DNA of 64,000 bases from Gemmatimonadaceae bacterium (lineage in GTDB: Bacteria > Gemmatimonadota > Gemmatimonadetes > Gemmatimonadales > Gemmatimonadaceae): assembly GCA_045803545.1 (NCBI GenBank), contig JBJMOW010000005.1:1056001-1120000 (forward strand). The letters are read 5' to 3'. Numbering within the stretch: the first letter of the stretch is position 1; every line of letters starts with the position of its first letter. The notes beneath the pieces were generated by a model. The model was not told where the DNA came from, did not search any database, and worked only from the letters and a program-made list of their open reading frames with translations. Both the position numbers and the translations under genes were made by a program. This document shows positions 1 through 64,000 of this stretch, piece after piece.

Positions 1-113
1 GATGCGCTGGAGACCTGTGTCTCTTCCGTCGTGGCGACGAAGACACCCGCAACCAGGACGGCGATCAGGAGCATCACAAGGAGAGCAGCGGCCAGCACAA
101 AGCCCCTTCTCAT
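1..113 (-). CDS. PilX-like minor pilin N-terminus (partial, runs off window)
   Basis: Read manually: ATG at 113 gives MRRGFVLAAALLVMLLIAVLVAGVFVATTEETQ. Basic leader + G|F + hydrophobic helix without Glu5, as in PilX. ATGA overlap with the stop of the upstream pilin gene. Confidence 0.75.
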   Translation of the reverse strand, partial: MRRGFVLAAALLVMLLIAVLVAGVFVATTEETQVSSA

Positions 114-1036
114 TCGAGGCGGTTTCGAATGGCAACCGACACCCGCGCCGAATCACTCGGTACCCAACGGCGTCCTTCGAGGAGGAGGCTCTGCCGGCTG
201 GCGGCACGCGCAGTGACGTCGACTCGTCCCAGGGACATCGGTGACGTGGCAACTCGAGCGCCGGCACGATCGAAGTATTCGAACACGAGCCCGGATTGGG
301 TCGGGTCGCGGCTATAGGGGCGGTAAGGGCCACTTACTGGCTGGACGGTACCGCAGATCGATGGCCCGATCGCGTTGCAGCGACGATAACCGAGATACCA
401 TTCACCGTCCGACGCGCGGTACAAGCTGTAGCGATTGCGACGAACGAATCTCACTGGCGAGCCTGGATGCACTTCGCCGTTCAAAGGAGCTTGTAGCGAC
501 ACGAAGAACGCCGCGCCCGCGCTGCCTCCCAACTCCGAGCCACCCGAAAAAGCGGACTCCGGCGGACACGTTGTCGCCGCCACCCGACTACTGAACGCTA
601 CAATCCTTGTCCGCTGCCATCTCTGAGAAGAAGGTCCCGAGTCGGTGTAGAAGACCGCGAGGTCACCCGTATCCGGCTGGATCGCAAAGGATGTCAGACC
701 GGCGGCCGGACTCAGTCCTATCTCCGAGTCGCCAAGGCGCTGGCAAACGACAGAGCTTCCAATGGCCGAGAAGAACTCGATCGCTGAATCTGCCAGCAGC
801 CGCGCGGTATCGGCCACGGACATACCGCGCAAGTCAGTGCTAAGAACTTCGATCGCGTCGCGAACGCTTTGCCTCGTCGTGATCAATTCGCTGCCGCCGA
901 GGTAGAAACGTTGCTGCCGCAGCAACAGCAAGCCGATTGTGCTGCCAATGATGCCGGCAATTGCCAACACCGCCGTGAGCTCGATCAAGCTGTACCCGCG
1001 CGCCCGTTTTAGCAGCGCAGTCTCCTCGGCGCGCAT
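110..1036 (-). CDS. Prepilin-type N-terminal cleavage/methylation protein (PilW-like minor pilin)
   Basis: RG|YSLIEL class III signal followed by hydrophobic helix; Cys pairs; sits between PilV-like and PilX-like genes. Confidence 0.85.
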   Translation of the reverse strand: MRAEETALLKRARGYSLIELTAVLAIAGIIGSTIGLLLLRQQRFYLGGSELITTRQSVRDAIEVLSTDLRGMSVADTARLLADSAIEFFSAIGSSVVCQRLGDSEIGLSPAAGLTSFAIQPDTGDLAVFYTDSGPSSQRWQRTRIVAFSSRVAATTCPPESAFSGGSELGGSAGAAFFVSLQAPLNGEVHPGSPVRFVRRNRYSLYRASDGEWYLGYRRCNAIGPSICGTVQPVSGPYRPYSRDPTQSGLVFEYFDRAGARVATSPMSLGRVDVTARAASRQSLLLEGRRWVPSDSARVSVAIRNRLE

Positions 1037-1209
1037 TGGGAGATCAGCACCTCGGTGCGGTTCGCTGCTTCACGCGCGACAGCGGCCCTTCTAGCGTCCC
1101 CGCTTAGCTCTCGCGCAATAACAGCGCTGGTGCTGGCGAGCGCCAGCCCGCCAACGCAGAACACGAACACCGCGACTACGGTTTCGATCAGTGTGTATCC
1201 GTGAGGCAC
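1009..1209 (-). CDS. Short prepilin-type protein (PilV-like)
   Basis: GTG start, HG|YTLIETVVAVFVFCVGGLALA class III signal; only 66 aa; in-frame TAG just upstream. Confidence 0.7.
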   Translation of the reverse strand: MPHGYTLIETVVAVFVFCVGGLALASTSAVIARELSGDARRAAVAREAANRTEVLISQCAPRRLRC

Positions 1210-1271
1210 GCGACGACTCTAGTCGAAGCTGCCACTGTCTGCGTCATTCGCGCGTTGCGCGCGAAATCAAA

Positions 1272-2654
1272 TCACTTGGGCTCGGTGGCCAGTCCGTAAC
1301 GCGACAGCTTGCGATACAAGGTCGAGGGATCGATGCCGAGGACTTCAGCCGTGCGCGGCTTGTTGCCGCCCTCGTTTTCCAACACCCACATGATGTATGC
1401 GCGCTCGATCGTATCGAGCGTCGGATTGGTCTGCACTGCTTCGCTCACCAGCGGGTCGGACTTCGGCTCGACGACGCGCTCCGGCAATGCAGACAGCGGA
1501 ATGGTGTTGCCCTTGGCCAGAATTACCGCGCGCTCCAGCGCGTTCTCGAGCTCTCGCACGTTACCAGGCCACGAATAGCGCTGCATCGCCTCCAACGTAT
1601 CGGGCTCCAGGGTTCTCGCCGGCTCGCTCCTCGCTTCTCCCGCGCGCCTCAGGAACGCTTCCGACAGCAACGGGATGTCGCCCGGACGATTGCGCAGCGG
1701 CGGCAGCACGATCGAGATCACATTCAGTCGATAGTAGAGATCGCTCCGAAAGCTGCCGCGCTTGATCTCGTCTTCGAGATCTCGATTCGTCGCCGCGACG
1801 ACGCGCGCGTTGACAGGCTTTGCTTCGGTAGCGCCGACGGGGATGATCTCACGCTGCTGCAGCACCCGCAGCAGCTTCACCTGCGTCGCCGCGGTCGTCT
1901 CGCCGATCTCGTCCAGGAAAAAGGTGCCTTCGCCAGCCGCCGAGAAGAGTCCTTCCTTGTCGCGCGATGCGCCGGTGAAAGATCCTTTGACGTGACCGAA
2001 CAGCTCGCTCTCCAGCAGACTCTCCGGCAGCGCGCCGCAGTTGATCGAGAGGAAGGGCTTGTTGCCGCGGGGCGACAACTCGTGGATGTAGCGGGCGACG
2101 ACTTCCTTACCCGTCCCAGATTCTCCCTGCAGCAACACGGTCGAATCCGTGGTCGCCACTGACTCCGCCACCTGCAGCGCGTCCAGCCACGTCTTGCTGT
2201 TGCCGACGGGCCGGCCGCCCTTCTCTTTCCTCTTGGCATCCGAGCGCAGCACGCGAGTCTCGCGTTTGAGATTGCGATGCTCCGCTGCTCGGCGGAGGAT
2301 GGTCACCAGCTCTTCGTTCTTGAACGGCTTCTGGATGTAGTAAAAGGCGCCGTTGTTCACTGCCCCGATCGCCGACTGCAGGCTCGCCTGCGCCGTCATC
2401 AGAATCACGACCGCGTCGGGGTCGTGCGCGCGCACCGAGGACAGGATGTCGAGACCGGTGACGTCCGGCATTCTGACGTCGGTGATGATCAGGTCGGGCT
2501 TGAGTGCCGCGATCTGCTCGAGGCCTTTCTTGCCGCCGAGTGCAGTGTAGGGAATGAATCCTTCGCTCTTCAAAAGAATGCGTACGGCGTCAAGAATTCC
2601 CTGTTCGTCGTCAATGACGAGGACCGACGGGGCGGAGCTGGTGACGGTTGTCAC
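1272..2654 (-). CDS. Sigma-54-dependent response regulator (NtrC/PilR family)
   Basis: Receiver domain (VLVIDDE, D-VRMP), AAA+ (GESGTGKE, GSFTGA, FFLDEIGE, WPGNVRELEN), C-terminal Fis HTH. Confidence 0.95.
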   Translation of the reverse strand: MTTVTSSAPSVLVIDDEQGILDAVRILLKSEGFIPYTALGGKKGLEQIAALKPDLIITDVRMPDVTGLDILSSVRAHDPDAVVILMTAQASLQSAIGAVNNGAFYYIQKPFKNEELVTILRRAAEHRNLKRETRVLRSDAKRKEKGGRPVGNSKTWLDALQVAESVATTDSTVLLQGESGTGKEVVARYIHELSPRGNKPFLSINCGALPESLLESELFGHVKGSFTGASRDKEGLFSAAGEGTFFLDEIGETTAATQVKLLRVLQQREIIPVGATEAKPVNARVVAATNRDLEDEIKRGSFRSDLYYRLNVISIVLPPLRNRPGDIPLLSEAFLRRAGEARSEPARTLEPDTLEAMQRYSWPGNVRELENALERAVILAKGNTIPLSALPERVVEPKSDPLVSEAVQTNPTLDTIERAYIMWVLENEGGNKPRTAEVLGIDPSTLYRKLSRYGLATEPK

Positions 2655-4072
2655 GCGGGCCTCTTGAGGTTTGCCCTCGGCGTGCGGCGACGCGATGCTA
2701 CTTCCTCACCCAGCTTGGGGATGATCACCGTGAATTTCGTGCCGCTTCCTCTGCCGCTGCTATCGACCAGGATGAAGCCGTGATGTGCTTCGACAGCGCG
2801 ATGGACGATCGACAGGCCAAGTCCGCTCCCGCCGGTCTTCGTCGTCACAAAGGGCTCGAACAATCTTTCCTTGATAGAGTCTGCGATACCGCGGCCGTTG
2901 TCGCTGACCTGGATCATCAGCGCGCCGCGCGTGAAGTGCGACGCCTGAGGCGGCAAATGCTGGTGCGAGATCTCGGAAGCTTCGATCACAACTTCGTCGC
3001 CAGGAGAAGAAGCCTGCACTGCGTTTAACAGGAGGTTGAAGATCGCGCGGTGTAGCAGATCGTCATCGCCAACGACGACCAGTGACTTTGAAGGAAACAC
3101 CTCGCGGATGCGCACGTTCTCGGGCTTGCTCGGATGGCGGGCGACTAGATCGGCAGCGTGATGCGCAATCTCGACAAGGTCCGCCTTCCGCACGCTGGTA
3201 ACGCCAGTGCGCGCGAAATCGAGGAACTCGGAGAGCAAACGTGACAATCGATCCGACTCGCGCTGAACGAGCTTGGTCAGCGTTCTGGTGTCTTCGTCTG
3301 CGGCCGGCACTTTCGCCAGCAGCTCGGCGGCGCTTCTGATTGAAGCCAGCGGATTCTTGATCTCGTGCGCGAGCGAGGCACTCAGCTCGGCGACGGCCTC
3401 AAGTCGCTCGGCGCGGGTATGAAGACGCTCGACGTCAGCCTCACGAAGCCTGAACGCGGCCAACTCTGCGGCCATCTCTTCCCGATTGCCGTGTGCCTCG
3501 CGCAGCCGCGCGCCGATATAGCCGCATCCGAGAGCTACCGCTCCGAAGATTCCCAGCTGTACCAATACTGGCGTGTCGAACACCGTCGAACGATCCGCGA
3601 TCGTGATCGAGAAGTAGAAGACATCGCCCAGCAACGCGATCAGCACGACGCCCGCCGGCGGCAGCAACAGCGCACTGATGGCGATGACCAGGATGTACAG
3701 CGGCGCCAATTGGGATAGCGTGGCGGTCTGCGTGACGTGAACGATCGCTGTCACAAGCAGCAGATCGAAGATCGTCTGCAGATAGAAGAACGTGTCGCCA
3801 AGACCGTTCGGCCGGCGCGCGGCGTACAACATCGAGCCGCCGGTGAAGAACATGCTCGCGATAAACGCCAGCGTCGTCAGCAGTGTCGCTGTACTGTCGG
3901 CACGCCGCCAAACGACGATGGCCGCAATGAAGATTGCCGATGCCAGCGAAAGCCGGCCGATATAGAGGACTCGAAGGACCCTCTCCCGCCCCCCGCTATT
4001 GGAAGCAGGAAGCGTTAGCGCTGGCTGAGGGGCCGCGGGACTGACCGGGACTGCCGGAAGCAAGTATTCCAA
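2651..4072 (-). CDS. Membrane sensor histidine kinase (PilS-like); start uncertain
   Basis: About 6 TM helices, H-box LAHEIKNPL, N-box NLLLNA, G1 DNGRG, G2 GSGLGL; stop overlaps the regulator start. Confidence 0.9.
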   Translation of the reverse strand: MEYLLPAVPVSPAAPQPALTLPASNSGGRERVLRVLYIGRLSLASAIFIAAIVVWRRADSTATLLTTLAFIASMFFTGGSMLYAARRPNGLGDTFFYLQTIFDLLLVTAIVHVTQTATLSQLAPLYILVIAISALLLPPAGVVLIALLGDVFYFSITIADRSTVFDTPVLVQLGIFGAVALGCGYIGARLREAHGNREEMAAELAAFRLREADVERLHTRAERLEAVAELSASLAHEIKNPLASIRSAAELLAKVPAADEDTRTLTKLVQRESDRLSRLLSEFLDFARTGVTSVRKADLVEIAHHAADLVARHPSKPENVRIREVFPSKSLVVVGDDDLLHRAIFNLLLNAVQASSPGDEVVIEASEISHQHLPPQASHFTRGALMIQVSDNGRGIADSIKERLFEPFVTTKTGGSGLGLSIVHRAVEAHHGFILVDSSGRGSGTKFTVIIPKLGEEVASRRRTPRANLKRPA

Positions 4073-4146
4073 GCTGCGTGGGTTAGAGACTGACGTCAAT
4101 AAGACGCTTCGGCGGGCTCCTAAGTCTCTACTACTATATAGATTAG

Positions 4147-5520
4147 ATGAATATGGTCCTGGGACTAGTTGCCGTGGAGGCCGCGGACCCTCCAAGTATC
4201 ACCGTGGCGACGAGCAGCATACTGGCAGTACTGGGACTCGTCGCCATCAACGGGTTCTTCGTGGCCGCCGAGTTTTCTTTGGTGGCTGCTCGACGCAGCA
4301 AGCTCGACGAGATGATCGCGAAGGGCGACCGTGGTGCAAGGGTCGTCCAGACCGCCCTCAAGGAAATCGATCGCTACATCGCCGCCACTCAACTCGGTAT
4401 CACGATCGCTTCACTGGCGCTGGGCTGGGTCGGCGAACCCGTACTCGCTCACCTTTTCGACCAGACGTTTCGATTCATCGGTCTGAATCCGTCGGCTACT
4501 GCCACGCACGTCGCGGCGGTCCCGGTCGCCTTCTTCCTCCTGACGTTCTTCCATATCGTGTTGGGCGAGCTGGCGCCAAAATCAATCGCGCTTGCCAGTC
4601 CGGAGAGGACCGCCAAGGCAGTCGCCCGGCCGTTGATGGTTTTCTCCCGTTTCATGTCGCCTCTGATCTGGTTGTTCAATGGAGCGGCCAACGGACTGCT
4701 GCGAATCTTCGGCGTCGAGCCAGCGAGCGATCAGGAAGGCCACAGTCCCGAGGAGATACGTTTTCTGGTGATGCAGGCGCACGCGCGCGGCACCCTCGAT
4801 GAGTCGGACAGGGCGATGCTGGCGGGCGTGCTCGATTTCCACGAGAAAAAAGCGCGGGACGTGATGCGGCCTCGAACAGACATCGTCGCGCTCGAAATCG
4901 AGTCTACAGAAGAAGAAGTCTGGGAAGCCCTGCGTCGCGAGCGGTATTCCCGTTATCCGGTCTACCGTGAATCACTCGACGATGTCATTGGCGTCTTCCT
5001 CGCCAAGGATTTGTGGCTTCATTCGGGAGACGCACCGTTCAATCTCGCCGACTTCGTCCGTGAGCCGATGTACGTTCCCGATAGTCGACCGGCCGAGCGC
5101 GTGCTGGACGATCTGCGCCGCACTCGCGCGCACATGGCAGTCGTGCTGGACGAGTACGGCGGCACCGCCGGGATCGTAACGATGGAGGATCTCGTCGAGG
5201 AAGTAGTCGGCGACATCTCCGACGAATACGATTTCGCGTCGCGTGAATCGATCGTGACTGATGGCGTGCTCGAGCTCGCCGGATCGATGTCGCTGATCGA
5301 CGTCCGCTCCGACTACCGCATTCCGATTCCTGAAGGCGACTGGACGACGCTGGGCGGTTACGCGTTCGCGAAGCTTGGTCGCCTGCCGCGGATGGGAGAC
5401 CGGATTCAGATTCCGGGTGGCGAGATGGAAGTCGTAGCGATGGATGGTCGCCGCATCGCGGCGTTGAGAATTCATCGGGCCGGCGTCAGACAGCCGGCGC
5501 CGGTGGCACAGCCGGCCTAA
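4147..5520 (+). CDS. HlyC/CorC (CNNM/DUF21-CBS-CorC) family transporter
   Basis: NGFFVAAEFSLV, TQLGITIASLALGW, GELAPK, CBS pair (YSRYPVY, VLDEYGGTAGIVTMEDLVEEVVG), C-terminal TLGG. Confidence 0.95.
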   Translation: MNMVLGLVAVEAADPPSITVATSSILAVLGLVAINGFFVAAEFSLVAARRSKLDEMIAKGDRGARVVQTALKEIDRYIAATQLGITIASLALGWVGEPVLAHLFDQTFRFIGLNPSATATHVAAVPVAFFLLTFFHIVLGELAPKSIALASPERTAKAVARPLMVFSRFMSPLIWLFNGAANGLLRIFGVEPASDQEGHSPEEIRFLVMQAHARGTLDESDRAMLAGVLDFHEKKARDVMRPRTDIVALEIESTEEEVWEALRRERYSRYPVYRESLDDVIGVFLAKDLWLHSGDAPFNLADFVREPMYVPDSRPAERVLDDLRRTRAHMAVVLDEYGGTAGIVTMEDLVEEVVGDISDEYDFASRESIVTDGVLELAGSMSLIDVRSDYRIPIPEGDWTTLGGYAFAKLGRLPRMGDRIQIPGGEMEVVAMDGRRIAALRIHRAGVRQPAPVAQPA

Positions 5521-7937
5521 AGTTTCCTTCTAAAGACCCCGCACGCGTCGACCGCGGTGGAGTCGCGCATGCGTTTCGCCCGCTCGATGCTGCATGGCAG
5601 GAGCGATGCGCGCGCAACCCAGTTGCCGCGCCGCCGCGCGCCGAGATCGGAGACGAACCGGTCGACCAATGGCGCTCGCTTCGGATCGAATGCCGAGAGC
5701 GCGGCCGCAGACTTGATTGCGAGATCACTCTCGCGCGACCGAACGTAGAGCAGCGGCAGATGCGCCGCCACCGCGAGATCGGCGCTCGGAATCGGACGGT
5801 CGATCGGCTCGCTCCGATCCCACACCGCTTCGGTGTACTTGGCTTCGAGATAATCCGAGTAAAGCTTCGCTGCTGATCCACTGCGTCCGGAGAACTCGAG
5901 TCGTTTGCCCATCGCGAGGTAGATGTCGGGCGAGCCGACATAGCCGTGACGCAGCGAGCTTTGCAGCATCACGAGGGCGGAGTCACTTTTGCGCGCCCCG
6001 AGATAAGCACTGGCAAGACGGTAGCGCGGCTCTCCGAGCATTGGATCACTCTTCACTGCATCGTTGAGCACCACAATCGCCCGCTCGTAATCGCGCTGGT
6101 CGAGATATACGTTCGCAAGCGCAAGCCTTTGCTCGACGCGGTGCGGACTCAGATCGATCGCCTTATGCAGCACGTCAATCGCCTGCTGTCGGTAAGCCGA
6201 GGCGTGGTAGAACTCGGCGGCGAACATCAGCAAGCCGGCCTCGTGGGTGTAGAGCCTGTCGTTCAATGAGTCGTGCGCTATCTCCTTTGCAAATGCGTCG
6301 AGCGACTGTTTGATTGCCCGATCCACCTCCAGGCGTTCCGGTTGGTCGCGCTGAATCTCGGCGAGATCTGACCGCAAAGTGCTGAGGTACTGCGCCATGA
6401 CCATCGGCGTGTGTGCAGTTTGGGGCGCGTGGGAGCGAGCGAGGATGTCGTATTGCGAAAGTGTCGCGTCGATTGTCCCGCGCGGCGAGTCGATCTTTGC
6501 GAGCGCACGATCGGCGCGCAGCGGAGCGTAGCCTTCCCAGATTAGCGCACCAACGAGCACAGACATCAGGGCAATCGCGAGCACCGGCTTGCTTACGGGG
6601 ACCGGTGTCTCGCTGGTGGCCGGCTCCAACACAATCGACCCGACCGTTCCGCGCGACGCGATCAGTGCCGCCAGCATGATCCAGAGCATCGTCGAGTTCA
6701 AATCGAAGAACCAGAACACCAGATAAATCGCGTACGCTGCCTGCAAGCCGCTGAGCACCGCGAGCGATACGACATTCAGTCGACCAGCCCGATACGCGCG
6801 CGACAAAGTCACACCGATCGCAATCCAGATTGCGGCGAATGCAAGGATTCCGATCAGGCCGCCCGTAGCGAGCATCTCCAGGTACTCGTTGTGAGTCCGA
6901 TCGAAGACGTCAGTGTCGAGCCGATAAATATTGGGATCGAAATGCGCGCTCCAAACCAGATTGTGTGCCTCGGGACCGTAACCGAGGAATGGGCGATCCT
7001 TGAAACCCTCGATCGCGGCGCGCCATTGCATTGTGCGGGACTCATCTCTACCCGCCGGATTGGTCGCCGCGAGTCGCTCCAACACTTCTGGCATGTTCCG
7101 AGAAAACGCGCTCGAGGGGAATGTCTTGACGATGATCGCGCTGCCGCCAACTACGATGCTGAGCGTGACTGCCGCCAGCAGTACGGCAATTCGAATCCTG
7201 CGTCCCGCGCTGATTGCGGCGTAGATGACCGCGCCGAACAATCCTGCTGCTACCAATCCGATAATTGTGCTGCGATTCTCGGCGAAAATGAGTGCGAGAA
7301 GATTGGTAAGCGCGGCGGCGAGATACAGCAGTCGAAAGCGCGCGCTGATGGAAGCGAGGTACGCAGCGGTCGCAATTCCCATCAGCAGGTACGCCGCCAA
7401 CAATCCGGGGTTTCCGATCGTCGCGCTGCTTGCGCCGATATAATCTGCGGGCGACGGCGACGCTGCGAGCTGGAAGTGCTCCACTATCCCGATCACGCTG
7501 ACAATCAGACTGACGACGAGTGCCCCATTCAAAACCCACCGCCAATCCTCATCGCGCAGCGTGCGCAGTAGGAGGAAGAAGAGCAGTAGATGAACCCAGG
7601 CCCATACTCCGCCCATCCGCTCGAAGTCGCCGAAAAGGCTATGCATGCGCGCCGGCGAGAACAGCGCGGAGAGAAATGAAGCGGCAACAAAGACAAGGAG
7701 CGTCCAGAAGATCGGCTCATCCCGCAGATCGATCGTTTTGCCGCTGAAACACACCGCGAGAACGAGCGCGCCGATGCCCAGCTCGACGATGACGCGAAAG
7801 AAAATGTTGCGCGGTACAACGTAGGGGAAAAAGAAACCGGAACCGACGATCAGCGGAACGAATAGAGATGCAAGCAACAGCACGATGATCGCGTTGCGCC
7901 AGGAAAGCTCGGGCAGGACAGCTCTGGAAATTCGCAT
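5517..7937 (-). CDS. O-antigen ligase (Wzy_C) family membrane protein with C-terminal TPRs
   Basis: Multi-TM; TIGNPGLLAAYL, R..W..AI...PFLGYG, HNEYLEMLATGGLIG; TPR-like helices in the C-terminal third. Confidence 0.85.
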   Translation of the reverse strand: MRISRAVLPELSWRNAIIVLLLASLFVPLIVGSGFFFPYVVPRNIFFRVIVELGIGALVLAVCFSGKTIDLRDEPIFWTLLVFVAASFLSALFSPARMHSLFGDFERMGGVWAWVHLLLFFLLLRTLRDEDWRWVLNGALVVSLIVSVIGIVEHFQLAASPSPADYIGASSATIGNPGLLAAYLLMGIATAAYLASISARFRLLYLAAALTNLLALIFAENRSTIIGLVAAGLFGAVIYAAISAGRRIRIAVLLAAVTLSIVVGGSAIIVKTFPSSAFSRNMPEVLERLAATNPAGRDESRTMQWRAAIEGFKDRPFLGYGPEAHNLVWSAHFDPNIYRLDTDVFDRTHNEYLEMLATGGLIGILAFAAIWIAIGVTLSRAYRAGRLNVVSLAVLSGLQAAYAIYLVFWFFDLNSTMLWIMLAALIASRGTVGSIVLEPATSETPVPVSKPVLAIALMSVLVGALIWEGYAPLRADRALAKIDSPRGTIDATLSQYDILARSHAPQTAHTPMVMAQYLSTLRSDLAEIQRDQPERLEVDRAIKQSLDAFAKEIAHDSLNDRLYTHEAGLLMFAAEFYHASAYRQQAIDVLHKAIDLSPHRVEQRLALANVYLDQRDYERAIVVLNDAVKSDPMLGEPRYRLASAYLGARKSDSALVMLQSSLRHGYVGSPDIYLAMGKRLEFSGRSGSAAKLYSDYLEAKYTEAVWDRSEPIDRPIPSADLAVAAHLPLLYVRSRESDLAIKSAAALSAFDPKRAPLVDRFVSDLGARRRGNWVARASLLPCSIERAKRMRDSTAVDACGVFRRKL

Positions 7938-7938
7938 C

Positions 7939-8655
7939 TCAGTTGCCCGGGCTCTGCGTCAGCTGGTCGAGAAGGGCCGGAGTAATCGTGTGTCCGCCCT
8001 GGAACCTTATCATCTCATACGAGATCCCGAGGTGCTTCAGTTTCGCCTCTTCGCTCTGGATACGTTCGACGCTCGCGAACTCGTCAGCGTCGCCGAATGT
8101 CACCGTCACCGGTCCGTGCAATGTCAGTCGCGCCGCGGCTCGTTCATCCAATTCCGCAGGCAACATACCGGAGGCCACGACAAGGCGGTCCGGCTCGACT
8201 TTCCCTCTCACGACCCAGCGGACCACTGTCGAAGCACCCTGAGAAAACCCGAGCACCCAGAGCCGCACTTTCGCGCGATCGACGACACTGAAAACCTCGT
8301 CATGAAGCAGGTCGAGATAGCTGACGTAATCGTCGATCTCTGATTCACGATCCTCCGACGTCATCCAGCTGGCGCCGATAGGAGTTCCCGGAGGATGCGG
8401 CCCGCCTTTAGGAGGCGAGAGGTAATAGCGTGAGAGCGCTTCCGGCGCAATGAACAGGCGTCGCGGGCTCTCGAGCGGAAGGAAACGAGAGAGAAATCGC
8501 GCTGCGAGATGCCCGTGTCCGTGACAAACAAACCAGACCTCGCTCAGATCCGCCTCGAGCGAGCCCAGCATCGCATAGCGCGCTGAGCGGGGAACTGTCA
8601 GGTGGCGCTGCTCGAAGACACGGTGGTCTTTAGGCTGCGCCTGAGGGGTTGTCAC
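7939..8655 (-). CDS. Phospholipase/carboxylesterase (alpha/beta hydrolase)
   Basis: CHG motif, nucleophile GFSQG, GDADE, C-terminal GGH. Confidence 0.85.
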   Translation of the reverse strand: MTTPQAQPKDHRVFEQRHLTVPRSARYAMLGSLEADLSEVWFVCHGHGHLAARFLSRFLPLESPRRLFIAPEALSRYYLSPPKGGPHPPGTPIGASWMTSEDRESEIDDYVSYLDLLHDEVFSVVDRAKVRLWVLGFSQGASTVVRWVVRGKVEPDRLVVASGMLPAELDERAAARLTLHGPVTVTFGDADEFASVERIQSEEAKLKHLGISYEMIRFQGGHTITPALLDQLTQSPGN

Positions 8656-8750
8656 GATGAGAATCTGCGATTTGGAAGGTAGGGCTGGAACATGACTTGC
8701 CCACTTCAGGAATCTACCATTTCGAGTCCGAGATGGTTCACACGACTGCT

Positions 8751-9590
8751 ATGAACACGGCTCTAAATACGCAGCTGTATCGATTGATCGCCGCGGCCTA
8801 CCTCTGCGCGATGGTTGGTTGCTCCGTATCGCAGGATCAGGAAGTCGAGCTGGGCCGCCAAAACGCTGCCCAGATCAACGCGCAGTTGCCAATCATCCAG
8901 GACCCCGCGGTCGCGAACTATATCCAGGACCTCGGCATGTCGATCGCGAGCAAGACGAGCCGCAGCGATCTGGATTGGCACTTCTATGTTGTAAATACAA
9001 AACAAGTCAACGCATTCGCGCTGCCGGGCGGGTTCGTCTACGTCAATCGCGGCCTGATAGAGAGCGCCGACAGCCTCGACGAGCTGGCTGGCACACTCGG
9101 CCATGAAATTGGCCACGTCGTCGAGCGACACTCGGTAAAGCAGATGGAGCAAGCCCAGAAGACCAACATTGGTATCGGTGTTCTGTGCACCCTCACCAAC
9201 ATCTGTCACAGCGGGATCGCGCAGGCGGCGGTGCAGGTTGGTGGCTCGGCGTACTTCGCTCGGCACAGCCGGCTTGACGAGCTACAGGCTGATTCCGAAG
9301 GCGTCGTCAACGTCTCGAGGGCGGGTTACGATCCGCACGGAATTCCCGAGCTGTTTCAGGTGCTGCTCAAGGAGCGCGAATATCAGCCGACGAAGGTGGA
9401 AGGATGGTTCATGGATCATCCACTGGAGGAAGCGCGAATCTCGAAGGCGGATCAGTTGATCAAGACGCTGCCGGAGGCGAGAGGAAAACAATTCCTCGCC
9501 GACACCCCGGAATTTCACGCATTCAAGAATCGAGTCGCCGCTCTACCCGTTCCGCCAGAGCCAGCGCAGGTCCCGGGACAAGGCCCGTAA
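8751..9590 (+). CDS. M48 family metallopeptidase, lipoprotein
   Basis: Lipobox MVG|C, NAFALPGG, HEIGH, ELQAD, DHP; start could be 8733. Confidence 0.92.
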   Translation: MNTALNTQLYRLIAAAYLCAMVGCSVSQDQEVELGRQNAAQINAQLPIIQDPAVANYIQDLGMSIASKTSRSDLDWHFYVVNTKQVNAFALPGGFVYVNRGLIESADSLDELAGTLGHEIGHVVERHSVKQMEQAQKTNIGIGVLCTLTNICHSGIAQAAVQVGGSAYFARHSRLDELQADSEGVVNVSRAGYDPHGIPELFQVLLKEREYQPTKVEGWFMDHPLEEARISKADQLIKTLPEARGKQFLADTPEFHAFKNRVAALPVPPEPAQVPGQGP

Positions 9591-9597
9591 CGGGGCG

Positions 9598-10860
9598 CTA
9601 TAGGTAGCTGAGCCACCAATCTCTCCTTCTCGCTTTGAGATCGGCGTACCACTTACATAGCGGGTAGAGCAACAGCACCCCAAGCGCCCACATCGCGTAA
9701 ACGGTTACCAGGCCGAAGCCCGCGCCGGGCTTGGCAGGCGGGTCAAGCACAAGGTTTCCAAAGAGGTGGTCGGTCGGCTTTCCCGCGAGCACGCTGGCGA
9801 CGATTGCGATGGTGTGCGCGACGATCCATTGCAGAACGTAGAAGAAAAGCGGAACTCGCCCGTAGGTGATGAAGAAACTCCGCCAGCCACCAGTCGGCTT
9901 TTCGTCAGCCCACGCCAGGAACATCAACGAGGGACCTATCGTCATCAACAAAAAGAGAAGCGATGGCGGATACTTGGAGACGGCAAGGAAAGACAACACT
10001 GTTTTCACCGGCGTGTCCTGCGACGACCAGCGCGACGGATCGCCGTAGACATTGATCCACCGCAGCACGATGAACCCCACCGTCAGCAGCAACCCTGCTC
10101 GCATCAGGTATCGTCGACGCTCGCCGGATTCGAGCCGGTACACCGAGCCAAGCGCGTAACCAGCTGCCATCACGCCGACCCATGGGATCAGAGGATAAAG
10201 CGCGAACACCTTGGGACCATCGGCGCCGAACGGGAAAATCAATCCCGGCACGTGCAGTACGTGCCACACCGAAGCCCAGAATCCAGGAATCGGCGTGCCC
10301 GGGCCGGCCCACGAGGTAACGGTCACACCGTCGAGGAGATCGTGGAGGGCAATCATCCCAATCCCGACTCCCGCAATCGCCGGCAGCGGCAGATAGATAA
10401 GACCTGCGAGCACGATCATGCTCCAGCCGATTGCCCAGATCACCTGGAGGAAGGACGCCAGCGTCAGCACGTCGACGTTGAAGAAGATCACAAGGCGCAC
10501 AACCGTCAGCTCGAGGAAGATCAGCCAGAGACCACGCGTCCACAGGAACCGGGACAACGACGGCGTAGGCTTTCCACGCAACGTCTGGAAGTACGCACCG
10601 GTGCCGGCGAGAAAGACGAACAATGGCGCGCAGAAATGCGTGATCCACCGCGTGAAGAACAGCATCGGCGTCGTCTTCGCCACGTCGGTCGGATCGAACA
10701 AGGTTGCCTGAAAGTGGACAAAGTCGCGGGTGTGATCGAGCATCATGATCACCATGATGATGCCGCGGAGCAGGTCTACTGAATCGATGCGGGTGCGAGC
10801 CAGTGGCGTGTAGGGTGCGACTGGCGTTTTGGGCGGATACTTGATTGCAGGTGCTGACAC
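9598..10860 (-). CDS. DUF1624/HGSNAT-catalytic-domain membrane protein
   Basis: RIDSVDLLRG..M.LDH.RD, TRWITHFCAP, YPLIPW, KYPPSL; multi-TM. Confidence 0.9.
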   Translation of the reverse strand: MSAPAIKYPPKTPVAPYTPLARTRIDSVDLLRGIIMVIMMLDHTRDFVHFQATLFDPTDVAKTTPMLFFTRWITHFCAPLFVFLAGTGAYFQTLRGKPTPSLSRFLWTRGLWLIFLELTVVRLVIFFNVDVLTLASFLQVIWAIGWSMIVLAGLIYLPLPAIAGVGIGMIALHDLLDGVTVTSWAGPGTPIPGFWASVWHVLHVPGLIFPFGADGPKVFALYPLIPWVGVMAAGYALGSVYRLESGERRRYLMRAGLLLTVGFIVLRWINVYGDPSRWSSQDTPVKTVLSFLAVSKYPPSLLFLLMTIGPSLMFLAWADEKPTGGWRSFFITYGRVPLFFYVLQWIVAHTIAIVASVLAGKPTDHLFGNLVLDPPAKPGAGFGLVTVYAMWALGVLLLYPLCKWYADLKARRRDWWLSYL

Positions 10861-10894
10861 TATTCGTGGTGTGCGGTAGTTTTTGAGCTATCCA

Positions 10895-12298
10895 ATGAAA
10901 CGATTCAGTCTGCTTGTCGTTGCAATTCTATTCTCCGCGCCAGCGACAGCATATCCGCAAGCAAAGGCCATCAACTGGGATTCGCTCAGCGCCGAGACGT
11001 TACGTACGCTATCAAGCTACCTCCAGATCAACACCACCAACCCGCCCGGCAATGAGCTGGCCGCGGCACGCTGGCTAAAAACCATTCTCGATCGTGAAGG
11101 TATCGAGACGCAGATTCTCGACACTGTCGAGCTCGGCGCGAACCGGGCGAACCTCTATGCGCGGTTACGCGGCAACGGCACCAAGAAAGCGATCGCTCTG
11201 GTGCACCACATGGACGTCGTGCCTGCAACGCCGGCGTCGTGGTCGGTCGATCCGTTCTCGGGGCTGATCAAGGGCGGGTATATCTGGGGTCGCGGCGCGA
11301 TCGATATGAAAAGCAACGGCGTCGCTCAGCTGATGGCGATGATCGCGCTCAAACGGTCCGGTGCCACACTCAACCGCGACATCGTCTTCATCGGCAACGC
11401 CGATGAGGAGCTCGGCTCGACCGGTGGGCTCGTCTTCGCGCAAAGGCATCCCGATCTGCTGCGCGACGTCGAGTACCTGATGACTGAAGGCGCCGACAAC
11501 GTGCTCGATTCCACCGGCAAGGTCGTGTACTTCGGAGTCGGTGTGGCGGAAAAGCGAACATTCTGGCAGCGGCTCACCGTCAACGGAGTTCCGTCGCACG
11601 GATCTCGGCCGACTCCTCAGAACCCGGTGCCCAAGCTGGTCACCGCCCTCTACAAGATCTCGCAATGGCAGACACCGCTTCATGTCACGCCCGGTGTCGA
11701 CAAGTTCTTCCGCGACATTGCTCGCACTTATCCGCAGCCGCAGCACCGCTGGCTCTCGAATGTACGTATCGCGCTGGACAATCCCCGGACGCGAGAATGG
11801 ATTCTGAGCGACGTCACGTGGAACGCCATCCTCAGGAACACCATCTCGCTCACCAGCCTCACCGGCTCCAACAAGACCAACGTCATTCCCGGCGTCGCGA
11901 TGGCGGAAATCGATATCAGGCTGCTGCCCGATCAGGACACGACGGAGTTCCGCGAAACCCTGAAGAGGATCATCGGTGATACGGCGGTGCATCTCACGCA
12001 TCTCGCCAACACAAAGCCGCCGCTCGAGAGCCCGGTCGAGACCGACCTGTTTCGCGCGATCGAGCGCGCCGCCCACGACCGTGAGCCAGCGGCGTTCGTG
12101 ACGACGCCGATGGAAACAGCGGCGACGGACAGACCGACTTATCGCAAACTTGGAATCGTGACCTACGGATTCAGCCCGTTCAGGATTCCACGCGCGGAGA
12201 TCCAACGCGGGATGCACGGCAACGACGAGCGTCTCTCAGTGGAGAACGTCGGGTACGGGCTGCGGTTTTACTACGACATACTGCGCTACGTGCAGTAG
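10895..12298 (+). CDS. M20/M25/M40 family metallohydrolase, secreted
   Basis: Signal peptide; HMDVVP, GRGAIDMK, DEE, HGS, MHGNDER. Confidence 0.93.
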   Translation: MKRFSLLVVAILFSAPATAYPQAKAINWDSLSAETLRTLSSYLQINTTNPPGNELAAARWLKTILDREGIETQILDTVELGANRANLYARLRGNGTKKAIALVHHMDVVPATPASWSVDPFSGLIKGGYIWGRGAIDMKSNGVAQLMAMIALKRSGATLNRDIVFIGNADEELGSTGGLVFAQRHPDLLRDVEYLMTEGADNVLDSTGKVVYFGVGVAEKRTFWQRLTVNGVPSHGSRPTPQNPVPKLVTALYKISQWQTPLHVTPGVDKFFRDIARTYPQPQHRWLSNVRIALDNPRTREWILSDVTWNAILRNTISLTSLTGSNKTNVIPGVAMAEIDIRLLPDQDTTEFRETLKRIIGDTAVHLTHLANTKPPLESPVETDLFRAIERAAHDREPAAFVTTPMETAATDRPTYRKLGIVTYGFSPFRIPRAEIQRGMHGNDERLSVENVGYGLRFYYDILRYVQ

Positions 12299-12309
12299 TC
12301 GGCAGCGCG

Positions 12310-12531
12310 TCAGGCTTTGTGCCTGAAGGTGATGCGTCCGCGGGTCAGATCGTAGGGTGAGACCTCGAGCGTCACGCGATCACCGGCGAGCACACGGATC
12401 CTGAATCTCCGCATCTTGCCCGCGATGGTGGCGTGAACGTCGTGGCCGTTGTTCACCTGCACGCGAAACGTCGCGTCAGGCAGCACTTCGGTGACGATAC
12501 CTTCCAGCTCGATTGCTTCCTCTTTTGCCAT
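12310..12531 (-). CDS. infA: Translation initiation factor IF-1
   Basis: [11 protein letters not shown]...[43 protein letters not shown] before ATG at 12531. Confidence 0.98.
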
Positions 12532-12556
12532 ACTCCTCCAAATAATTGAGCTATTG

Positions 12557-12599
12557 AAAAACAACGAGGCCGGTCTGGAGTTGTCCAGACCGGCCTCGT
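12557..12599 (-). terminator. Intrinsic terminator between csp and infA
   Basis: Perfect 16-bp stem ACGAGGCCGGTCTGGA / TCCAGACCGGCCTCGT with 4-nt loop, followed by TGTTTTT on the minus strand. Confidence 0.8.
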
Positions 12600-12626
12600 C
12601 TTCATGGTGCAATTGCCAAGCTTCGC

Positions 12627-12839
12627 TTACGCGCCGATCTTGGTGACGTTCTCCGCGGCAGGACCCTTCTGGCCTTGCACGACGTCGAACTCAACACGCT
12701 CGCCCTCGGCGAGGGATTTGAAGCCCTGGCCCTGGATCGATGAATGATGAACGAAGCAATCCTTCTGTCCGTTCTCTGGCGTGATGAAGCCAAAACCCTT
12801 GGCATCGTTGAACCACTTAACCTTTCCGGTGGTACGCAT
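12627..12839 (-). CDS. Cold-shock protein (CspA family)
   Basis: [15 protein letters not shown] (RNP1), CFVHHSSI (RNP2), [17 protein letters not shown]. Confidence 0.98.
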
Positions 12840-13044
12840 TGCGGTACTTCCTCTTCAATTGGGTCGGAAGTGCCGTGTTGCGGAACCGATCCGACTTCGT
12901 GTGTTGCGATCACTGTGACCGCTCTAAGGCTTGATATCAAAAAAGGACCCGTCAACACCCCAGGTCCCCATAACGGTATCCTGCCAGCTCTCGCGCAATG
13001 AGTTGCGCTTGAGGGATTTAATGTAGTCGGATCCGGTGTTGTGG

Positions 13045-14013
13045 TCAACGCGCTTGAGTTGCCGGAATTGGCTCATTTGCCGGCTCGGTGTACCCTTCCA
13101 CCGCGTCGCGATAGGCGTCGAAAACGCCGCTCGGAACCGGGACCTTTGAGCCGGTCACCATCGACTTCAGCATTGCTGCGTTGGCGACTGCCTTTCCCTT
13201 GTAGTGATTGTTGGTGACTACATACGCGTCGCTAACGGTCGGATCGGCGGCGATCTCATTTACCCGCTCGACCCAGGGCTCCAACTCGTCGGCCTTGTAC
13301 AAATAGTTGTACCGCTGCTCTACCGGCGCTTTATCACGGAACCAGTCCTTATAATTGCGCCCGTGCACCCGGACGTAAGCGACGTGCGATGTCACGTGTG
13401 CCGATGGGCCGATCGAATTGTGATAGAGGGGTTGGTCGATGTTTACGAATCCAACCCCATCGTCCGCCAGCGACGCCATGAACTCCGGTGCCAGCCATGA
13501 GGTGTGACGCACCTCGACGACGAGCGGATAGCGGTTGAAGGTCCGCACGACATCGCCCAGCCACTCGCGACTCTCGTCGGTCCTCTTGAAGCTCCACGGG
13601 AACTGGAGCAGCACCGCGCCGAGCTTGTCTGCGTCCATCATGACGTCGAAACCCGCCAGCACCTGGTCGACTTCTTTGGTGGTCCACGCCGAGTCGCGCT
13701 CGTGGGTGAACCGCTTCCACAGCTTGGCGGTGAAGCGGAAGGCGCGATGCTCTTCCACGCGCTTTACCCACGACGCGGCCGTGCGCGCGACGGGCGGACC
13801 ATAGAAACTGGAATTGATCTCGACCGTATCGAAGAAATCGGCGATGTAACGGAGCGGATCGAAGCGGGGCGGCTTCTCCTCGGGGTACACCACCCCCTCC
13901 CAATCCTTGTACATCCAGCCCGCCGGTCCAAAACGCAGCGTCGCATGACCGGCCGTACCGCTTTTGCGCCGGGATTTCGCGCCTGGGCTGGTTTTGGCGG
14001 ATCGTGGGATCAT
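13045..14013 (-). CDS. DUF72 domain protein
   Basis: GPAGW.YKDWEG..YP, FDTVEINSSFY, LLQFP.SF, VEVRH.SW, YVRVHGRN, TNNH. Confidence 0.93.
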   Translation of the reverse strand: MIPRSAKTSPGAKSRRKSGTAGHATLRFGPAGWMYKDWEGVVYPEEKPPRFDPLRYIADFFDTVEINSSFYGPPVARTAASWVKRVEEHRAFRFTAKLWKRFTHERDSAWTTKEVDQVLAGFDVMMDADKLGAVLLQFPWSFKRTDESREWLGDVVRTFNRYPLVVEVRHTSWLAPEFMASLADDGVGFVNIDQPLYHNSIGPSAHVTSHVAYVRVHGRNYKDWFRDKAPVEQRYNYLYKADELEPWVERVNEIAADPTVSDAYVVTNNHYKGKAVANAAMLKSMVTGSKVPVPSGVFDAYRDAVEGYTEPANEPIPATQAR

Positions 14014-14097
14014 AACCGTATTAATGCTTGTTCAGTGCCATTTGCCCGGTCGCCTGTGGTAGCCATCGACGCCAGGTCTTCGCACATTTTTTGGCGA

Positions 14098-15030
14098 ATG
14101 CCATACGCTTTCCACACCGCTGACGTATTCACCGATCACCTGCACGGTGGCAATCCGCTCGCCGTCGTTCCCGATGCGCGCGGGCTCACCGACGATCAAA
14201 TGCAGATGATCGCCAAAGAGTTCAATTACTCGGAGACGGTCTTCGTTTTTCCGCCGCGTGAGACGGCACACACGCGCAGCGTACGGATCTTCACTCCCGG
14301 CAGAGAGCTGCCGTTTGCGGGCCATCCGACCGTGGGTTGCGCTTTTGTGCTGGCGACCATCGGCGAGGTCCCGCTCGACGGCGAAGAGCAACGAATCGTG
14401 CTGGAGGAAGGAGTCGGACCGATTCCAGTCTCGATTCGCACGCGCAATGGCAAGCCGGTCTTCGCGCAGCTGACGTCGGCCAAGTTGCCGGAGATAAAAG
14501 ACCCACCGCCTCCACCGGAGGTACTCTGCGAGATACTCTCACTCGAGCCGAGCCACATCGTCGCGGATGATATGCTGGAGCCTGAGGCAGTGTCGTGCGG
14601 GGTGCCCTACCTTTTCATCCCCATCAAGAAGCCCGAGATGTTGTCGTGGGTAAAGGTCGACATCGCGAAGTGGGAGCAGGCGCTGCACGACTATTGGGCG
14701 CCGGAGATGTTCATCTACAGTACCGAAGACTGGAGTCACATCTTCGAGGGTGGACATATTCGCGCGCGAATGTTCGCGCCTGGTTTGGGAATAGGTGAGG
14801 ATCCAGCTACCGGAAGTGCCTGCGCAGCCCTCGCCGGATTCCTCGCACTGCGCGCCGACACCCGCGATGGGACGCTGCGCTGGACTGTCGATCAGGGAGT
14901 CGAGATGGGACGCCCGAGTCGATTGGAGCTCGAAGTGGATCGGACGCGTGGGCAGGTGGCAGCGATCCGTGTCGGTGGGTCGTCGGTGCTGGTCAGCTCG
15001 GGCACTCTTTACGTCGACGGCGAAGCCTAA
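14098..15030 (+). CDS. PhzF family isomerase/epimerase
   Basis: DVFT....GGNPLAV, NYSETVF, RIFTP..ELPFAGHPT, EDPATGSA, QGVEMGRPS. Real start is ATG 14098, not the long ORF start at 13504. Confidence 0.95.
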   Translation: MPYAFHTADVFTDHLHGGNPLAVVPDARGLTDDQMQMIAKEFNYSETVFVFPPRETAHTRSVRIFTPGRELPFAGHPTVGCAFVLATIGEVPLDGEEQRIVLEEGVGPIPVSIRTRNGKPVFAQLTSAKLPEIKDPPPPPEVLCEILSLEPSHIVADDMLEPEAVSCGVPYLFIPIKKPEMLSWVKVDIAKWEQALHDYWAPEMFIYSTEDWSHIFEGGHIRARMFAPGLGIGEDPATGSACAALAGFLALRADTRDGTLRWTVDQGVEMGRPSRLELEVDRTRGQVAAIRVGGSSVLVSSGTLYVDGEA

Positions 15031-15464
15031 GTCGTCTTCGACGACTCGCCCGGCACAGGCTCTTTAGTTCCCCAGCGTCGCCGATCGCCCGGCTGCCGCG
15101 GTGGCAAAGTTTCGCGCGCTGTGTAGTCGGTGAGCGCAGCGACGATGAGAATGAGGACACCCATCACGACAAAGAAATTGCGTGACACTTCCTGGCCGCT
15201 GAACCCAAAGATCCACGGTGCGACGAGCACGAATAGCCCCGCCACCAGCTCGATCGCGCCGTGAATCCTGAATGGAATCCACTTGAACGGGCCGAGTGGA
15301 AAGTCAGTGCACGCTGTCAGCAGCAGGTGAATTCCAGTCAGCCAGTACGCGATCTTGCTGGCTGTGGTGTGCTGGAACCCAAACACCATTGGCGCGTTGA
15401 GAAACACAGCGGCGACAGCATAATCGAGTACGCCGTGCACACGCGCTGAAATTGGTTTGCTCAT
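15027..15464 (-). CDS. Small membrane protein (SPW-repeat-like)
   Basis: HGVLDY...APMVFGF and HGAIE...APWIFGF internal repeat; 4 TMs. Confidence 0.75.
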   Translation of the reverse strand: MSKPISARVHGVLDYAVAAVFLNAPMVFGFQHTTASKIAYWLTGIHLLLTACTDFPLGPFKWIPFRIHGAIELVAGLFVLVAPWIFGFSGQEVSRNFFVVMGVLILIVAALTDYTARETLPPRQPGDRRRWGTKEPVPGESSKTT

Positions 15465-15494
15465 GACAGCCGGCCTCAGCTCACGGCGGTGTCG

Positions 15495-15818
15495 CTACTC
15501 CAGATAGTGATAAAGACCGTACAACGCCACGCCGGCTCCGGCAATGATGATGATCGTACCCGGAGTCTCACCCACGATGGCGCCGACGATCATTGCACCC
15601 ACACCGACAGCCATCATCGCGACATCCTGACCCTGGTTCCGACAACACGGCGCAGCAGTGACCTTGGTCGAAGCGTTGACCTTCGATTCGCTGACTTGGA
15701 AGCCGACCGCCGCCGACTGTAGCGTCGGCCCCTTCGCTTGGTTGCGGGACACCTGCTGCGCGTTGGAAGATCCGGGGATTAATGCAAGTGCACAGACACT
15801 GAGTGCCAAAAAGCGCAT
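15495..15818 (-). CDS. Hypothetical exported/membrane protein
   Basis: Signal peptide, C-terminal Gly-rich hydrophobic hairpin; GGAGA RBS. Confidence 0.7.
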   Translation of the reverse strand: MRFLALSVCALALIPGSSNAQQVSRNQAKGPTLQSAAVGFQVSESKVNASTKVTAAPCCRNQGQDVAMMAVGVGAMIVGAIVGETPGTIIIIAGAGVALYGLYHYLE

Positions 15819-15934
15819 TTCTTTCTCCGTTCGAGGAAACAATTAGACCGAAGACGCGCTTGCGTCTCCTGTTTCAGGAAATCGGAGTGCCCTTGCGGCA
15901 ATAAACGTGCACGATGCGCACGCGCACGCGGGCC

Positions 15935-16735
15935 TTACTGGCCCCTGTTGCGATAATGACGGTTGCGCCGGCTGTCCGGAATGTCGACGGTGCCGCTGAC
16001 ATCGGCGTAGTCGATGTCGCCGCTGCCCTTGTTCTCGACGCGGAAATCCTTGCCGACCTTGTGAACCTCGATTCCGCCGGAGCCGTCGTTGCGGACAATC
16101 ACCGAGCCGCGCACATCGGTGGCGTTGATTCCGCCCGATCCGTCGCTCTCGACCGTGAAGGAGCCAGTGACGTTGCGCACGTCTATATCACCCGAGCCGT
16201 CGTTGACGCTAACGTCGCCGCCGACGTTCTCGATCGTGAGTGATCCTGATCCGTCGCTGACACGCACAGAGTGTGCGCCATCGATCAACAGCTCGCCCGA
16301 ACCGTCGCCCATCTCGAGATCGCCAACGTTGTAAACCTTGGCGTCACCGCTGCCGTCCGAGATGTCGGCGTTCATTCCTTGCGGCACCTGAACAACGAGA
16401 TCAAGCGCGGCCTCGCCGTTATCGTTCCACCCGTCTTGATCGGGGATGTCCGCTTTAATAAAGACGCGATCGCCATCACGCTCGGCGATCAATCGAATGT
16501 CGTTGAGCAAGCCCTGCGACGAAGCGCGGGCAGTGCCGGTGACCTCGACTTGCGTCAGACCAGGCTTGCCTTCGACGCGCAGGCTGCCCGCCGCGGCTTC
16601 CACCTGGACGATGCGCGCACCGTTCGCATTTACGACGGCATTGCGCGGCGCAGTATACGCGCCCTGGGCGTGCGCCGCTGATCCTATCAAAAAGGGCGCT
16701 GCCGCTACCGCTGCGCCTCGAAACTGCCGCTTCAT
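15935..16735 (-). CDS. DUF4097/adhesin-like beta-strand repeat protein, secreted
   Basis: Signal peptide (AHA|Q); seven D/KGSG repeats; GGAG RBS. Confidence 0.85.
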   Translation of the reverse strand: MKRQFRGAAVAAAPFLIGSAAHAQGAYTAPRNAVVNANGARIVQVEAAAGSLRVEGKPGLTQVEVTGTARASSQGLLNDIRLIAERDGDRVFIKADIPDQDGWNDNGEAALDLVVQVPQGMNADISDGSGDAKVYNVGDLEMGDGSGELLIDGAHSVRVSDGSGSLTIENVGGDVSVNDGSGDIDVRNVTGSFTVESDGSGGINATDVRGSVIVRNDGSGGIEVHKVGKDFRVENKGSGDIDYADVSGTVDIPDSRRNRHYRNRGQ

Positions 16736-16780
16736 GGGTACTCCGTTCAGGTGTGCCGGGTTAGACAACCCTACATGCTG

Positions 16781-16806
16781 TACGGTTTGTAGACCCGACG
16801 GTTTCA
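16781..16806 (-). promoter_or_regulatory. Candidate ECF sigma promoter
   Basis: TGAAAC-N16-CGTA on the minus strand, 46 nt upstream of the DUF4097 ATG. Confidence 0.5.
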
Positions 16807-16814
16807 GCGATAGC

Positions 16815-18011
16815 TCAGGGGAGCAGTGAAAGCTTCCAAATGCCGTTGAGCATGTCTGACGCGTACAGCTTGCCGCCGGCGATCTGAACGCCCCAAATGT
16901 AAACAGGCGGGCCGTCGACCAAACCGTGACCGACCTCGCGGCCCATTGCAGCCAGATTACAACGGCCGATCAGATCTCGCTGTGATGCATCACACGATGA
17001 GAGGTCGCCGCTGACGTCGATCACGCGCACACCGCCGTTGTAATAAGCGGCGTACAGGAGAGCGCGACTCTCGTCCATGAAGAAATTGTGGGTACCGGCG
17101 CCGTCAATGTGGAAGAACGCGACTTCGTGTGGCGATGCGAGGTTGCTGACATCGACGACATGGATATCGCCACTTGCCGTCGAGCCCACGAAACCCGGGC
17201 CCTCCTGCCCCACGAATGCGTAACGCTTTTCGCCGGTGTTGGGGTTCTTGTACCACCAGATGTTGTGAGCCTCGCCGCCAACAGTTGCGAGCCTGCTCAA
17301 CTCGACCGGATTGGATGGTGTGCCTCCGCTGCCCCCGCCGCCGATATCCCAGATCTTGATGCCGGCATCCCACACTGCGATGAACAAAATGCCGTCACGG
17401 ACGAAAGTATCGTGCGTGTACGGCGCACCCATCGTCTGCGTGTAAACCTGAGTCGGCGTGGCAGGATCGGTGATGTCGACTATTACCAGCCGCGCCAATC
17501 CCGAATTGCCAATGTCGACGGCGAGGAAAGCGTACAGGCGGCCGTTCACGCGCTCCACGTTTGCTGTGTGCACACCGGGATCAGTGAGCCCGGTGGTGTA
17601 GCGCGTGATCAGCTGCGGCTTTCGCGGATTGGCGAGACTGTACAGAACGATCGACCCGGGACTGAACTCTGTCGCAACGACCAACAGCTGGCCGTCGTCG
17701 CTCGTCTGGATGTCGCCGAGGGTCACAGCGTTCGGCACGATCAGCGAATCGATCAGAGTAGGAATGTCTCCGCTCACATCCCAGATCTTCACCGCGTTCC
17801 CTGGAGTACCGCGATTTCCCCAGGTCGTGGTGTAGGCGACGCTGCCGACCGCCCATACCTCGCCGGTGAAGCGGTCCTGCACCGAACCGTTGCCCAGCAC
17901 GGTGAGAGCCCGGGATCCGTGCGGCGGCGCCTGGAGGGACTGCCCACTTTCACATCCAGTTGAGAGCGCGATGAGAACGGCGATGCCAGCGGCGAAGATG
18001 ATTCCTTTCAC
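16815..18011 (-). CDS. LVIVD-repeat lipoprotein (beta-propeller)
   Basis: Lipobox STG|C; repeated LVIVDITDP / IHVVDVSNL / VRVIDVSG with GxHN/HT motifs. Confidence 0.85.
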   Translation of the reverse strand: MKGIIFAAGIAVLIALSTGCESGQSLQAPPHGSRALTVLGNGSVQDRFTGEVWAVGSVAYTTTWGNRGTPGNAVKIWDVSGDIPTLIDSLIVPNAVTLGDIQTSDDGQLLVVATEFSPGSIVLYSLANPRKPQLITRYTTGLTDPGVHTANVERVNGRLYAFLAVDIGNSGLARLVIVDITDPATPTQVYTQTMGAPYTHDTFVRDGILFIAVWDAGIKIWDIGGGGSGGTPSNPVELSRLATVGGEAHNIWWYKNPNTGEKRYAFVGQEGPGFVGSTASGDIHVVDVSNLASPHEVAFFHIDGAGTHNFFMDESRALLYAAYYNGGVRVIDVSGDLSSCDASQRDLIGRCNLAAMGREVGHGLVDGPPVYIWGVQIAGGKLYASDMLNGIWKLSLLP

Positions 18012-18041
18012 TTTGGCGGTCCGAAGAGTGAACGCGACTTC

Positions 18042-19247
18042 TTAGTTCTTGTCATGTGACTGCGGCATGTTCATACCCCGCATTGATTCCGATGGCCGCG
18101 CACTTATGGCGGCGCCGTACCGGCCCATCCGCATGTGCTCCATCCCAAAGCCGATCTTCATTCCCGCCGACAAACTCCAGATGGTGCTCGAACCGTAGAA
18201 CGTGCGAGGATCGAATCCGGCCGGTTGCAGTGTCGGAGCAACGCGCGCGCGCGCAACTTCGGCGAACGGCTCGTATGAGATCCTGTTAGTCGATAGCTCC
18301 ACTGCTGCGCGAGCAGTCAGAATGGTCCACCGTGACCGACCGGAGATACTCAAATCGGTCGGAGGAACTGGCGAGCGAAATTCGTTGAGCAGACGTTGCT
18401 CGTCGGGCCGCTCGGTACGCTCAATTCGAATCGCGCCATTGACGCGCTGGTACTTCGCCCAGGTTTCTGCCAGCATCGATGTGAACGCGAATATTTGGTC
18501 CGAGCCGGCGTAGTCATTGGTACGCGCCCATTCGACCAACGCGTAGCCGGAGTGCTGGTTATCCTCGAGCCGGATCGATGCGCTGTGCTTGCGCTGATCA
18601 GCGCCGCCGCCAGCCGGGTTCTCCGGCGATTTTACACGCGCGTAGCTCGTCTGCAGCTCTGCCTGAGTCCACGGCGTGTAAGACACGCGTGCAGACCAGG
18701 AATCCCAATACCGATTTTGATTCGGCACATCGCCCGGACCGGTTGGCTCATCGCCGTTGAACGAGCTGGCTTCCAAGACAAAATCGCTGACCCGCAGCGC
18801 ACCAACTGCAACCGCGCGCTCGAGGATCTGGGACAAGTGGTGATTGATCGGATACTTCTCGATCGGTCTCGCCATCGGATCGTCGGTGCCAAAGGCCGCG
18901 AAGCCCTTGCCCACAGCGAGCGAGATCGCGTTTGATCGCTCACCGCCGAACCGTGTCATCGACACCAGCATCAGCTCGTGCAGGTAAGTGTGCGGATGAC
19001 GGCGATCGACGTAACCTTCACCGTAGATCCCGGGAGTCAGCTCACCTCGCTTGATGGTGAGACCCTCGAGATTGAGTGTCGCTTTCATCGACAGCAGGTC
19101 CCGCCACGGGTTCAAGTCGAGCATCACTGCCGGCTGCGTCAGGTACCCCTCAGTAAAAGCGCGGTCGTGAACGGCAGGTGATACTCTGGTTACGACGCCA
19201 ATGGCTTGTGCGCCGACCATTAGCTGCGCGAGCAGAAAAAGAATCAA
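18042..19247 (-). CDS. Hypothetical protein, probable outer-membrane beta-barrel with His/Met-rich motifs
   Basis: Long ORF with alternating beta-strand pattern, DRRHPHTYLHE, NHHL, Met/His-rich C-terminus; TTG start uncertain. Confidence 0.65.
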   Translation of the reverse strand: MILFLLAQLMVGAQAIGVVTRVSPAVHDRAFTEGYLTQPAVMLDLNPWRDLLSMKATLNLEGLTIKRGELTPGIYGEGYVDRRHPHTYLHELMLVSMTRFGGERSNAISLAVGKGFAAFGTDDPMARPIEKYPINHHLSQILERAVAVGALRVSDFVLEASSFNGDEPTGPGDVPNQNRYWDSWSARVSYTPWTQAELQTSYARVKSPENPAGGGADQRKHSASIRLEDNQHSGYALVEWARTNDYAGSDQIFAFTSMLAETWAKYQRVNGAIRIERTERPDEQRLLNEFRSPVPPTDLSISGRSRWTILTARAAVELSTNRISYEPFAEVARARVAPTLQPAGFDPRTFYGSSTIWSLSAGMKIGFGMEHMRMGRYGAAISARPSESMRGMNMPQSHDKN

Positions 19248-19318
19248 AGCTTTATGGGTGGCAGAGGACGCGAGTGCGGTGTATTCTTTGACTCGAATAT
19301 CGCATGGGGGAGTAACAC

Positions 19319-19921
19319 ATGGTGAAAAAGACAGCGCTCACCGCGCTCGTAGTCGCGTCGATCACGGCGTCCGGTGTCGCCGGTGCACAAGCTGCCACCG
19401 CCACAGCGGCAAGCGCTGGCCCCGCGATCAATGACCTCGCGCCTGACTTTTCGCTTACCGGCGCAGATCGTTACGGCGTCCTCAAGACCCCGGTCAAACT
19501 TTCCGACTATCGCGGCCGGACCGTCGTACTTGCCTTCTTTTTTCAGGCGCGGACCAAAGGCTGAACGATCCAAATGGAGGCGTACCGTGATCAGTACGCC
19601 ACGCTCTTCAACAACGGCCGCAACGTAACCGTCATCGGCATCAGCGTCGACCCGGACACTGCACTCGCGTCATGGGCGCGCGACGAGGATTTCCCGGTGG
19701 TGTTCGCCAGCGACCCGGGTGGAACGGTTGGCAAATCGTACGGCGCATTTGACGAGAAGAACAAACTCGACAACCGCTCGCTGTTCGTCATAAGGCCTGA
19801 TGGCCGAATCGCTTACGTAGCGAAGCCGTTCAAGGTGCTGACGCCGTCCGCATACACGGATCTTGCGGCGGTAGTGGACAGTCTCGCGCCGCCCGCCGCC
19901 AAAGGCACGTCCGACAAATAG
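19319..19921 (+). CDS. Exported peroxiredoxin-like (AhpC/TSA, BCP-type) protein with in-frame UGA, probable selenoprotein
   Basis: ORFs 19319-19564 and 19574-19921 share a frame and are joined by TGA-ACG-ATC-CAA. Read-through gives APDFSL..VKLSDYRGRTVVLAFFFQARTKG-U-TIQMEAYRD..VIGISVD..RSLFVIRPDGRIAY, with U at the peroxidatic Cys position. Confidence 0.85.
19579..19600 (+). promoter_or_regulatory. Candidate bacterial SECIS hairpin
   Basis: GGCGTAC-cgtgatca-GTACGCC; 7-bp stem starting 14 nt after the UGA, G at the second loop position. Confidence 0.6.
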
Positions 19922-19955
19922 AAAAGCCGCGGACTTTTGAGTCCGCGGCTTTTTT
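19922..19955. terminator. Bidirectional intrinsic terminator
   Basis: AAAAGCCGCGGACT-tttg-AGTCCGCGGCTTTTTT between convergent genes. Confidence 0.9.
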
Positions 19956-19990
19956 GCCTACGGCCAACCGCCGTCGCCTGGCTATCTCGG

Positions 19991-20491
19991 CTACAACGCC
20001 TTCCGGATCGCTGCGTCGAGATCCTGTTTGCCACCCAGTCCTGTGTACACAACCCTTCCGGTCTTGTCCAGCACGACGACGTACGATGTCGCCGGCGCGT
20101 CGAATGCGCCCGCAGCTTTCCCATCGGTGTCGTAAAGAGTTTCGTGCGGCAACGGATGCGCAGCCAGCCAGCGTCGGACTTTTTCCGGCGACTGATTGAT
20201 CGCGACGGCTAACGCGAGAAACTTCACTCGCTTGCCATACTTCTTTTCCGTCTCGAGAAGCGTCGGCATCAGCTCCCGGCAGTTCGGGCACCACGTAGCC
20301 CAGAACTCGATCAGCACTGGCGTCTTGCCGATGTACTTGCTGAGGTCGACTGTTTTTCCGTCGAGCGCATTCACTGTCACCGCCGGTGCCGCCGCCCCAA
20401 CGTCGATGCCAAGATCCTGCGCGCGACCCGTACCAGCCACAGCGACAACAAGTCCGCCGGCGATTGCCAGTGTCTTAACTCTGAATGCCAT
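19991..20491 (-). CDS. TlpA/ResA-like thiol-disulfide oxidoreductase, exported
   Basis: Signal peptide; VLIEFWATWCPNC thioredoxin fold motif. Confidence 0.93.
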   Translation of the reverse strand: MAFRVKTLAIAGGLVVAVAGTGRAQDLGIDVGAAAPAVTVNALDGKTVDLSKYIGKTPVLIEFWATWCPNCRELMPTLLETEKKYGKRVKFLALAVAINQSPEKVRRWLAAHPLPHETLYDTDGKAAGAFDAPATSYVVVLDKTGRVVYTGLGGKQDLDAAIRKAL

Positions 20492-20582
20492 TCAAATCTG
20501 TCCCGTCGCCTGCAGCGGATGGCTATCAGCTAGCTGCTATCAGCTACCAGCGGTGAATTGCGCTTTTAAGTTCGCAGTCTGT

Positions 20583-21299
20583 CTAGATGATCAGCTGTCC
20601 CATTTGCACAAGGTAATACTCCGCAACGCCCAACATGATCAATGCAAAGATCCGCTTGATCCATAGCATCCATGTACCAGCGCGCGGTAGCCTCGCCAGC
20701 GAGCCGCTGAACAGACCCACGATTACGAGCAGCGTACACATCCCGAGCGAAAATACGAAGAGGTAGATAAAACCAAGCACTCCGCTTTTTGTCGTCGTCA
20801 CCCACGTCAGGACAGCTGCCATCACCGGCGCCGAGCAAGGCGCAGCGACCAGTCCCGACACCGCGCCCATCAGAAACACTCCGTACGGAGTCCCTCCCTC
20901 TCCAACGCTGGACGCTCGCGTCAGCAGCCACGATGGCACACTCACCGGCACCACATCCAGCATCGCCAGCGCGGCAACGATCAGAAGATTCGCCATCGCG
21001 AAGTAGAGCCACGGATTGGTGCTCACGGACCCGAACAGGGTTCCAGTCAATCCAGCGAACAATCCGAGTGACGCATAGGCCAGCGCCAGGCCGAAGACGT
21101 AAGTGAAAGTCAACAGCACTGTTCGTCCACGCGGCCTCGGTCCGATTCGAACTGAATTCCCGCCGACGATCGCCGCAGTGATGGGAATCATCGGATAGAT
21201 GCAGGGCGCCAGGCTCGTGAGCACGCCGGCGATGAAAAGAATCGGCAGCGCGGTTAGCGGATTCGATGACAACCGCTGGGAAATTCCAGTAAAGTCCAA
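20583..21299 (-). CDS. CcdA/DsbD transmembrane electron transporter
   Basis: GVLTSLAPCIYPMIPIT, GLVAAPCSAP, LPRAG.WM; TM domain only; TTG start. Confidence 0.9.
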   Translation of the reverse strand: MDFTGISQRLSSNPLTALPILFIAGVLTSLAPCIYPMIPITAAIVGGNSVRIGPRPRGRTVLLTFTYVFGLALAYASLGLFAGLTGTLFGSVSTNPWLYFAMANLLIVAALAMLDVVPVSVPSWLLTRASSVGEGGTPYGVFLMGAVSGLVAAPCSAPVMAAVLTWVTTTKSGVLGFIYLFVFSLGMCTLLVIVGLFSGSLARLPRAGTWMLWIKRIFALIMLGVAEYYLVQMGQLII

Positions 21300-21343
21300 A
21301 GGTTTCTGTTGAGGAAACTTGCAGAGGAAAAACTACTAGCTTG

Positions 21344-21393
21344 GGGCTGGCTGCTCATAGCCAGGCTCGGGTTGGCTGCTCATGCCCAGCCTC
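21344..21393. repeat. Two imperfect tandem 25-bp repeats
   Basis: GGGCTGGCTGCTCATAGCCAGGCTC / GGGTTGGCTGCTCATGCCCAGCCTC. Confidence 0.6.
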
Positions 21394-21399
21394 GACATT

Positions 21400-21439
21400 A
21401 AACAAAACAAAGGGTCGGCGCCTGCGCACCGACCCTTTG
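21400..21439 (-). terminator. Intrinsic terminator after the ECF/HEAT operon
   Basis: CAAAGGGTCGG...CCGACCCTTTG stem followed by TTTTGTTT on the minus strand. Confidence 0.75.
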
Positions 21440-21510
21440 GTCGACTAATTCAACCTCACGGCCACCGGCTGAAAGCTCGCGGCCGCCAGCTGGTCCTTTC
21501 GTCTAGCCGC

Positions 21511-22326
21511 TCACTGCCTGGTCAGAATCTGCTCGAACAAATCCAGCGCTCTCGGATCCCCCGACTGCCCAAGCCAGAACATTGCTTTCTTTCTGATTTC
21601 GGGATCCTTGTTGCTCTTGGCTATCGCAATCAGCGCGGGAATTCCTTCTTCGCGCGGACGCTGTGACAGTGCGAACACTGCCTGCTCCCGCACTTCCCGA
21701 TCGACGCCATTATCGACGACGATATCCGACAGACCGCGCGTCGCCGCCTCACCTGCCGCCTGGCCTACCCAGAACACAGACTGAGTGCGCGTCGACCTTG
21801 GAAGATTATCGTTGCGCGCGAGTTTGATCAGCGAGGGCCAGACATCCGCGCTATCGACCAGCGTCACGGGAAGGATTGCCTTCTCTCCCATACTTCCGCG
21901 CTCAGTTTGGGCCACCGAGAGCAGGTAGTTGGCGATCTCGCGAGCGGGAACCATGCCAAGATCTACAACGTCTGACGCAGCCGGACGCCACCGACCGCCA
22001 ACGTAAAACCTCAGGTCGGTTATCTCACCACGCCGCCGGTCGATCACCAATCGCCCGGGACCGTGACTGCAATCGTCCTCCCACTCCACGTCGCGCGAGG
22101 TGTTCCATCTGCTGTCGCCCCACGTCATTCGGCCACGACCGCCCGAGTGCGAAATTGAATTGCCGCTGCCACAGATTTCCGGACGAACGTTGAAGGACAT
22201 CCGTACACTTCCATCCGAAACCTTTGCGACCTGACTGGCGATGCTCTGTGCCTGCGCGGCAGCCGCCGCGATGGTAGCGACGCCAATCGCCGCTGTCGCT
22301 ACCCGTGCAAATCCGCGCGCACTCAT
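21511..22326 (-). CDS. Secreted HEAT-repeat protein
   Basis: Signal peptide (AQA|Q); repeats QSVFWVGQ, EVREQAVFALSQ, EIRKKAMFWLGQ. Confidence 0.85.
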   Translation of the reverse strand: MSARGFARVATAAIGVATIAAAAAQAQSIASQVAKVSDGSVRMSFNVRPEICGSGNSISHSGGRGRMTWGDSRWNTSRDVEWEDDCSHGPGRLVIDRRRGEITDLRFYVGGRWRPAASDVVDLGMVPAREIANYLLSVAQTERGSMGEKAILPVTLVDSADVWPSLIKLARNDNLPRSTRTQSVFWVGQAAGEAATRGLSDIVVDNGVDREVREQAVFALSQRPREEGIPALIAIAKSNKDPEIRKKAMFWLGQSGDPRALDLFEQILTRQ

Positions 22327-23774
22327 TTGTTGATTAGATCGAGAAGGAACTGCTGCACGCGCGGGTCACGCGACTGACCCAGCCAGAAGATCGCCTTCTT
22401 GCGCAGGTCAGCGTCCTTCTCGGTCTTTGCAATGTCGAACATCTTGTCGATCGCCGCCGGCTCGCGCTGACGTTGCGACAGAACGAAAATGATCTGCTCC
22501 TTCATCTCGGTGTCGTTCATCCGGTCATAGAGCTGCGCCAGCTGAGGAATCGCGATCCCATTCTGACCGGCCCAGAACAACGCTTTCTTGCGCAGCTCGA
22601 TGTCTTCCTTCGTATTGAGGGCAATGTTCATCAGCCATTGATCGTTGCCCGCACCCTTCTGCTGTGACAGCGAGAACAGAATCTTTTCCTTCAAATCCTG
22701 GTCGGTGAGCCGCGTATACAGAGTGCGCAGGAACTCCGTATTGTCGCTCGAGCGGCGCTGCCCGAGCCAGAAAATCGCCTTCTCGCGCAAATCGGACGAT
22801 TCGCTCTCTCTCATTGCGAAATCGCGCAGAACCTGCTGCGCCCTCGGCTCGTTCTGCTGCGACAGCGAGAACAACGCTTTCTCCTTGATGTTCTCGTCGC
22901 CGTTGCCCTGCAGAATCTGCTCGAGCAATCCGGTCGAACCTGGAACCTGCGATAGCCAGAATACCGCCTGCTCGCGGACTTCCTGATCCGGATCGCTGCG
23001 TGCGACGTTCATCAGAATGTTCGCCGTCTCGGGCGTCCGCTTCTGCGACACCAGGAACACTGCTTTGCGACGCAGCGCTGCCGAGCATGCATCGCGGCGC
23101 TCGAGCACTTTCTTGAGGATCGGCATCGCCTGATCCGCATCCATTTGCAGCAATGCGTTCAGTGCGGCGATACGGTCGTCGTCCTCGTCGTCGTCAGATG
23201 GACAGCTGCGGCCCTGCTGCGGAGCCGTGCCGACTGTGCCGGGGTCTGCCTTCTCGGTGATGGTCCTGGCGCAGGATTCGTCACCGCGCTTCGCCAGCTC
23301 ACCGCAGACACGAGTAAAGAGAGTCGCGCCGTCTGAAGAGCTGGCAATACTTGGAAACCGAGTCTTCAATTCGTTGAGGCGATCGCGTGCGCTGCTCAGC
23401 TCGTCGTCGCCGCCGCTGCGATAAAGTGAGTAGGCCTCGTAGTACATCGCCTGGCCTGCGTACGCCGACTGCGGATAACGCTCGGGAATGCGGTGGAAGA
23501 TCTCCGCCGCACGCTTCCAGTCGCTGCGCGCCATCGCTTCTCGTGCCAGTCTGTAAAGAGAGTCAGCCGGATCTGCTTTCGCCCACGGCTCTGGGGGAAG
23601 CGGATTGGCCTGTTGATCGAGCGACTTGAACTCGTCGCTCAGTTGCGGCTGCGCGGTGCTGAATCCCAGCCGCGCAAGGCTCGAGTCAATGGTTGAAGGG
23701 CTGACCGGAGCTTTTTGCACTCCGATCGCCGACGAAATTATTGCTGCTGCCGTGAGTAGGGTTCTCATAGTCAT
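22323..23774 (-). CDS. Secreted TPR + HEAT-repeat protein
   Basis: N-terminal TPR (SLYRLAREAM..W..AAEIF..I..RYP.S) then about 8 (K/E)AxF(W/S)L(S/G)Q repeats. Confidence 0.85.
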   Translation of the reverse strand: MTMRTLLTAAAIISSAIGVQKAPVSPSTIDSSLARLGFSTAQPQLSDEFKSLDQQANPLPPEPWAKADPADSLYRLAREAMARSDWKRAAEIFHRIPERYPQSAYAGQAMYYEAYSLYRSGGDDELSSARDRLNELKTRFPSIASSSDGATLFTRVCGELAKRGDESCARTITEKADPGTVGTAPQQGRSCPSDDDEDDDRIAALNALLQMDADQAMPILKKVLERRDACSAALRRKAVFLVSQKRTPETANILMNVARSDPDQEVREQAVFWLSQVPGSTGLLEQILQGNGDENIKEKALFSLSQQNEPRAQQVLRDFAMRESESSDLREKAIFWLGQRRSSDNTEFLRTLYTRLTDQDLKEKILFSLSQQKGAGNDQWLMNIALNTKEDIELRKKALFWAGQNGIAIPQLAQLYDRMNDTEMKEQIIFVLSQRQREPAAIDKMFDIAKTEKDADLRKKAIFWLGQSRDPRVQQFLLDLINK

Positions 23775-23784
23775 TGGAGGGTCC

Positions 23785-24627
23785 TCAACTACCATGCTGC
23801 GCGCCCGCTGGAATCGCGGTGCGCAGCCTCGTCATTACGTGGTTTTGCTGAAGCGTTTTTTCGATCAGGTCGCGATCCTGTGGCGTGCTGCCGGGCGATA
23901 GCTGCTGGACGATCTGGACTAGTACGAGCTCCAGGTCCTGCAACAACGGACGCCGCTGCGGATCGTCGCCGACTGGAGAGTCGATTAGCAGACGCGTGTT
24001 GGTGAGCAGCTGGCGGGCCCACGTGCCCAGCTGCGCATCCATCTGTTGGTCGGCACTCGAACGACTTCTGAATGAAGTAAGGAGTGCTTCTGCCTCACTG
24101 AGATTCTGCATTGCGGTGAGCTGATAGGCGGAGCTCGAACGAGTCGACGCCCGCGGTATCTCTACCGCCACGCGACTTTCAGCGCCACCAACATCAGTGT
24201 TGCGGCGCTGGCCGCCATTCGAAGTAGCGGGTTGCGGCTGATGTGAGCTCTCGCCGCCCGTCGTTGCAACCTGCGCAGGCGAGGCGCTACCGGAGTCGGT
24301 CTGATCCGGGCTTACCGTTACCGGGGGCTGTGGGATTGAAGGATTAGCTGCAACCAACGGAGCCGCTTGCGGCGCCGTCAGGCGACCGATTCCAACACCG
24401 GTTGCAATCAGCAGCATCGCTGCCGCTGCTGCCCCCAGCCATACCCGCGTTCCGAACCGTCTCTCGTGAACAGGCGACGATGCTCCGCCCCCATAGACCA
24501 CACGTGGTCCGGCCGCACGCTTCGCCTGAATCGCACTCCACATCTCTTCACGTGGAACCCGAACCGGCGGAACGTTATAGGTCTGTGTTGTCTTCTTGAG
24601 AAACTTCTCGAAATTCTCTTCAGTCAT
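23785..24627 (-). CDS. Putative single-TM anti-sigma factor
   Basis: EEMWSAIQ N-terminus, TM WLGAAAAAMLLIATGVGIG, helical C-terminal domain; ATGA-coupled to the ECF sigma gene. Confidence 0.65.
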   Translation of the reverse strand: MTEENFEKFLKKTTQTYNVPPVRVPREEMWSAIQAKRAAGPRVVYGGGASSPVHERRFGTRVWLGAAAAAMLLIATGVGIGRLTAPQAAPLVAANPSIPQPPVTVSPDQTDSGSASPAQVATTGGESSHQPQPATSNGGQRRNTDVGGAESRVAVEIPRASTRSSSAYQLTAMQNLSEAEALLTSFRSRSSADQQMDAQLGTWARQLLTNTRLLIDSPVGDDPQRRPLLQDLELVLVQIVQQLSPGSTPQDRDLIEKTLQQNHVMTRLRTAIPAGAQHGS

Positions 24628-25199
24628 GACACCCACTCCGGTGCAAAGTCCGCCAGCATGACGCGCAGTTTGCTTCTCGCTTGAAACAGGTGCGACTTCG
24701 ATGTCCCGATCGGGATTCCCATCGCTTCGCTGATCTCTTCGTGCGTGTAGCCTTCCACGTCGTGCATCACGAACACTGTTCTGTATTTCTCCGCCAGCGA
24801 GTCGATTGCTCTCGCCAGTCTCTCCTTCAGATCCGGCTCCGCCTCTTGTCTGGCGAAACCAACCGTTATTCCCTCTTCAATCGGCGCTTCCCGACTACGC
24901 TGACGCTTCGTTTTTCTCAAACCGTTCAGCGTCACCGAGAGACCGATCGAGTGCAACCAGGTCGACAACGATGATTCCCCGCGAAAGCCGCCGATCTTCT
25001 CGAATGCCCGGATAAACGTCGCCTGCGTGAAATCACGCGCCAGCTCGTCGTCACCCGCCAGCCGGAACGTCAGCCGGTAGATCCGATCAACATATGTCTC
25101 GTATAACTCACGCTCGGCGGCCGCATCGCCAGCAACCACACGCGTGATGAGTTGGGTATCGTTCACCGAGCTCCGAGACTCGTAGGCAACCAGTTGCAT
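24624..25199 (-). CDS. ECF RNA polymerase sigma-70 factor
   Basis: Region 2 (ARDFTQATFIRAF..FRGESSLSTWL) and region 4 (FVMHDVEGYTHEEI...GIPIGTSKSHL..AR). Confidence 0.95.
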   Translation of the reverse strand: MQLVAYESRSSVNDTQLITRVVAGDAAAERELYETYVDRIYRLTFRLAGDDELARDFTQATFIRAFEKIGGFRGESSLSTWLHSIGLSVTLNGLRKTKRQRSREAPIEEGITVGFARQEAEPDLKERLARAIDSLAEKYRTVFVMHDVEGYTHEEISEAMGIPIGTSKSHLFQARSKLRVMLADFAPEWVS

Positions 25200-25211
25200 T
25201 GTCGAACTTCT

Positions 25212-25237
25212 GACAATGGTTGGGGGGAAAGGGTTGA
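25212..25237 (-). promoter_or_regulatory. Candidate autoregulatory ECF promoter
   Basis: TCAACC-N16-TGTC ending 12 nt before the sigma ATG. Confidence 0.4.
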
Positions 25238-25280
25238 GGTTCCCATTAAGGGCGGCGTAGAGGCCTCGGCACGTAGTTAC

Positions 25281-25443
25281 CAATCACAAAACAAAAGCCC
25301 GGAGCTACCGGCGAGGCAGCTAGTTAGCGCCGAGCACGGTTGAAAGCACGCTTCAATAGATCGCGCGCCGCGAAAAAATCAAACCGCGCTCGGCGCTTAG
25401 CTGCTCCCAAAGCTGGTAGCTCAGGGCTTTTGTTTTGTGATTG
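25281..25443. repeat. Long imperfect inverted repeat (MITE/REP-like or structured RNA)
   Basis: Terminal 19 bp CAATCACAAAACAAAAGCC match perfectly; arms of about 60 bp continue with mismatches and indels. Confidence 0.8.
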
Positions 25444-25484
25444 CCCGCCATGAGCGCCAATCTTTGCGCCGAGACAGGGCGGGC

Positions 25485-26525
25485 CTATTTCCGCCCGAGC
25501 AGCCTATCCCAGGCTCCCCCCGCTAAGCCGAGAGCATACTCCGCCCACCACTTCCCCGCCGCCGGCCCGCCCCCGCACGTTCCGTCAGACTCACCGGGAG
25601 CTTTGATCCACAGGAATGCGTCCACGAGCGGATTCCCCGTGCGCGTGGTCGGCGTTTGACCGATTCGCTGGCCGGTTGGATTGCACCAGTTGCCGGAGTT
25701 GGTCGCGTTCTGGCCATTGCGACTGGTGTCGATCACGAAATGCTTTCCGCCGACCCGCTTGGAGACCTCCATGCCGTACGCGACGTTCACCGAGGTGCCG
25801 AGGAAATTGGAGATATTGAGACTGAATCCATCGGCGTCGGCGATACCGGCGCGAGTCAGCCGGTTCGCCATGTCCGCGGGATTCACCCACTTCGCGTGAC
25901 CGGCGTCGATGTAGACCGCCGCGCCTTTCGCCTTGAGCACGCGCACCGCGTCGTGAATGAGATCCATTCGCTCTTGCTGCTGTTGCGCATTGAGGCAGCT
26001 CATCCCCGCGAGCGCATCGGGTTCGAGAATCACGACTGCTTTGCGGTTGCCGATGCCGTTGGCGAATGAGCGAATCCAGCGTTTGTACGCATCTGCGCCC
26101 CCCGCGCCCCCCGCCGAGTATTGACCGCAGTCGCGATTGGGAATGTTGTACGCGACGAACACCGGCAACGCGTTGGCGCCGGTGATTCGTGACACCGCGC
26201 TCGAGACATCGCGGCCGATGTCGACGTTCCATCCACCCATCCACTGCGCCAGCGGCTGTGCGGCGATCTTGTCCATCAGCGCCGCATCGGATGGACGGCT
26301 GTTACGCCACGCGTCGGCCTGGCGCTTTGCCGAGGAAGCGGGATCCACGAAGAGCTTGGCGCCGGAGAAAAGATTGATGAAGGCGCGACTCACCGTCTGG
26401 GCAGTGACGGGCCGGGTGCTCGCCAGCGAACACACCGCTATCGCCAGCGCTACGGAGGTAGCGTTGCGAGCTCTTGCGGAATTGTGCGCGCGCATTGCAG
26501 TGCGCGCAGTAGGAGTACGCGGCAT
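25485..26525 (-). CDS. Glycoside hydrolase family 6 (endoglucanase-like), secreted
   Basis: YNIPNRDCG.YSAGGA, ILEPDAL, YIDAGH, NISNF, FVIDTSRNG, WCNP, WIKAPGESDG. Confidence 0.95.
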   Translation of the reverse strand: MPRTPTARTAMRAHNSARARNATSVALAIAVCSLASTRPVTAQTVSRAFINLFSGAKLFVDPASSAKRQADAWRNSRPSDAALMDKIAAQPLAQWMGGWNVDIGRDVSSAVSRITGANALPVFVAYNIPNRDCGQYSAGGAGGADAYKRWIRSFANGIGNRKAVVILEPDALAGMSCLNAQQQQERMDLIHDAVRVLKAKGAAVYIDAGHAKWVNPADMANRLTRAGIADADGFSLNISNFLGTSVNVAYGMEVSKRVGGKHFVIDTSRNGQNATNSGNWCNPTGQRIGQTPTTRTGNPLVDAFLWIKAPGESDGTCGGGPAAGKWWAEYALGLAGGAWDRLLGRK

Positions 26526-26773
26526 AGCAGGCAAAAACGCTCACGAGCACTGTGACCAGAGAGCCACAGCCGTGATCGGCGAGATATAATCCGTTAAGCG
26601 ACGGCGCGGTACTCACCGCACCCGCTCCATGGTGATACACCCTCTCACTCTGCTGTTCCTGAACGCTCGCGAGTTTTCCGCGCCGAGGCACGCGCCCTGC
26701 TTTTTGTCTATCTCCTTTTTGGGCGCGAGAGAAAGGCTTTCGCAGAACCTGCAGCTATGAAGTGAGGGTAAAC

Positions 26774-27832
26774 ATGGGCACCGAGATTCACAGCGAAGTC
26801 GAGACGAATGAGCTTCCACTCTCGCATCGACCCCGGCGGTCACAACGTACGAATACGAAGGCAGCGGTTCGAGGAGCTCCGGACCACTACAGCGAGACGC
26901 AGGAGACTGATAAGGACCCGGTCACCCAAGCGCTTGGATGGTTCAGCATCGCCCTCGGCGCTGCCGAGCTTCTCGCTCCCGGCGCGGTCGCGCGAGTGAT
27001 TGGCGTGGACGAGGAAGAAAATCGCGGCCTTCTCCGCGCATACGGAGTACGGGAGCTAATCGCCGGCGTCGCCATCGTCAGTCGGCCGAAGCCTACCTAC
27101 TGGATGTGGAATCGTGTGCTGGGCGACTGCGTCGATCTCGCGTCACTTTACCGCGCGATGGGCACGCCCGGCAACAATCGCGTGAAGCTCGCTGCCGCAA
27201 CCGTCGCCGTTCTTGGCGTTACCGCGATGGATATCGCGTGTAGCGTTCAGCTCACCAGCGAGAACAAGCCGAGCACGGGACACGATGCGGGAAGCTTCAT
27301 GCTCCCCGAGACTGTCGATGGCACTCAGCTGCTGAGCGCCGTGATCACGGTCAACAAACCAGTGAACGAGGTTTACGCGTTCTGGAAAGATCCGACCAAC
27401 TATCCTCAGTTCATGAGCTCGCTGGAGTCCGTACACGTCACCGGCGATGGCAGCTCGCACTGGAAGGTGAAAGCACCGATCGGCCTCACCGTCGAGTGGG
27501 ATGCGCAGATGGTCAACGACGTGCCGAATGAGCTCATTGCGTGGGAGTCTGTAGATGGTGATGTGAACAACACCGGTACGGTACGGTTCAAAGAGGCCGC
27601 TGGAAATCGCGGCACCGAAGTCGAGCTGCAAACCCAGTTCAAACCAAAAGCCGGTCCGGTGGGAGCGAAGATCGCGCAGCTCTTCTCCACCGTTCCCAAG
27701 ACCCAATTGTCGAACGATCTTCGTCGCTTCAAGCAGTTGATCGAGATCGGTGAAGTTGTGAAGTCCGACGCTACCGCCGTTCCGGGGCTGCACCCAGCTC
27801 GGCCACCCAAGTACAGCGAAATGGAGGCTTGA
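26774..27832 (+). CDS. SRPBCC (cyclase/dehydrase) family protein with N-terminal membrane segment
   Basis: LGWFSIALGAAEL N-domain; ITVNKPV.EVY.FW, SHW.VKAP, EWDA, DLRRFKQLIE.GE. Confidence 0.9.
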   Translation: MGTEIHSEVETNELPLSHRPRRSQRTNTKAAVRGAPDHYSETQETDKDPVTQALGWFSIALGAAELLAPGAVARVIGVDEEENRGLLRAYGVRELIAGVAIVSRPKPTYWMWNRVLGDCVDLASLYRAMGTPGNNRVKLAAATVAVLGVTAMDIACSVQLTSENKPSTGHDAGSFMLPETVDGTQLLSAVITVNKPVNEVYAFWKDPTNYPQFMSSLESVHVTGDGSSHWKVKAPIGLTVEWDAQMVNDVPNELIAWESVDGDVNNTGTVRFKEAAGNRGTEVELQTQFKPKAGPVGAKIAQLFSTVPKTQLSNDLRRFKQLIEIGEVVKSDATAVPGLHPARPPKYSEMEA

Positions 27833-27835
27833 GCG

Positions 27836-29008
27836 ATGAGAGCGACCTGCTGGGAAGGTGCCAAGCACGTGAAAGTCGAGGACGTGCCTGATCCGAAGAT
27901 CCTGAACGACGGCGACGCGATCGTGCGAATCACATCAACCGCGATTTGTGGCTCCGACCTTCACCTCTTCAACGGCTTCATGCCGACGATGGAGCACGGC
28001 GACATCCTCGGACACGAATTCATGGGCGAAGTGGTCGAGATCGGCAGGAAGGTGAAGAAAGTCAAAGTCGGTGATCGCGTCGTCGTGCCGTTCCCGATCG
28101 CATGCGGCGCGTGCTGGAGTTGTCAGCATGACATGTGGTCGTTGTGCGAGAACAGCAACCCGAACGCGTGGATCGCGGAGAAAATGCTGGGTCATTCGCC
28201 TGCCGGCGTCTTTGGCTATTCGCACATGCTGGGCGGGTTCGCCGGCGGACAAGCGGAATATGCGCGAGTCCCATTCGCGGACATCGGTCCGCTGAAAATT
28301 CCTGAAGATCTTTCTGATGAAAAGGTGCTATTCCTGTCCGATATCTTTCCGACCGGCTACATGGCCGCCGAGATGTGCAACATCAAGCGTGGCGACACCA
28401 TCGCGGTTTGGGGTTGCGGGCCGGTCGGACAATTCGCGATTGCGAGCGCGAGACTGCTGGGTGCCGAGTACATCATCGCGATTGACCGTTTTCCGTATCG
28501 CCTGCAGATAGCGAGGGAACGGGCAGCAGCTGATGTAACAATCAATTACGAGGAGACGAACGTCCTCGAGGCGATCAAAGAGCTGACCGGAGGACGCGGC
28601 CCCGATGCCTGTATCGACGCAGTCGGACTCGAAGCACATACGCCCGGCTTGCAAGGCTTGTATGACAAGGCTAAGCAATCAATGAGATGGGAGAGCGACC
28701 GCATCAGCGCACTCCGCCAGGCAATACTGTCCTGTCGCAATGGCGGCACCGTCTCGGTGATCGGCGTTTACTCCGGCTACGACGACAAGTTCCCGCTCGG
28801 GTCGGTGATGAATCGGTCCCTCACCATTAGGACAGGACAGTGCCATGTGCATCGATACATGAAGCCGCTCCTGGAGCACATCAAGAACGGTGACATCGAT
28901 CCAAGCTTCGTGATCACGCACAGAATGTCGCTTGAAGATGCGCCTGTGGGTTACGACATCTTCAACCACAAGGAAGACGACTGTCTTAAGGTAGTTCTTC
29001 AGGCGTAA
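27836..29008 (+). CDS. Zinc-dependent alcohol/formaldehyde dehydrogenase
   Basis: [40 protein letters not shown]. Confidence 0.95.
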
Positions 29009-29052
29009 GGGTCTGGAACATGCGCGGCTGCGGGTGATACACTGTGCCGCGC

Positions 29053-29499
29053 ATGTCCAGACCTGACGAAACTCCGCCTGAGGTCGAGAACACTCCGCAC
29101 CCCGACATATCGCGTCAGTCGCCGTGGAGATTGCTGGGACGTGCGCTGCTACTGCGATGTCCCAACTGCGGTGCAAAGCACATCTTCACCGGCTTCTTTG
29201 GTCTGAAAGAGCGTTGCCCGAACTGCGGGATGTTGCTGGAGCGCGGTGAATCAGACGCGTTCATCGGGGCTTACACACTAAATCTGATCGTCGTCGAAGT
29301 CCTGCTCGCCTCAGCGTTCCTGATTGTGATGTTGGTAACCTGGCCGACGCCGCCGTGGGATGCGCTGGAGTGGGGTGGCGTCGCGCTCTCCATTCTTGGC
29401 GCGATTCTCTGTTATCCGTTCGCCAAGACAACCTGGCTGGCGATCGACTTGATGTTTCGACCACAGCGCCGCGAAGACTTCATCACACGGGTGAAATAA
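29053..29499 (+). CDS. DUF983 family protein
   Basis: Two CPNCG motifs followed by two TMs. Confidence 0.85.
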   Translation: MSRPDETPPEVENTPHPDISRQSPWRLLGRALLLRCPNCGAKHIFTGFFGLKERCPNCGMLLERGESDAFIGAYTLNLIVVEVLLASAFLIVMLVTWPTPPWDALEWGGVALSILGAILCYPFAKTTWLAIDLMFRPQRREDFITRVK

Positions 29500-29527
29500 A
29501 AAAAAGCGAGACATCGCAGTCTCGCCG
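29498..29527 (-). terminator. Intrinsic terminator
   Basis: GCGAGAC-N6-GTCTCGC followed by a T-run on the minus strand, downstream of the DUF1906 gene. Confidence 0.65.
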
Positions 29528-29544
29528 TTCAATTTGTCACCGCT

Positions 29545-30522
29545 TTATTCGCCCACTGGCACCGAAGGCGACGGAAGCATGGCGACGTTGACGTCGATTG
29601 GGAGCTTCACGCCGTTGTGAGTCTCGACGACGTCGAGGATACCTTGCCACACCTGCGCGAAAGAATGACCGACTTCGGTCGGATTCTTGTCGGGCGCAAA
29701 GCCGCGACCGCTCGCGATCCAGAATGGCGGATCCTTGGAAATGCCCGCCGCCGTGTAAACCTGCTTCACATCGCGGTAAATGAGATTCGCGTTGTAGCTG
29801 TGCGCGTAGTAACCGGGCGTAAAGCGGCCATCGGCAAGAACTCGCTGGGTCCACGCTTCGTAATAGCCGCGCATCGCCCCGGGCACGGTCTCCATGCGCT
29901 CGATGTCGAGGAAGATGACCGTGCCGTTTGCAAATCCTTCGGCTGCAGTCTTGGTTATCGCGTCGCTCGCGTCGGCGGTTCCGCGCGACGCGCTCACGAA
30001 CTGACTCGAGCAGGACGCGTTCGGCGTAGCACGCGGCGCGACGACGACTCTCACCGCCACGCGCTTATTGACGTAACGCACCACCCGCTTGCCACTTTTC
30101 AGCTTCACTGTCGTGCGGACTCTTTTCGTCACATACCGGGTGACAGTGACCTTCTGTCCCGGTATCCTGCCCCACGTTTGTTGGCCGACGTAGATCACCG
30201 CCATTCCCCAGCCCATATCTGTCAGAGTCTGGCGCTTTCCTTCCCAGGTGTCGTCGGTGTGACAAGGCGCAGATAAATAGTAGCCGACCCAGCTGTATGG
30301 CTTGTCGGCCGTGAGCCAGGCCTTCATCGCATCGTCACCCGGGTAAGCGAAAGTGTCGAAGCCGAGGTGGGGACCGGTATCGGACAGATCGTCAGCAATG
30401 GTTTCTGCGGCGGTCGACACCACTTCATCGATCGACGGCGCTTGAAGCGGAGTCGTACCCGTACTCACAATCAATCCTGCTGTGAGTAATGCGAGGATGG
30501 ACCGCCAGTCAATTTTTGGCAT
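29545..30522 (-). CDS. DUF1906/GH25-like TIM-barrel protein (putative peptidoglycan hydrolase), secreted
   Basis: GFDT..YPG, WVGYYL, IYVGQQ, G.ADA.DA, VIFLDIE, PGYY, FWIA, VWQ, IDVN. Confidence 0.8.
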   Translation of the reverse strand: MPKIDWRSILALLTAGLIVSTGTTPLQAPSIDEVVSTAAETIADDLSDTGPHLGFDTFAYPGDDAMKAWLTADKPYSWVGYYLSAPCHTDDTWEGKRQTLTDMGWGMAVIYVGQQTWGRIPGQKVTVTRYVTKRVRTTVKLKSGKRVVRYVNKRVAVRVVVAPRATPNASCSSQFVSASRGTADASDAITKTAAEGFANGTVIFLDIERMETVPGAMRGYYEAWTQRVLADGRFTPGYYAHSYNANLIYRDVKQVYTAAGISKDPPFWIASGRGFAPDKNPTEVGHSFAQVWQGILDVVETHNGVKLPIDVNVAMLPSPSVPVGE

Positions 30523-30774
30523 TGCTGTCCCCCAACTCGAATAGGCGGGATGGTGACACGCGTCGATTCCACGCGTCACGTGGTCGTTTCGGCTATACCC
30601 GCTCAATTGAGATCGTTCCGCTGACCTCTTCGCCTGTCCCTGGCAGGTGACAGATGAGCGCGGATATCGGTTTGTTAGCTCTTTAACTGGTGGGCATTCA
30701 ATAACTTAGCGTTTTGGCACGGCTGGCTTTGCTCATGCCAGATAAGGGGCCCAACCTCTTCTGTGGAGTCGCTT

Positions 30775-31944
30775 ATGCACCACCTGCGACGCGTTTTGGT
30801 AGGCCTCTCTGGAGTCCTATCGTATTTGGCAGTACCCGTTGCTCTTCACGCCCAAGCAGCCGGGGGTGTTGAGTTGTTCGGGGCCCTCGATAGCTCGGAC
30901 CCCGTAACCCGTACGCTCGGCGGATTATCGCTTAGTCTGGGAACGCCGTATGTCGGAATCCGAGGTAGCGGGGCGATCGGTCAGTCGACATTGACTCCGC
31001 AGTTCGGTGGGACGACCGCCGGGCCATCGGACGTCGTCTGGTCGACGAATGCCGACCTCCTGCTTGGTCCAATGAACGCCGGTCTTGGCGAGGGGTTCAT
31101 GCCCTACACTTTCATCGGTCTTGGGCTCGAGAGCGCGGCACAGCCAACCACTTTTACTGACGCGATCCGTACGTGGGGATATGGTGGCGGAATCCAGCTC
31201 GGCCTGGGCAGCCTCGTGTCGGTGAACGGTGAAGCGAGATTCAAACGCCTCGCTGCACCAGCGACCTACGCCGACTCGCAGTTCGTGCGCGGCGTCGAAT
31301 ACCGCGTCGGAATCGGTTTCCACTTTGGCGGCGGACGTTCGCGATCTTCGGTTTACTCGCGTCGCACCGTCGATCGACCGCCGAGTGCATCTCGTCCAAC
31401 ACGCGCACCATCGCGCACCAGGATCAACTGGCCAGTAGTCAACACTACCTCTGCGGCCGGCGCCGCTCGCAGAGTTGTGCCGACCGCGGAACAGTACATC
31501 GGCGTCCCTTACGTGTATGGTGGAACATCGCCCCGGAGCGGCTTCGATTGCTCGGGGTTTGTTCAGTATGTGTATGGGCAAAACGGGATCGACCTGCCGC
31601 GCACGTCGCGGCAGATGGCTGGGACCGGCGTTGCGGTGTCTACCCGGGCGCTCGCGGTTGGCGACCTCTTACTGTTTCAACAGGGCGGGCAGATCAGTCA
31701 CGTCGCGATATACGCGGGCAATGGACGTTTCATCCACTCTTCGTCCAGCGGACGCGGCGTGCGATATGACGACTTTAACACACGCCGCGGCAGCTGGTTC
31801 GCCGATCATCTGGTTGCCGCTAGACGGGTAACTGGTGACAGTCGCATATTTGGTAATACCTTCGGCAATGCACTGGCTGGCGGGTCCGTAATCGCGTTCG
31901 ACCACCTGGATCCCCCCGACAGCGCCCCTCCACCGTCCAAATGA
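30775..31944 (+). CDS. NlpC/P60 (C40) peptidase with N-terminal beta-barrel-like domain
   Basis: Signal peptide; strands PYTFIGLG, WGYGGGIQLG, YRVGIGFHFG; then IGVPYVYGG..GFDCSGFVQYVY, LPRTS, HVAIYAG, FIHS. Confidence 0.9.
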   Translation: MHHLRRVLVGLSGVLSYLAVPVALHAQAAGGVELFGALDSSDPVTRTLGGLSLSLGTPYVGIRGSGAIGQSTLTPQFGGTTAGPSDVVWSTNADLLLGPMNAGLGEGFMPYTFIGLGLESAAQPTTFTDAIRTWGYGGGIQLGLGSLVSVNGEARFKRLAAPATYADSQFVRGVEYRVGIGFHFGGGRSRSSVYSRRTVDRPPSASRPTRAPSRTRINWPVVNTTSAAGAARRVVPTAEQYIGVPYVYGGTSPRSGFDCSGFVQYVYGQNGIDLPRTSRQMAGTGVAVSTRALAVGDLLLFQQGGQISHVAIYAGNGRFIHSSSSGRGVRYDDFNTRRGSWFADHLVAARRVTGDSRIFGNTFGNALAGGSVIAFDHLDPPDSAPPPSK

Positions 31945-32174
31945 GCGACTCCAAGTCCGAACTCCGCCCATTCAGCGACCTTGAAAAGCCGCACCCGGTC
32001 GTCGCCGACTCAGTTGGCAACGCGGACGCGGGACCGATAGCGGTGCGGCTGGGCGATTTGTGGAGCGAGTTTATTCGCGTCGCTGACGAGGCGCGCGATC
32101 CCGCCGCACCCCGAAAGCGTGCGGCGGTTATCCCCCTCCTCGACCATATGAAGGGGATCCTGGAGTGGGATTAG
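31941..32174 (+). CDS. Small hypothetical protein
   Basis: ATGA overlap with the NlpC/P60 stop; fills the gap exactly to the convergent AraC gene. Confidence 0.6.
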   Translation: MSDSKSELRPFSDLEKPHPVVADSVGNADAGPIAVRLGDLWSEFIRVADEARDPAAPRKRAAVIPLLDHMKGILEWD

Positions 32175-33031
32175 CTCGGCTCTCGTCTCCGGCGTCGCCG
32201 GCGATGTGATCCATTGTGCCCCGGCGGGTGGCCAGGGTCGTCCTCCAGCGATCCGTCGTCACCCGCGCGGAGCCACTCCAGCACCGCAGCAATCCCGGCT
32301 TCGTCAGTAAGCCTGGTGCGGACACGCGCCGGGGTTTCCCCAAAGACGCTGACCCAGTGCTGCGAAAAGATGCGCGCCGTTTTGTATCCGAGCTTGATTG
32401 ACACGTCGAGAACCGAATAACCCGGATCGCGCAAATAGCCAAAGCCACGCAACACTTTCGCTGCGATTAGCAGGCGCTTCGGCGAGCCGAGCCGCGCCGA
32501 ATCGAGATTCCGGTAGACGCTGACAATGGCGATCCCCGCTTCCATCGCCAGGTCGAAAGCGCTCGTGTAGCGGTGTGGCTGCTCGAAAAGATTCTCGATA
32601 GTGACTGAAAGCTGCCTCGGGATCTGTGAGAGCCTTCCGCGAAGCGCCTCGATCACGTCGTGGGTCAGCGCATTTCCTTCCAGCCGTTCGACGCGCTCCT
32701 TGAACCCCTCGGGCTCGTCGTCGAAACGATGCAGCACGACCTCCTTCAATCCCAGCCGCCCCAGCTGAGCTACCGCACTGAATTGAGGTGCATGAAGGGT
32801 TACGTATGCGATCAGCGGTAGCGACGGATACCGCTTCAGCAGGCCAGCGACCGCGCCGACGTTCATGATCCCGTCAGCGGCCGGGTCGAGGATGACAACG
32901 CTGACGGGTTTGCGGCGGATAAACGACTCGAGCTCTTGCCAGTTGTCGGCAATCAAAAGCTCGGGCTCCTCGGCGAAAACGTGCTTGACGTGGGCGAGGA
33001 GTCGAGTCGGCAGGAACGCCGCAACGCTCAA
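32171..33031 (-). CDS. AraC-family transcriptional regulator with receiver-like N-terminal domain
   Basis: VSVVILDP / YPSLPLIAYV receiver-like fold; C-terminal LRDPGYSVLDVSIKLGY...FSQH..SVFGETP..VR AraC signature; TTG start. Confidence 0.85.
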   Translation of the reverse strand: MSVAAFLPTRLLAHVKHVFAEEPELLIADNWQELESFIRRKPVSVVILDPAADGIMNVGAVAGLLKRYPSLPLIAYVTLHAPQFSAVAQLGRLGLKEVVLHRFDDEPEGFKERVERLEGNALTHDVIEALRGRLSQIPRQLSVTIENLFEQPHRYTSAFDLAMEAGIAIVSVYRNLDSARLGSPKRLLIAAKVLRGFGYLRDPGYSVLDVSIKLGYKTARIFSQHWVSVFGETPARVRTRLTDEAGIAAVLEWLRAGDDGSLEDDPGHPPGHNGSHRRRRRRREPS

Positions 33032-33093
33032 TAGCGGATGGAGCGCATGATCCTAGGAAACTGGCGGCTAAACCTCTACAGCGGGAGGGGAGG

Positions 33094-33156
33094 TGATAAG
33101 AAAAGTGCTGTTTCTGATAGGAAACAAGCATTTTCTGATAAGAAAATGCCATTTCG
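33094..33156 (+). promoter_or_regulatory. Three tandem 21-bp direct repeats, candidate AraC-type operator
   Basis: TGATAAGAAAAGTGCTGTTTC / TGATAGGAAACAAGCATTTTC / TGATAAGAAAATGCCATTTCG; AT-rich in a GC-rich genome. Confidence 0.75.
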
Positions 33157-33227
33157 GCATCCGCCGTGGGTCATACGTTGAGCGTGGTCAGTACGCCAAC
33201 GAACCCATTCTTTTTCAGGAGCTTCAA

Positions 33228-33359
33228 ATGATCCGCCGTCGCCTTCTCATCGTCGCCACCGTCGTCGCTTCCGTCGTCCTCGCCGCTTGCTCAGACATGA
33301 CGGCTCCGACGAATGATGCATCCTGCCCGGTCAGCACCGGGTCGTCTACCTGTAAGTAA
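33228..33359 (+). CDS. 43-aa lipoprotein/peptide precursor
   Basis: AGGAG RBS; MIRRR + hydrophobic core + LAA|C lipobox; mature CSDMTAPTNDASCPVSTGSSTCK. Confidence 0.8.
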   Translation: MIRRRLLIVATVVASVVLAACSDMTAPTNDASCPVSTGSSTCK

Positions 33360-33374
33360 GCCCGGCGGCTAGAC

Positions 33375-34601
33375 TCAGCCGGTAGCGACAGCGGCCTTGC
33401 GCAGCTCCGAAATGTCGTGAGCTGCCGCAAGGACGTCGTGCGTCAGTGGTGCAAACGTGGGCTGCGTTCCCGCTTTGCGAGCCTTGGAGCGCAATGCGGA
33501 GAGGGCTTCGTCCGCCTTAAAAGAAACTGAGAAGATCTGATTATGATCCGCGCAACTCTTGGCCTCCGACAAAGCCTGCGCCGCAGTTTCGTATCGGTCG
33601 AATCGTTCGAGGCCCTCTCCAAGCATCAGCAGAAAATGCGATTTAAGCAAAGGCGGGAGAGGCTCACGTCTCAGTTCGCTCGTGTAGTCGTCGAACGCCG
33701 TCTCCTGACCATCAAACGAAGCCAATTCCATAAGGTTGATAATCGCCTGCCAGCGAACCCATTTAGTCTGCGCTGTCGCGGCCATCAAAAGGTAGGAATC
33801 ACGCGCGGCATCTCTCATACCTAGCTCGCCAAAAAACGCACCGAGGTCGCCCAGAATGCCTTCGCGATCTGCGTGTGCGCTCGAGAGGCGAAGCGCGTCG
33901 TGCGCCAGTTTTACGGCTTCAGCCGGATCACCGCGGCGATGCGCCAGCGCCGCGCGACTGTGCAATGCAATCGATTGCACTTCCCGAATTTCGAGGTCGG
34001 CGGCCTGCGTGAGCACGTCGTCGAGAATGCTCTGTGCCTGCGGCAGGTTTCCCTTCGCCATATAGGTGTTCGCGATACCGACCTGCACCGTCAGCACACC
34101 TTGGCGATCGCCCATGGTGTCAGCGATGTACGCGGCCTGCGAATACGCGCGCGCCGAGGTTTCCCAATCGCCATTGCGACGGGCAGCACCCCCTACAGCG
34201 ACATTCGCTTCAACGGCGAGCTTGGCGTTCTTCTCCGGACGCGAAATCTTCGCGACGGTCTGGTACACATCGGCTGCGAGCGACCAGTTCGCGTCGTAGT
34301 CGAGCGCCCGACCGTACCCGAGCAGTGATCGGCACACGATCTCGTCAATCGTGCCCCGCGCGATCGTCTCCTCGAGTACGGTGGTAAGGACGCCGCGAAT
34401 CGGATCCCCGGCGCTCACCTCTTCCACTGAACTGCGCACACTGTGCAGCTGTGCCCAGTTCGCCGGGTCGACCGACGCCGAATTGTCGGTATAGGAATCG
34501 ACCAGTCGCAGGACCGAGAGTCCGGCAAACACAGAACGCCAGGAGGCTGAATCCTCCCTTAGCGTACCAAGCGTATCGAAGAAGACTTGATGCCGGATCA
34601 T
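33375..34601 (-). CDS. Cytoplasmic TPR-repeat protein
   Basis: All-helical Ala-rich repeats (G..ARRNGDWE.SARAY..A, IAN.YMAKGNL..A..IL, LG.FF.ELG..DAA..SY); no signal peptide or TM. Confidence 0.8.
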   Translation of the reverse strand: MIRHQVFFDTLGTLREDSASWRSVFAGLSVLRLVDSYTDNSASVDPANWAQLHSVRSSVEEVSAGDPIRGVLTTVLEETIARGTIDEIVCRSLLGYGRALDYDANWSLAADVYQTVAKISRPEKNAKLAVEANVAVGGAARRNGDWETSARAYSQAAYIADTMGDRQGVLTVQVGIANTYMAKGNLPQAQSILDDVLTQAADLEIREVQSIALHSRAALAHRRGDPAEAVKLAHDALRLSSAHADREGILGDLGAFFGELGMRDAARDSYLLMAATAQTKWVRWQAIINLMELASFDGQETAFDDYTSELRREPLPPLLKSHFLLMLGEGLERFDRYETAAQALSEAKSCADHNQIFSVSFKADEALSALRSKARKAGTQPTFAPLTHDVLAAAHDISELRKAAVATG

Positions 34602-34652
34602 TGGGTAGGCTGGTTTTTTGGTGACTCAAAAATGCCACTGTGCACCCGTTTC

Positions 34653-34695
34653 CGAAATGCCTGTTTCGTATCACTGGAGGGGCGATTTCGTGTCA
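34653..34695 (-). promoter_or_regulatory. Two direct repeats of the same operator-like motif upstream of the TPR gene
   Basis: Minus strand TGACACGAAATCGCCCCTCCAG / TGATACGAAACAGGCATTTCG (22-bp period). Confidence 0.6.
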
Positions 34696-34716
34696 CTTAA
34701 GCCTCGCTACAGGCCC

Positions 34717-36372
34717 CTAAGTGCCCTTATTTGGGGGGCGGGATCCGGTCCCGTAAACGCGCTCCTCCATGGGGATATACCAGTCGGCCAGCGAAAACCA
34801 CCATGCATCCGGTCGCATCACATTCGTGTGGATGCGACGGTGAATCGCGATAATCTTGCGCGCTTCGTACAGCCAGATTGCGGGCGCGTCATCGTTGATG
34901 ATTGAGTACGCCCTGGAAAACAAGTCGCGCGCGTGTGTGGCATCTGCTTTGAGCGCGGTGTCGAGAGCGCTGTCGAAAGCAGCGTTCCTGTAATGACCGT
35001 AATTCACTCCATTGGAGCTGGCGCCTTCGCTGCTCCATGCGTCCCAGGTCCCGTCCGGACTAGCACTCATGGTCCAAACGTCCAGCGCTGCATCAAAGAC
35101 GCCCTTTCGCTCGCGCTCAGTCTCCGTGCTCGGATCGAGCTGTTCCAGATTCACGCGTATGCCCGCGCGTTTCAGCTGGTCCTGAAGAATTACTCCAGCG
35201 CGCATCCTGTTCAGGCTGCTGGTGGGAATGGCGATGTTGAATGCGAGCTGGCTGCCGTTCTTCGCTCGAATGCCAGCACTCCCGCGCAACCAGCCGAGCG
35301 AATCAAGCAGTGCGCTTGCGCGCGCCGAGTCGTAAGGAAGCTGAGAAAGTTTCGGATCAGTCGTGGGATAAACGCGCACCGTCGGACCCGCGGGCACAAT
35401 TGCGAAAGTATCGAGGATGTTTCTGGCCAACGTCTGGCGATTGAGCGCGAGCGCAATCGCGCGACGCATCTCTCGGTCGGCGAACAGGCGATGCGGCTTC
35501 GTCGTATCGTTCGGGTCCCGGAGATTGAAGCGCATGAACACGTAGTCCATCCCCGGCACTATCACCGCGCGCAGCGCAGGCTGATGCTCAAGTTCGGCGA
35601 GATCCTGAGGGCGTAGTCCGTCGAACACGTCCGCATCGCCGCGCAACAGTCGGGTGAGCGCGGCCGGGAAGTCGGGCACAATGCTCCAGATGACTCGGTC
35701 GACCCGTGCACGACCGCGGTAGTTGCCGGTGTCGGCAACCAATTCGATGCTTTCCCCCTTGTTCAGTTTGCGAAGACGAAACCGTCCGCTGCCGACCGAA
35801 GGTGGTGGCGATTCACGCAGTGACGATACGCGAATGTGCTCGAGTTGATGCGACGGCAGTATCAGCAACTGCGCAGCGGCGTCGAGGAACTGCGTCGGCA
35901 ATCGACGACGAAACCAGAATTTTGCAGTCAGCGAATCGACGATTGTGACAGAATCGATGTTGCCGAGCGACGACTCATACCGCGACGCGAGCTGGGGGTT
36001 TTTATTGAGAGCGAAGGTGAACGCGACGTCGCGCGCGGTGACGCGCTCCCCGTCATGCCAGCGCGCGCGCGGATTGATTTCAAAGGAGATCTGCATCGAG
36101 TCAGTCGACCAGCTCCACTTGTTTGCTAGCTGTGGTCGAAAGCCGCGATCGCTGAGGGTGTTGAGATCGGGCCCGACGTCCGCCAGATAATCGTAGATCT
36201 GCTCGGACACCTGCTTCGCCTGGGTGGTAAGCACCAGTGGAGGGAATAGCGTACCGGGATCCTGAACGGCGATGATGACAATGGTACCACCGGTCTCCGG
36301 TCGCTGTCGCGCCCCGTTCTCCGAGCATCCGGCGAGCGCAGCAATCATCGTGAACAGCGCGCGTTTCTTCAT
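34717..36372 (-). CDS. ABC transporter substrate-binding protein, family 5 (peptide/nickel), lipoprotein
   Basis: Lipobox LAG|C; PQLA.KW, WHDG..VTARDVAFTF, GSGRFRL, MRRAIALALNR, DAPAIWLY; ATG at 36372. Confidence 0.92.
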   Translation of the reverse strand: MKKRALFTMIAALAGCSENGARQRPETGGTIVIIAVQDPGTLFPPLVLTTQAKQVSEQIYDYLADVGPDLNTLSDRGFRPQLANKWSWSTDSMQISFEINPRARWHDGERVTARDVAFTFALNKNPQLASRYESSLGNIDSVTIVDSLTAKFWFRRRLPTQFLDAAAQLLILPSHQLEHIRVSSLRESPPPSVGSGRFRLRKLNKGESIELVADTGNYRGRARVDRVIWSIVPDFPAALTRLLRGDADVFDGLRPQDLAELEHQPALRAVIVPGMDYVFMRFNLRDPNDTTKPHRLFADREMRRAIALALNRQTLARNILDTFAIVPAGPTVRVYPTTDPKLSQLPYDSARASALLDSLGWLRGSAGIRAKNGSQLAFNIAIPTSSLNRMRAGVILQDQLKRAGIRVNLEQLDPSTETERERKGVFDAALDVWTMSASPDGTWDAWSSEGASSNGVNYGHYRNAAFDSALDTALKADATHARDLFSRAYSIINDDAPAIWLYEARKIIAIHRRIHTNVMRPDAWWFSLADWYIPMEERVYGTGSRPPNKGT

Positions 36373-36421
36373 GCGGGTGAAGGTACAAGCTCGGCGGGAC
36401 AGTGAAAGCACAGAATTGGCT

Positions 36422-36463
36422 TGATAGAAAACCGACATTTTGGGATATAGAAGTGACATTGAC
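36422..36463 (+). promoter_or_regulatory. Two 21-bp direct repeats of the same operator-like motif
   Basis: TGATAGAAAACCGACATTTTG / GGATATAGAAGTGACATTGAC in the divergent region between the SBP gene and the 36.5-kb ORF. Confidence 0.6.
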
Positions 36464-36496
36464 CTCCTTGCGTACGAGTGAAAACGTCCATGATAC

Positions 36497-36823
36497 ATGG
36501 GAGAAGCTGCCGCAAAGCGAGTCGACGCGATGCCTACCTTTCAGGTGGCGCACCTGCGACACGGGGATCAGGACATGGTCATCGTGCCGGTAGACCGCGC
36601 TTTTGGCAAGCGATCTACCACCGAGCAGGCGCGCATTCAAGAAGCGTTTCAGCGCAGCGCCAGTGCGGCAAACCTTCCGGGAGTGGTTGTCCTGGTGTGG
36701 GAGGATTCCGCCGGGAAGATGGCCCATCGCGCGCCGCCGACACTCAACGACTTCCTCAAGAGCATAGACATGGTCTATGTCGCAACGGCGCTCAATCGCA
36801 CACTGAGTTTGGAAACGCGCTGA
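36497..36823 (+). CDS. Small hypothetical protein (start may be 36530)
   Basis: Plausible alpha/beta sequence FQVAHLRHGDQDMVIVPVD..LPGVVVLVWED; followed by a GC hairpin. Confidence 0.7.
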   Translation: MGEAAAKRVDAMPTFQVAHLRHGDQDMVIVPVDRAFGKRSTTEQARIQEAFQRSASAANLPGVVVLVWEDSAGKMAHRAPPTLNDFLKSIDMVYVATALNRTLSLETR

Positions 36824-36851
36824 TACTCGCGCGTCCGGACCGCGGACGCGC

Positions 36852-37604
36852 GTGAAGTTCAAGGACCACTTCTCAAATCGCGCTGCGCAGTACGCGACCT
36901 TTCGGCCGCACTATCCGAAATCGCTCTTCAGCTACCTGGTTACGCTATGCCGGCACCACGATTTTGCTCTCGATTGCGGGACGGGTAACGGTCAGGCGGC
37001 GGTCGAGATCGCGGAGCACTTTTCGCGCGTCATCGCCACGGACCCAAGCTCGGCGCAAATCGAGAAAGCGACCCGCCGCCGAAATATCGAGTACCGAGTC
37101 GCTCGCGCCGAGGACAGCGGTCTGGCGGCGCGGTCGGTAGATCTGGTTACAGCAGCCCAGGCGCTGCATTGGTTCGACGCTCCCGCATTCTTCGCCGAGG
37201 CAACACGTGTTTTAAAACGCGATGGTGCGATCGCTGTCTTTGGGTATGGCGATCCGATGCTCGACACTCGTCCGTTGCAGGACATACTGCACGAGTTCAA
37301 CCGCGGAAAGCTCGAGCCGTATTGGGCCGGCGAGCGACAGACACTGCTCGACGGTTATCGCACCGTCGAATTTCCATTCGTCGAGCTCACGTCACCCGAG
37401 TTTGAGCTGCGCGTTACGTGGACGTTCGATCAGCTTCTCGGATACCTGCGCACGTGGTCATCGACCGCGAGATACATCGAGCAGCACGGTGTCGATCCCG
37501 TAGCAACCGTCCAGCCCACTCTCGCGGCAGAATGGGGTGATGCCGATCGAGCCCGCATCATCCGTTGGCCGATATATCTCCGCGCCGGGAAAGTGCGTGA
37601 TTGA
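36852..37604 (+). CDS. Class I SAM-dependent methyltransferase
   Basis: FKDHFS..A.QYA.FRP.YP, LDCGTGNGQ, VDLVTAAQALHWFD. Confidence 0.95.
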   Translation: MKFKDHFSNRAAQYATFRPHYPKSLFSYLVTLCRHHDFALDCGTGNGQAAVEIAEHFSRVIATDPSSAQIEKATRRRNIEYRVARAEDSGLAARSVDLVTAAQALHWFDAPAFFAEATRVLKRDGAIAVFGYGDPMLDTRPLQDILHEFNRGKLEPYWAGERQTLLDGYRTVEFPFVELTSPEFELRVTWTFDQLLGYLRTWSSTARYIEQHGVDPVATVQPTLAAEWGDADRARIIRWPIYLRAGKVRD

Positions 37605-37644
37605 AGCGGTTGAAACCCGTCGTAGGCCCTGTGATACTGCGAGC

Positions 37645-38952
37645 ATGACCAAAAACAAGCTCGTCGCCCCGCGCGCAGCGATGCACGTTGCCGTCGTCGC
37701 GATCGTAACATTTCCAGGCGCCCCTCGAGCGCTCGCGCAGCACGAGCACCACGCCATGCAGATGGGTGCATCGGACACATCGGTGAGTGCACCAGTCAAG
37801 CCGACGCGTCCCGTTGCCGACTCCGCCGTCGTCGCCGATTCCCTCCTCTCGCTGTGCAAGCCGCGCCGAGCTGAGTCGACGGACAGCTACGCCACATGCA
37901 TCGGCGATGGAATCGGCGCATTATCGTCCGCCGGCAACATTGCGCTGGCGATGGGAGCGCTCGACAAGGTCGTGCACGATGACCCATCGCTGATTCTGGT
38001 CAGCCATCCACTCGCGCATGCGCTCGGCTACGCGGTGCGGTCGACTCCGGCAACTGCGACGCGACTGTTGTCGCAGTGTGACGACCGGTATCAGTCAGGA
38101 TGCTATCACGGCATCCTGCAGCGCTACTTCGACGCGCGAATGGGAATGCCGATCTCTCAGAGCTTTCTCACCGCGCCGTGTGATGGGCTGCGCGGCACCG
38201 CCGACCAATTCCGGCTATTCGATTGCCTGCACGGGACGGGTCACGGCCTGATGATGTACCACGGCTACGATGTGAATGCATCGCTGCACGACTGCGATCG
38301 CCTGTCGTCAACGTGGGATCAACGGAGTTGCTGGAGTGGCGTGTTCATGGAGCACAACATGGGCGCGCGGATGATGGTGTTTGGTGACGGTAAGTTCGGC
38401 ATGCACCGCCACTCGATGCCCTCCGGATCGGTCGTGCTGTTTCGACCGAAGGATCTTCATTTTCCATGCGACTCCACAGCGGCGAAGTATCGCTACGCCT
38501 GTTACGAGCTCCAGTCGGATCTGATTCTGCCTGCGGTGCAGCAGGACTACAGGAAAGCAGGAGCGGTCTGCGACGACGCCGGCTCGCCTCAGCTCGTCGC
38601 GTTCTGCTATGTGGGATTGGGAAGAAACGCGTCGGGCGCATCCGCATTTCAGTACAACGGAATCAAGAAACGTTGTACGCTGGCTTCATCCTTCGGTGAG
38701 CCATTCTGCTATCAGGGTGCGGTTCGCCACCTGGCATATGCTCCCAGCGAGCTGCCGCGCGGCGTCGGCTTTTGCAAATCGTTTCCGGCTGGCGACAATC
38801 GGGTGCATTGCTGGAATGGCATTGGACAACAAATCGCCGGGTTCTTCGCGGACCTGCCCGCAAGAAGACGCGCCTGCCAAACTGAATCAACCGACGATGT
38901 CGCTGCGTGTCTCGTCGGCGCAGGCGCCAATACTGTAGCGCACGAAGAGTAG
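37645..38952 (+). CDS. Secreted Cys/His-rich helical repeat protein of unknown function
   Basis: Signal peptide (ALA|QHEHH); repeats SHPLAHALG, GCYHG, CLHGTGHG, CWSGVFME, CYVGLG, CYQGAV, CWNGIG. Confidence 0.75.
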   Translation: MTKNKLVAPRAAMHVAVVAIVTFPGAPRALAQHEHHAMQMGASDTSVSAPVKPTRPVADSAVVADSLLSLCKPRRAESTDSYATCIGDGIGALSSAGNIALAMGALDKVVHDDPSLILVSHPLAHALGYAVRSTPATATRLLSQCDDRYQSGCYHGILQRYFDARMGMPISQSFLTAPCDGLRGTADQFRLFDCLHGTGHGLMMYHGYDVNASLHDCDRLSSTWDQRSCWSGVFMEHNMGARMMVFGDGKFGMHRHSMPSGSVVLFRPKDLHFPCDSTAAKYRYACYELQSDLILPAVQQDYRKAGAVCDDAGSPQLVAFCYVGLGRNASGASAFQYNGIKKRCTLASSFGEPFCYQGAVRHLAYAPSELPRGVGFCKSFPAGDNRVHCWNGIGQQIAGFFADLPARRRACQTESTDDVAACLVGAGANTVAHEE

Positions 38953-39087
38953 AGTTATGGGCTTTGGCGCGCCTGCAACGGGCTACCATTGCTCGAATCC
39001 GGTGCGCGAATTGCCTGATCAGTTAACGGTCGCGCTCCAATTCAGTGGCGTGGTGCGTAATTGAAGAGTGCAATTGTCGAGGCTGCA

Positions 39088-39755
39088 ATGACAGAAAAAC
39101 GCTGTTCCGTCCGGCTGCTGGTGTTCGGCGCATCGCTGCGCGAGGGATCGATGAACGACAAACTCGCGTCGCTCGCGGCTCAGGTGGCCGAGGAAAAGGG
39201 CGCGACCGTCGATCGCGCAACGATGAGTGATTTCGAATGCCCCGCGTACGATCTGGATGTCGAGGTCGGGACTGGTCTGCCTAGCGGCGCCCAGGCACTA
39301 CACGACAAACTCATTGCGAGCGACGGATTCATCATCGCCTCGCCTGAATACAACGCGTCGATGCCGGGCGTGCTCAAAAACACCATCGACTGGGTCTCAC
39401 GCTTTCATCCGCAGCCCTTGAACGGCAAGCAGGGACTGCTGGTCGCGGCGTCACCGTCGATGACGGCGGCAAGATTGGCCTGTGGGCGCTCCGGCAGCCG
39501 CTCGAACACCTTGGCGCCCGCATCTATCCCGACATGTTTGCGCTGGCGCAGGCGCATCATGCGTTCGACGACGCCGGCCGAATCGCCGATGGCAAGCTGC
39601 AAACCTGGTTCGAGTCGACAATCGATTGCTTCATCGATCTGGTGGAAGCGTCGAAGCACTACCCGAATCTCAAGAAACAGTGGGTCGAGTTTCTCGGCGA
39701 AAAACCAGACGAGGAGACGACTCGCGTCGAGCTTGGAGAAACTGCCGCAGTCTAA
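39088..39755 (+). pseudogene. NADPH-dependent FMN reductase, frameshifted near 39465 (real lesion or sequencing error)
   Basis: ASLREGSMN, SPEYNASMPGVLKNTIDWVSR, ASPSMT in one frame; continuation GGKIGLWALRQPLEHLGARIYPDMFALAQAH in another; one base missing at ATGACGGCGGC. Confidence 0.8.
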
Positions 39756-39769
39756 CGCGGGAGAACCGT

Positions 39770-40726
39770 TTGCAAAAGCGACAGATTGGATCGCTCGAAG
39801 TATCGATCGTCGGTATCGGCTGCAATAATTTTGGTGGCCGTATCGACGAGGCGCGCACTCGCGAAGTCATCGACGCAGCGCTCGATGAGGGCGTCAACTT
39901 TTTCGACACCGCCGACATGTACGCCGAGGGTCGCAGCGAGGAGCTGATCGGCAAGTTCCTCGGGCCACGTCGTGGTGACGTGATCATCGCTACGAAATTC
40001 GGCAACGAAATGCCTGGTCAAGGCAGCGGCGCCCGACCGAAATACGTGAGGAAGGCGATCGAAGCGAGTCTGCGCCGCATGCGCACCGTCTACATCGATT
40101 TGTACCAGCAACACGTGCCGGATCCTGATGTTCCGATCGCCGAAACGCTCGGGGCGCTCGACGATCTGGTAAAGGCTGGAAAAGTGCGCGAGATCGGCTG
40201 CTCCAATTTTTCCGCGGAACACATTCGACAGGCTCAGGCGGCGTCGCGTCGCAAGCGAGGATCAGCGCGTTTCGTGAGCGTGCAGAACGAGTACAGTCTT
40301 TTGCATCGCGTGCCGGAAGAAGGCGTGCTCGACGAGTGCGAGCGCGAAGGACTCGCGTTCCTGCCCTTCTTCCCGCTCAAGAGTGGGCTTCTGACTGGGA
40401 AATATCGCCGGGGTCAGCCGATACCTGAGGGCACCCGCGTCGCCAAATACGAACGCTATCGGAAAATGTTGACCGCCGAAAACATCGAGAAAGTCGAGGC
40501 CCTAATCAATTACGCGCAGTCCAAGGGGCACACTATTCTCGATTTGGCGATCTCCTGGTTGCTGGCGCATCGACCGGTAGCGTCGGTGATCGCAGGCGTT
40601 AGCTCCGCCGAGCAAGTGCGCGCCAACGTGCGTGCCGCGGGCTGGGAGCTCACCTCGCAGAATCTCGAAGAAATTGACGCAGCTCTCGGTTTAGTAGGGA
40701 AAGGAGTAGCGCGAGTGTCTGCATAA
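39770..40726 (+). CDS. Aldo/keto reductase
   Basis: GIGCNNFG, FFDTADMY, IATKFG, IDLYQQH.PD, GKVREIGCSNF, QNEYSLL; TTG start after GGAGA. Confidence 0.95.
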   Translation: MQKRQIGSLEVSIVGIGCNNFGGRIDEARTREVIDAALDEGVNFFDTADMYAEGRSEELIGKFLGPRRGDVIIATKFGNEMPGQGSGARPKYVRKAIEASLRRMRTVYIDLYQQHVPDPDVPIAETLGALDDLVKAGKVREIGCSNFSAEHIRQAQAASRRKRGSARFVSVQNEYSLLHRVPEEGVLDECEREGLAFLPFFPLKSGLLTGKYRRGQPIPEGTRVAKYERYRKMLTAENIEKVEALINYAQSKGHTILDLAISWLLAHRPVASVIAGVSSAEQVRANVRAAGWELTSQNLEEIDAALGLVGKGVARVSA

Positions 40727-40800
40727 CGTTCTCACCGCCCGGAGAGCGAGTACTAATCAAGACGGGCGGATTTCACGAAGCACGCACAAACGGAGAAACC

Positions 40801-41355
40801 ATGAAGAACAGATTCTTTGCTTTACTTGGAGCTGGAGCGCTGATTGCCGTCTCCTCCAGCGCACAGGCGCAGTACGGCAGCTACAACCCGTTCGAGATCG
40901 GCGCGTCGGGCGGTATCGCGTTCCCGACCGGCGATCTGGGAACCGGCACCAACACCGGCTACAACATCGCGCTGGTGGTCGGATATCGGCCGCACCTCAC
41001 GCCGTTCGCGATCCGTGGTGAGGCCGCCTACAACGCGTTTGGCTGTCAGAACACAGTCGGTTGCGACAACATCAACATCCCCGCGTTCACGGGCAACATC
41101 GAAGTCGGTCTGCCACTGGGAATGTCTTTCTCTCCCTACGTGATCGGTGGCGCGGGCCTCTATCGCCCGAGTGCGGATTTTGGCAACGCCGGATCGACCA
41201 GCGCCGAGAACAAGTTCGGCTGGAACATCGGCGGTGGCGTCAACATTCCGTTCAGTAGCAGCTTCAAGACGTTCATCGAAGCGCGATACCACAGCGTCAA
41301 CATGAATCCCGGAACGTTCAGCTTTGTACCGCTGACGTTTGGTGTCCTGTTCTAA
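40801..41355 (+). CDS. Outer-membrane beta-barrel protein (OmpA/OmpW-like, 8-stranded)
   Basis: Signal peptide, SPYVIGGAG, FGWNIGGG, FIEARY, terminal Phe. Confidence 0.88.
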   Translation: MKNRFFALLGAGALIAVSSSAQAQYGSYNPFEIGASGGIAFPTGDLGTGTNTGYNIALVVGYRPHLTPFAIRGEAAYNAFGCQNTVGCDNINIPAFTGNIEVGLPLGMSFSPYVIGGAGLYRPSADFGNAGSTSAENKFGWNIGGGVNIPFSSSFKTFIEARYHSVNMNPGTFSFVPLTFGVLF

Positions 41356-41368
41356 CGCTTGCGCAAAC

Positions 41369-41403
41369 AAAAAGGCCAGCCGGTAGTCGGCTGGCCTTTT
41401 TTT
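41369..41403. terminator. Bidirectional intrinsic terminator
   Basis: AAAAAGGCCAGCCG-gtagt-CGGCTGGCCTTTTTTT between convergent genes. Confidence 0.9.
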
Positions 41404-41417
41404 GTTCTGTTACTGAT

Positions 41418-42611
41418 TTACTGGACCGCGTTGATCATGTCGAAGATCGGCAGATACATCGCCACCACCATGCCGCCGACCACCACGCCGAGGAAGACGA
41501 TCATGATCGGCTCGAGGAGGGACAGCAGGTTGCTGACGGCTGCGTCGACTTCTTCATCGTAGAAGTCGGCGATCTTGGAAAGCATTTCGTCCAGACCACC
41601 GGTTTGCTCACCGACTGCGATCATCGAGATAACCATCGGCGGGAACACTTTCGACTTTTGCAGAGGTTGCGCGATCGTATCACCGCCGGCAATCGACGCT
41701 CTTGAGTCCATAATCGCGTCCTGAATGACGCGGTTGCCGGCCGTCTTCGCTGTGATTTCGAGGCCCTCGAGAATGCTGACACCGGAGCTGATCAACGTAC
41801 CGAGCGTACGGGTAAAGCGTGACACCGCCGACTTGCGGAGCACGTCACCGAGGACCGGCATCTTCAGCATCAAACGGTCGATAGCCAGCTTACCGTTGGA
41901 GGTCGCGTAGTACTTCTTCAAGAAGTAGCCGGCGGCCGCGCCGATGGCGAGCACCATCCACCAGTAGCTCTTGAGAAAGCGCGAGGCGCCGATGACGATA
42001 CGTGTCGGCAGAGGCAGCGCGAGTCCCACTGAAGCAAACATGCCTTCGAATACCGGGATGACGAAAATCAGCAGCACCACGATTGCAATTGCCGCGACGC
42101 TCATGATGACTGTAGGATAGATCATCGCGCCCTTCACCTTTCTCACCAGGGCGTCGTTCTTTTCAAGGAACGTCGCCAGACGCATCAGAATGGTGTCGAG
42201 AATACCACCGGCTTCACCGGCGGCGACCATGTTCACGTACAAGTTGGTGAACGCGCGTGGGTGTTTTGAAAGGGCGTCGGCGACTGTATTACCGGACTCG
42301 ACGTCGAATACCACTTTCTTGGTGACTTCAGCCAGCGCTTTGTTGTCGGTTTGCTCGGCGAGAATCGTGAGGGCTTGCACCAGCGGCAAGCCCGAGTTGA
42401 TCATCGTCGAGAACTGACGGGTGAAGATGACGACGTCGCGGGTCTTGATCGAGCCGCGGCCGATCTTCGCGGATCCGCCCTGATCGATTTTGACTACGCT
42501 GAGGCGCTGCTTACGGAGTTGTGCAATAACGTCATCGCGAGAGGCAGCGTCGATCGTCGCAGTGCGAAGATCGCCATTGAATGCTCTCGCGGTATAAGTG
42601 AACGAAGCCAT
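41418..42611 (-). CDS. pilC: Type IV pilus platform protein (T2SSF family)
   Basis: FTRQFSTMINSGLPL, AGEAGGILD, KVKGAMIYP, FPPMVISMIAVGEQTGGLD, MYLPIF. Confidence 0.95.
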   Translation of the reverse strand: MASFTYTARAFNGDLRTATIDAASRDDVIAQLRKQRLSVVKIDQGGSAKIGRGSIKTRDVVIFTRQFSTMINSGLPLVQALTILAEQTDNKALAEVTKKVVFDVESGNTVADALSKHPRAFTNLYVNMVAAGEAGGILDTILMRLATFLEKNDALVRKVKGAMIYPTVIMSVAAIAIVVLLIFVIPVFEGMFASVGLALPLPTRIVIGASRFLKSYWWMVLAIGAAAGYFLKKYYATSNGKLAIDRLMLKMPVLGDVLRKSAVSRFTRTLGTLISSGVSILEGLEITAKTAGNRVIQDAIMDSRASIAGGDTIAQPLQKSKVFPPMVISMIAVGEQTGGLDEMLSKIADFYDEEVDAAVSNLLSLLEPIMIVFLGVVVGGMVVAMYLPIFDMINAVQ

Positions 42612-42625
42612 TAACTAACCCTCTT

Positions 42626-43831
42626 TTAACGTCTGGCCGGCGAACCGGCTCCTGGCCGGGCAGTCGCCGGTTTGGCGCCTCCAGGCTTACCACTTCCATC
42701 ATCATCCGTCGGCAGCTGTCCGATCATGCGCTGGAACTCGGTCGGATCACCGCTCACGCGCAGGCACTCCTCAGCCGTAACTTCCCGCGCCATGTACAGT
42801 TGATAAAGCGCATCGTTGAGCGTCTGCATGCCAAATTTCTTACCCGCCTGCATCGACGAGTAGATCTGGTGAACTTTGTCGTCGCGAATGAGGGCGCGAA
42901 TGGCCGGGGTGACTACGAGAATCTCAGCTGCCATGACACGACCGCGGCCGCTCGCCTTAGGTAACAGTGTCTGAGTGACGATTCCCTCGAGCACGAAAGC
43001 CAGCTGGGCTCTGACCTGCGACTGCTGGTGGGACGGGAACACGTCGATGATACGGTTGATCGCTTCTGCCGCGGAGTTGGTGTGCAAGGTGGCGAATGCG
43101 AGGTGACCTGTTTCGGCGATAGTCAGCGTCGCTGCGATCGTCTCCAGGTCGCGCATTTCACCTACCAGAATAATGTCGGGGTCTTCACGCAGCGCGTATT
43201 TCAGAGCGTTGGCGAACGACTTGGTGTCGCTGCCGATTTCGCGCTGGTTGATGATGCAGCTCTGGTGCTTGTGAATGAATTCGATCGGGTCTTCGACGGT
43301 GATGATATGGCCTTTGCGCTCGCGGTTGATCTTGTCGATCATCGCGGCGAGTGTCGTCGACTTACCAGAACCCGTCGGGCCGGTGACTAGCACCAGGCCG
43401 CGCGGCTTCTCCGCCATTTTGGCGATCGAGCCGGGCAGGCCGAGCTGATCGAAGGTCTTGATCGCAAACGGAATCTGACGAACTACCATCGAGACGCAGC
43501 CGCGCTGCTTGAAGACGTTGCCACGGAATCGCGCGAGGTTCTGAATACCGAACGAGAAGTCCAGCTCGTCCTCGAGCTCAAAACGCTTCTTTTGCTGTTC
43601 GGTGAGAACTGAATAGGCGAGCTGGAGGGTGTCTTTCGGGTTGAGCTCGTACTCGGCAGTCGCATTGGTGATGTCACCATCGACGCGCAGCTTTGGCTTT
43701 TCGCCGGCGACGATGTGAAGATCAGATGCGTTGCGCGAGACCATCTCCTCGAGAAGCGCGCGAAGGTTGATTCCCGCCGCCGGCTTCGGCGGTCCGGACG
43801 GGGACGAGGTATCAATGAACGGTAAAGTCAT
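42626..43831 (-). CDS. pilT: Type IV pilus retraction ATPase
   Basis: GPTGSGKSTT, EDPIEF, LREDPD..LVGEMRD, AETGH, TLHT, AIRALIRDDK, GMQT. Confidence 0.96.
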   Translation of the reverse strand: MTLPFIDTSSPSGPPKPAAGINLRALLEEMVSRNASDLHIVAGEKPKLRVDGDITNATAEYELNPKDTLQLAYSVLTEQQKKRFELEDELDFSFGIQNLARFRGNVFKQRGCVSMVVRQIPFAIKTFDQLGLPGSIAKMAEKPRGLVLVTGPTGSGKSTTLAAMIDKINRERKGHIITVEDPIEFIHKHQSCIINQREIGSDTKSFANALKYALREDPDIILVGEMRDLETIAATLTIAETGHLAFATLHTNSAAEAINRIIDVFPSHQQSQVRAQLAFVLEGIVTQTLLPKASGRGRVMAAEILVVTPAIRALIRDDKVHQIYSSMQAGKKFGMQTLNDALYQLYMAREVTAEECLRVSGDPTEFQRMIGQLPTDDDGSGKPGGAKPATARPGAGSPARR

Positions 43832-43834
43832 CGT

Positions 43835-45679
43835 TTAATGGTGATGCGTGGTGTGTGAATCAGCCGCTGTCTCGCGGACGACTTGCTCAAGAGTGGTAAT
43901 TCCTTTGAGGACCTTCAGCCAACCGTCCATGCGGAGCGTTAGCATCCCTTCCTCAATGGCTGCCTTCTGAATCTCAGCCGCGCCGGCGCTCTGCATGATC
44001 AGCTTTCTGACGCGCGGCGTCAGATTAAGGACTTCGTATAGTCCCTGACGGCCACGAAGTCCGCTTCCCTCGCACTGCTCGCAGCCTTTGCCGCGGAAGA
44101 TCGGAATGTCTTCCATCTTGGTGTCGAGGGTAAGGCGTTCCATGTACGGCTTGGCAGCGTCGCTGGCGCGTACCTTCGCGTCGTTGAGCGCCATGTCCGT
44201 GAACTTCATGTCGCGGAGTGTGACGCCGCCACCCACTTTCGCTGCTGAGGCTTCGGCCTCATCCATCTTGTAGGCTTCGCCGCAATTCTTACAAACGCGA
44301 CGCACCAGACGTTGAGCGAGCACCAGATTGAGTGCCGATGCAACGTTGAAGGGCTCGAGACCCATGTCGATCAAACGGGTCACCGTTTCCGGCGCCGAGT
44401 TGGTGTGCAACGTCGAGAGCACGAGGTGACCGGTGAGTGCGGCCTTGATGGCGATACCACCGGTTTCGAGGTCTCGAATTTCTCCCAACATGATGATGTT
44501 GGGGTCCTGACGAAGGAATGCTTTCAGCGCGGCCGCGAAGGTCATTCCGATCTCGGTTCTCACCAGCACCTGGTTGATGCCGAAGAGGTTGTATTCGACC
44601 GGGTCCTCGGCCGTCATGATGTTGACGTCGATGTTGTTGATCTTTGACAGCGCTGAGTAAAGCGTGGTCGTTTTACCAGAACCGGTCGGACCGGTGACGA
44701 GCACCATTCCATAAGGGTTCGAGATCGCTTCCATTAGCTCCCGCTCTGCGCGCGGCTCGATGCCGAAGGTGCTCAGATCAAGCGACAGGTTGCCCTTGTC
44801 GAGAATACGGAGCACGACTTTTTCGCCGAACAGCGTCGGCAGCGTCGAGACACGGAAGTCGATGACCTTGCTGCCGATCTTCAGCTTGATACGGCCGTCC
44901 TGCGGAACTCGACGCTCGGCGATGTTCAGGTTCGCCATGATCTTGAAGCGTGAGATTAGCGCGGGACGCATCTTGATCGGCGGCTTCATGATCTCCTGGA
45001 GCGCACCGTCGATGCGGTAGCGGACGCGGAGCTCCTTCTCGAAGCACTCGAAATGAATATCCGACGCGCCCTTTCTTAGCGCGTCGGTCATGATTGCGTT
45101 GATAAGCTTGACGACGGGCGCTTCGTCGATGAGGGCGCCACCGGCGTTGTCGGCTGCCGATTCGTTCTCACTCTCGAGAATCTCGATATCGTCGTCGTCA
45201 TCGATCTCGGCGAGGAGGTTCTCCATCTGGGCTTCGCCCGATGAGTAGAACTTCTCGATCGCGTTGCGGAGCGTGAACTCGCCGGCAATTACCGGGAAGA
45301 TGTCGAGACGGGTGATGAACTTGATGTCGTCGAGCACCGACATCGTCGCCGGATCCGACATGGCGACGGTGAGAGTGCGACCGTCGCGCTTGAGCGGGAG
45401 AACGTTGTGCTTGAGCGCCAGCTCACCGGGAATGAGCTTCGCAATGCGTCCATCGACCTGGAACTTGGTGAGGTCGACAGCGGGCATTTTGTGCTGACGA
45501 GCAAGCATTCTGGTGAGGTCGGTTTCCTTTACGAAACCGAGCTTGACCAGGTTATAGCCGACTCTAGTGCCGTTGTGTCTCTGTTCCTGGAGAGCCTTAT
45601 TGAGCTGATCCTGAGTGATCAGCCCTTCTCTCAGCAGCAGATCGCCGATCCTCGGCGTTTTCGCGGCAGGTGCTGTCAA
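43835..45679 (-). CDS. pilB: Type IV pilus assembly ATPase
   Basis: N-terminal MshEN-like RIGDLLLREGLI; ASDIH, ERRVPQDGR, GPTGSGKTTT, LRQDPN..GEIRD, CxxC...CxxC. Confidence 0.95.
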   Translation of the reverse strand: MTAPAAKTPRIGDLLLREGLITQDQLNKALQEQRHNGTRVGYNLVKLGFVKETDLTRMLARQHKMPAVDLTKFQVDGRIAKLIPGELALKHNVLPLKRDGRTLTVAMSDPATMSVLDDIKFITRLDIFPVIAGEFTLRNAIEKFYSSGEAQMENLLAEIDDDDDIEILESENESAADNAGGALIDEAPVVKLINAIMTDALRKGASDIHFECFEKELRVRYRIDGALQEIMKPPIKMRPALISRFKIMANLNIAERRVPQDGRIKLKIGSKVIDFRVSTLPTLFGEKVVLRILDKGNLSLDLSTFGIEPRAERELMEAISNPYGMVLVTGPTGSGKTTTLYSALSKINNIDVNIMTAEDPVEYNLFGINQVLVRTEIGMTFAAALKAFLRQDPNIIMLGEIRDLETGGIAIKAALTGHLVLSTLHTNSAPETVTRLIDMGLEPFNVASALNLVLAQRLVRRVCKNCGEAYKMDEAEASAAKVGGGVTLRDMKFTDMALNDAKVRASDAAKPYMERLTLDTKMEDIPIFRGKGCEQCEGSGLRGRQGLYEVLNLTPRVRKLIMQSAGAAEIQKAAIEEGMLTLRMDGWLKVLKGITTLEQVVRETAADSHTTHHH

Positions 45680-46182
45680 GGACGCGGGTCCCTCCGGTGC
45701 GGCTTCCTGCGTGCTTTCAGCACTTCGGATGGCCTGGGTATGACTGTGTTGGTAGGACGCGGGACCAATGAGAAGGTTACGGCAGAGTCCAGTTTTTCTA
45801 CCATAGAGGGTCCGACACCTTTCACCCTCCGCAAACCTTCGAGAGATCCGAACGGGCCGAACGAATCTCGGTCCGCTACAATGCGCTTGGCGAGCGCTGG
45901 ACCGACGTTCCGGAGCGCGACAATCTCCTCGACCGTTGCGATGTCGAGATCGACCCGCCCTTTTGGCGCAGGTGGGCGCTTCTTCGCTTTATCTCGCTTC
46001 GACTTACGCAGGCCGGATTTGCGCGCCGAATCGGCAGCTTTGATCTGGGATTCGAGCGCTGATCGCGCCTTTGCATCGACTGGACTAGAGCCGTGAAGCG
46101 CACGAATCGCCCTGCCTGAAGCGCCTAAAACAAGGACGATCGAGAAGAAAAGAAGTGCCTTTCGCTCGGCGGGTGTCGGCAT
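45676..46182 (-). CDS. comEA: ComEA-like helix-hairpin-helix DNA-binding protein
   Basis: N-terminal TM; VDLDIAT.EE..ALRNVGPALAKRIV..R...GPF.S.E.L.RVKGVG. Confidence 0.8.
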   Translation of the reverse strand: MPTPAERKALLFFSIVLVLGASGRAIRALHGSSPVDAKARSALESQIKAADSARKSGLRKSKRDKAKKRPPAPKGRVDLDIATVEEIVALRNVGPALAKRIVADRDSFGPFGSLEGLRRVKGVGPSMVEKLDSAVTFSLVPRPTNTVIPRPSEVLKARRKPHRRDPRP

Positions 46183-46210
46183 GATCCGACCCTAGCCGTG
46201 CAAGCACTTT

Positions 46211-47404
46211 TTACGTCACCGGAGCAGCGCGGCTGGGTGCGTATTGTTCCATCGAAGTCGTGAGGAGGAGCGTCGAAAGAACCAGCACTCCGGCGACCAC
46301 AAATGGGAAGCCAAGCCCGAGGTGGTCCATCGCGATTCCGGCGGCGAGCGGGAACACCACGCGCGACACTCCGCCGAAGGTGTGCTGGACACCCATATAG
46401 AGGCCGCGGTGCTTTTTGGGAACGACTCGCGACAACATCGCCGTCACGCATGGGAATATGAACGCAGTGCCGAGTGGCATTAGCGTCAACGCGATGGCCA
46501 GAGTGAGATAAGAATGTACCGCAGCCACCATTGCGAGCCCGCCCGATAGTAGTACGAGCCCGAGGCGTGTGAGCCGCACCTCGCCAAGCCATTCGATCAT
46601 GCGGCCAAGAATTCCGGCACGAACGATCACGCCCATGCCGCCCAGGTACATAACGAAGAAGCCGACGTTCGCCTCAGTGATCGGTAGACGGTCGGCGAGA
46701 ATCAGCGGAAGGGTCGGAGCGGTGCCATAGAACGCGCCAATACCGACCGTGTAAATCCAAATCAGACGTTGCGCCGGCTCTTTTGGTCGCGCGATTACGC
46801 TCCAGACAGCGCTGGAGCTTGTCTGGTGTGGGACTTGGAGCTCGCCGGTCGTCAATGCGTCTTCGTTCGATTCGCGGAGGTAGATACCGGCGAAAACGCT
46901 TATCAGCACGCAGAAAATCGCCGACGCGATTCCTGGAGCATGCCTTCCCCAGTGAATCAGCACCGACCCTATTGCGGGTCCGACGACAGCGCCAAGACTG
47001 GTTGCCGCCGACAACCAGCCGAGACTCTTCGCGCGGTCGTTTGGATCGCTGGCATCGGCGACATAAGCCTGAACGACTCCGATCGTCCCGCCTCCGAACC
47101 CTTGTACGACGCGGGAGATCAAGAGCAGCCAGAGTGTGCTCGAGTACGCGAATATGACGTAAGCGATCGCGGAGATGAGCAGGCCCGCGAGCAGCGCGGG
47201 CCGACGGCCGTAGCGATCTGAAAATCGTCCCCAAACCGGAGCACTGGCGAGCTGCGCGATCGAGAACGCGGCGATCAGAACGCCGACGATCGTCGCCGAT
47301 GCGCCCATTTTCGTGGCGTAGAAGGGAAGCAGCGGGATGATCATCGCCAGGCCCAGCATGTCAACGAAGGCGGTGATCATGAGGACCGTCAGCTTCCCTT
47401 TCAT
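46211..47404 (-). CDS. MFS transporter (TetA/DHA1-like)
   Basis: GRFSDRYGRRP motif A, SRVVQGFGGG, GAVVGPAIG; 12 TMs. Confidence 0.93.
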   Translation of the reverse strand: MKGKLTVLMITAFVDMLGLAMIIPLLPFYATKMGASATIVGVLIAAFSIAQLASAPVWGRFSDRYGRRPALLAGLLISAIAYVIFAYSSTLWLLLISRVVQGFGGGTIGVVQAYVADASDPNDRAKSLGWLSAATSLGAVVGPAIGSVLIHWGRHAPGIASAIFCVLISVFAGIYLRESNEDALTTGELQVPHQTSSSAVWSVIARPKEPAQRLIWIYTVGIGAFYGTAPTLPLILADRLPITEANVGFFVMYLGGMGVIVRAGILGRMIEWLGEVRLTRLGLVLLSGGLAMVAAVHSYLTLAIALTLMPLGTAFIFPCVTAMLSRVVPKKHRGLYMGVQHTFGGVSRVVFPLAAGIAMDHLGLGFPFVVAGVLVLSTLLLTTSMEQYAPSRAAPVT

Positions 47405-47405
47405 T

Positions 47406-48362
47406 TTATTTCCGCGTCACCAGCGCCGTCGCAACATCTCCAACAATCGCAAGCGACCGGGCTGAGATCTTGTCCATCGTGTCCTGCGGCGTGTGGTGCG
47501 GGGGATAAGTGAGATCGATGACGTCGATCACACGCAATCCGGCGTTGAGCAACGGGATGTGATCGTCGGTCACCAGTTGCCCGCCCTCCTGCACGAAGAT
47601 GTTGCCGTACCCAAGATCGGCGGCAGTTTGCCAAACGCGCGAAACGACTTCGGGCACCTGCTGGAAGGAGTTCATCTCGTAAGGAATTCGGAGATCCTTG
47701 TCGCCGATCATGTCCCAGAGCACCCCATATAACGGTTTGTATCCGGGGGAAGGCAAATGGTTGGCGAAGTAGTTTGATCCGATGAGAACATCCACTTCTG
47801 GCGGCCCGAAGTCGCCATAATCCTCGCCGTCAGTAAACAGCAGATCGACTCCGACGTTGGGCTTTGTCTTTTTGAGAACGTCGCCGATGGCGACAAACAT
47901 CCCGACACCGGAAGCGCCATCATTGGCCCCTGGCACGGGCATCTTCCGCTCTGCTTCCGTCGCCGCCGACTCTGAAATCGGCCGCGAATCCCAGTGGGTG
48001 AGATACAGTACCCGCTCAGTGAGCTCGGGCCGGAACCGCGCAAGGATGTTTCGGAGCGGCAGAATCTTCCCGTCTTTGGTTTTGTAGTTGAACGCCTGCA
48101 CAACTACGGTGTCGGCGCGCGTGCGCATCTGGCTGATGATCCAGTCACCAGCCTTCTTCGCGGCCGGACTGCCCGGCACGCGTGGCCCGAAATTGACCTG
48201 CGCCTTTGCGTAGTTGTACGCGGCGCTGCCACTGAATCCAGTCGTCGTCGAGCCACCTGACGTTGAATCTCCGCTCGACGCAGTCGCTGCGCTTCCCTCC
48301 TTCACATCGCGCTTGCAGCTGATGATGAAACAGAACGACAAAATAAACAGCATCAATCTCAC
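47406..48362 (-). CDS. M28 family peptidase / glutaminyl cyclase-like lipoprotein
   Basis: Lipobox-like IIS|C; FGPRVPGS, HWDSRP, GANDGASG, DGED, DMIGD, DDH.P, HHT..D. Confidence 0.9.
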   Translation of the reverse strand: MRLMLFILSFCFIISCKRDVKEGSAATASSGDSTSGGSTTTGFSGSAAYNYAKAQVNFGPRVPGSPAAKKAGDWIISQMRTRADTVVVQAFNYKTKDGKILPLRNILARFRPELTERVLYLTHWDSRPISESAATEAERKMPVPGANDGASGVGMFVAIGDVLKKTKPNVGVDLLFTDGEDYGDFGPPEVDVLIGSNYFANHLPSPGYKPLYGVLWDMIGDKDLRIPYEMNSFQQVPEVVSRVWQTAADLGYGNIFVQEGGQLVTDDHIPLLNAGLRVIDVIDLTYPPHHTPQDTMDKISARSLAIVGDVATALVTRK

Positions 48363-51300
48363 TTGAATTCCCCAGCGTAGAACTGCAGGTGCATAACCGC
48401 ACTGAGCACGGTCTGCGTGAATTGCCGGTTAAGGTTATGGTCGAAGCTCTGAACGCGCGAGATGACAAAGCTCGAAGACAGGTTCTCGGCGACATCCGTA
48501 TCGGCGCTCATGCTGAAGGCGCGCCGGCCGTTATCAGTCAGCCTGCTCTCGCCAGTCAGCGCGAGTGGATTGAAGACAAAGTTCTGTCCCTGACTCCTCT
48601 GATAGCTGACTCGGGTGCGCAGATCGCTGCGGGGTTTCCAGCTGGCCGGCAGACCCCACGGTTTGGAAACGTCAATACTGAAATCCGAGTTGTCACCGTT
48701 GCTCGTCAGACCCGGTCGATCGTCGAGACGCTTCGAGAGCGAATACCCTACGGTCGCAGATAAGGGCCGTTGCCCGACGAACACGATCGAGCCGCTCAGT
48801 GGATAGCTCCGCACCTTCATCTCCCCGCGATCGTCCACTTCCTCTCCGAACAACGGTTGAGTCCCGTTTAACTGCCGCGTCTCGAGCATGCGCGCGTTGG
48901 CGCCGAGGCTGGAGATCAACCATTGCAACCCTTTTGGCTGGCCTGCCCAGCGCAGGGAGATATCCGGGAACATCGTCTGAGTTCCATCCACGATCTCCTG
49001 GGTCTCCTGCAGCCGCCGCGTCCAGTTACGGGTGTTGATGCGCTGATAGCGCGCGGCGATCGTCGCACCGAGCGGAAGATTCACTGTCTGATTTACGGAG
49101 AACTGATTGACGAGCCCAACGCTAGTCGCGAGCTCGTCACCAATCCGCCGGAATCCGTTCACGCCGCCGAGTCCGAACTGATACAGGAGCGAGGCACCCG
49201 CAGCGCTCCCGTCGTAAACGGAAAGAATGCTGCGGTTGAAATTCAGGTCGAGCGGCTGCAGGCCGCCGAGCAAGCCGCGCATAAAACTGTTGCTGTCCGT
49301 ATGGAGTTTGATTGCACGCGGCAAATCGAGCGTCAGTCCCGCCGTCGTCGTCTGAGAATTACCCAGCCGGCGCGGAATCCGTAGCGCTCCGGTGCTATCG
49401 CCTTCGCGCGCAAAGTCGAGCGTGTTTGGATCACGCAGCATGTTGTACGACGTGCCGAAGTCGAGTCGCGGCCGGAACCACGCGGTGATCGGTGGCGAGA
49501 TGTTGATGCCCGCCTGCATCGCCCGCTCCCGCTCCAGTCCTGCATCGCCGCCGAGGATGCGATCACGATCGCTCGTTGCAACGAGCCCCAGGGGCGAATC
49601 GGTGCCATAACCACGGAGGTCGCGAACTGATGTGATGTCCCACCGTACCGACGCGGCCTTGAACGGCTGGAAGACGAGACTGCTACCATTGCGCCAACTT
49701 CGCGTACGGCCTTTCACCAGCCGCGCTGAGTCATCGGCTGCCAATGCTGGCTTGAGGAACGACGAGCGGTCGTCATGACCGTTGGTGTAGGCCGACGTGA
49801 TGTGAATCTCCGTCGGCGACCAGCGCCCGAGATCCGGCAGCAAGGCGCGCGACAAGTTGAAGTCGAGACCGACGACGAAGTTCTTGGCCTTGCCGTCCTG
49901 ATATTCGCTGCGGGAGACGCCGGTGGTGTACGAGGAGCTCAGAGCCAGATTGTTCAGGATGGGCGACCAGAAGGATCCCGTCGACTGTTTCGTGCGTCGC
50001 AGTCCAAACGTGACCGATGCAGCCGCCGATCGAGGCGTTCGCAGTCCTTCGATCGCATCACCCTGGATGTCCGACTGCGAGACGAAGAGCGGTTGCTCGG
50101 ACGCCGAGGTGTAGTTGACGGTGAATGGCATCGAGATGCCGAGCGAAGCGGGCAGCAATTTTTCCAGCCGGAACGCAGAGCTCAGATCCCAGTTATTGTC
50201 GGTCAGATAGGTTGGAGCTTCCGCGAGTTGCCGGAAATTCGGGTCGCGCCTGCTGACATTGACGCGAATGTCGGCGAAGTCACTCGCCGTGATTGTCAGG
50301 CCCGCCTCGCCGGCAAAGCCGGTCGCGTTCACGACGCCAGCGAGTCGAATGTCATCGACCCACAGCTCGAGGGTGTCGCTTGGAATGACTGGACTGGCGC
50401 CGGGAGGAACCGGCAGCCGCATCATGCCCACCGCCAACTCCTGCACCGCTGCCAGATTGGGAGGACTGGTTCCCGGATCGGTGGTGTACACGACGTAGCC
50501 GCTGTCGCACGCGGCATAACGCGAAGCAGCGGTCGCCCCTGCGGGTAACGGCGTGTTTGCGATCATTACCGAGTCGATTCCGTTGCAGCTGTTACGCTGT
50601 CCGCCCTGCAGATATGCGTTTTGGATCCTGGCGCGCAATGCGAACAATCGGGAGAAGTCGACCGTGATCTCCGGCAACCACGCTGCCTTCGAGGTGCCCG
50701 AGTTGATCGGCGTGCGATACATGTAAAAGTTGTTGGCGTCGCGCGCGATCTTGATGTAGAACTGCAGCTCGCCGTCCATTCCCCAGCCGCTGCTCACGCC
50801 ACGCGCCCACACACGCAGCTGCTTGTAGGTCATGAAGTTCTTTTCGCCTTCGGGGAATCGGTAATAGGATTCCGCCCGATCCAGCGGCGCGAGATCAGTG
50901 ACCAGCAATCGCAGCGAACGCTCGTTGATTTGCACGCGACCGGGTTGGAACGCGACGGTCTTGCTGGTCGGCGCGTCAGTCACTCCCGGCGGAGACTCGT
51001 AGTCGATCCCGGCGCGCACGCGCTTGTCCTGAGTGCCGACGACGCCGGACTGGACGAAGCCGGTCGACGTTTGATCGTCCGCGATTCCGTGAAGGGTGTG
51101 ATCGCTGACCTTGAGCCATGGCGCGCCGGTGAGGCGCAAGCGCGCTAAAGGGACGGTGCTGAAATCGTTGTCGCCTTCGGCATCCCCGGAAATCATGGTG
51201 ACGCGCAGGGCCCGCGCCCGTCGCAGCAGGGGATGGCCGAGCGAGTCGTCAGGCGTGCCGAACGGAACGCGGAAGAACACCCAGCAGACGTTGTTGCGTG

Positions 51301-54300
51301 GGCCAGTTGGCTGACCCGTTAGCTGCGGTGGTGGCCCGCACTGACCCAACCGAGTGCGCTTCGTCGGATCGGCGAGATTGACTACGTAGCGGTACCACTG
51401 CTCCTGGTCACGCTCGGCTGTAGTCAGGTTGAGAACGTTGTCGGCGTCGATGTCCTCCTCGTCCAACCGATTGTTGTTGATTGTGCAATCCACTTTGGCA
51501 TCGCCGAGTATCTGACGGATGCCGTATCCTCCCCGGCATGTGCGCGCGAATCGCACCGTCGTAAAAGTGGGAGCACGCCCCGGCACCGTATCGATTTCGA
51601 TCACCAGGGAATCCATCACGTCGCCGGGCAAGCCGTTGTCGTTGGACGAAACGTTGAAGGCGCGGGAGAATGGATCACGCTCGCTATTCAGAGTGTCGAG
51701 GCCCTGAATTCCTTTGCTGTGCCACGACGAATCGATCTGCCCCGGCAGTGTGCCGAGTCGAATGATCAGTGTGTCGGGACCGAAAGACACCGAGTTCTCG
51801 GAGATTTCACCAAAGTCGAAGACGAGGATCGGATTCTTCGCCTGATCGGCGCCCGTGGGGATCTGCGCCCAGAACTCCAGGTTCTCGGCGTGCGAGATGT
51901 CGACGCCGCTCGGATTCAACACTGTTCTGATCGAGCGCCACCGGCGCCCAGCCGGTGCATTCGGAAGTGTCCACAGGAATCGACCGCTGGAAGGATCGAG
52001 CTGACCGCCGATGCTGAGCGGATAAAGAGTCAGCCACAGCAAAGACTCGGGGCCTGAAGGGCCGACGCCGCTCTGTGTAATTGCGGTGTCGATCTTGTCG
52101 ATGCTGTAGGTGACCGGCGTACCGTTCGCGTCAGCGCCATTACTCTGCCACGCCATCGTGGTCGCACGATTGAGATCGAACACGCCGGCGCCGAATCTCG
52201 CCGGTATTCTCGTTCCCAGCGCGGGCTGACTACTGAAATACCACTGCGGATCGTTGAGCGAGATCGGTAATCCGCCTTCCCCCTCGAAGGATTCGAGGTA
52301 CGCCTGCTGGGATTTATTGGTTTGGGGACGACTGGCAGCCAGCTCCGCCGAGAAAGCGATGCGCGACGGAACCGACGTCGGCCCATAAGGAAGTTTGGAA
52401 ACGAGACTGGTAAGAGCATCGGGCTCGAAGTTGAACAGCGCACTGACGCCGGCAACCAGTGAAGCAGACGGCTCGAAGCCGAGTGGAGGTCTCGTGAAGT
52501 TGGTGTGCTGGCTCTGCGAGATCGCCGTGAAATTCAGCTGGCCGTTGGTGAAGGGCAGCTCGGCGGTGGCGCCCAGAATCGATGTTGGGGTTTCCTCGAA
52601 CACCGGATTCTCTTCGTACTGCACCATCACTTGTCGCGGTCTGGGGAACAGCGTGTCGGGGCGATTGAACGAGACTCGGCCGAGATCGTAATCGACCGAG
52701 TAATCGGTGCCTCGAGTGAGAGAGATTCCGTCCACGAGCAGCCGCTCCGAATTCGGGCGGATCTGCACTGTGCCTAGCATTAACGCTCCACCGTCACCGC
52801 TCCCTTCAGACTGGGCGCGAAGCCGGATGTGATAGACCGCTTCGGGCCGCTGCGCAGACCGGACGTACTCGGGCGGCGTGGTGTAGATCGTATCGTTGGT
52901 TGGATTTCCCGCGACCGCGAGCCCAGTCGATGCGAATGGTTTCGCTGAAGGGAAAATCAGGAATTGATCCTGAATGGTGTGCGCGCCCGGGGAGCCGAGA
53001 CTCAATTCGAAGTTTGGATCGGTGGGCCGCGGCCAGATTCGATTCTCGAGATCGAAGCTCGAGCTATTGGTCGCCTGGGCGAGTCCGAACAGCTTGAGAT
53101 AGGTGTCGGCATTTCCAGCGACCGGCTTCTCCTGATCCTCGCTGCTGCCGGTGACGATTTTGAGAATCACGCTCTGACGGCGCAGATCCGATCCGCCGAG
53201 GCGATAGACACTGCGAATCTCCCGATCGAAAGCCGGGTCGCCGGGTTGCACGTCAGGACCCCAGATCAGATTCGCGAACTGGTCGCGATTCGGAGTGAAC
53301 TGCAGATCTGGCGTGCCGCCCGTGCTCACGAAGGTGGTGTCGCGACCATTGATCCGCACCCGATACGCCACGACGAGCCGTTCGTTGTTGAGAGCGAGCG
53401 GGCGCACCAGCGCGATCCACAGCAGCGATGGATCGGCGTAGTAGTCGACGCCTTCGCGCAAATATTCGTAGACCTGTCCCCGACGTGATCTGGGATTGCC
53501 GATCAGCCGGAACTGTGGTCCATTCGGGTTGGGCGGCTGGCCGCCGATCAATAACCGATAAAGAAAGATTTTCGTCGGACGCAACGTGTCGGGCAGCGAC
53601 GCGGCGAGCGCAGACATCCGTCGGGTGTCGAGGATGTCGATGTTCGGATAAGCGCCGGCGAACAGCCGCGGATTAACAGTGAAGAAAAATCGGCGGGGCT
53701 CGAATTGGTAATCTTCGATCTTCCGATCGATTGCCTGGAGTGTGCGATCACCGACAGTGAAGATCCGATCACGAACGACGTTGCCCTTCTGCTGGGCGAG
53801 GATGGTCTTGACGCGCAGCGATCCGATTTTGGTGAGCGCCTGAACGCCGTAATTCCCGCTTGGAATGCCCGCAGTTATGTAGCGCGAAGCCGGCGGCTGG
53901 AAAGCGACGTTGCCGACTTCGAGGCGCTGCATGAACTGGCTCGGCTTCCCCTCGTAGTAAATCGAGATGTTGTTCGATGCGTCGAACTCGCGCTGCGTAT
54001 CGTAGTCGACGTTGACGTGGACGCGGTCGGCGACGATGCCTCCCGACTTGGCGGCGAATTGAAAGTCCACCTGTGGCAGCGGCTCGAAGGTGCTCCGACA
54101 GTTGGTGGATGGATCGAACAGGAACGTCGACGAGCAAACCGCGGTCTGAGTCTTCTCGTTACGGAACTCGAGCCGGCCATCCAGCTGTAAGCCCAGATCG
54201 GCGTATTCGCCGATGATCGGCAGCGGCTTTGTCGGAACAGTCGGCTTCGGCTTTGGCGGCAGCTCACCGGGAAACGAAGGCGATGGTGTCGCAGTGGCAA

Positions 54301-54721
54301 AGTTGCTGGTGGCGATTTCACCCCACACAGCCTGCATGATCGTGCGCATATTCTGCTGAAAGGCCGTTGCGCGCGCGGCATCGATCTGCGCCTGTGCCTG
54401 ACGGAAAGCTTCGCGATCGCTTCGCGAAACTACTGACGGCAGAATGAGCGGCAGTGTGTCACGACCCAGGCGCAGGCGTGGAATGCCCGGGGCACCAGGG
54501 GTACCTGTGGGGGGCGATGCCGGCGGTGCGGGGGTGACCTTGCGTGTGGTATCGCGCGGATCCTGCGCGTGCGCCGGCCGCGTCGTCAACAGCAGCGAAA
54601 CGCTGACGAGCAGGATTAGATGCTGAAGCGTGGAACTCGTTGTCTGCGTGCCGCTTACCCACGAGCGCACGGTATATTTCACCCTGTGAAGCTTCGCCCG
54701 GCAGTCTGCCTTTTCCCACAT
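48359..54721 (-). CDS. sprA: SprA/Sov-like very large outer-membrane protein (T9SS translocon homologue); true start probably 54.6-54.7 kb
   Basis: About 2100 aa; VNVDYDTQREFD..NNI...YEG, LEVGNV.F, L.RG.DY.VDY..G.V, AYLESFEG, LDEEDID, LWVDDIRL, amphipathic C-terminal strands; recognised by eye. Confidence 0.75.
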   Translation of the reverse strand: MWEKADCRAKLHRVKYTVRSWVSGTQTTSSTLQHLILLVSVSLLLTTRPAHAQDPRDTTRKVTPAPPASPPTGTPGAPGIPRLRLGRDTLPLILPSVVSRSDREAFRQAQAQIDAARATAFQQNMRTIMQAVWGEIATSNFATATPSPSFPGELPPKPKPTVPTKPLPIIGEYADLGLQLDGRLEFRNEKTQTAVCSSTFLFDPSTNCRSTFEPLPQVDFQFAAKSGGIVADRVHVNVDYDTQREFDASNNISIYYEGKPSQFMQRLEVGNVAFQPPASRYITAGIPSGNYGVQALTKIGSLRVKTILAQQKGNVVRDRIFTVGDRTLQAIDRKIEDYQFEPRRFFFTVNPRLFAGAYPNIDILDTRRMSALAASLPDTLRPTKIFLYRLLIGGQPPNPNGPQFRLIGNPRSRRGQVYEYLREGVDYYADPSLLWIALVRPLALNNERLVVAYRVRINGRDTTFVSTGGTPDLQFTPNRDQFANLIWGPDVQPGDPAFDREIRSVYRLGGSDLRRQSVILKIVTGSSEDQEKPVAGNADTYLKLFGLAQATNSSSFDLENRIWPRPTDPNFELSLGSPGAHTIQDQFLIFPSAKPFASTGLAVAGNPTNDTIYTTPPEYVRSAQRPEAVYHIRLRAQSEGSGDGGALMLGTVQIRPNSERLLVDGISLTRGTDYSVDYDLGRVSFNRPDTLFPRPRQVMVQYEENPVFEETPTSILGATAELPFTNGQLNFTAISQSQHTNFTRPPLGFEPSASLVAGVSALFNFEPDALTSLVSKLPYGPTSVPSRIAFSAELAASRPQTNKSQQAYLESFEGEGGLPISLNDPQWYFSSQPALGTRIPARFGAGVFDLNRATTMAWQSNGADANGTPVTYSIDKIDTAITQSGVGPSGPESLLWLTLYPLSIGGQLDPSSGRFLWTLPNAPAGRRWRSIRTVLNPSGVDISHAENLEFWAQIPTGADQAKNPILVFDFGEISENSVSFGPDTLIIRLGTLPGQIDSSWHSKGIQGLDTLNSERDPFSRAFNVSSNDNGLPGDVMDSLVIEIDTVPGRAPTFTTVRFARTCRGGYGIRQILGDAKVDCTINNNRLDEEDIDADNVLNLTTAERDQEQWYRYVVNLADPTKRTRLGQCGPPPQLTGQPTGPRNNVCWVFFRVPFGTPDDSLGHPLLRRARALRVTMISGDAEGDNDFSTVPLARLRLTGAPWLKVSDHTLHGIADDQTSTGFVQSGVVGTQDKRVRAGIDYESPPGVTDAPTSKTVAFQPGRVQINERSLRLLVTDLAPLDRAESYYRFPEGEKNFMTYKQLRVWARGVSSGWGMDGELQFYIKIARDANNFYMYRTPINSGTSKAAWLPEITVDFSRLFALRARIQNAYLQGGQRNSCNGIDSVMIANTPLPAGATAASRYAACDSGYVVYTTDPGTSPPNLAAVQELAVGMMRLPVPPGASPVIPSDTLELWVDDIRLAGVVNATGFAGEAGLTITASDFADIRVNVSRRDPNFRQLAEAPTYLTDNNWDLSSAFRLEKLLPASLGISMPFTVNYTSASEQPLFVSQSDIQGDAIEGLRTPRSAAASVTFGLRRTKQSTGSFWSPILNNLALSSSYTTGVSRSEYQDGKAKNFVVGLDFNLSRALLPDLGRWSPTEIHITSAYTNGHDDRSSFLKPALAADDSARLVKGRTRSWRNGSSLVFQPFKAASVRWDITSVRDLRGYGTDSPLGLVATSDRDRILGGDAGLERERAMQAGINISPPITAWFRPRLDFGTSYNMLRDPNTLDFAREGDSTGALRIPRRLGNSQTTTAGLTLDLPRAIKLHTDSNSFMRGLLGGLQPLDLNFNRSILSVYDGSAAGASLLYQFGLGGVNGFRRIGDELATSVGLVNQFSVNQTVNLPLGATIAARYQRINTRNWTRRLQETQEIVDGTQTMFPDISLRWAGQPKGLQWLISSLGANARMLETRQLNGTQPLFGEEVDDRGEMKVRSYPLSGSIVFVGQRPLSATVGYSLSKRLDDRPGLTSNGDNSDFSIDVSKPWGLPASWKPRSDLRTRVSYQRSQGQNFVFNPLALTGESRLTDNGRRAFSMSADTDVAENLSSSFVISRVQSFDHNLNRQFTQTVLSAVMHLQFYAGEFK

Positions 54722-54726
54722 CTATA

Positions 54727-56337
54727 GTGAAGATACTGCACCGGTACGTGCTGAAGGAACATGTGGGTCCGCTGACATTTGCCCTTACGGCGCTGACCTC
54801 CATCCTCCTTTTGCAATACATCGGTAAGCATTTCGGCGAGCTGGTGGGAAAAGGATTGCCCACCTTCGTGATCGCCGAGTTTTTTGCGCTGTCGATTCCA
54901 CTGACGGTGGCGCTGACCCTTCCAATGGCCGTGTTGGTCGCGACGCTCTACGCGTTCAGCCGGCTGGCCGCCGAAAATGAAATCACCGCGCTCAAGGCAA
55001 GCGGTGTCAGTCTGGTCAGTGTGCTCAAGCCCGTATTGTGGGCGGCGGTCGGCGTGACATTCGTGATGATCGCGTTCAACGATCAGCTCCTGGCCCGATC
55101 GAATCACAAGCTGGCAGTGCTCCAGCGCGACATCGCCCAGAAAAAGCCGACGTTCGGCTTGCGCGAGCAGGTGATCAATGAAGTCAGCCCCGGCAAGTTT
55201 TACCTCCGCGCCGGACATATCGACGAATCGTCGAATCTGATGCGCGAGGTGACGATCTACGACATGGCTGACCCGGCCGTGAAGCGGACCATTTACGCCG
55301 ACAGCGGCAACATGCGGATGGTCCACAACATGTCGGACCTGGAGCTGTTGCTTTACCACGGCAACACAGAAGACGTCCCGACCACCAATGCGGGGGAGCT
55401 TCGTCGGCTCTACTTCGACGTCGACCTGGTAAGAGTGAAAGGCGTCGGCAATCAATTCCAGAAGACCACCGCGGATTCGTACAAGAGCGATCGCGAGATG
55501 ACCGTTTGCGAGATGCAGCAGGCCCAGGACCGCGCCCGTCGCGATCACGAGCTCGCGCGCCGGGAGTTCATGCAGCGCATCCCCGAAATAAAGGGAATGA
55601 AGACAATTCTCGCCGAGGATCTGCTCAAGGCCAAACTGGATGTACCCTGGGACGTGGGGCTGGGCAGGGCTTACTGCAAGCTGTTCTCGTTTCTAACGCC
55701 GAAAACCGCGCAGGCGCAGGGCGTGTCGGATACGCCGCGTGCTGTAGTCGCCAAGCAGAATGCATCCAGCACTTCGATTCGAGCTCCAATAACGACGGCG
55801 CAGATTCCGGTGCCGGCGAGGAGACCGCCAAATCCGGTACCGACGACCGGTCAGGCAACACCGCCACCAGCCGTGGACGCCGTCGCCCTCTCACAGCTCG
55901 AGGGCTTGCGCCTGCGGCTGATCGACAGCTCACAACTCATGAACTCCTATGGCGTGGAGATTCACAAAAAGTTTGCGCTCGCCGTCGCCTGCTTCGTGTT
56001 CGTGCTGCTCGGCGCGCCGATCGCGCTGCGCTTCCCGCGGGGGGGCGTTGGGCTGACGATCGGCGTGAGCCTGTTCGTGTTCGCGCTGTACTACGTCTGC
56101 CTGATCGCAGGTGAGTCGATCGCGAAGCGCGGGATGATGCCCGCCGTCATCTCGATGTGGATGGCGAATGTGATCTTCGCGCTGATCGCGCTGTGGCTGT
56201 TGTCAAGGATGGGCAAGGAAGGCAGCACCTCACGCGGCGGCGACATGCGGGAGATGATCGGCACCATCAGAGGCGCCGTTCGCTCGAAGCTGGGTTGGAA
56301 GGATCGCCGAGTACAGCGGGAGCGAATGGCCGCTTGA
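54727..56337 (+). CDS. lptF: LptF/LptG family permease (LptF)
   Basis: KILHRYVLKE, LPMAVLVA.L.AFSRLAAENEITALKASGVS, EIHKKFALAVAC, W.ANVI; GTG start. Confidence 0.88.
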   Translation: MKILHRYVLKEHVGPLTFALTALTSILLLQYIGKHFGELVGKGLPTFVIAEFFALSIPLTVALTLPMAVLVATLYAFSRLAAENEITALKASGVSLVSVLKPVLWAAVGVTFVMIAFNDQLLARSNHKLAVLQRDIAQKKPTFGLREQVINEVSPGKFYLRAGHIDESSNLMREVTIYDMADPAVKRTIYADSGNMRMVHNMSDLELLLYHGNTEDVPTTNAGELRRLYFDVDLVRVKGVGNQFQKTTADSYKSDREMTVCEMQQAQDRARRDHELARREFMQRIPEIKGMKTILAEDLLKAKLDVPWDVGLGRAYCKLFSFLTPKTAQAQGVSDTPRAVVAKQNASSTSIRAPITTAQIPVPARRPPNPVPTTGQATPPPAVDAVALSQLEGLRLRLIDSSQLMNSYGVEIHKKFALAVACFVFVLLGAPIALRFPRGGVGLTIGVSLFVFALYYVCLIAGESIAKRGMMPAVISMWMANVIFALIALWLLSRMGKEGSTSRGGDMREMIGTIRGAVRSKLGWKDRRVQRERMAA

Positions 56338-56342
56338 AGAAA

Positions 56343-57419
56343 ATGGTGCGGGCCCTGGACCGCTACGTATTTACCGAATTCTGGAAGATCTTCGTCACGA
56401 CGGCGCTCGGATTTCCGATCCTCGTCAACATCATCGATCTCACAGACAATCTCGACAAATACCTCGGGCAGAAACTGAGCCCCGGTCGGATCGCGCTCAG
56501 CTACATCTACTGGCTGCCGGATTCGATGTTCATGGTGTTGCCGGCGGCGGTGTTGTTCGCCACGGTATTCGCAATTGGGGCACTCACTCGCCACTCCGAG
56601 ATCACCGCGGCGAAGGCGTCCGGAATTAGCTTTTATCGTTTCATCGCGCCGATTTTTGCCGGTGCAGTGATTGCGACAATGCTCGGACTCGTACTAGGAG
56701 AGCTGGCACCTGTTACAAACAAAAAGCGAATGGAGATTCTGCAGGGTAATCAGGTCAACCTGGGCAACGATCGATACAATTTCGCCTATGCCGCGGACAA
56801 TGGTCGCGTCTACAAGATCGGCGCGCTGCATCTGACCGACGCCTCGATCGAGGGAATGGTGATCGAACGCAAAGGCAAGGGACCTGACTATCCCTCATAC
56901 CTTATCTCGGCGAATGGGGCGAAATATCGGTCGGGCAAGGGATGGCTGATCAAGGGCGGTGCGATGCATGTTATTCCGGACACACTTCACAACATGACCA
57001 TCACCTTCGATTCGCTCATCGACAAGCACTTCACCGATCAGCCGAAGCAGCTGACGCTGGCGCAGAAAGCGCCGGCTGATATGGGCTTCAAGGAGCTCGG
57101 GAGATTCATAGCATCGATGGAGCGCTCGGGCGCCGACGTGAACGAGCTGCGTGTCGAGCGGATGCTCAAAATCGCGATTCCGGTCACCTGCGTTGTGATC
57201 CTGCTATTCGGCGCGCCACTGGCGACGAGCACCCAGCGCGGCGGCGCCGCCTACGGAGTCGGGCTTAGTCTGGCGACAACGGTGATTTTCCTGATGCTGA
57301 TTCAGCTGACCAAGGGCATCGGCGGCAAAGGGATGATACCGGCCGATCTCGCGGCCTGGCTACCGAGTATGATCTTCGGAGTTATTGGCGCATTTCTCTT
57401 CGCGCGCGTCAGAACTTGA
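56343..57419 (+). CDS. lptG: LptF/LptG family permease (LptG)
   Basis: LDRYV, LPAAVLFA, SEITAAKASGIS, KIAIP, LAAWLP. Confidence 0.88.
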   Translation: MVRALDRYVFTEFWKIFVTTALGFPILVNIIDLTDNLDKYLGQKLSPGRIALSYIYWLPDSMFMVLPAAVLFATVFAIGALTRHSEITAAKASGISFYRFIAPIFAGAVIATMLGLVLGELAPVTNKKRMEILQGNQVNLGNDRYNFAYAADNGRVYKIGALHLTDASIEGMVIERKGKGPDYPSYLISANGAKYRSGKGWLIKGGAMHVIPDTLHNMTITFDSLIDKHFTDQPKQLTLAQKAPADMGFKELGRFIASMERSGADVNELRVERMLKIAIPVTCVVILLFGAPLATSTQRGGAAYGVGLSLATTVIFLMLIQLTKGIGGKGMIPADLAAWLPSMIFGVIGAFLFARVRT

Positions 57420-58180
57420 TTCGCGATCCACTCGAGCCGTTCCGAAATGTTGGGAAGCGCGCGTATTTCGCGCGAGACATCGGGCGCGCGATACCCGACT
57501 TTCGAACCTACGGCGCGGAAACGATCCGCCAGATGCGGAACATTGGAGTCGACTCGCTTCCACTGGCGGCAATCGTTGCCGCGTTTATCGGCGCAGTGAC
57601 CGCAATCCAGACGCGATATCAACTCTTTGGCGGAGTGCAGCTTTCGGTTGTGGGGCTGATCTCACGTCAGTCGGTGATTCTGGAACTGGGTCCATTGCTG
57701 ACAGGTCTGGTGCTCACAGGTCGAGTCGGCGCGCGAATCACCGCCGAGATCGGGACGATGCGTGTAACAGAGCAGATCGATGCACTGGAAACGCTGGCGT
57801 ACGATCCCGTTGCGTATCTGGTAGTGCCGCGACTGATCGCGGCACTCGTCATGCTTCCAGTCCTGACTGTCCTCGCCGACGCGATTGGTGTCGTTACGGC
57901 AATGGTAACCGCGGTCTCGGCGACGGACGTCACAAGCGCGGACTTCACGGCGGGCCTTCGGCTCTCGTTCACTCCGTTTCAAATAGTGTACAGCCTGATC
58001 AAGGCGACTATATTCGGAGGCGCGATAGCCTTCTTCTGCTCCTACGAGGGTTACACCGCGAATGTCGGCGCCGAAGGCGTCGGACGCAGCACCGCGCAAG
58101 CGGTTGTCATTACCTCGGTCGCCATTCTGGTGCTTGATGCGCTGATCGCCGTCCTCCTCGCTCCTTACCTGCAGGCATGA
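57416..58180 (+). CDS. mlaE: MlaE family ABC permease
   Basis: IGVDSLP, ELGPLLTGLVLTGRVGA.ITAEIGTMRVTEQIDALE, LVVPR, GAEGVG.ST..AVV. Confidence 0.95.
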   Translation: MIRDPLEPFRNVGKRAYFARDIGRAIPDFRTYGAETIRQMRNIGVDSLPLAAIVAAFIGAVTAIQTRYQLFGGVQLSVVGLISRQSVILELGPLLTGLVLTGRVGARITAEIGTMRVTEQIDALETLAYDPVAYLVVPRLIAALVMLPVLTVLADAIGVVTAMVTAVSATDVTSADFTAGLRLSFTPFQIVYSLIKATIFGGAIAFFCSYEGYTANVGAEGVGRSTAQAVVITSVAILVLDALIAVLLAPYLQA

Positions 58181-59058
58181 AGACAAGAGACGAAGTTCTC
58201 GTTGGACTCGTTGTGACCGCGGCGATAGTCGTGACCGTGCTCGGCTCGCTGTGGCTGGCGCGCGGCGGATTGTCGAAGGGATATCCGTTGTACGCGAAGT
58301 TCCCGTGGGGCGCAGGACTCAAACAGGGACAGCCGGTGCTGCTGGTCGGCGTGAGCGTGGGTTACCTCGACCAGGTCGATCTTCACCAGGACGGCACACT
58401 GGTGACGACACTGCGCATTCAGAATCACTATCAGGTGCCGATCACGAGCAAAGCAACGGTAATTCCAAACGGAATCTTCGGCGACATGGCGGTGGCATTG
58501 ACGCCGTCGAAACCGAATCCAGTCTCGTTCAAGTCGGGCGACACCGTTCCGATTGGACCATCGACGCCGGGGATCGCAGAGCTGACCGCGAAGGCGGATT
58601 CAGTAATGAACTCCGTCAACGCAATCACGACCGCTTTGCAACGAGAGATGGTGGGTACAGGTGGGATCCGGGATTTGCGGAGCACCATCGCGTCGACGAA
58701 TCGGCTAGTCAATGATTTTTCGTCGATCGCCAACGAGCAGTCGCGTCAATTGACGGCGACGATGCAATCGGTTCGACGCGCAACTACGGCAATCGATCCG
58801 GCAAAGGTCGATTCGACGCTCGCAAATTTCCGGACGACGAGCGCTAACCTCGCGCAGCTGAGTGGGCAGGTAAAGGAGACGACGACCAAGCTCGACGCGA
58901 TTCTGGCGAAAGTCGATACGGGGCCCGGATCTGCTGCGCGCTTGTTGAACGATCCGGGTGCGTACAACGACGTGCGTGGGTTGCTGGCGCGAATGGATTC
59001 GTTGCTCGCGGACATCAAGAAGAATCCGAAACGGTACATCAACGTCAAGATCTTCTAG
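58177..59058 (+). CDS. mlaD: MCE/MlaD family protein
   Basis: N-terminal TM, GLKQGQPV...GV.VG, helical extension, DIKKNPKRY. Confidence 0.9.
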   Translation: MKTRDEVLVGLVVTAAIVVTVLGSLWLARGGLSKGYPLYAKFPWGAGLKQGQPVLLVGVSVGYLDQVDLHQDGTLVTTLRIQNHYQVPITSKATVIPNGIFGDMAVALTPSKPNPVSFKSGDTVPIGPSTPGIAELTAKADSVMNSVNAITTALQREMVGTGGIRDLRSTIASTNRLVNDFSSIANEQSRQLTATMQSVRRATTAIDPAKVDSTLANFRTTSANLAQLSGQVKETTTKLDAILAKVDTGPGSAARLLNDPGAYNDVRGLLARMDSLLADIKKNPKRYINVKIF

Positions 59059-59059
59059 C

Positions 59060-59199
59060 TGATTCGGTTCGAATCCTGAGTCCGACTTTCGAGCTGAATC
59101 CGAAGTCCGAGCCGATTGCGAAGTGCGAGCAAAGCTCGGAGGTAGCTCTCAACTCGGACCAGGTGCGTAACTCGGACTTAGCTCGCAACTCGGACTAGC
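59060..59199. repeat. Degenerate short-period repeat with inverted symmetry between convergent genes
   Basis: AACTCGGAC at 59151, 59169, 59187 (18-bp period); complementary AGTCCGA copies at 59079 and 59104. Confidence 0.6.
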
Positions 59200-59817
59200 T
59201 CAGCCCCGCGCTTTTATTTCGTCCAGCCTTTGCGCCCGCCGCGTCTTGGGACGATGCACACGCGCCGGCGGCTGACGGAGCTGCCAGCGGATACGCCAGG
59301 CCACGGCGAATAGCACCAGCAGCATACACAGCTCCACGTAGACCTTCTCGCCGTCCAGGAAGTCGATTGGATTGTCCTTGAGGTTTGGGTCGGTCAAGAT
59401 GCCGTGGATGTAGAATAGCAACGCCGTCGCGTAAGCCGTAAAGTGCAGCGACTTCCATGTCTTGCGACCAAGCTCATGGCGGAAATACGAGGTCAGGACC
59501 ACGAACGCCAGTGAGTACAGCGCGAGCGCGCCGAGGACGTTGATCCACGGCTGTTTCGGCGCGTTGACCGGGTAGATGATGTCGATCAACCCAAACTTCG
59601 CGGTCGACGAAAAAAGAATTATCACCGGGTGGATCGCGGCGATGGTCAGCGCGATGTAGGCGGTCCAGTTGTGGATCTTGAAGGTGTTGATCCGCCGGTG
59701 GGGCCATTCGCGGACCGGATTGTACTTCACCGACATCACCAGCCCAAGCAGGATGTTGAGCGTCAGCAGCGTCATCGCCGCGAGGCCGAAGTAGCTGGAG
59801 ATCTCGATCGCGCTCAT
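59200..59817 (-). CDS. Ferric reductase-like transmembrane domain protein
   Basis: 5 TMs with putative heme-ligand His (KIHNW, AIHP, WKSLHF..Y, IHG). Confidence 0.8.
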   Translation of the reverse strand: MSAIEISSYFGLAAMTLLTLNILLGLVMSVKYNPVREWPHRRINTFKIHNWTAYIALTIAAIHPVIILFSSTAKFGLIDIIYPVNAPKQPWINVLGALALYSLAFVVLTSYFRHELGRKTWKSLHFTAYATALLFYIHGILTDPNLKDNPIDFLDGEKVYVELCMLLVLFAVAWRIRWQLRQPPARVHRPKTRRAQRLDEIKARG

Positions 59818-59855
59818 GTCAGAAAGTCACGTGGCTTGTAAAAGCTTAGAGTAAC

Positions 59856-59891
59856 GAAAATGCCGGCGGGGTTTTCTCCGCCGGCATTTTC
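59856..59891 (-). terminator. Intrinsic terminator after the TonB receptor gene
   Basis: GAAAATGCCGGCGG-N8-CCGCCGGCATTTTC. Confidence 0.8.
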
Positions 59892-59935
59892 TCTACGGTC
59901 CAGAGACGCCGAGCGCTGAAGGCTCGGCGCATCCG

Positions 59936-62900
59936 TCAGAAGCTGTACCGCAGCGAAAGCTGCATGCGATAGTTGGAAGACGCGTTATCCGCGTTCCACG
60001 GCTTCATTGCCTTGTTGAAGGTGTAAATGCCCTGGATCGTCTGCTGCGTACGGCCGGCAGTGACGTTTCCGCTCTGAGTCAACAGAGTGGTCGCGCTGCA
60101 GATCGGGCCGCAGGTGTTGTTCTGATCAGAGAAGTTCTGCCATCCCCATCTCTTGTTGAGCAGGTTGAGGAAGTTGATGACGTCGAGGCGCAGCTGCAGG
60201 TTCTGCTGGCCGAACGCCCGCAGATTCTGGCCGACACTGACGTCGACGTCGTTCTGCCACGGATTGCGGCAGGTATTGCGACCAAGGAGCTTCCCGCGGT
60301 TCTTGCTGAGGCATGGGACACGATCGATGAAGCGATCGAATGCATCGGCTTGCGCCTGTGCATCAAGAACCGCCTGTGCCGCTGTTAGGCCTGGTGACAC
60401 ACCGTTGTAACCAGTGAAGAGAATCTCGTTCGGATCGTGCGCATCCTTCGGCACGTAGACGAGATCGTTCTGTGACTGACCATCGGCGTTGGCATCGCCT
60501 GATCCCGATCCGCTACCAGCTGCGTAGACGTAATCGAAAGGCGCGCCGGAGTTGCCGACATAGATGAACGAGAAGTCGGTCAACGTCTTCAGGGTCCACG
60601 TGCCCGTCGCGATGATGCGGTGCGGCATGTCTTCCTTGCCGCGGGTGAGGCTGCGATCCGCGAGGTTGCCTGCCCAGTCACGTTGATAGCGATAGTTTGA
60701 GCCCTGTGTGCTGCTCGTCGTCGCCGCTACGTCACGCACCTGTGAATAGGTGTACGCGACCGAGCCCTGGAAGCTGTCGAAGAAAGTTTTCTGCAGCTGG
60801 CCGGTCAGGCTGTAGGTATGATCGCCGTGAACGTTGGTCACGTCGATCACCTGCTGACGGCCGCCTGGTGCCAGGGTCGCAGTGCCGCCCGTTGCGGTGA
60901 GAGTTCCGTACAGGACCCGGCCGTTGCGGTCGACGCCTTGAGGACCGGCGAGTGCAAGGTTTTGATAGAACGCGTTCGAGATGGCCTTGGTGTACAACCC
61001 TTCGACCGTGCTGACCAGACCGTTCCCAAAACGGTGATCGTAGCCGAGGGTGATCTTCTGATACTGCGGGAAGCGGAAGTTCGGATCGATCGTAGCGATG
61101 TTGGAGCTTGCAGCCGTCGTCGCACCCGGACGCGCGGCGCCACCACCAGCGGGCGTGAACGGCGCGCACGCCGTCGGAGGGTTGGCGATGTTCGCTGCGT
61201 TAAACGGTGGCGGAATCGTCGATGTCGCGTTGGTGCCCTGATTGCCGGCGTTTCCACCGCAGGTAAGCGACGCGTATCCGCTCAAGCCCGAATTGCCGAA
61301 CGCGTTCGAGAGATAAACGAACGGCGGAGTCCCGGTGAATAATCCGAGTCCACCGCGAAGCTGGTTGCGCTGATCGCCAGTCGCGTCCCAGTTGAAAGAG
61401 AAGCGTGGGGAGATCGTGCGCTTGCTTGGTACGGCGGCGGTGCTGCGTCCGTAAGCAGTGAGGACTTGTGGATTCTCGGGCGGCGTATCAAGGAATTTTG
61501 GCTTCTCGAGACGAACGCCAGCTGTGATAGTCAAGCGATCGGACTTCTGCCATGCGTCCTGAACGTAGAACGAGTACATGTTAGCGCGGAACGTTGCGAG
61601 TCCGTTCGCCGGATCGGTCGCCGACGGAGCGCTAACGGAGTAGCTAACTGGATTCCCCAGCCTGAACTGGGTCGTGTCAGCAAACGTCCAGCTGCCCATC
61701 GAGTTCTGGCCAAACAGGTTGATCGGCTTGTAGAACAAGTTCTTTGTACCGAATGTGACGTGATGCGACGCAACAGGAACTGTAAAGTTTTCAGTAAGCT
61801 CAAACGTCCGTTGATCGAGCGAGTTGCCCTGAGATGACGCCTCGGTTCCTGCTACCATGGCGAGTGTGTTCGCGCCCTGAGTGGTAGTGAATCCGCGAAC
61901 CGTAATCTGCGGGTAATTCACCGGCACGGTTCTGAAGTCGTGCGTGGTGGTCAGGTTAAGAAGCAGCTCGTTGAAGATCCCGTTCGGAAGATTGGTCAAC
62001 AGCTCAGCGACCGACGAGTGCGTCTTCGAGCTGAAGAGGTACGAGTTCGACGTGAGGTTGAACAGCGGACTGGACGAAGTCGAAGAGCTGCGGCTGAAGG
62101 TCGTGTTATCGGCCGCTGCATAGTTGTGGCGCAATACCAGTCGGGTGTATCCCGGCAGGTAAGCGTCGACTCGCCCGAATACGTTGGTCAAAGGATTCTG
62201 CTTGAGGACGCGAGCGCCGCTACCTGGGTTGGTCAGGCCCTGCGCTTTCGCGTAGTCCTGGAACGTTGTTACGTCCGCCGATCTCGCGACACTATCCGGA
62301 GATCCGAGAAATGAGCCCGTCGCCGGAGTATTCTGCTTCTGCCACTCCGGATTCACGAAAAAGAAGAGACGGTTCTTGATGATCGGACCGCCGAGCGAGA
62401 ATCCGTACTGTTGCTGCTTGAACTCGGCGAGGTACGGCTGGCTGCGAGTCAGACTCTCGTTTCGAGTGTAGCCGTAAGTCGAGCCGTGAAATTCATTGGT
62501 GCCGGTCTTCGTCACCGCGTTGATCAACATGCCGCCGAAGTTTCCCTGACGGACATCGAACGGCGAAAGCAGAACCTGATACTCCTTCACCGCGTCTAGT
62601 GGAATCGACTTCGCGTTCGCCTGGGCGCCGGGCTGGCCAGTGGTGCCGAGGCCGAAGAGATCGCCTGATGCCGCGCCGTCGATCTGAATCGCGTTCTGTC
62701 GAAGGTTGACGCCGCCGCCGGAAAGACCGCCGGTGCTCGTCGAAACCTGCGGCACGAGCTGAACGAAATCCGCAAAGTTTCTATTGAGCGTCGGCAGACG
62801 ACGCAGCAGGGAGTCGCCAACCGTCGTGCCCGTTCCAGTCTTGCTCGGGTTGATGACAGGAGTCGCCTCGGCAGAAACGGTGACCGTCTCGAGGACAGTG

Positions 62901-63253
62901 CTTTGCTGCTTGAGCTGGAAATCGGTCCGGGTCGTTTGGCCCAGGCTGACGAGGACGTTGTTCTGGGTCTGCGGCTCGAAACCGATCCGGCGAACCGTCA
63001 GCGAGTAACCCGGGTCGGGTTCTACTCCCTGGATATAGTATTGACCGTTCGCGCGTGTAAGGCCGCCGGCGCTGGCGCCGGTTCGTGGATTGCGAACCTG
63101 GACCTGCGCACCTTCGACCGCCGCGCCATTGGCGTCGGTCACGGTACCACTAATTGCGCCCGTCGTAATGCCCTGCGCGAGGAGACGAGCGGAAGCTCCA
63201 GTCACCAGTGCCAAAGCGGTAGCGACAGTCAAGAATAGACGTGTCTTGAGCAT
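59936..63253 (-). CDS. TonB-dependent receptor, Oar type, with N-terminal carboxypeptidase-regulatory-like domain
   Basis: Signal peptide; GAISGTVTD, LPTLNRNF.DF, IPLDAVKEYQV, INAVTKTGTNEFHGS, YVQDAW, SPRFSFNWD, C-terminal QLSLRYSF. Confidence 0.93.
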   Translation of the reverse strand: MLKTRLFLTVATALALVTGASARLLAQGITTGAISGTVTDANGAAVEGAQVQVRNPRTGASAGGLTRANGQYYIQGVEPDPGYSLTVRRIGFEPQTQNNVLVSLGQTTRTDFQLKQQSTVLETVTVSAEATPVINPSKTGTGTTVGDSLLRRLPTLNRNFADFVQLVPQVSTSTGGLSGGGVNLRQNAIQIDGAASGDLFGLGTTGQPGAQANAKSIPLDAVKEYQVLLSPFDVRQGNFGGMLINAVTKTGTNEFHGSTYGYTRNESLTRSQPYLAEFKQQQYGFSLGGPIIKNRLFFFVNPEWQKQNTPATGSFLGSPDSVARSADVTTFQDYAKAQGLTNPGSGARVLKQNPLTNVFGRVDAYLPGYTRLVLRHNYAAADNTTFSRSSSTSSSPLFNLTSNSYLFSSKTHSSVAELLTNLPNGIFNELLLNLTTTHDFRTVPVNYPQITVRGFTTTQGANTLAMVAGTEASSQGNSLDQRTFELTENFTVPVASHHVTFGTKNLFYKPINLFGQNSMGSWTFADTTQFRLGNPVSYSVSAPSATDPANGLATFRANMYSFYVQDAWQKSDRLTITAGVRLEKPKFLDTPPENPQVLTAYGRSTAAVPSKRTISPRFSFNWDATGDQRNQLRGGLGLFTGTPPFVYLSNAFGNSGLSGYASLTCGGNAGNQGTNATSTIPPPFNAANIANPPTACAPFTPAGGGAARPGATTAASSNIATIDPNFRFPQYQKITLGYDHRFGNGLVSTVEGLYTKAISNAFYQNLALAGPQGVDRNGRVLYGTLTATGGTATLAPGGRQQVIDVTNVHGDHTYSLTGQLQKTFFDSFQGSVAYTYSQVRDVAATTSSTQGSNYRYQRDWAGNLADRSLTRGKEDMPHRIIATGTWTLKTLTDFSFIYVGNSGAPFDYVYAAGSGSGSGDANADGQSQNDLVYVPKDAHDPNEILFTGYNGVSPGLTAAQAVLDAQAQADAFDRFIDRVPCLSKNRGKLLGRNTCRNPWQNDVDVSVGQNLRAFGQQNLQLRLDVINFLNLLNKRWGWQNFSDQNNTCGPICSATTLLTQSGNVTAGRTQQTIQGIYTFNKAMKPWNADNASSNYRMQLSLRYSF

Positions 63254-63363
63254 GTTGTCTCGGAAAAAATTGGTGGAGGGAAGCCAAAACTTAGTGACGA
63301 GATCTCATGCCCGGCAAGAGAGTTTTGTCACCGCTCGGCAACGGTCGCGACACTCGCCGTTTT

Positions 63364-64000
63364 CTAGATGTTGTTCGCCGTGCGCCGCGTTTTTGTGATG
63401 AAGAAAACCGGAATTCCGAGGAGGATCACGCCGAGCACGGCGAGGGTGCCGAGGCGGCTGGAAGGATCGAGCAGGGCGTTGCTAAGCAGTAAGATGGTGG
63501 CAACGATGAAGATGGCGGGCACCACGGGGTATCCCGGGACCCGAAACGTCGGATTGTAATCCGCTCGCTTACGAAGTACGAAGATGGCGGCGACAGCCAG
63601 TGCGTAGAACGGAACGATCGCCGTCACGAAGGTATCGGCCAGCTGCTCAAACGTCCCAGCGAGCACGAAAACGACGCCCAATGAGGCGCTCAACCAGATT
63701 GCGACCGACGGAGTCTGAAAGCGTCGATCGACGTGCGCTATCGGACGGAATAGCAATCCATCAGCTGCCGTCGCGAACAGGACGCGCGAGCCCGTCATCA
63801 CCGAACCGTTCAAAGTACCGAACGTCGAGATCATCACCGCAACGGAAACGAATGCAACTCCAGGTGCGCCCATCAGGGTTTCCGCTACATCGGCCGCCAC
63901 GAGCTTCGATTGCCTGATCTGCTCGATCGGCAGCACGGCGAGGTACGCTGCGTTGGCTAGAAGATAGAGGGCGATGATGATCAGCGTTCCGAAGATCAGG
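63364..64000 (-). CDS. APC family amino acid permease (C-terminal part, runs off window)
   Basis: ISTFGTLNG...GSRVLFA.A.DG, FQTP, FRVPGYPVVP, GIPVFF. Confidence 0.9.
   Translation of the reverse strand, partial: LIFGTLIIIALYLLANAAYLAVLPIEQIRQSKLVAADVAETLMGAPGVAFVSVAVMISTFGTLNGSVMTGSRVLFATAADGLLFRPIAHVDRRFQTPSVAIWLSASLGVVFVLAGTFEQLADTFVTAIVPFYALAVAAIFVLRKRADYNPTFRVPGYPVVPAIFIVATILLLSNALLDPSSRLGTLAVLGVILLGIPVFFITKTRRTANNI

Follow-up and report, generated by a model that had tools for sequence, protein, structure and literature searches.

A conserved lipobox peptide, TPR and AraC gene cassette in Gemmatimonadota and its proposed action as a peptide switch

A lipobox propeptide, a TPR protein and an AraC-like regulator are encoded by neighbouring genes in the window, i.e., the whole stretch of 64,000 nucleotides of Gemmatimonadaceae DNA that was analysed, and these three genes are the conserved core of a cassette that recurs in the phylum Gemmatimonadota. 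We propose, with a probability of about 0.55, that they act as a peptide switch arranged like a Rap/Phr pair with its target. This model is supported by the linkage of the genes, the paired Cys residues and tail repeats of the peptide, the geometry of the operator and the fold matches of the TPR protein to Rap. It is weakened by the lack of TPR-peptide co-variation, by matches to Rap that do not rise above those to generic TPR proteins, by a binding protein that is mostly absent, by a TPR-promoter repeat that is present in few loci, and by a first recognition helix that shows no clear co-change with the operator. The peptide-signalling interpretation of the preliminary description withstood those of its refuting checks that were carried out, and is supported in part; cell-to-cell signalling, and an action of the TPR protein on the AraC-like regulator, are what we infer.

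Organization and conservation of the cassette

ORF analysis and domain searches confirmed the four genes first proposed as a module, namely those of the AraC-like regulator, the lipobox peptide, the TPR protein and a family-5 binding lipoprotein (Table 1). In the window the peptide and TPR genes are convergent, with their stops 15 nt apart. Among the 142 TPR loci with enough flanking sequence, a lipobox peptide gene converged with the TPR gene in 131, the AraC gene was present in 130, and both were found in 127, across two families, as the proposed linkage of the three genes had predicted. The lipobox-peptide detector gave 47 false positives in 3000. The TPR family was present in 133 of the 301 Gemmatimonadota genomes sampled, TPR and AraC distances were correlated (0.74), and paralogous cassettes were inherited as whole units. 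At three distant loci (L157, L160 and L164) the TPR and peptide genes were found and AraC was not detected. No TPR relatives were found in viral contigs, with a single-protein query, or in plasmids.

Nine soil RNA runs contained 5-10% of the words, and in four of these runs short contigs from this organism or its relatives covered parts of the locus, including, in one run, the whole peptide ORF; these matches are contigs, possibly from DNA carry-over, and were not counted as expression.

Table 1. Features of the cassette and its surroundings in the window.
Feature	Position	Strand	Remarks
AraC-like ORF	32171..33031	-	286 aa, from an inferred TTG start
Operator, three 21-bp direct repeats	33094..33155	+	copies at 33094, 33115 and 33136
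-10 hexamer TACGTT	33174..33179	+	38 nt from first base of last operator copy
Lipobox propeptide ORF	33228..33359	+	43 aa; lipobox Cys21
TPR ORF	33375..34601	-	408 aa; putative peptide receptor and AraC modulator
Operator pair, 22-bp spacing, TPR promoter	34654..34695	-	feature of the window's genus
Family-5 substrate-binding lipoprotein ORF	34717..36372	-	551 aa; permease-less
Operator pair facing the 108-aa ORF	~36422..36462	+	
108-aa ORF	36497..36823	+	no known family; regulon member

The family-5 binding protein has an SBP_bac_5 domain (E 1.8e-63) and an export signal with the lipobox LAGC; none of the NCBIfam models matched it over the cut-off, and no permease gene adjoins it in the window, as had been reported. 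Its place as a core component was rejected, because it adjoins only 32 of 143 loci, all of family f1, and is absent beside the other 111. In two distinct clades (AU p 0.028) permease-less binding proteins adjoin the TPR gene, and one also lies beside a second TPR cluster in this genome; recruitment to the cassette probably occurred twice. Of the family-5 binding proteins in this genome, two lie beside permeases and two do not, and the one adjacent to the cassette is a genus-level accessory, a paralogue of a permease-linked binding protein.

The operator-like repeat that had been noted in three promoter regions is real, but its third occurrence does not belong to the binding protein, for which it has the wrong orientation. 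It is oriented to the 108-aa ORF in the same way as the other two are to the peptide and TPR genes, and is hence most likely the operator of that ORF, whose product is encoded by 6 of the 151 genomes from this order.

The propeptide is a predicted lipoprotein with a variable tail

The mature peptide in the window is CSDMTAPTNDASCPVSTGSSTCK. In the propeptide a signal peptide is followed by the lipobox Cys21, a generic C-x-D-x-T-A-P leader, and a Cys33-Cys42 loop around PVSTGSST. The mismatches at the three codon positions (0.23/0.17/0.39) indicate a coding pattern in the peptide ORF. A basic N-region, a hydrophobic core and the lipobox Cys are conserved among the propeptides (pattern reading), which are predicted to be exported by Sec as lipoproteins, with SPII and not SPI cleavage. 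The length of 43 aa falls in the range of 10-100 aa given for RRNPP propeptides (PMC10075063).

In 139 relatives the mature part measured 18-42 aa and carried two extra Cys residues (99 peptides) or none (40 peptides), and never an odd number; in most members a disulfide loop is predicted around a ~7-residue x-x-x-G-S-x-T/N motif. In some peptides a tail motif of 6-8 residues is repeated head to tail (L086, L148, L159 and L161); the extreme is L143, where an 8-residue tail stands six times in exact tandem. The paired Cys residues and the tail repeats indicate selection on the mature part. The tails vary between close species in which AraC is still ~80-90% identical. Among the tails of other members are a GQGANN class and short linear ones such as HTIGSGN. 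The C-x-D-x-T-[GA]-P leader was discarded as the signal itself, being common to 10 of 182 larger predicted lipoproteins; it could be a surface-sorting signal. No maturation protease for the propeptide was identified.

The TPR protein has fold matches to Rap and to generic TPR proteins

The TPR protein matched TPR_12 over the cut-off, and was modelled as an all-helical protein of 20 helices with no HTH. It has neither a signal peptide nor a membrane helix (maximum hydropathy 0.73) and, on its sequence, is cytoplasmic. RRNPP receptors are described as TPR proteins of 250-500 aa whose genes directly adjoin those of their propeptides (PMC10075063); the 408-aa protein has this size and these repeats, and the two genes are direct neighbours, in convergent orientation, in the 131 loci mentioned above. 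Two fold matches to Rap were obtained (Z 20.0, rmsd 5.7, 296 residues aligned; Z 19.2, rmsd 8.8, 321 residues aligned), and one to NprR (Z 18.3), all of them below the match to LGN, a generic TPR protein (Z 23.1). Similarly, in the sequence comparison Rap appeared at rank 60 (E 2.5e-4), below LGN and other eukaryotic TPR proteins, and none of the NCBIfam models was over the cut-off. The model contains N-terminal helices (residues 19-82), and its alignment with RapLS20 begins at residue 22. In P0074, a member of the family, the TPR protein is fused to an ECF sigma factor. A complex prediction for the TPR protein with peptide residues 14-43 scored 0.02 (mark 0.32) and was counted neither way.

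The preliminary description had called for a test of TPR-peptide co-variation. Among 13 close relatives the TPR protein diverged twice as much as AraC (0.34 vs 0.17), most of all in its C-terminal repeats. Co-variation beyond ancestry was detected neither by distance correlation nor as shared changes on the tree: the partial correlation of tail and TPR, given AraC, was 0.11, compared with 0.16 for tail and AraC and 0.21 for signal peptide and TPR given AraC; on the tree, one of eight tail states reached p 0.03, and none was significant after correction.

The receiver-AraC protein and the direct-repeat operator

As a single sequence the AraC-like protein matched HTH_18 below the Pfam cut-off (E 1e-6), and its family profile had PDB matches to receiver domains as well as to AraC HTH domains. 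The C-terminal double HTH of the AraC/XylS family is present: the profile matched AdpA (E 2.4e-17), and the structural comparison gave a TM of 0.81 (by target) with an rmsd of 1.9. Foldseek returned nothing at E <= 0.001 with the model, which begins only at residue 7, without the first strand. The acceptor Asp of the receiver is retained in 116 of 118 proteins. The acidic pair after strand 1 is replaced by L/V-P, and the Lys position is occupied by R/G or H/A, so that a canonical phosphorylated response regulator of a two-component system was rejected. Invariant non-canonical residues are found instead (W, Y, DP and DD). No kinase gene was found in the window's cassette. A search of proteins of 463-2000 aa for AraC fused to something longer returned none, which is weak evidence.

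The operator half-site has the consensus TGATAnRAAA..G.CATTTy, and the last copy covers the -35 position of the peptide promoter. In 77 of 117 loci a 21-bp direct repeat precedes the peptide (2 and 0 with control spacings), and the -10 element lies at a fixed offset of 38-39 in 59 of 79 peptide promoters (loci L050 onward). Repeat and fixed -10 distance together indicate activation by the cassette's own AraC. The repeat was present in the TPR promoter in only 20 of 117 loci.

The search of this genome gave 13 tandem pairs, compared with 0 for each of five column-shuffled matrices; at least 11 are further sites, and envelope and secreted proteins are prominent in the regulon. The reversed pattern had 0 matches in each of 57 genomes. 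The exact pattern is confined to the window's genus, where 13 of the 14 genomes that encode a close AraC have it, and neither of the two near-complete genomes without one. The genus matrix recognised only 5 of 94 later loci, because the half-site differs between AraC clades and spacing alone is conserved. Changes in the half-site go with changes in the second recognition helix: 27 of 31 base tests were positive, and the best p among 62 tests was 1.5e-4. No clear co-change was seen with the first helix (bases 3-4 alone, p 0.41).

Proposed mechanism and alternatives

In the proposed switch, the pseudo-receiver AraC would bind the 21-22-bp direct repeats that overlap the -35 position and activate the peptide gene and, in the window's genus, also the TPR gene, the 108-aa ORF and a dispersed regulon; this step is strongly supported. 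The propeptide would then be exported by Sec as a lipoprotein, in most members with a disulfide loop, as predicted from the sequences. A C-terminal piece may be freed by an extracytoplasmic protease and imported through a family-5 binding protein and a peptide permease encoded elsewhere, the loop being reduced in the cytoplasm. Peptide bound in the TPR groove might finally alter the contact of the TPR protein with AraC, most likely by relief of a Rap-like inhibition; peptide-dependent co-activation would fit equally well. The outcome would be positive feedback, the wiring of quorum sensing, and the adjacent binding protein, a lineage-level duplicate, would probably improve peptide capture.

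We give an even chance to a wider form of this model, in which the Gemmatimonadales use a Rap/Phr-like pheromone across two membranes: a lipid-tethered and frequently disulfide-looped propeptide would yield a strain-specific ~7-residue peptide, which would be imported by neighbours and act through the TPR protein on a non-phosphorylated receiver-AraC, and so on secreted proteins and horizontally acquired defence-like genes, with dedicated binding proteins recruited repeatedly. A lipid-anchored peptide released in the periplasm may for the most part go back into the cell that made it, and this was counted against the switch.

The same circuit could be cell-autonomous, which we consider unlikely, with the peptide cut and recaptured in the producer's periplasm. 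The loop would then serve as a bistable switch or timer, or would report on the state of the envelope (traffic of lipoproteins, proteolysis in the periplasm or disulfide formation), and would carry no message between cells. A lipoprotein peptide in a diderm, a binding-protein duplicate beside the cassette in some lineages, a tail with no detectable lock-and-key co-variation with the TPR protein, and an envelope-rich regulon are all consistent with such a loop. However, tails that vary beside a nearly constant AraC suit strain-specific codes better than a housekeeping cue, and the leader may serve surface sorting.

It is less likely still that the peptide acts on the AraC pseudo-receiver or on an unlinked membrane sensor, the TPR protein modulating AraC on another input. 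Tail distance follows AraC at least as well as TPR, and the invariant residues of the receiver could make a ligand site, but TPR and peptide genes are almost always direct neighbours and stay together in the three distant loci where AraC was not detected. TPR superhelices of such size are, moreover, established peptide binders.

That the lipoprotein is the output (e.g., a membrane plug, an exclusion factor or an antimicrobial), controlled by AraC and TPR as an activator/anti-activator pair, is improbable: the peptide gene is the one most directly under the operator, and its signal-peptide region weakly matched TrbK, an entry-exclusion lipoprotein, at a score under the cut-off (E 0.009), but exact tandem tails suit a processed ligand and not a structural protein, and relatives in viral contigs or plasmids were not found. 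A ligand derived from the signal peptide, as are the Enterococcus sex pheromones, with the mature part as a by-product, would fit the higher signal peptide-TPR correlation, but is the least probable of all given the selection on the mature part and, in the tree test, signal-peptide positions that do not co-change with the TPR groove helices.

Significance and comparison with known systems

Cytoplasmic peptide-pheromone receptors are known from Firmicutes and their mobile elements (PMC10075063; PMC9765709). A conserved equivalent in nearly half of the genomes sampled from a top-ten soil phylum would bring diderms into the range of such signalling, and would pose the new question of how a peptide derived from a lipoprotein gets across the outer membrane. 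In the literature covered, which lies largely outside the subscription journals, we found no description of a peptide/TPR/AraC cassette. With operator, promoter geometry, a regulon and a short candidate ligand defined, the finding is open to direct tests, and it may offer a handle on the social behaviour of Gemmatimonadota and perhaps on their poor cultivability.

The pheromones of agr-type two-component systems are cyclised by a disulfide or thiolactone. The peptide described here would likewise be a small cyclic signal with variable ring residues; however, the window's cassette has no linked membrane histidine kinase or AgrB-type enzyme, and the 40 peptides without extra Cys are linear. AraC/XylS activators bind 21-bp direct-repeat half-sites at class II promoters (araBAD I1-I2, RhaS/RhaR), and the cassette's regulator shares their double HTH and tandem half-sites, about two helical turns apart and overlapping the -35. 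It differs in having an N-terminal degenerate receiver in place of the cupin sugar-binding domain, and its input is probably a protein partner.

The NprR-NprX, PlcR-PapR, AimR-AimP and ComR-XIP systems also consist of a TPR receptor and a small exported peptide encoded next to it. PlcR and ComR exert positive feedback on peptide transcription, as proposed here. These receptors, with fold scores (Z 16-18) not above those of generic TPR proteins, carry their own HTH, whereas here DNA binding is assigned to the separate AraC.

With the Rap-Phr/ComA systems of Bacillota (RapF, RapLS20-PhrLS20, phage Rap105/Rap3T; RRNPPA) the cassette shares a cytoplasmic, HTH-less TPR protein of ~400 aa beside a small propeptide with predicted Sec export, fold matches (Z 18-20) and a putative separate response-regulator-like target (PMC3246441); the sequence similarity to Rap is generic only. 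Its propeptide, in contrast, is always a predicted lipoprotein and usually disulfide-looped, and the peptide gene converges on that of the putative receptor. SPII is predicted for 211 of 2,734 RRNPPA propeptides, and RRNPPA genes are reported from Firmicutes genera (PMC9765709), compared with a diderm phylum here. The proposed target also differs, being a co-encoded pseudo-receiver AraC and not a phosphorylated ComA or Spo0F. The tail repeats, finally, have a counterpart in tandemly duplicated Phr pheromones (PMC11343458).

Conservation of the three-gene cassette

The four adjacent genes of the preliminary description were all found at the positions first given for them, and are listed below with the neighboring features.

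Features of the locus in the window
Feature	Position	Strand	Remark
NlpC/P60 peptidase and Rv2525c-like glycoside hydrolase genes	29545-31944		Adjoin the AraC gene
AraC-like gene	32171-33031	-	Divergent from the 43-aa lipobox ORF
Upstream ATG	33028-33048	-	Six codons upstream of the AraC TTG/GTG start
43-aa lipobox ORF (peptide gene)	33228-33359	+	
408-aa TPR gene	33375-34601	-	Convergent with the peptide ORF, stops 15 nt apart
551-aa family-5 binding lipoprotein gene	34717-36372	-	Upstream of the TPR gene
108-aa ORF	36497-36823	+	No known family

The TPR protein had matches in 37 of 61 related genomes, and a 26-sequence TPR profile in 133 of 301 genomes of the phylum (48/70 in Gemmatimonadaceae, 71/125 in a second family and 13/105 in other genomes); the 15 closest loci were from Gemmatimonadota. 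The loci examined were those returned by the protein and profile searches together with 100 fetched stretches, and they cover part of the profile matches (29 unlisted matches and some listed ones lie outside this set). After removal of 16 duplicates, and of loci with a truncated TPR gene or with <1,300 nt of downstream flank, 142 were left. A convergent lipobox peptide gene was present in 131 of these, an AraC gene in 130 and both in 127, with a background for the peptide detector of 47/3000 random windows of the window's genome. One of the 11 peptide misses (locus L143) does carry a peptide, the tail of which is beyond the detector's length limit. Genomes with several cassettes have them as whole units. 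The linkage of TPR homologues to small lipobox ORFs and AraC genes, which the earlier reading had left to be checked, thus extends well beyond the window, and a conserved three-gene unit is strongly supported. The unpublished genome G199 supplied one locus (L064), one tree row (L223) and one genome in two tallies; the conclusions are independent of it. The NlpC/P60 peptidase and Rv2525c-like genes also keep their linkage to the cassette within the genus, and a matrix scan detected no operator site of at least 14 bits at them.

The peptide is a lipoprotein precursor with a variable tail

In 13 close relatives the peptide ORF showed mismatches of 0.23, 0.17 and 0.39 by codon position, and 876 synonymous vs 409 non-synonymous single differences. 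This pattern and the synonymous excess show that the ORF is a real gene, and answer the concern that it might not be conserved. The mature peptides (139 sequences) are 18-42 aa long and carry two extra Cys residues in 99 cases, none in 40 and never an odd number, which indicates that the two-Cys peptides form a disulfide loop, with 7 or 8 residues inside the loop in 79 of the 99. An ending of the type G-S-x-T/N or G-A/S-N-N is common to the looped and the linear peptides. Furthermore, the tails of five members contain head-to-tail repeats, with three copies of HTIGSGN in L159, three of SGAQGSGT in L148, six of SGYNGSGT in L143 and doubled motifs in L086 and L161, a pattern expected for a ligand released by proteolysis. 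From these sequences, a lipoprotein propeptide with selection on its tail is strongly supported.

The N-terminal motif C-x-D-x-T-[GA]-P was ruled out as peptide-specific: since 10 of 182 larger predicted lipoproteins of the window's genome begin likewise, it is probably a sorting leader. Many Gemmatimonadota lipoproteins have the start C-x(2-5)-T-[GA]-P at the lipidated Cys, among them those at C2:1075809, C4:1032649 and C4:1346090 of this genome and seven more, and this start may be a phylum-specific sorting or surface-export signal.

The TPR protein resembles RRNPP receptors in size and shape

The structure model of the TPR protein (pLDDT 95.6) is all-helical, with 20 helices and without a DNA-binding domain, and a sequence scan found no signal or membrane segment. 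The top match in a fold search was LGN (Z 23.1, rmsd 5.7, 292 aligned), followed, among others, by Rap of phage phi105 (Z 20.0, rmsd 5.7, 296 aligned), RapLS20 (Z 19.2, rmsd 8.8, 321 aligned, from model residue 22), MalT domain III (Z 18.9) and NprR (Z 18.3); a second fold search ranked them similarly. As modelled, the protein matches RRNPP receptors in size and shape, its kinship with RRNPPA not being shown to be closer than that with other TPR proteins. Among the matches listed in the Atlas, the nine closest clusters were mostly from Gemmatimonadota. In one representative of the TPR family, P0074, the complete TPR protein is fused to an ECF sigma factor (regions 2 and 4); this single case, possibly a gene-calling artefact, links the family to transcription control.

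Among the 13 close relatives the TPR protein has diverged twice as much as the AraC protein (0.34 vs 0.17), with peaks in helices 206-259 and 337-371. The co-variation of TPR and peptide tail that the preliminary description had proposed to look for did not appear: two tests detected nothing beyond common ancestry, and this is the main result against a Rap/Phr-like reading.

The AraC regulator and its operator

The regulator consists of a receiver-like domain and an AraC double HTH. Of 118 sequences 116 retain the acceptor Asp, and the acidic metal-binding pair and the Lys are missing, so that phosphorylation is unlikely and a protein or a ligand is the likely input. The upstream ATG opens a frame whose TGA overlaps the AraC start in 10 of 13 close relatives; in the remaining three this ATG is in frame. 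It lies against a TAGGAT-like hexamer and could be no more than a promoter element.

Three operator copies at 21-bp spacing precede the peptide gene, and one pair each precedes the TPR gene and the 108-aa ORF. The repeat had been assigned to three promoter regions of the module, which stands for the peptide and TPR promoters; the repeat of the third region most likely belongs to the 108-aa ORF. Among 117 complete cassettes, 77 peptide promoters had an 11-of-14 match at 21-22 bp (vs 2 and 0 at control spacings), and 20 TPR promoters had the repeat. In 59 of 79 peptide promoters from later loci the distance from the last operator copy to the start of a -10-like hexamer is 38-39 nt, and 38 of 112 genus-type sites have TAnnnT at offsets 36-40 (vs 1-5 in five control windows). 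At this distance the last copy lies over the -35 position. An operator half-site over -35 is the geometry of promoters activated by AraC regulators, and an activating position on the peptide gene is strongly supported by the promoter sequences.

The half-site varies with the AraC clade (TGATA, TGTCGC, TGCCGC, TGGCAC, TGTCCC). On a tree of TPR sequences, operator bases 3-6 and recognition-helix columns shared more changes than these bases did with the remaining columns (0.61 vs 0.50, p 5e-4), and bases 3-4 alone gave no signal (p 0.41). After correction for column variability the signal was left in the second recognition helix only (27/31 base tests gave a positive value; the lowest p among 62 tests was 1.5e-4). 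The columns are interdependent, and the support for AraC-operator pairing is modest.

Operator sites elsewhere in the genome

A matrix built from 45 distinct sites, including one copy of the window's locus (L052) that inflates the window's scores alone, found 13 tandem pairs in the window's genome, 11 of them outside the window; five column-shuffled matrices gave none each. In an independent check, the exact pattern occurred in 23 of 57 genomes, all of the window's genus (23/39 vs 0/18 outside), and the reversed pattern in none of the 57. It was present in 13 of 14 genomes with an AraC protein at least 66% identical and in neither of two AraC-less genomes of 94-96% completeness; five genomes of 69-82% completeness had sites and no AraC found.

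Among the genes downstream of the sites in the window's genome are those of secreted lipoproteins, of a hybrid histidine kinase and of a subtilase transcribed divergently from a second AraC paralogue, and the leader gene of an HD-GYP gene. Island-like genes are found there too (those of an ABC-three-component system and an IrrE-like peptidase, DUF4236 and DUF3761). In other species, sites again precede the 108-aa ORF, the hybrid kinase gene and the HD-GYP leader gene. Several sites have no same-strand gene ahead, and the model leaves these unexplained.

The promoter of the second paralogue, a pseudo-receiver AraC (37% identical) without TPR or peptide genes (L188:69-5977, about 74570-80480 of contig C5), carries operator pairs on either strand; the 1071-aa subtilase divergent from it could serve as maturation protease. 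Contig C2 encodes two receiver-like AraC proteins of lower similarity (21-23% identical; L004 and L005), and the family appears to bind 21-22-bp direct repeats. Sites also head island-like genes at L183, L184, L185, L271 and L273 (ABC-three-component system, DUF4236, Tle1-like, VasI-like), the IrrE-like peptidase being accompanied by an adenylosuccinate-synthetase-like gene. In six genomes an operator lies just past the 3' end of ccmF/ccmH (cytochrome c maturation) and points back in (L195:726 (+), L251, L259, L267, L270, L278), and a pair at L264, followed by a well-matching -10 box, aims into the 3' end of a gene that resembles tRNA-Pro by eye. Antisense promoters or small RNAs are possible at these sites.

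The binding protein is an accessory

The binding protein, counted as part of the module in the preliminary description, lies upstream of the TPR gene in the window. Among the 143 loci with sequence upstream it adjoins that gene in 32 (28 from the window's genus or close to it, four from one other genus), and is an accessory. Homologues occur in 70 of 71 family genomes, and 26 of 27 sampled from other genera are beside permeases. The window's genome has four family-5 binding proteins, two of them beside permeases. The second permease-less one (L239:10618-19349, about 808600-817300 of contig C4) immediately follows a series of TPR, TPR-HD-GYP-like and sigma-54-activator-like genes, and the TPR proteins of this cluster are the window TPR's nearest relatives within the genome. 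TPR-linked binding proteins form two clades, and a single-group tree was rejected (AU p 0.028; 28 of 47 rows, simple model, grouping picked after the first tree was seen). Duplicates without a permease probably came to lie next to TPR genes on more than one occasion, and this repeated recruitment supports an accessory role in peptide capture.

A proposed peptide switch and its comparison with RRNPP systems

We propose, with a probability slightly above one half (about 0.55), that the cassette is a Rap/Phr-like three-gene peptide switch. The propeptide tail would be released and then imported, the imported tail would bind the TPR protein, and the TPR protein would control AraC. In the window's genus the genes induced by AraC would include those of the peptide and of the TPR protein, consistent with an anti-activator whose inhibition the peptide lifts; with the alternative sign, the TPR protein would be a peptide-dependent co-activator. 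That the same loop is cell-autonomous we consider unlikely.

The preliminary description knew of no such architecture, and our literature search likewise found no description of the three-gene cassette. RapF inhibits ComA (PMC3246441). Four of the five RRNPP criteria of PMC10075063 apply to the TPR/peptide pair, and the fifth, secretion and maturation, may apply as well. By analogy, the cassette would work like Rap/Phr, with RRNPPA membership not established. In PMC9765709, RRNPPA genes are found in Firmicutes genera and SPII cleavage is assigned to 211 of 2,734 propeptides. Unlike RRNPPA, the cassette is hosted by Gemmatimonadota, its propeptide is obligatorily exported as a lipoprotein, its peptide usually has a disulfide loop, its peptide and receptor genes are convergent, and it co-encodes a pseudo-receiver AraC regulator.
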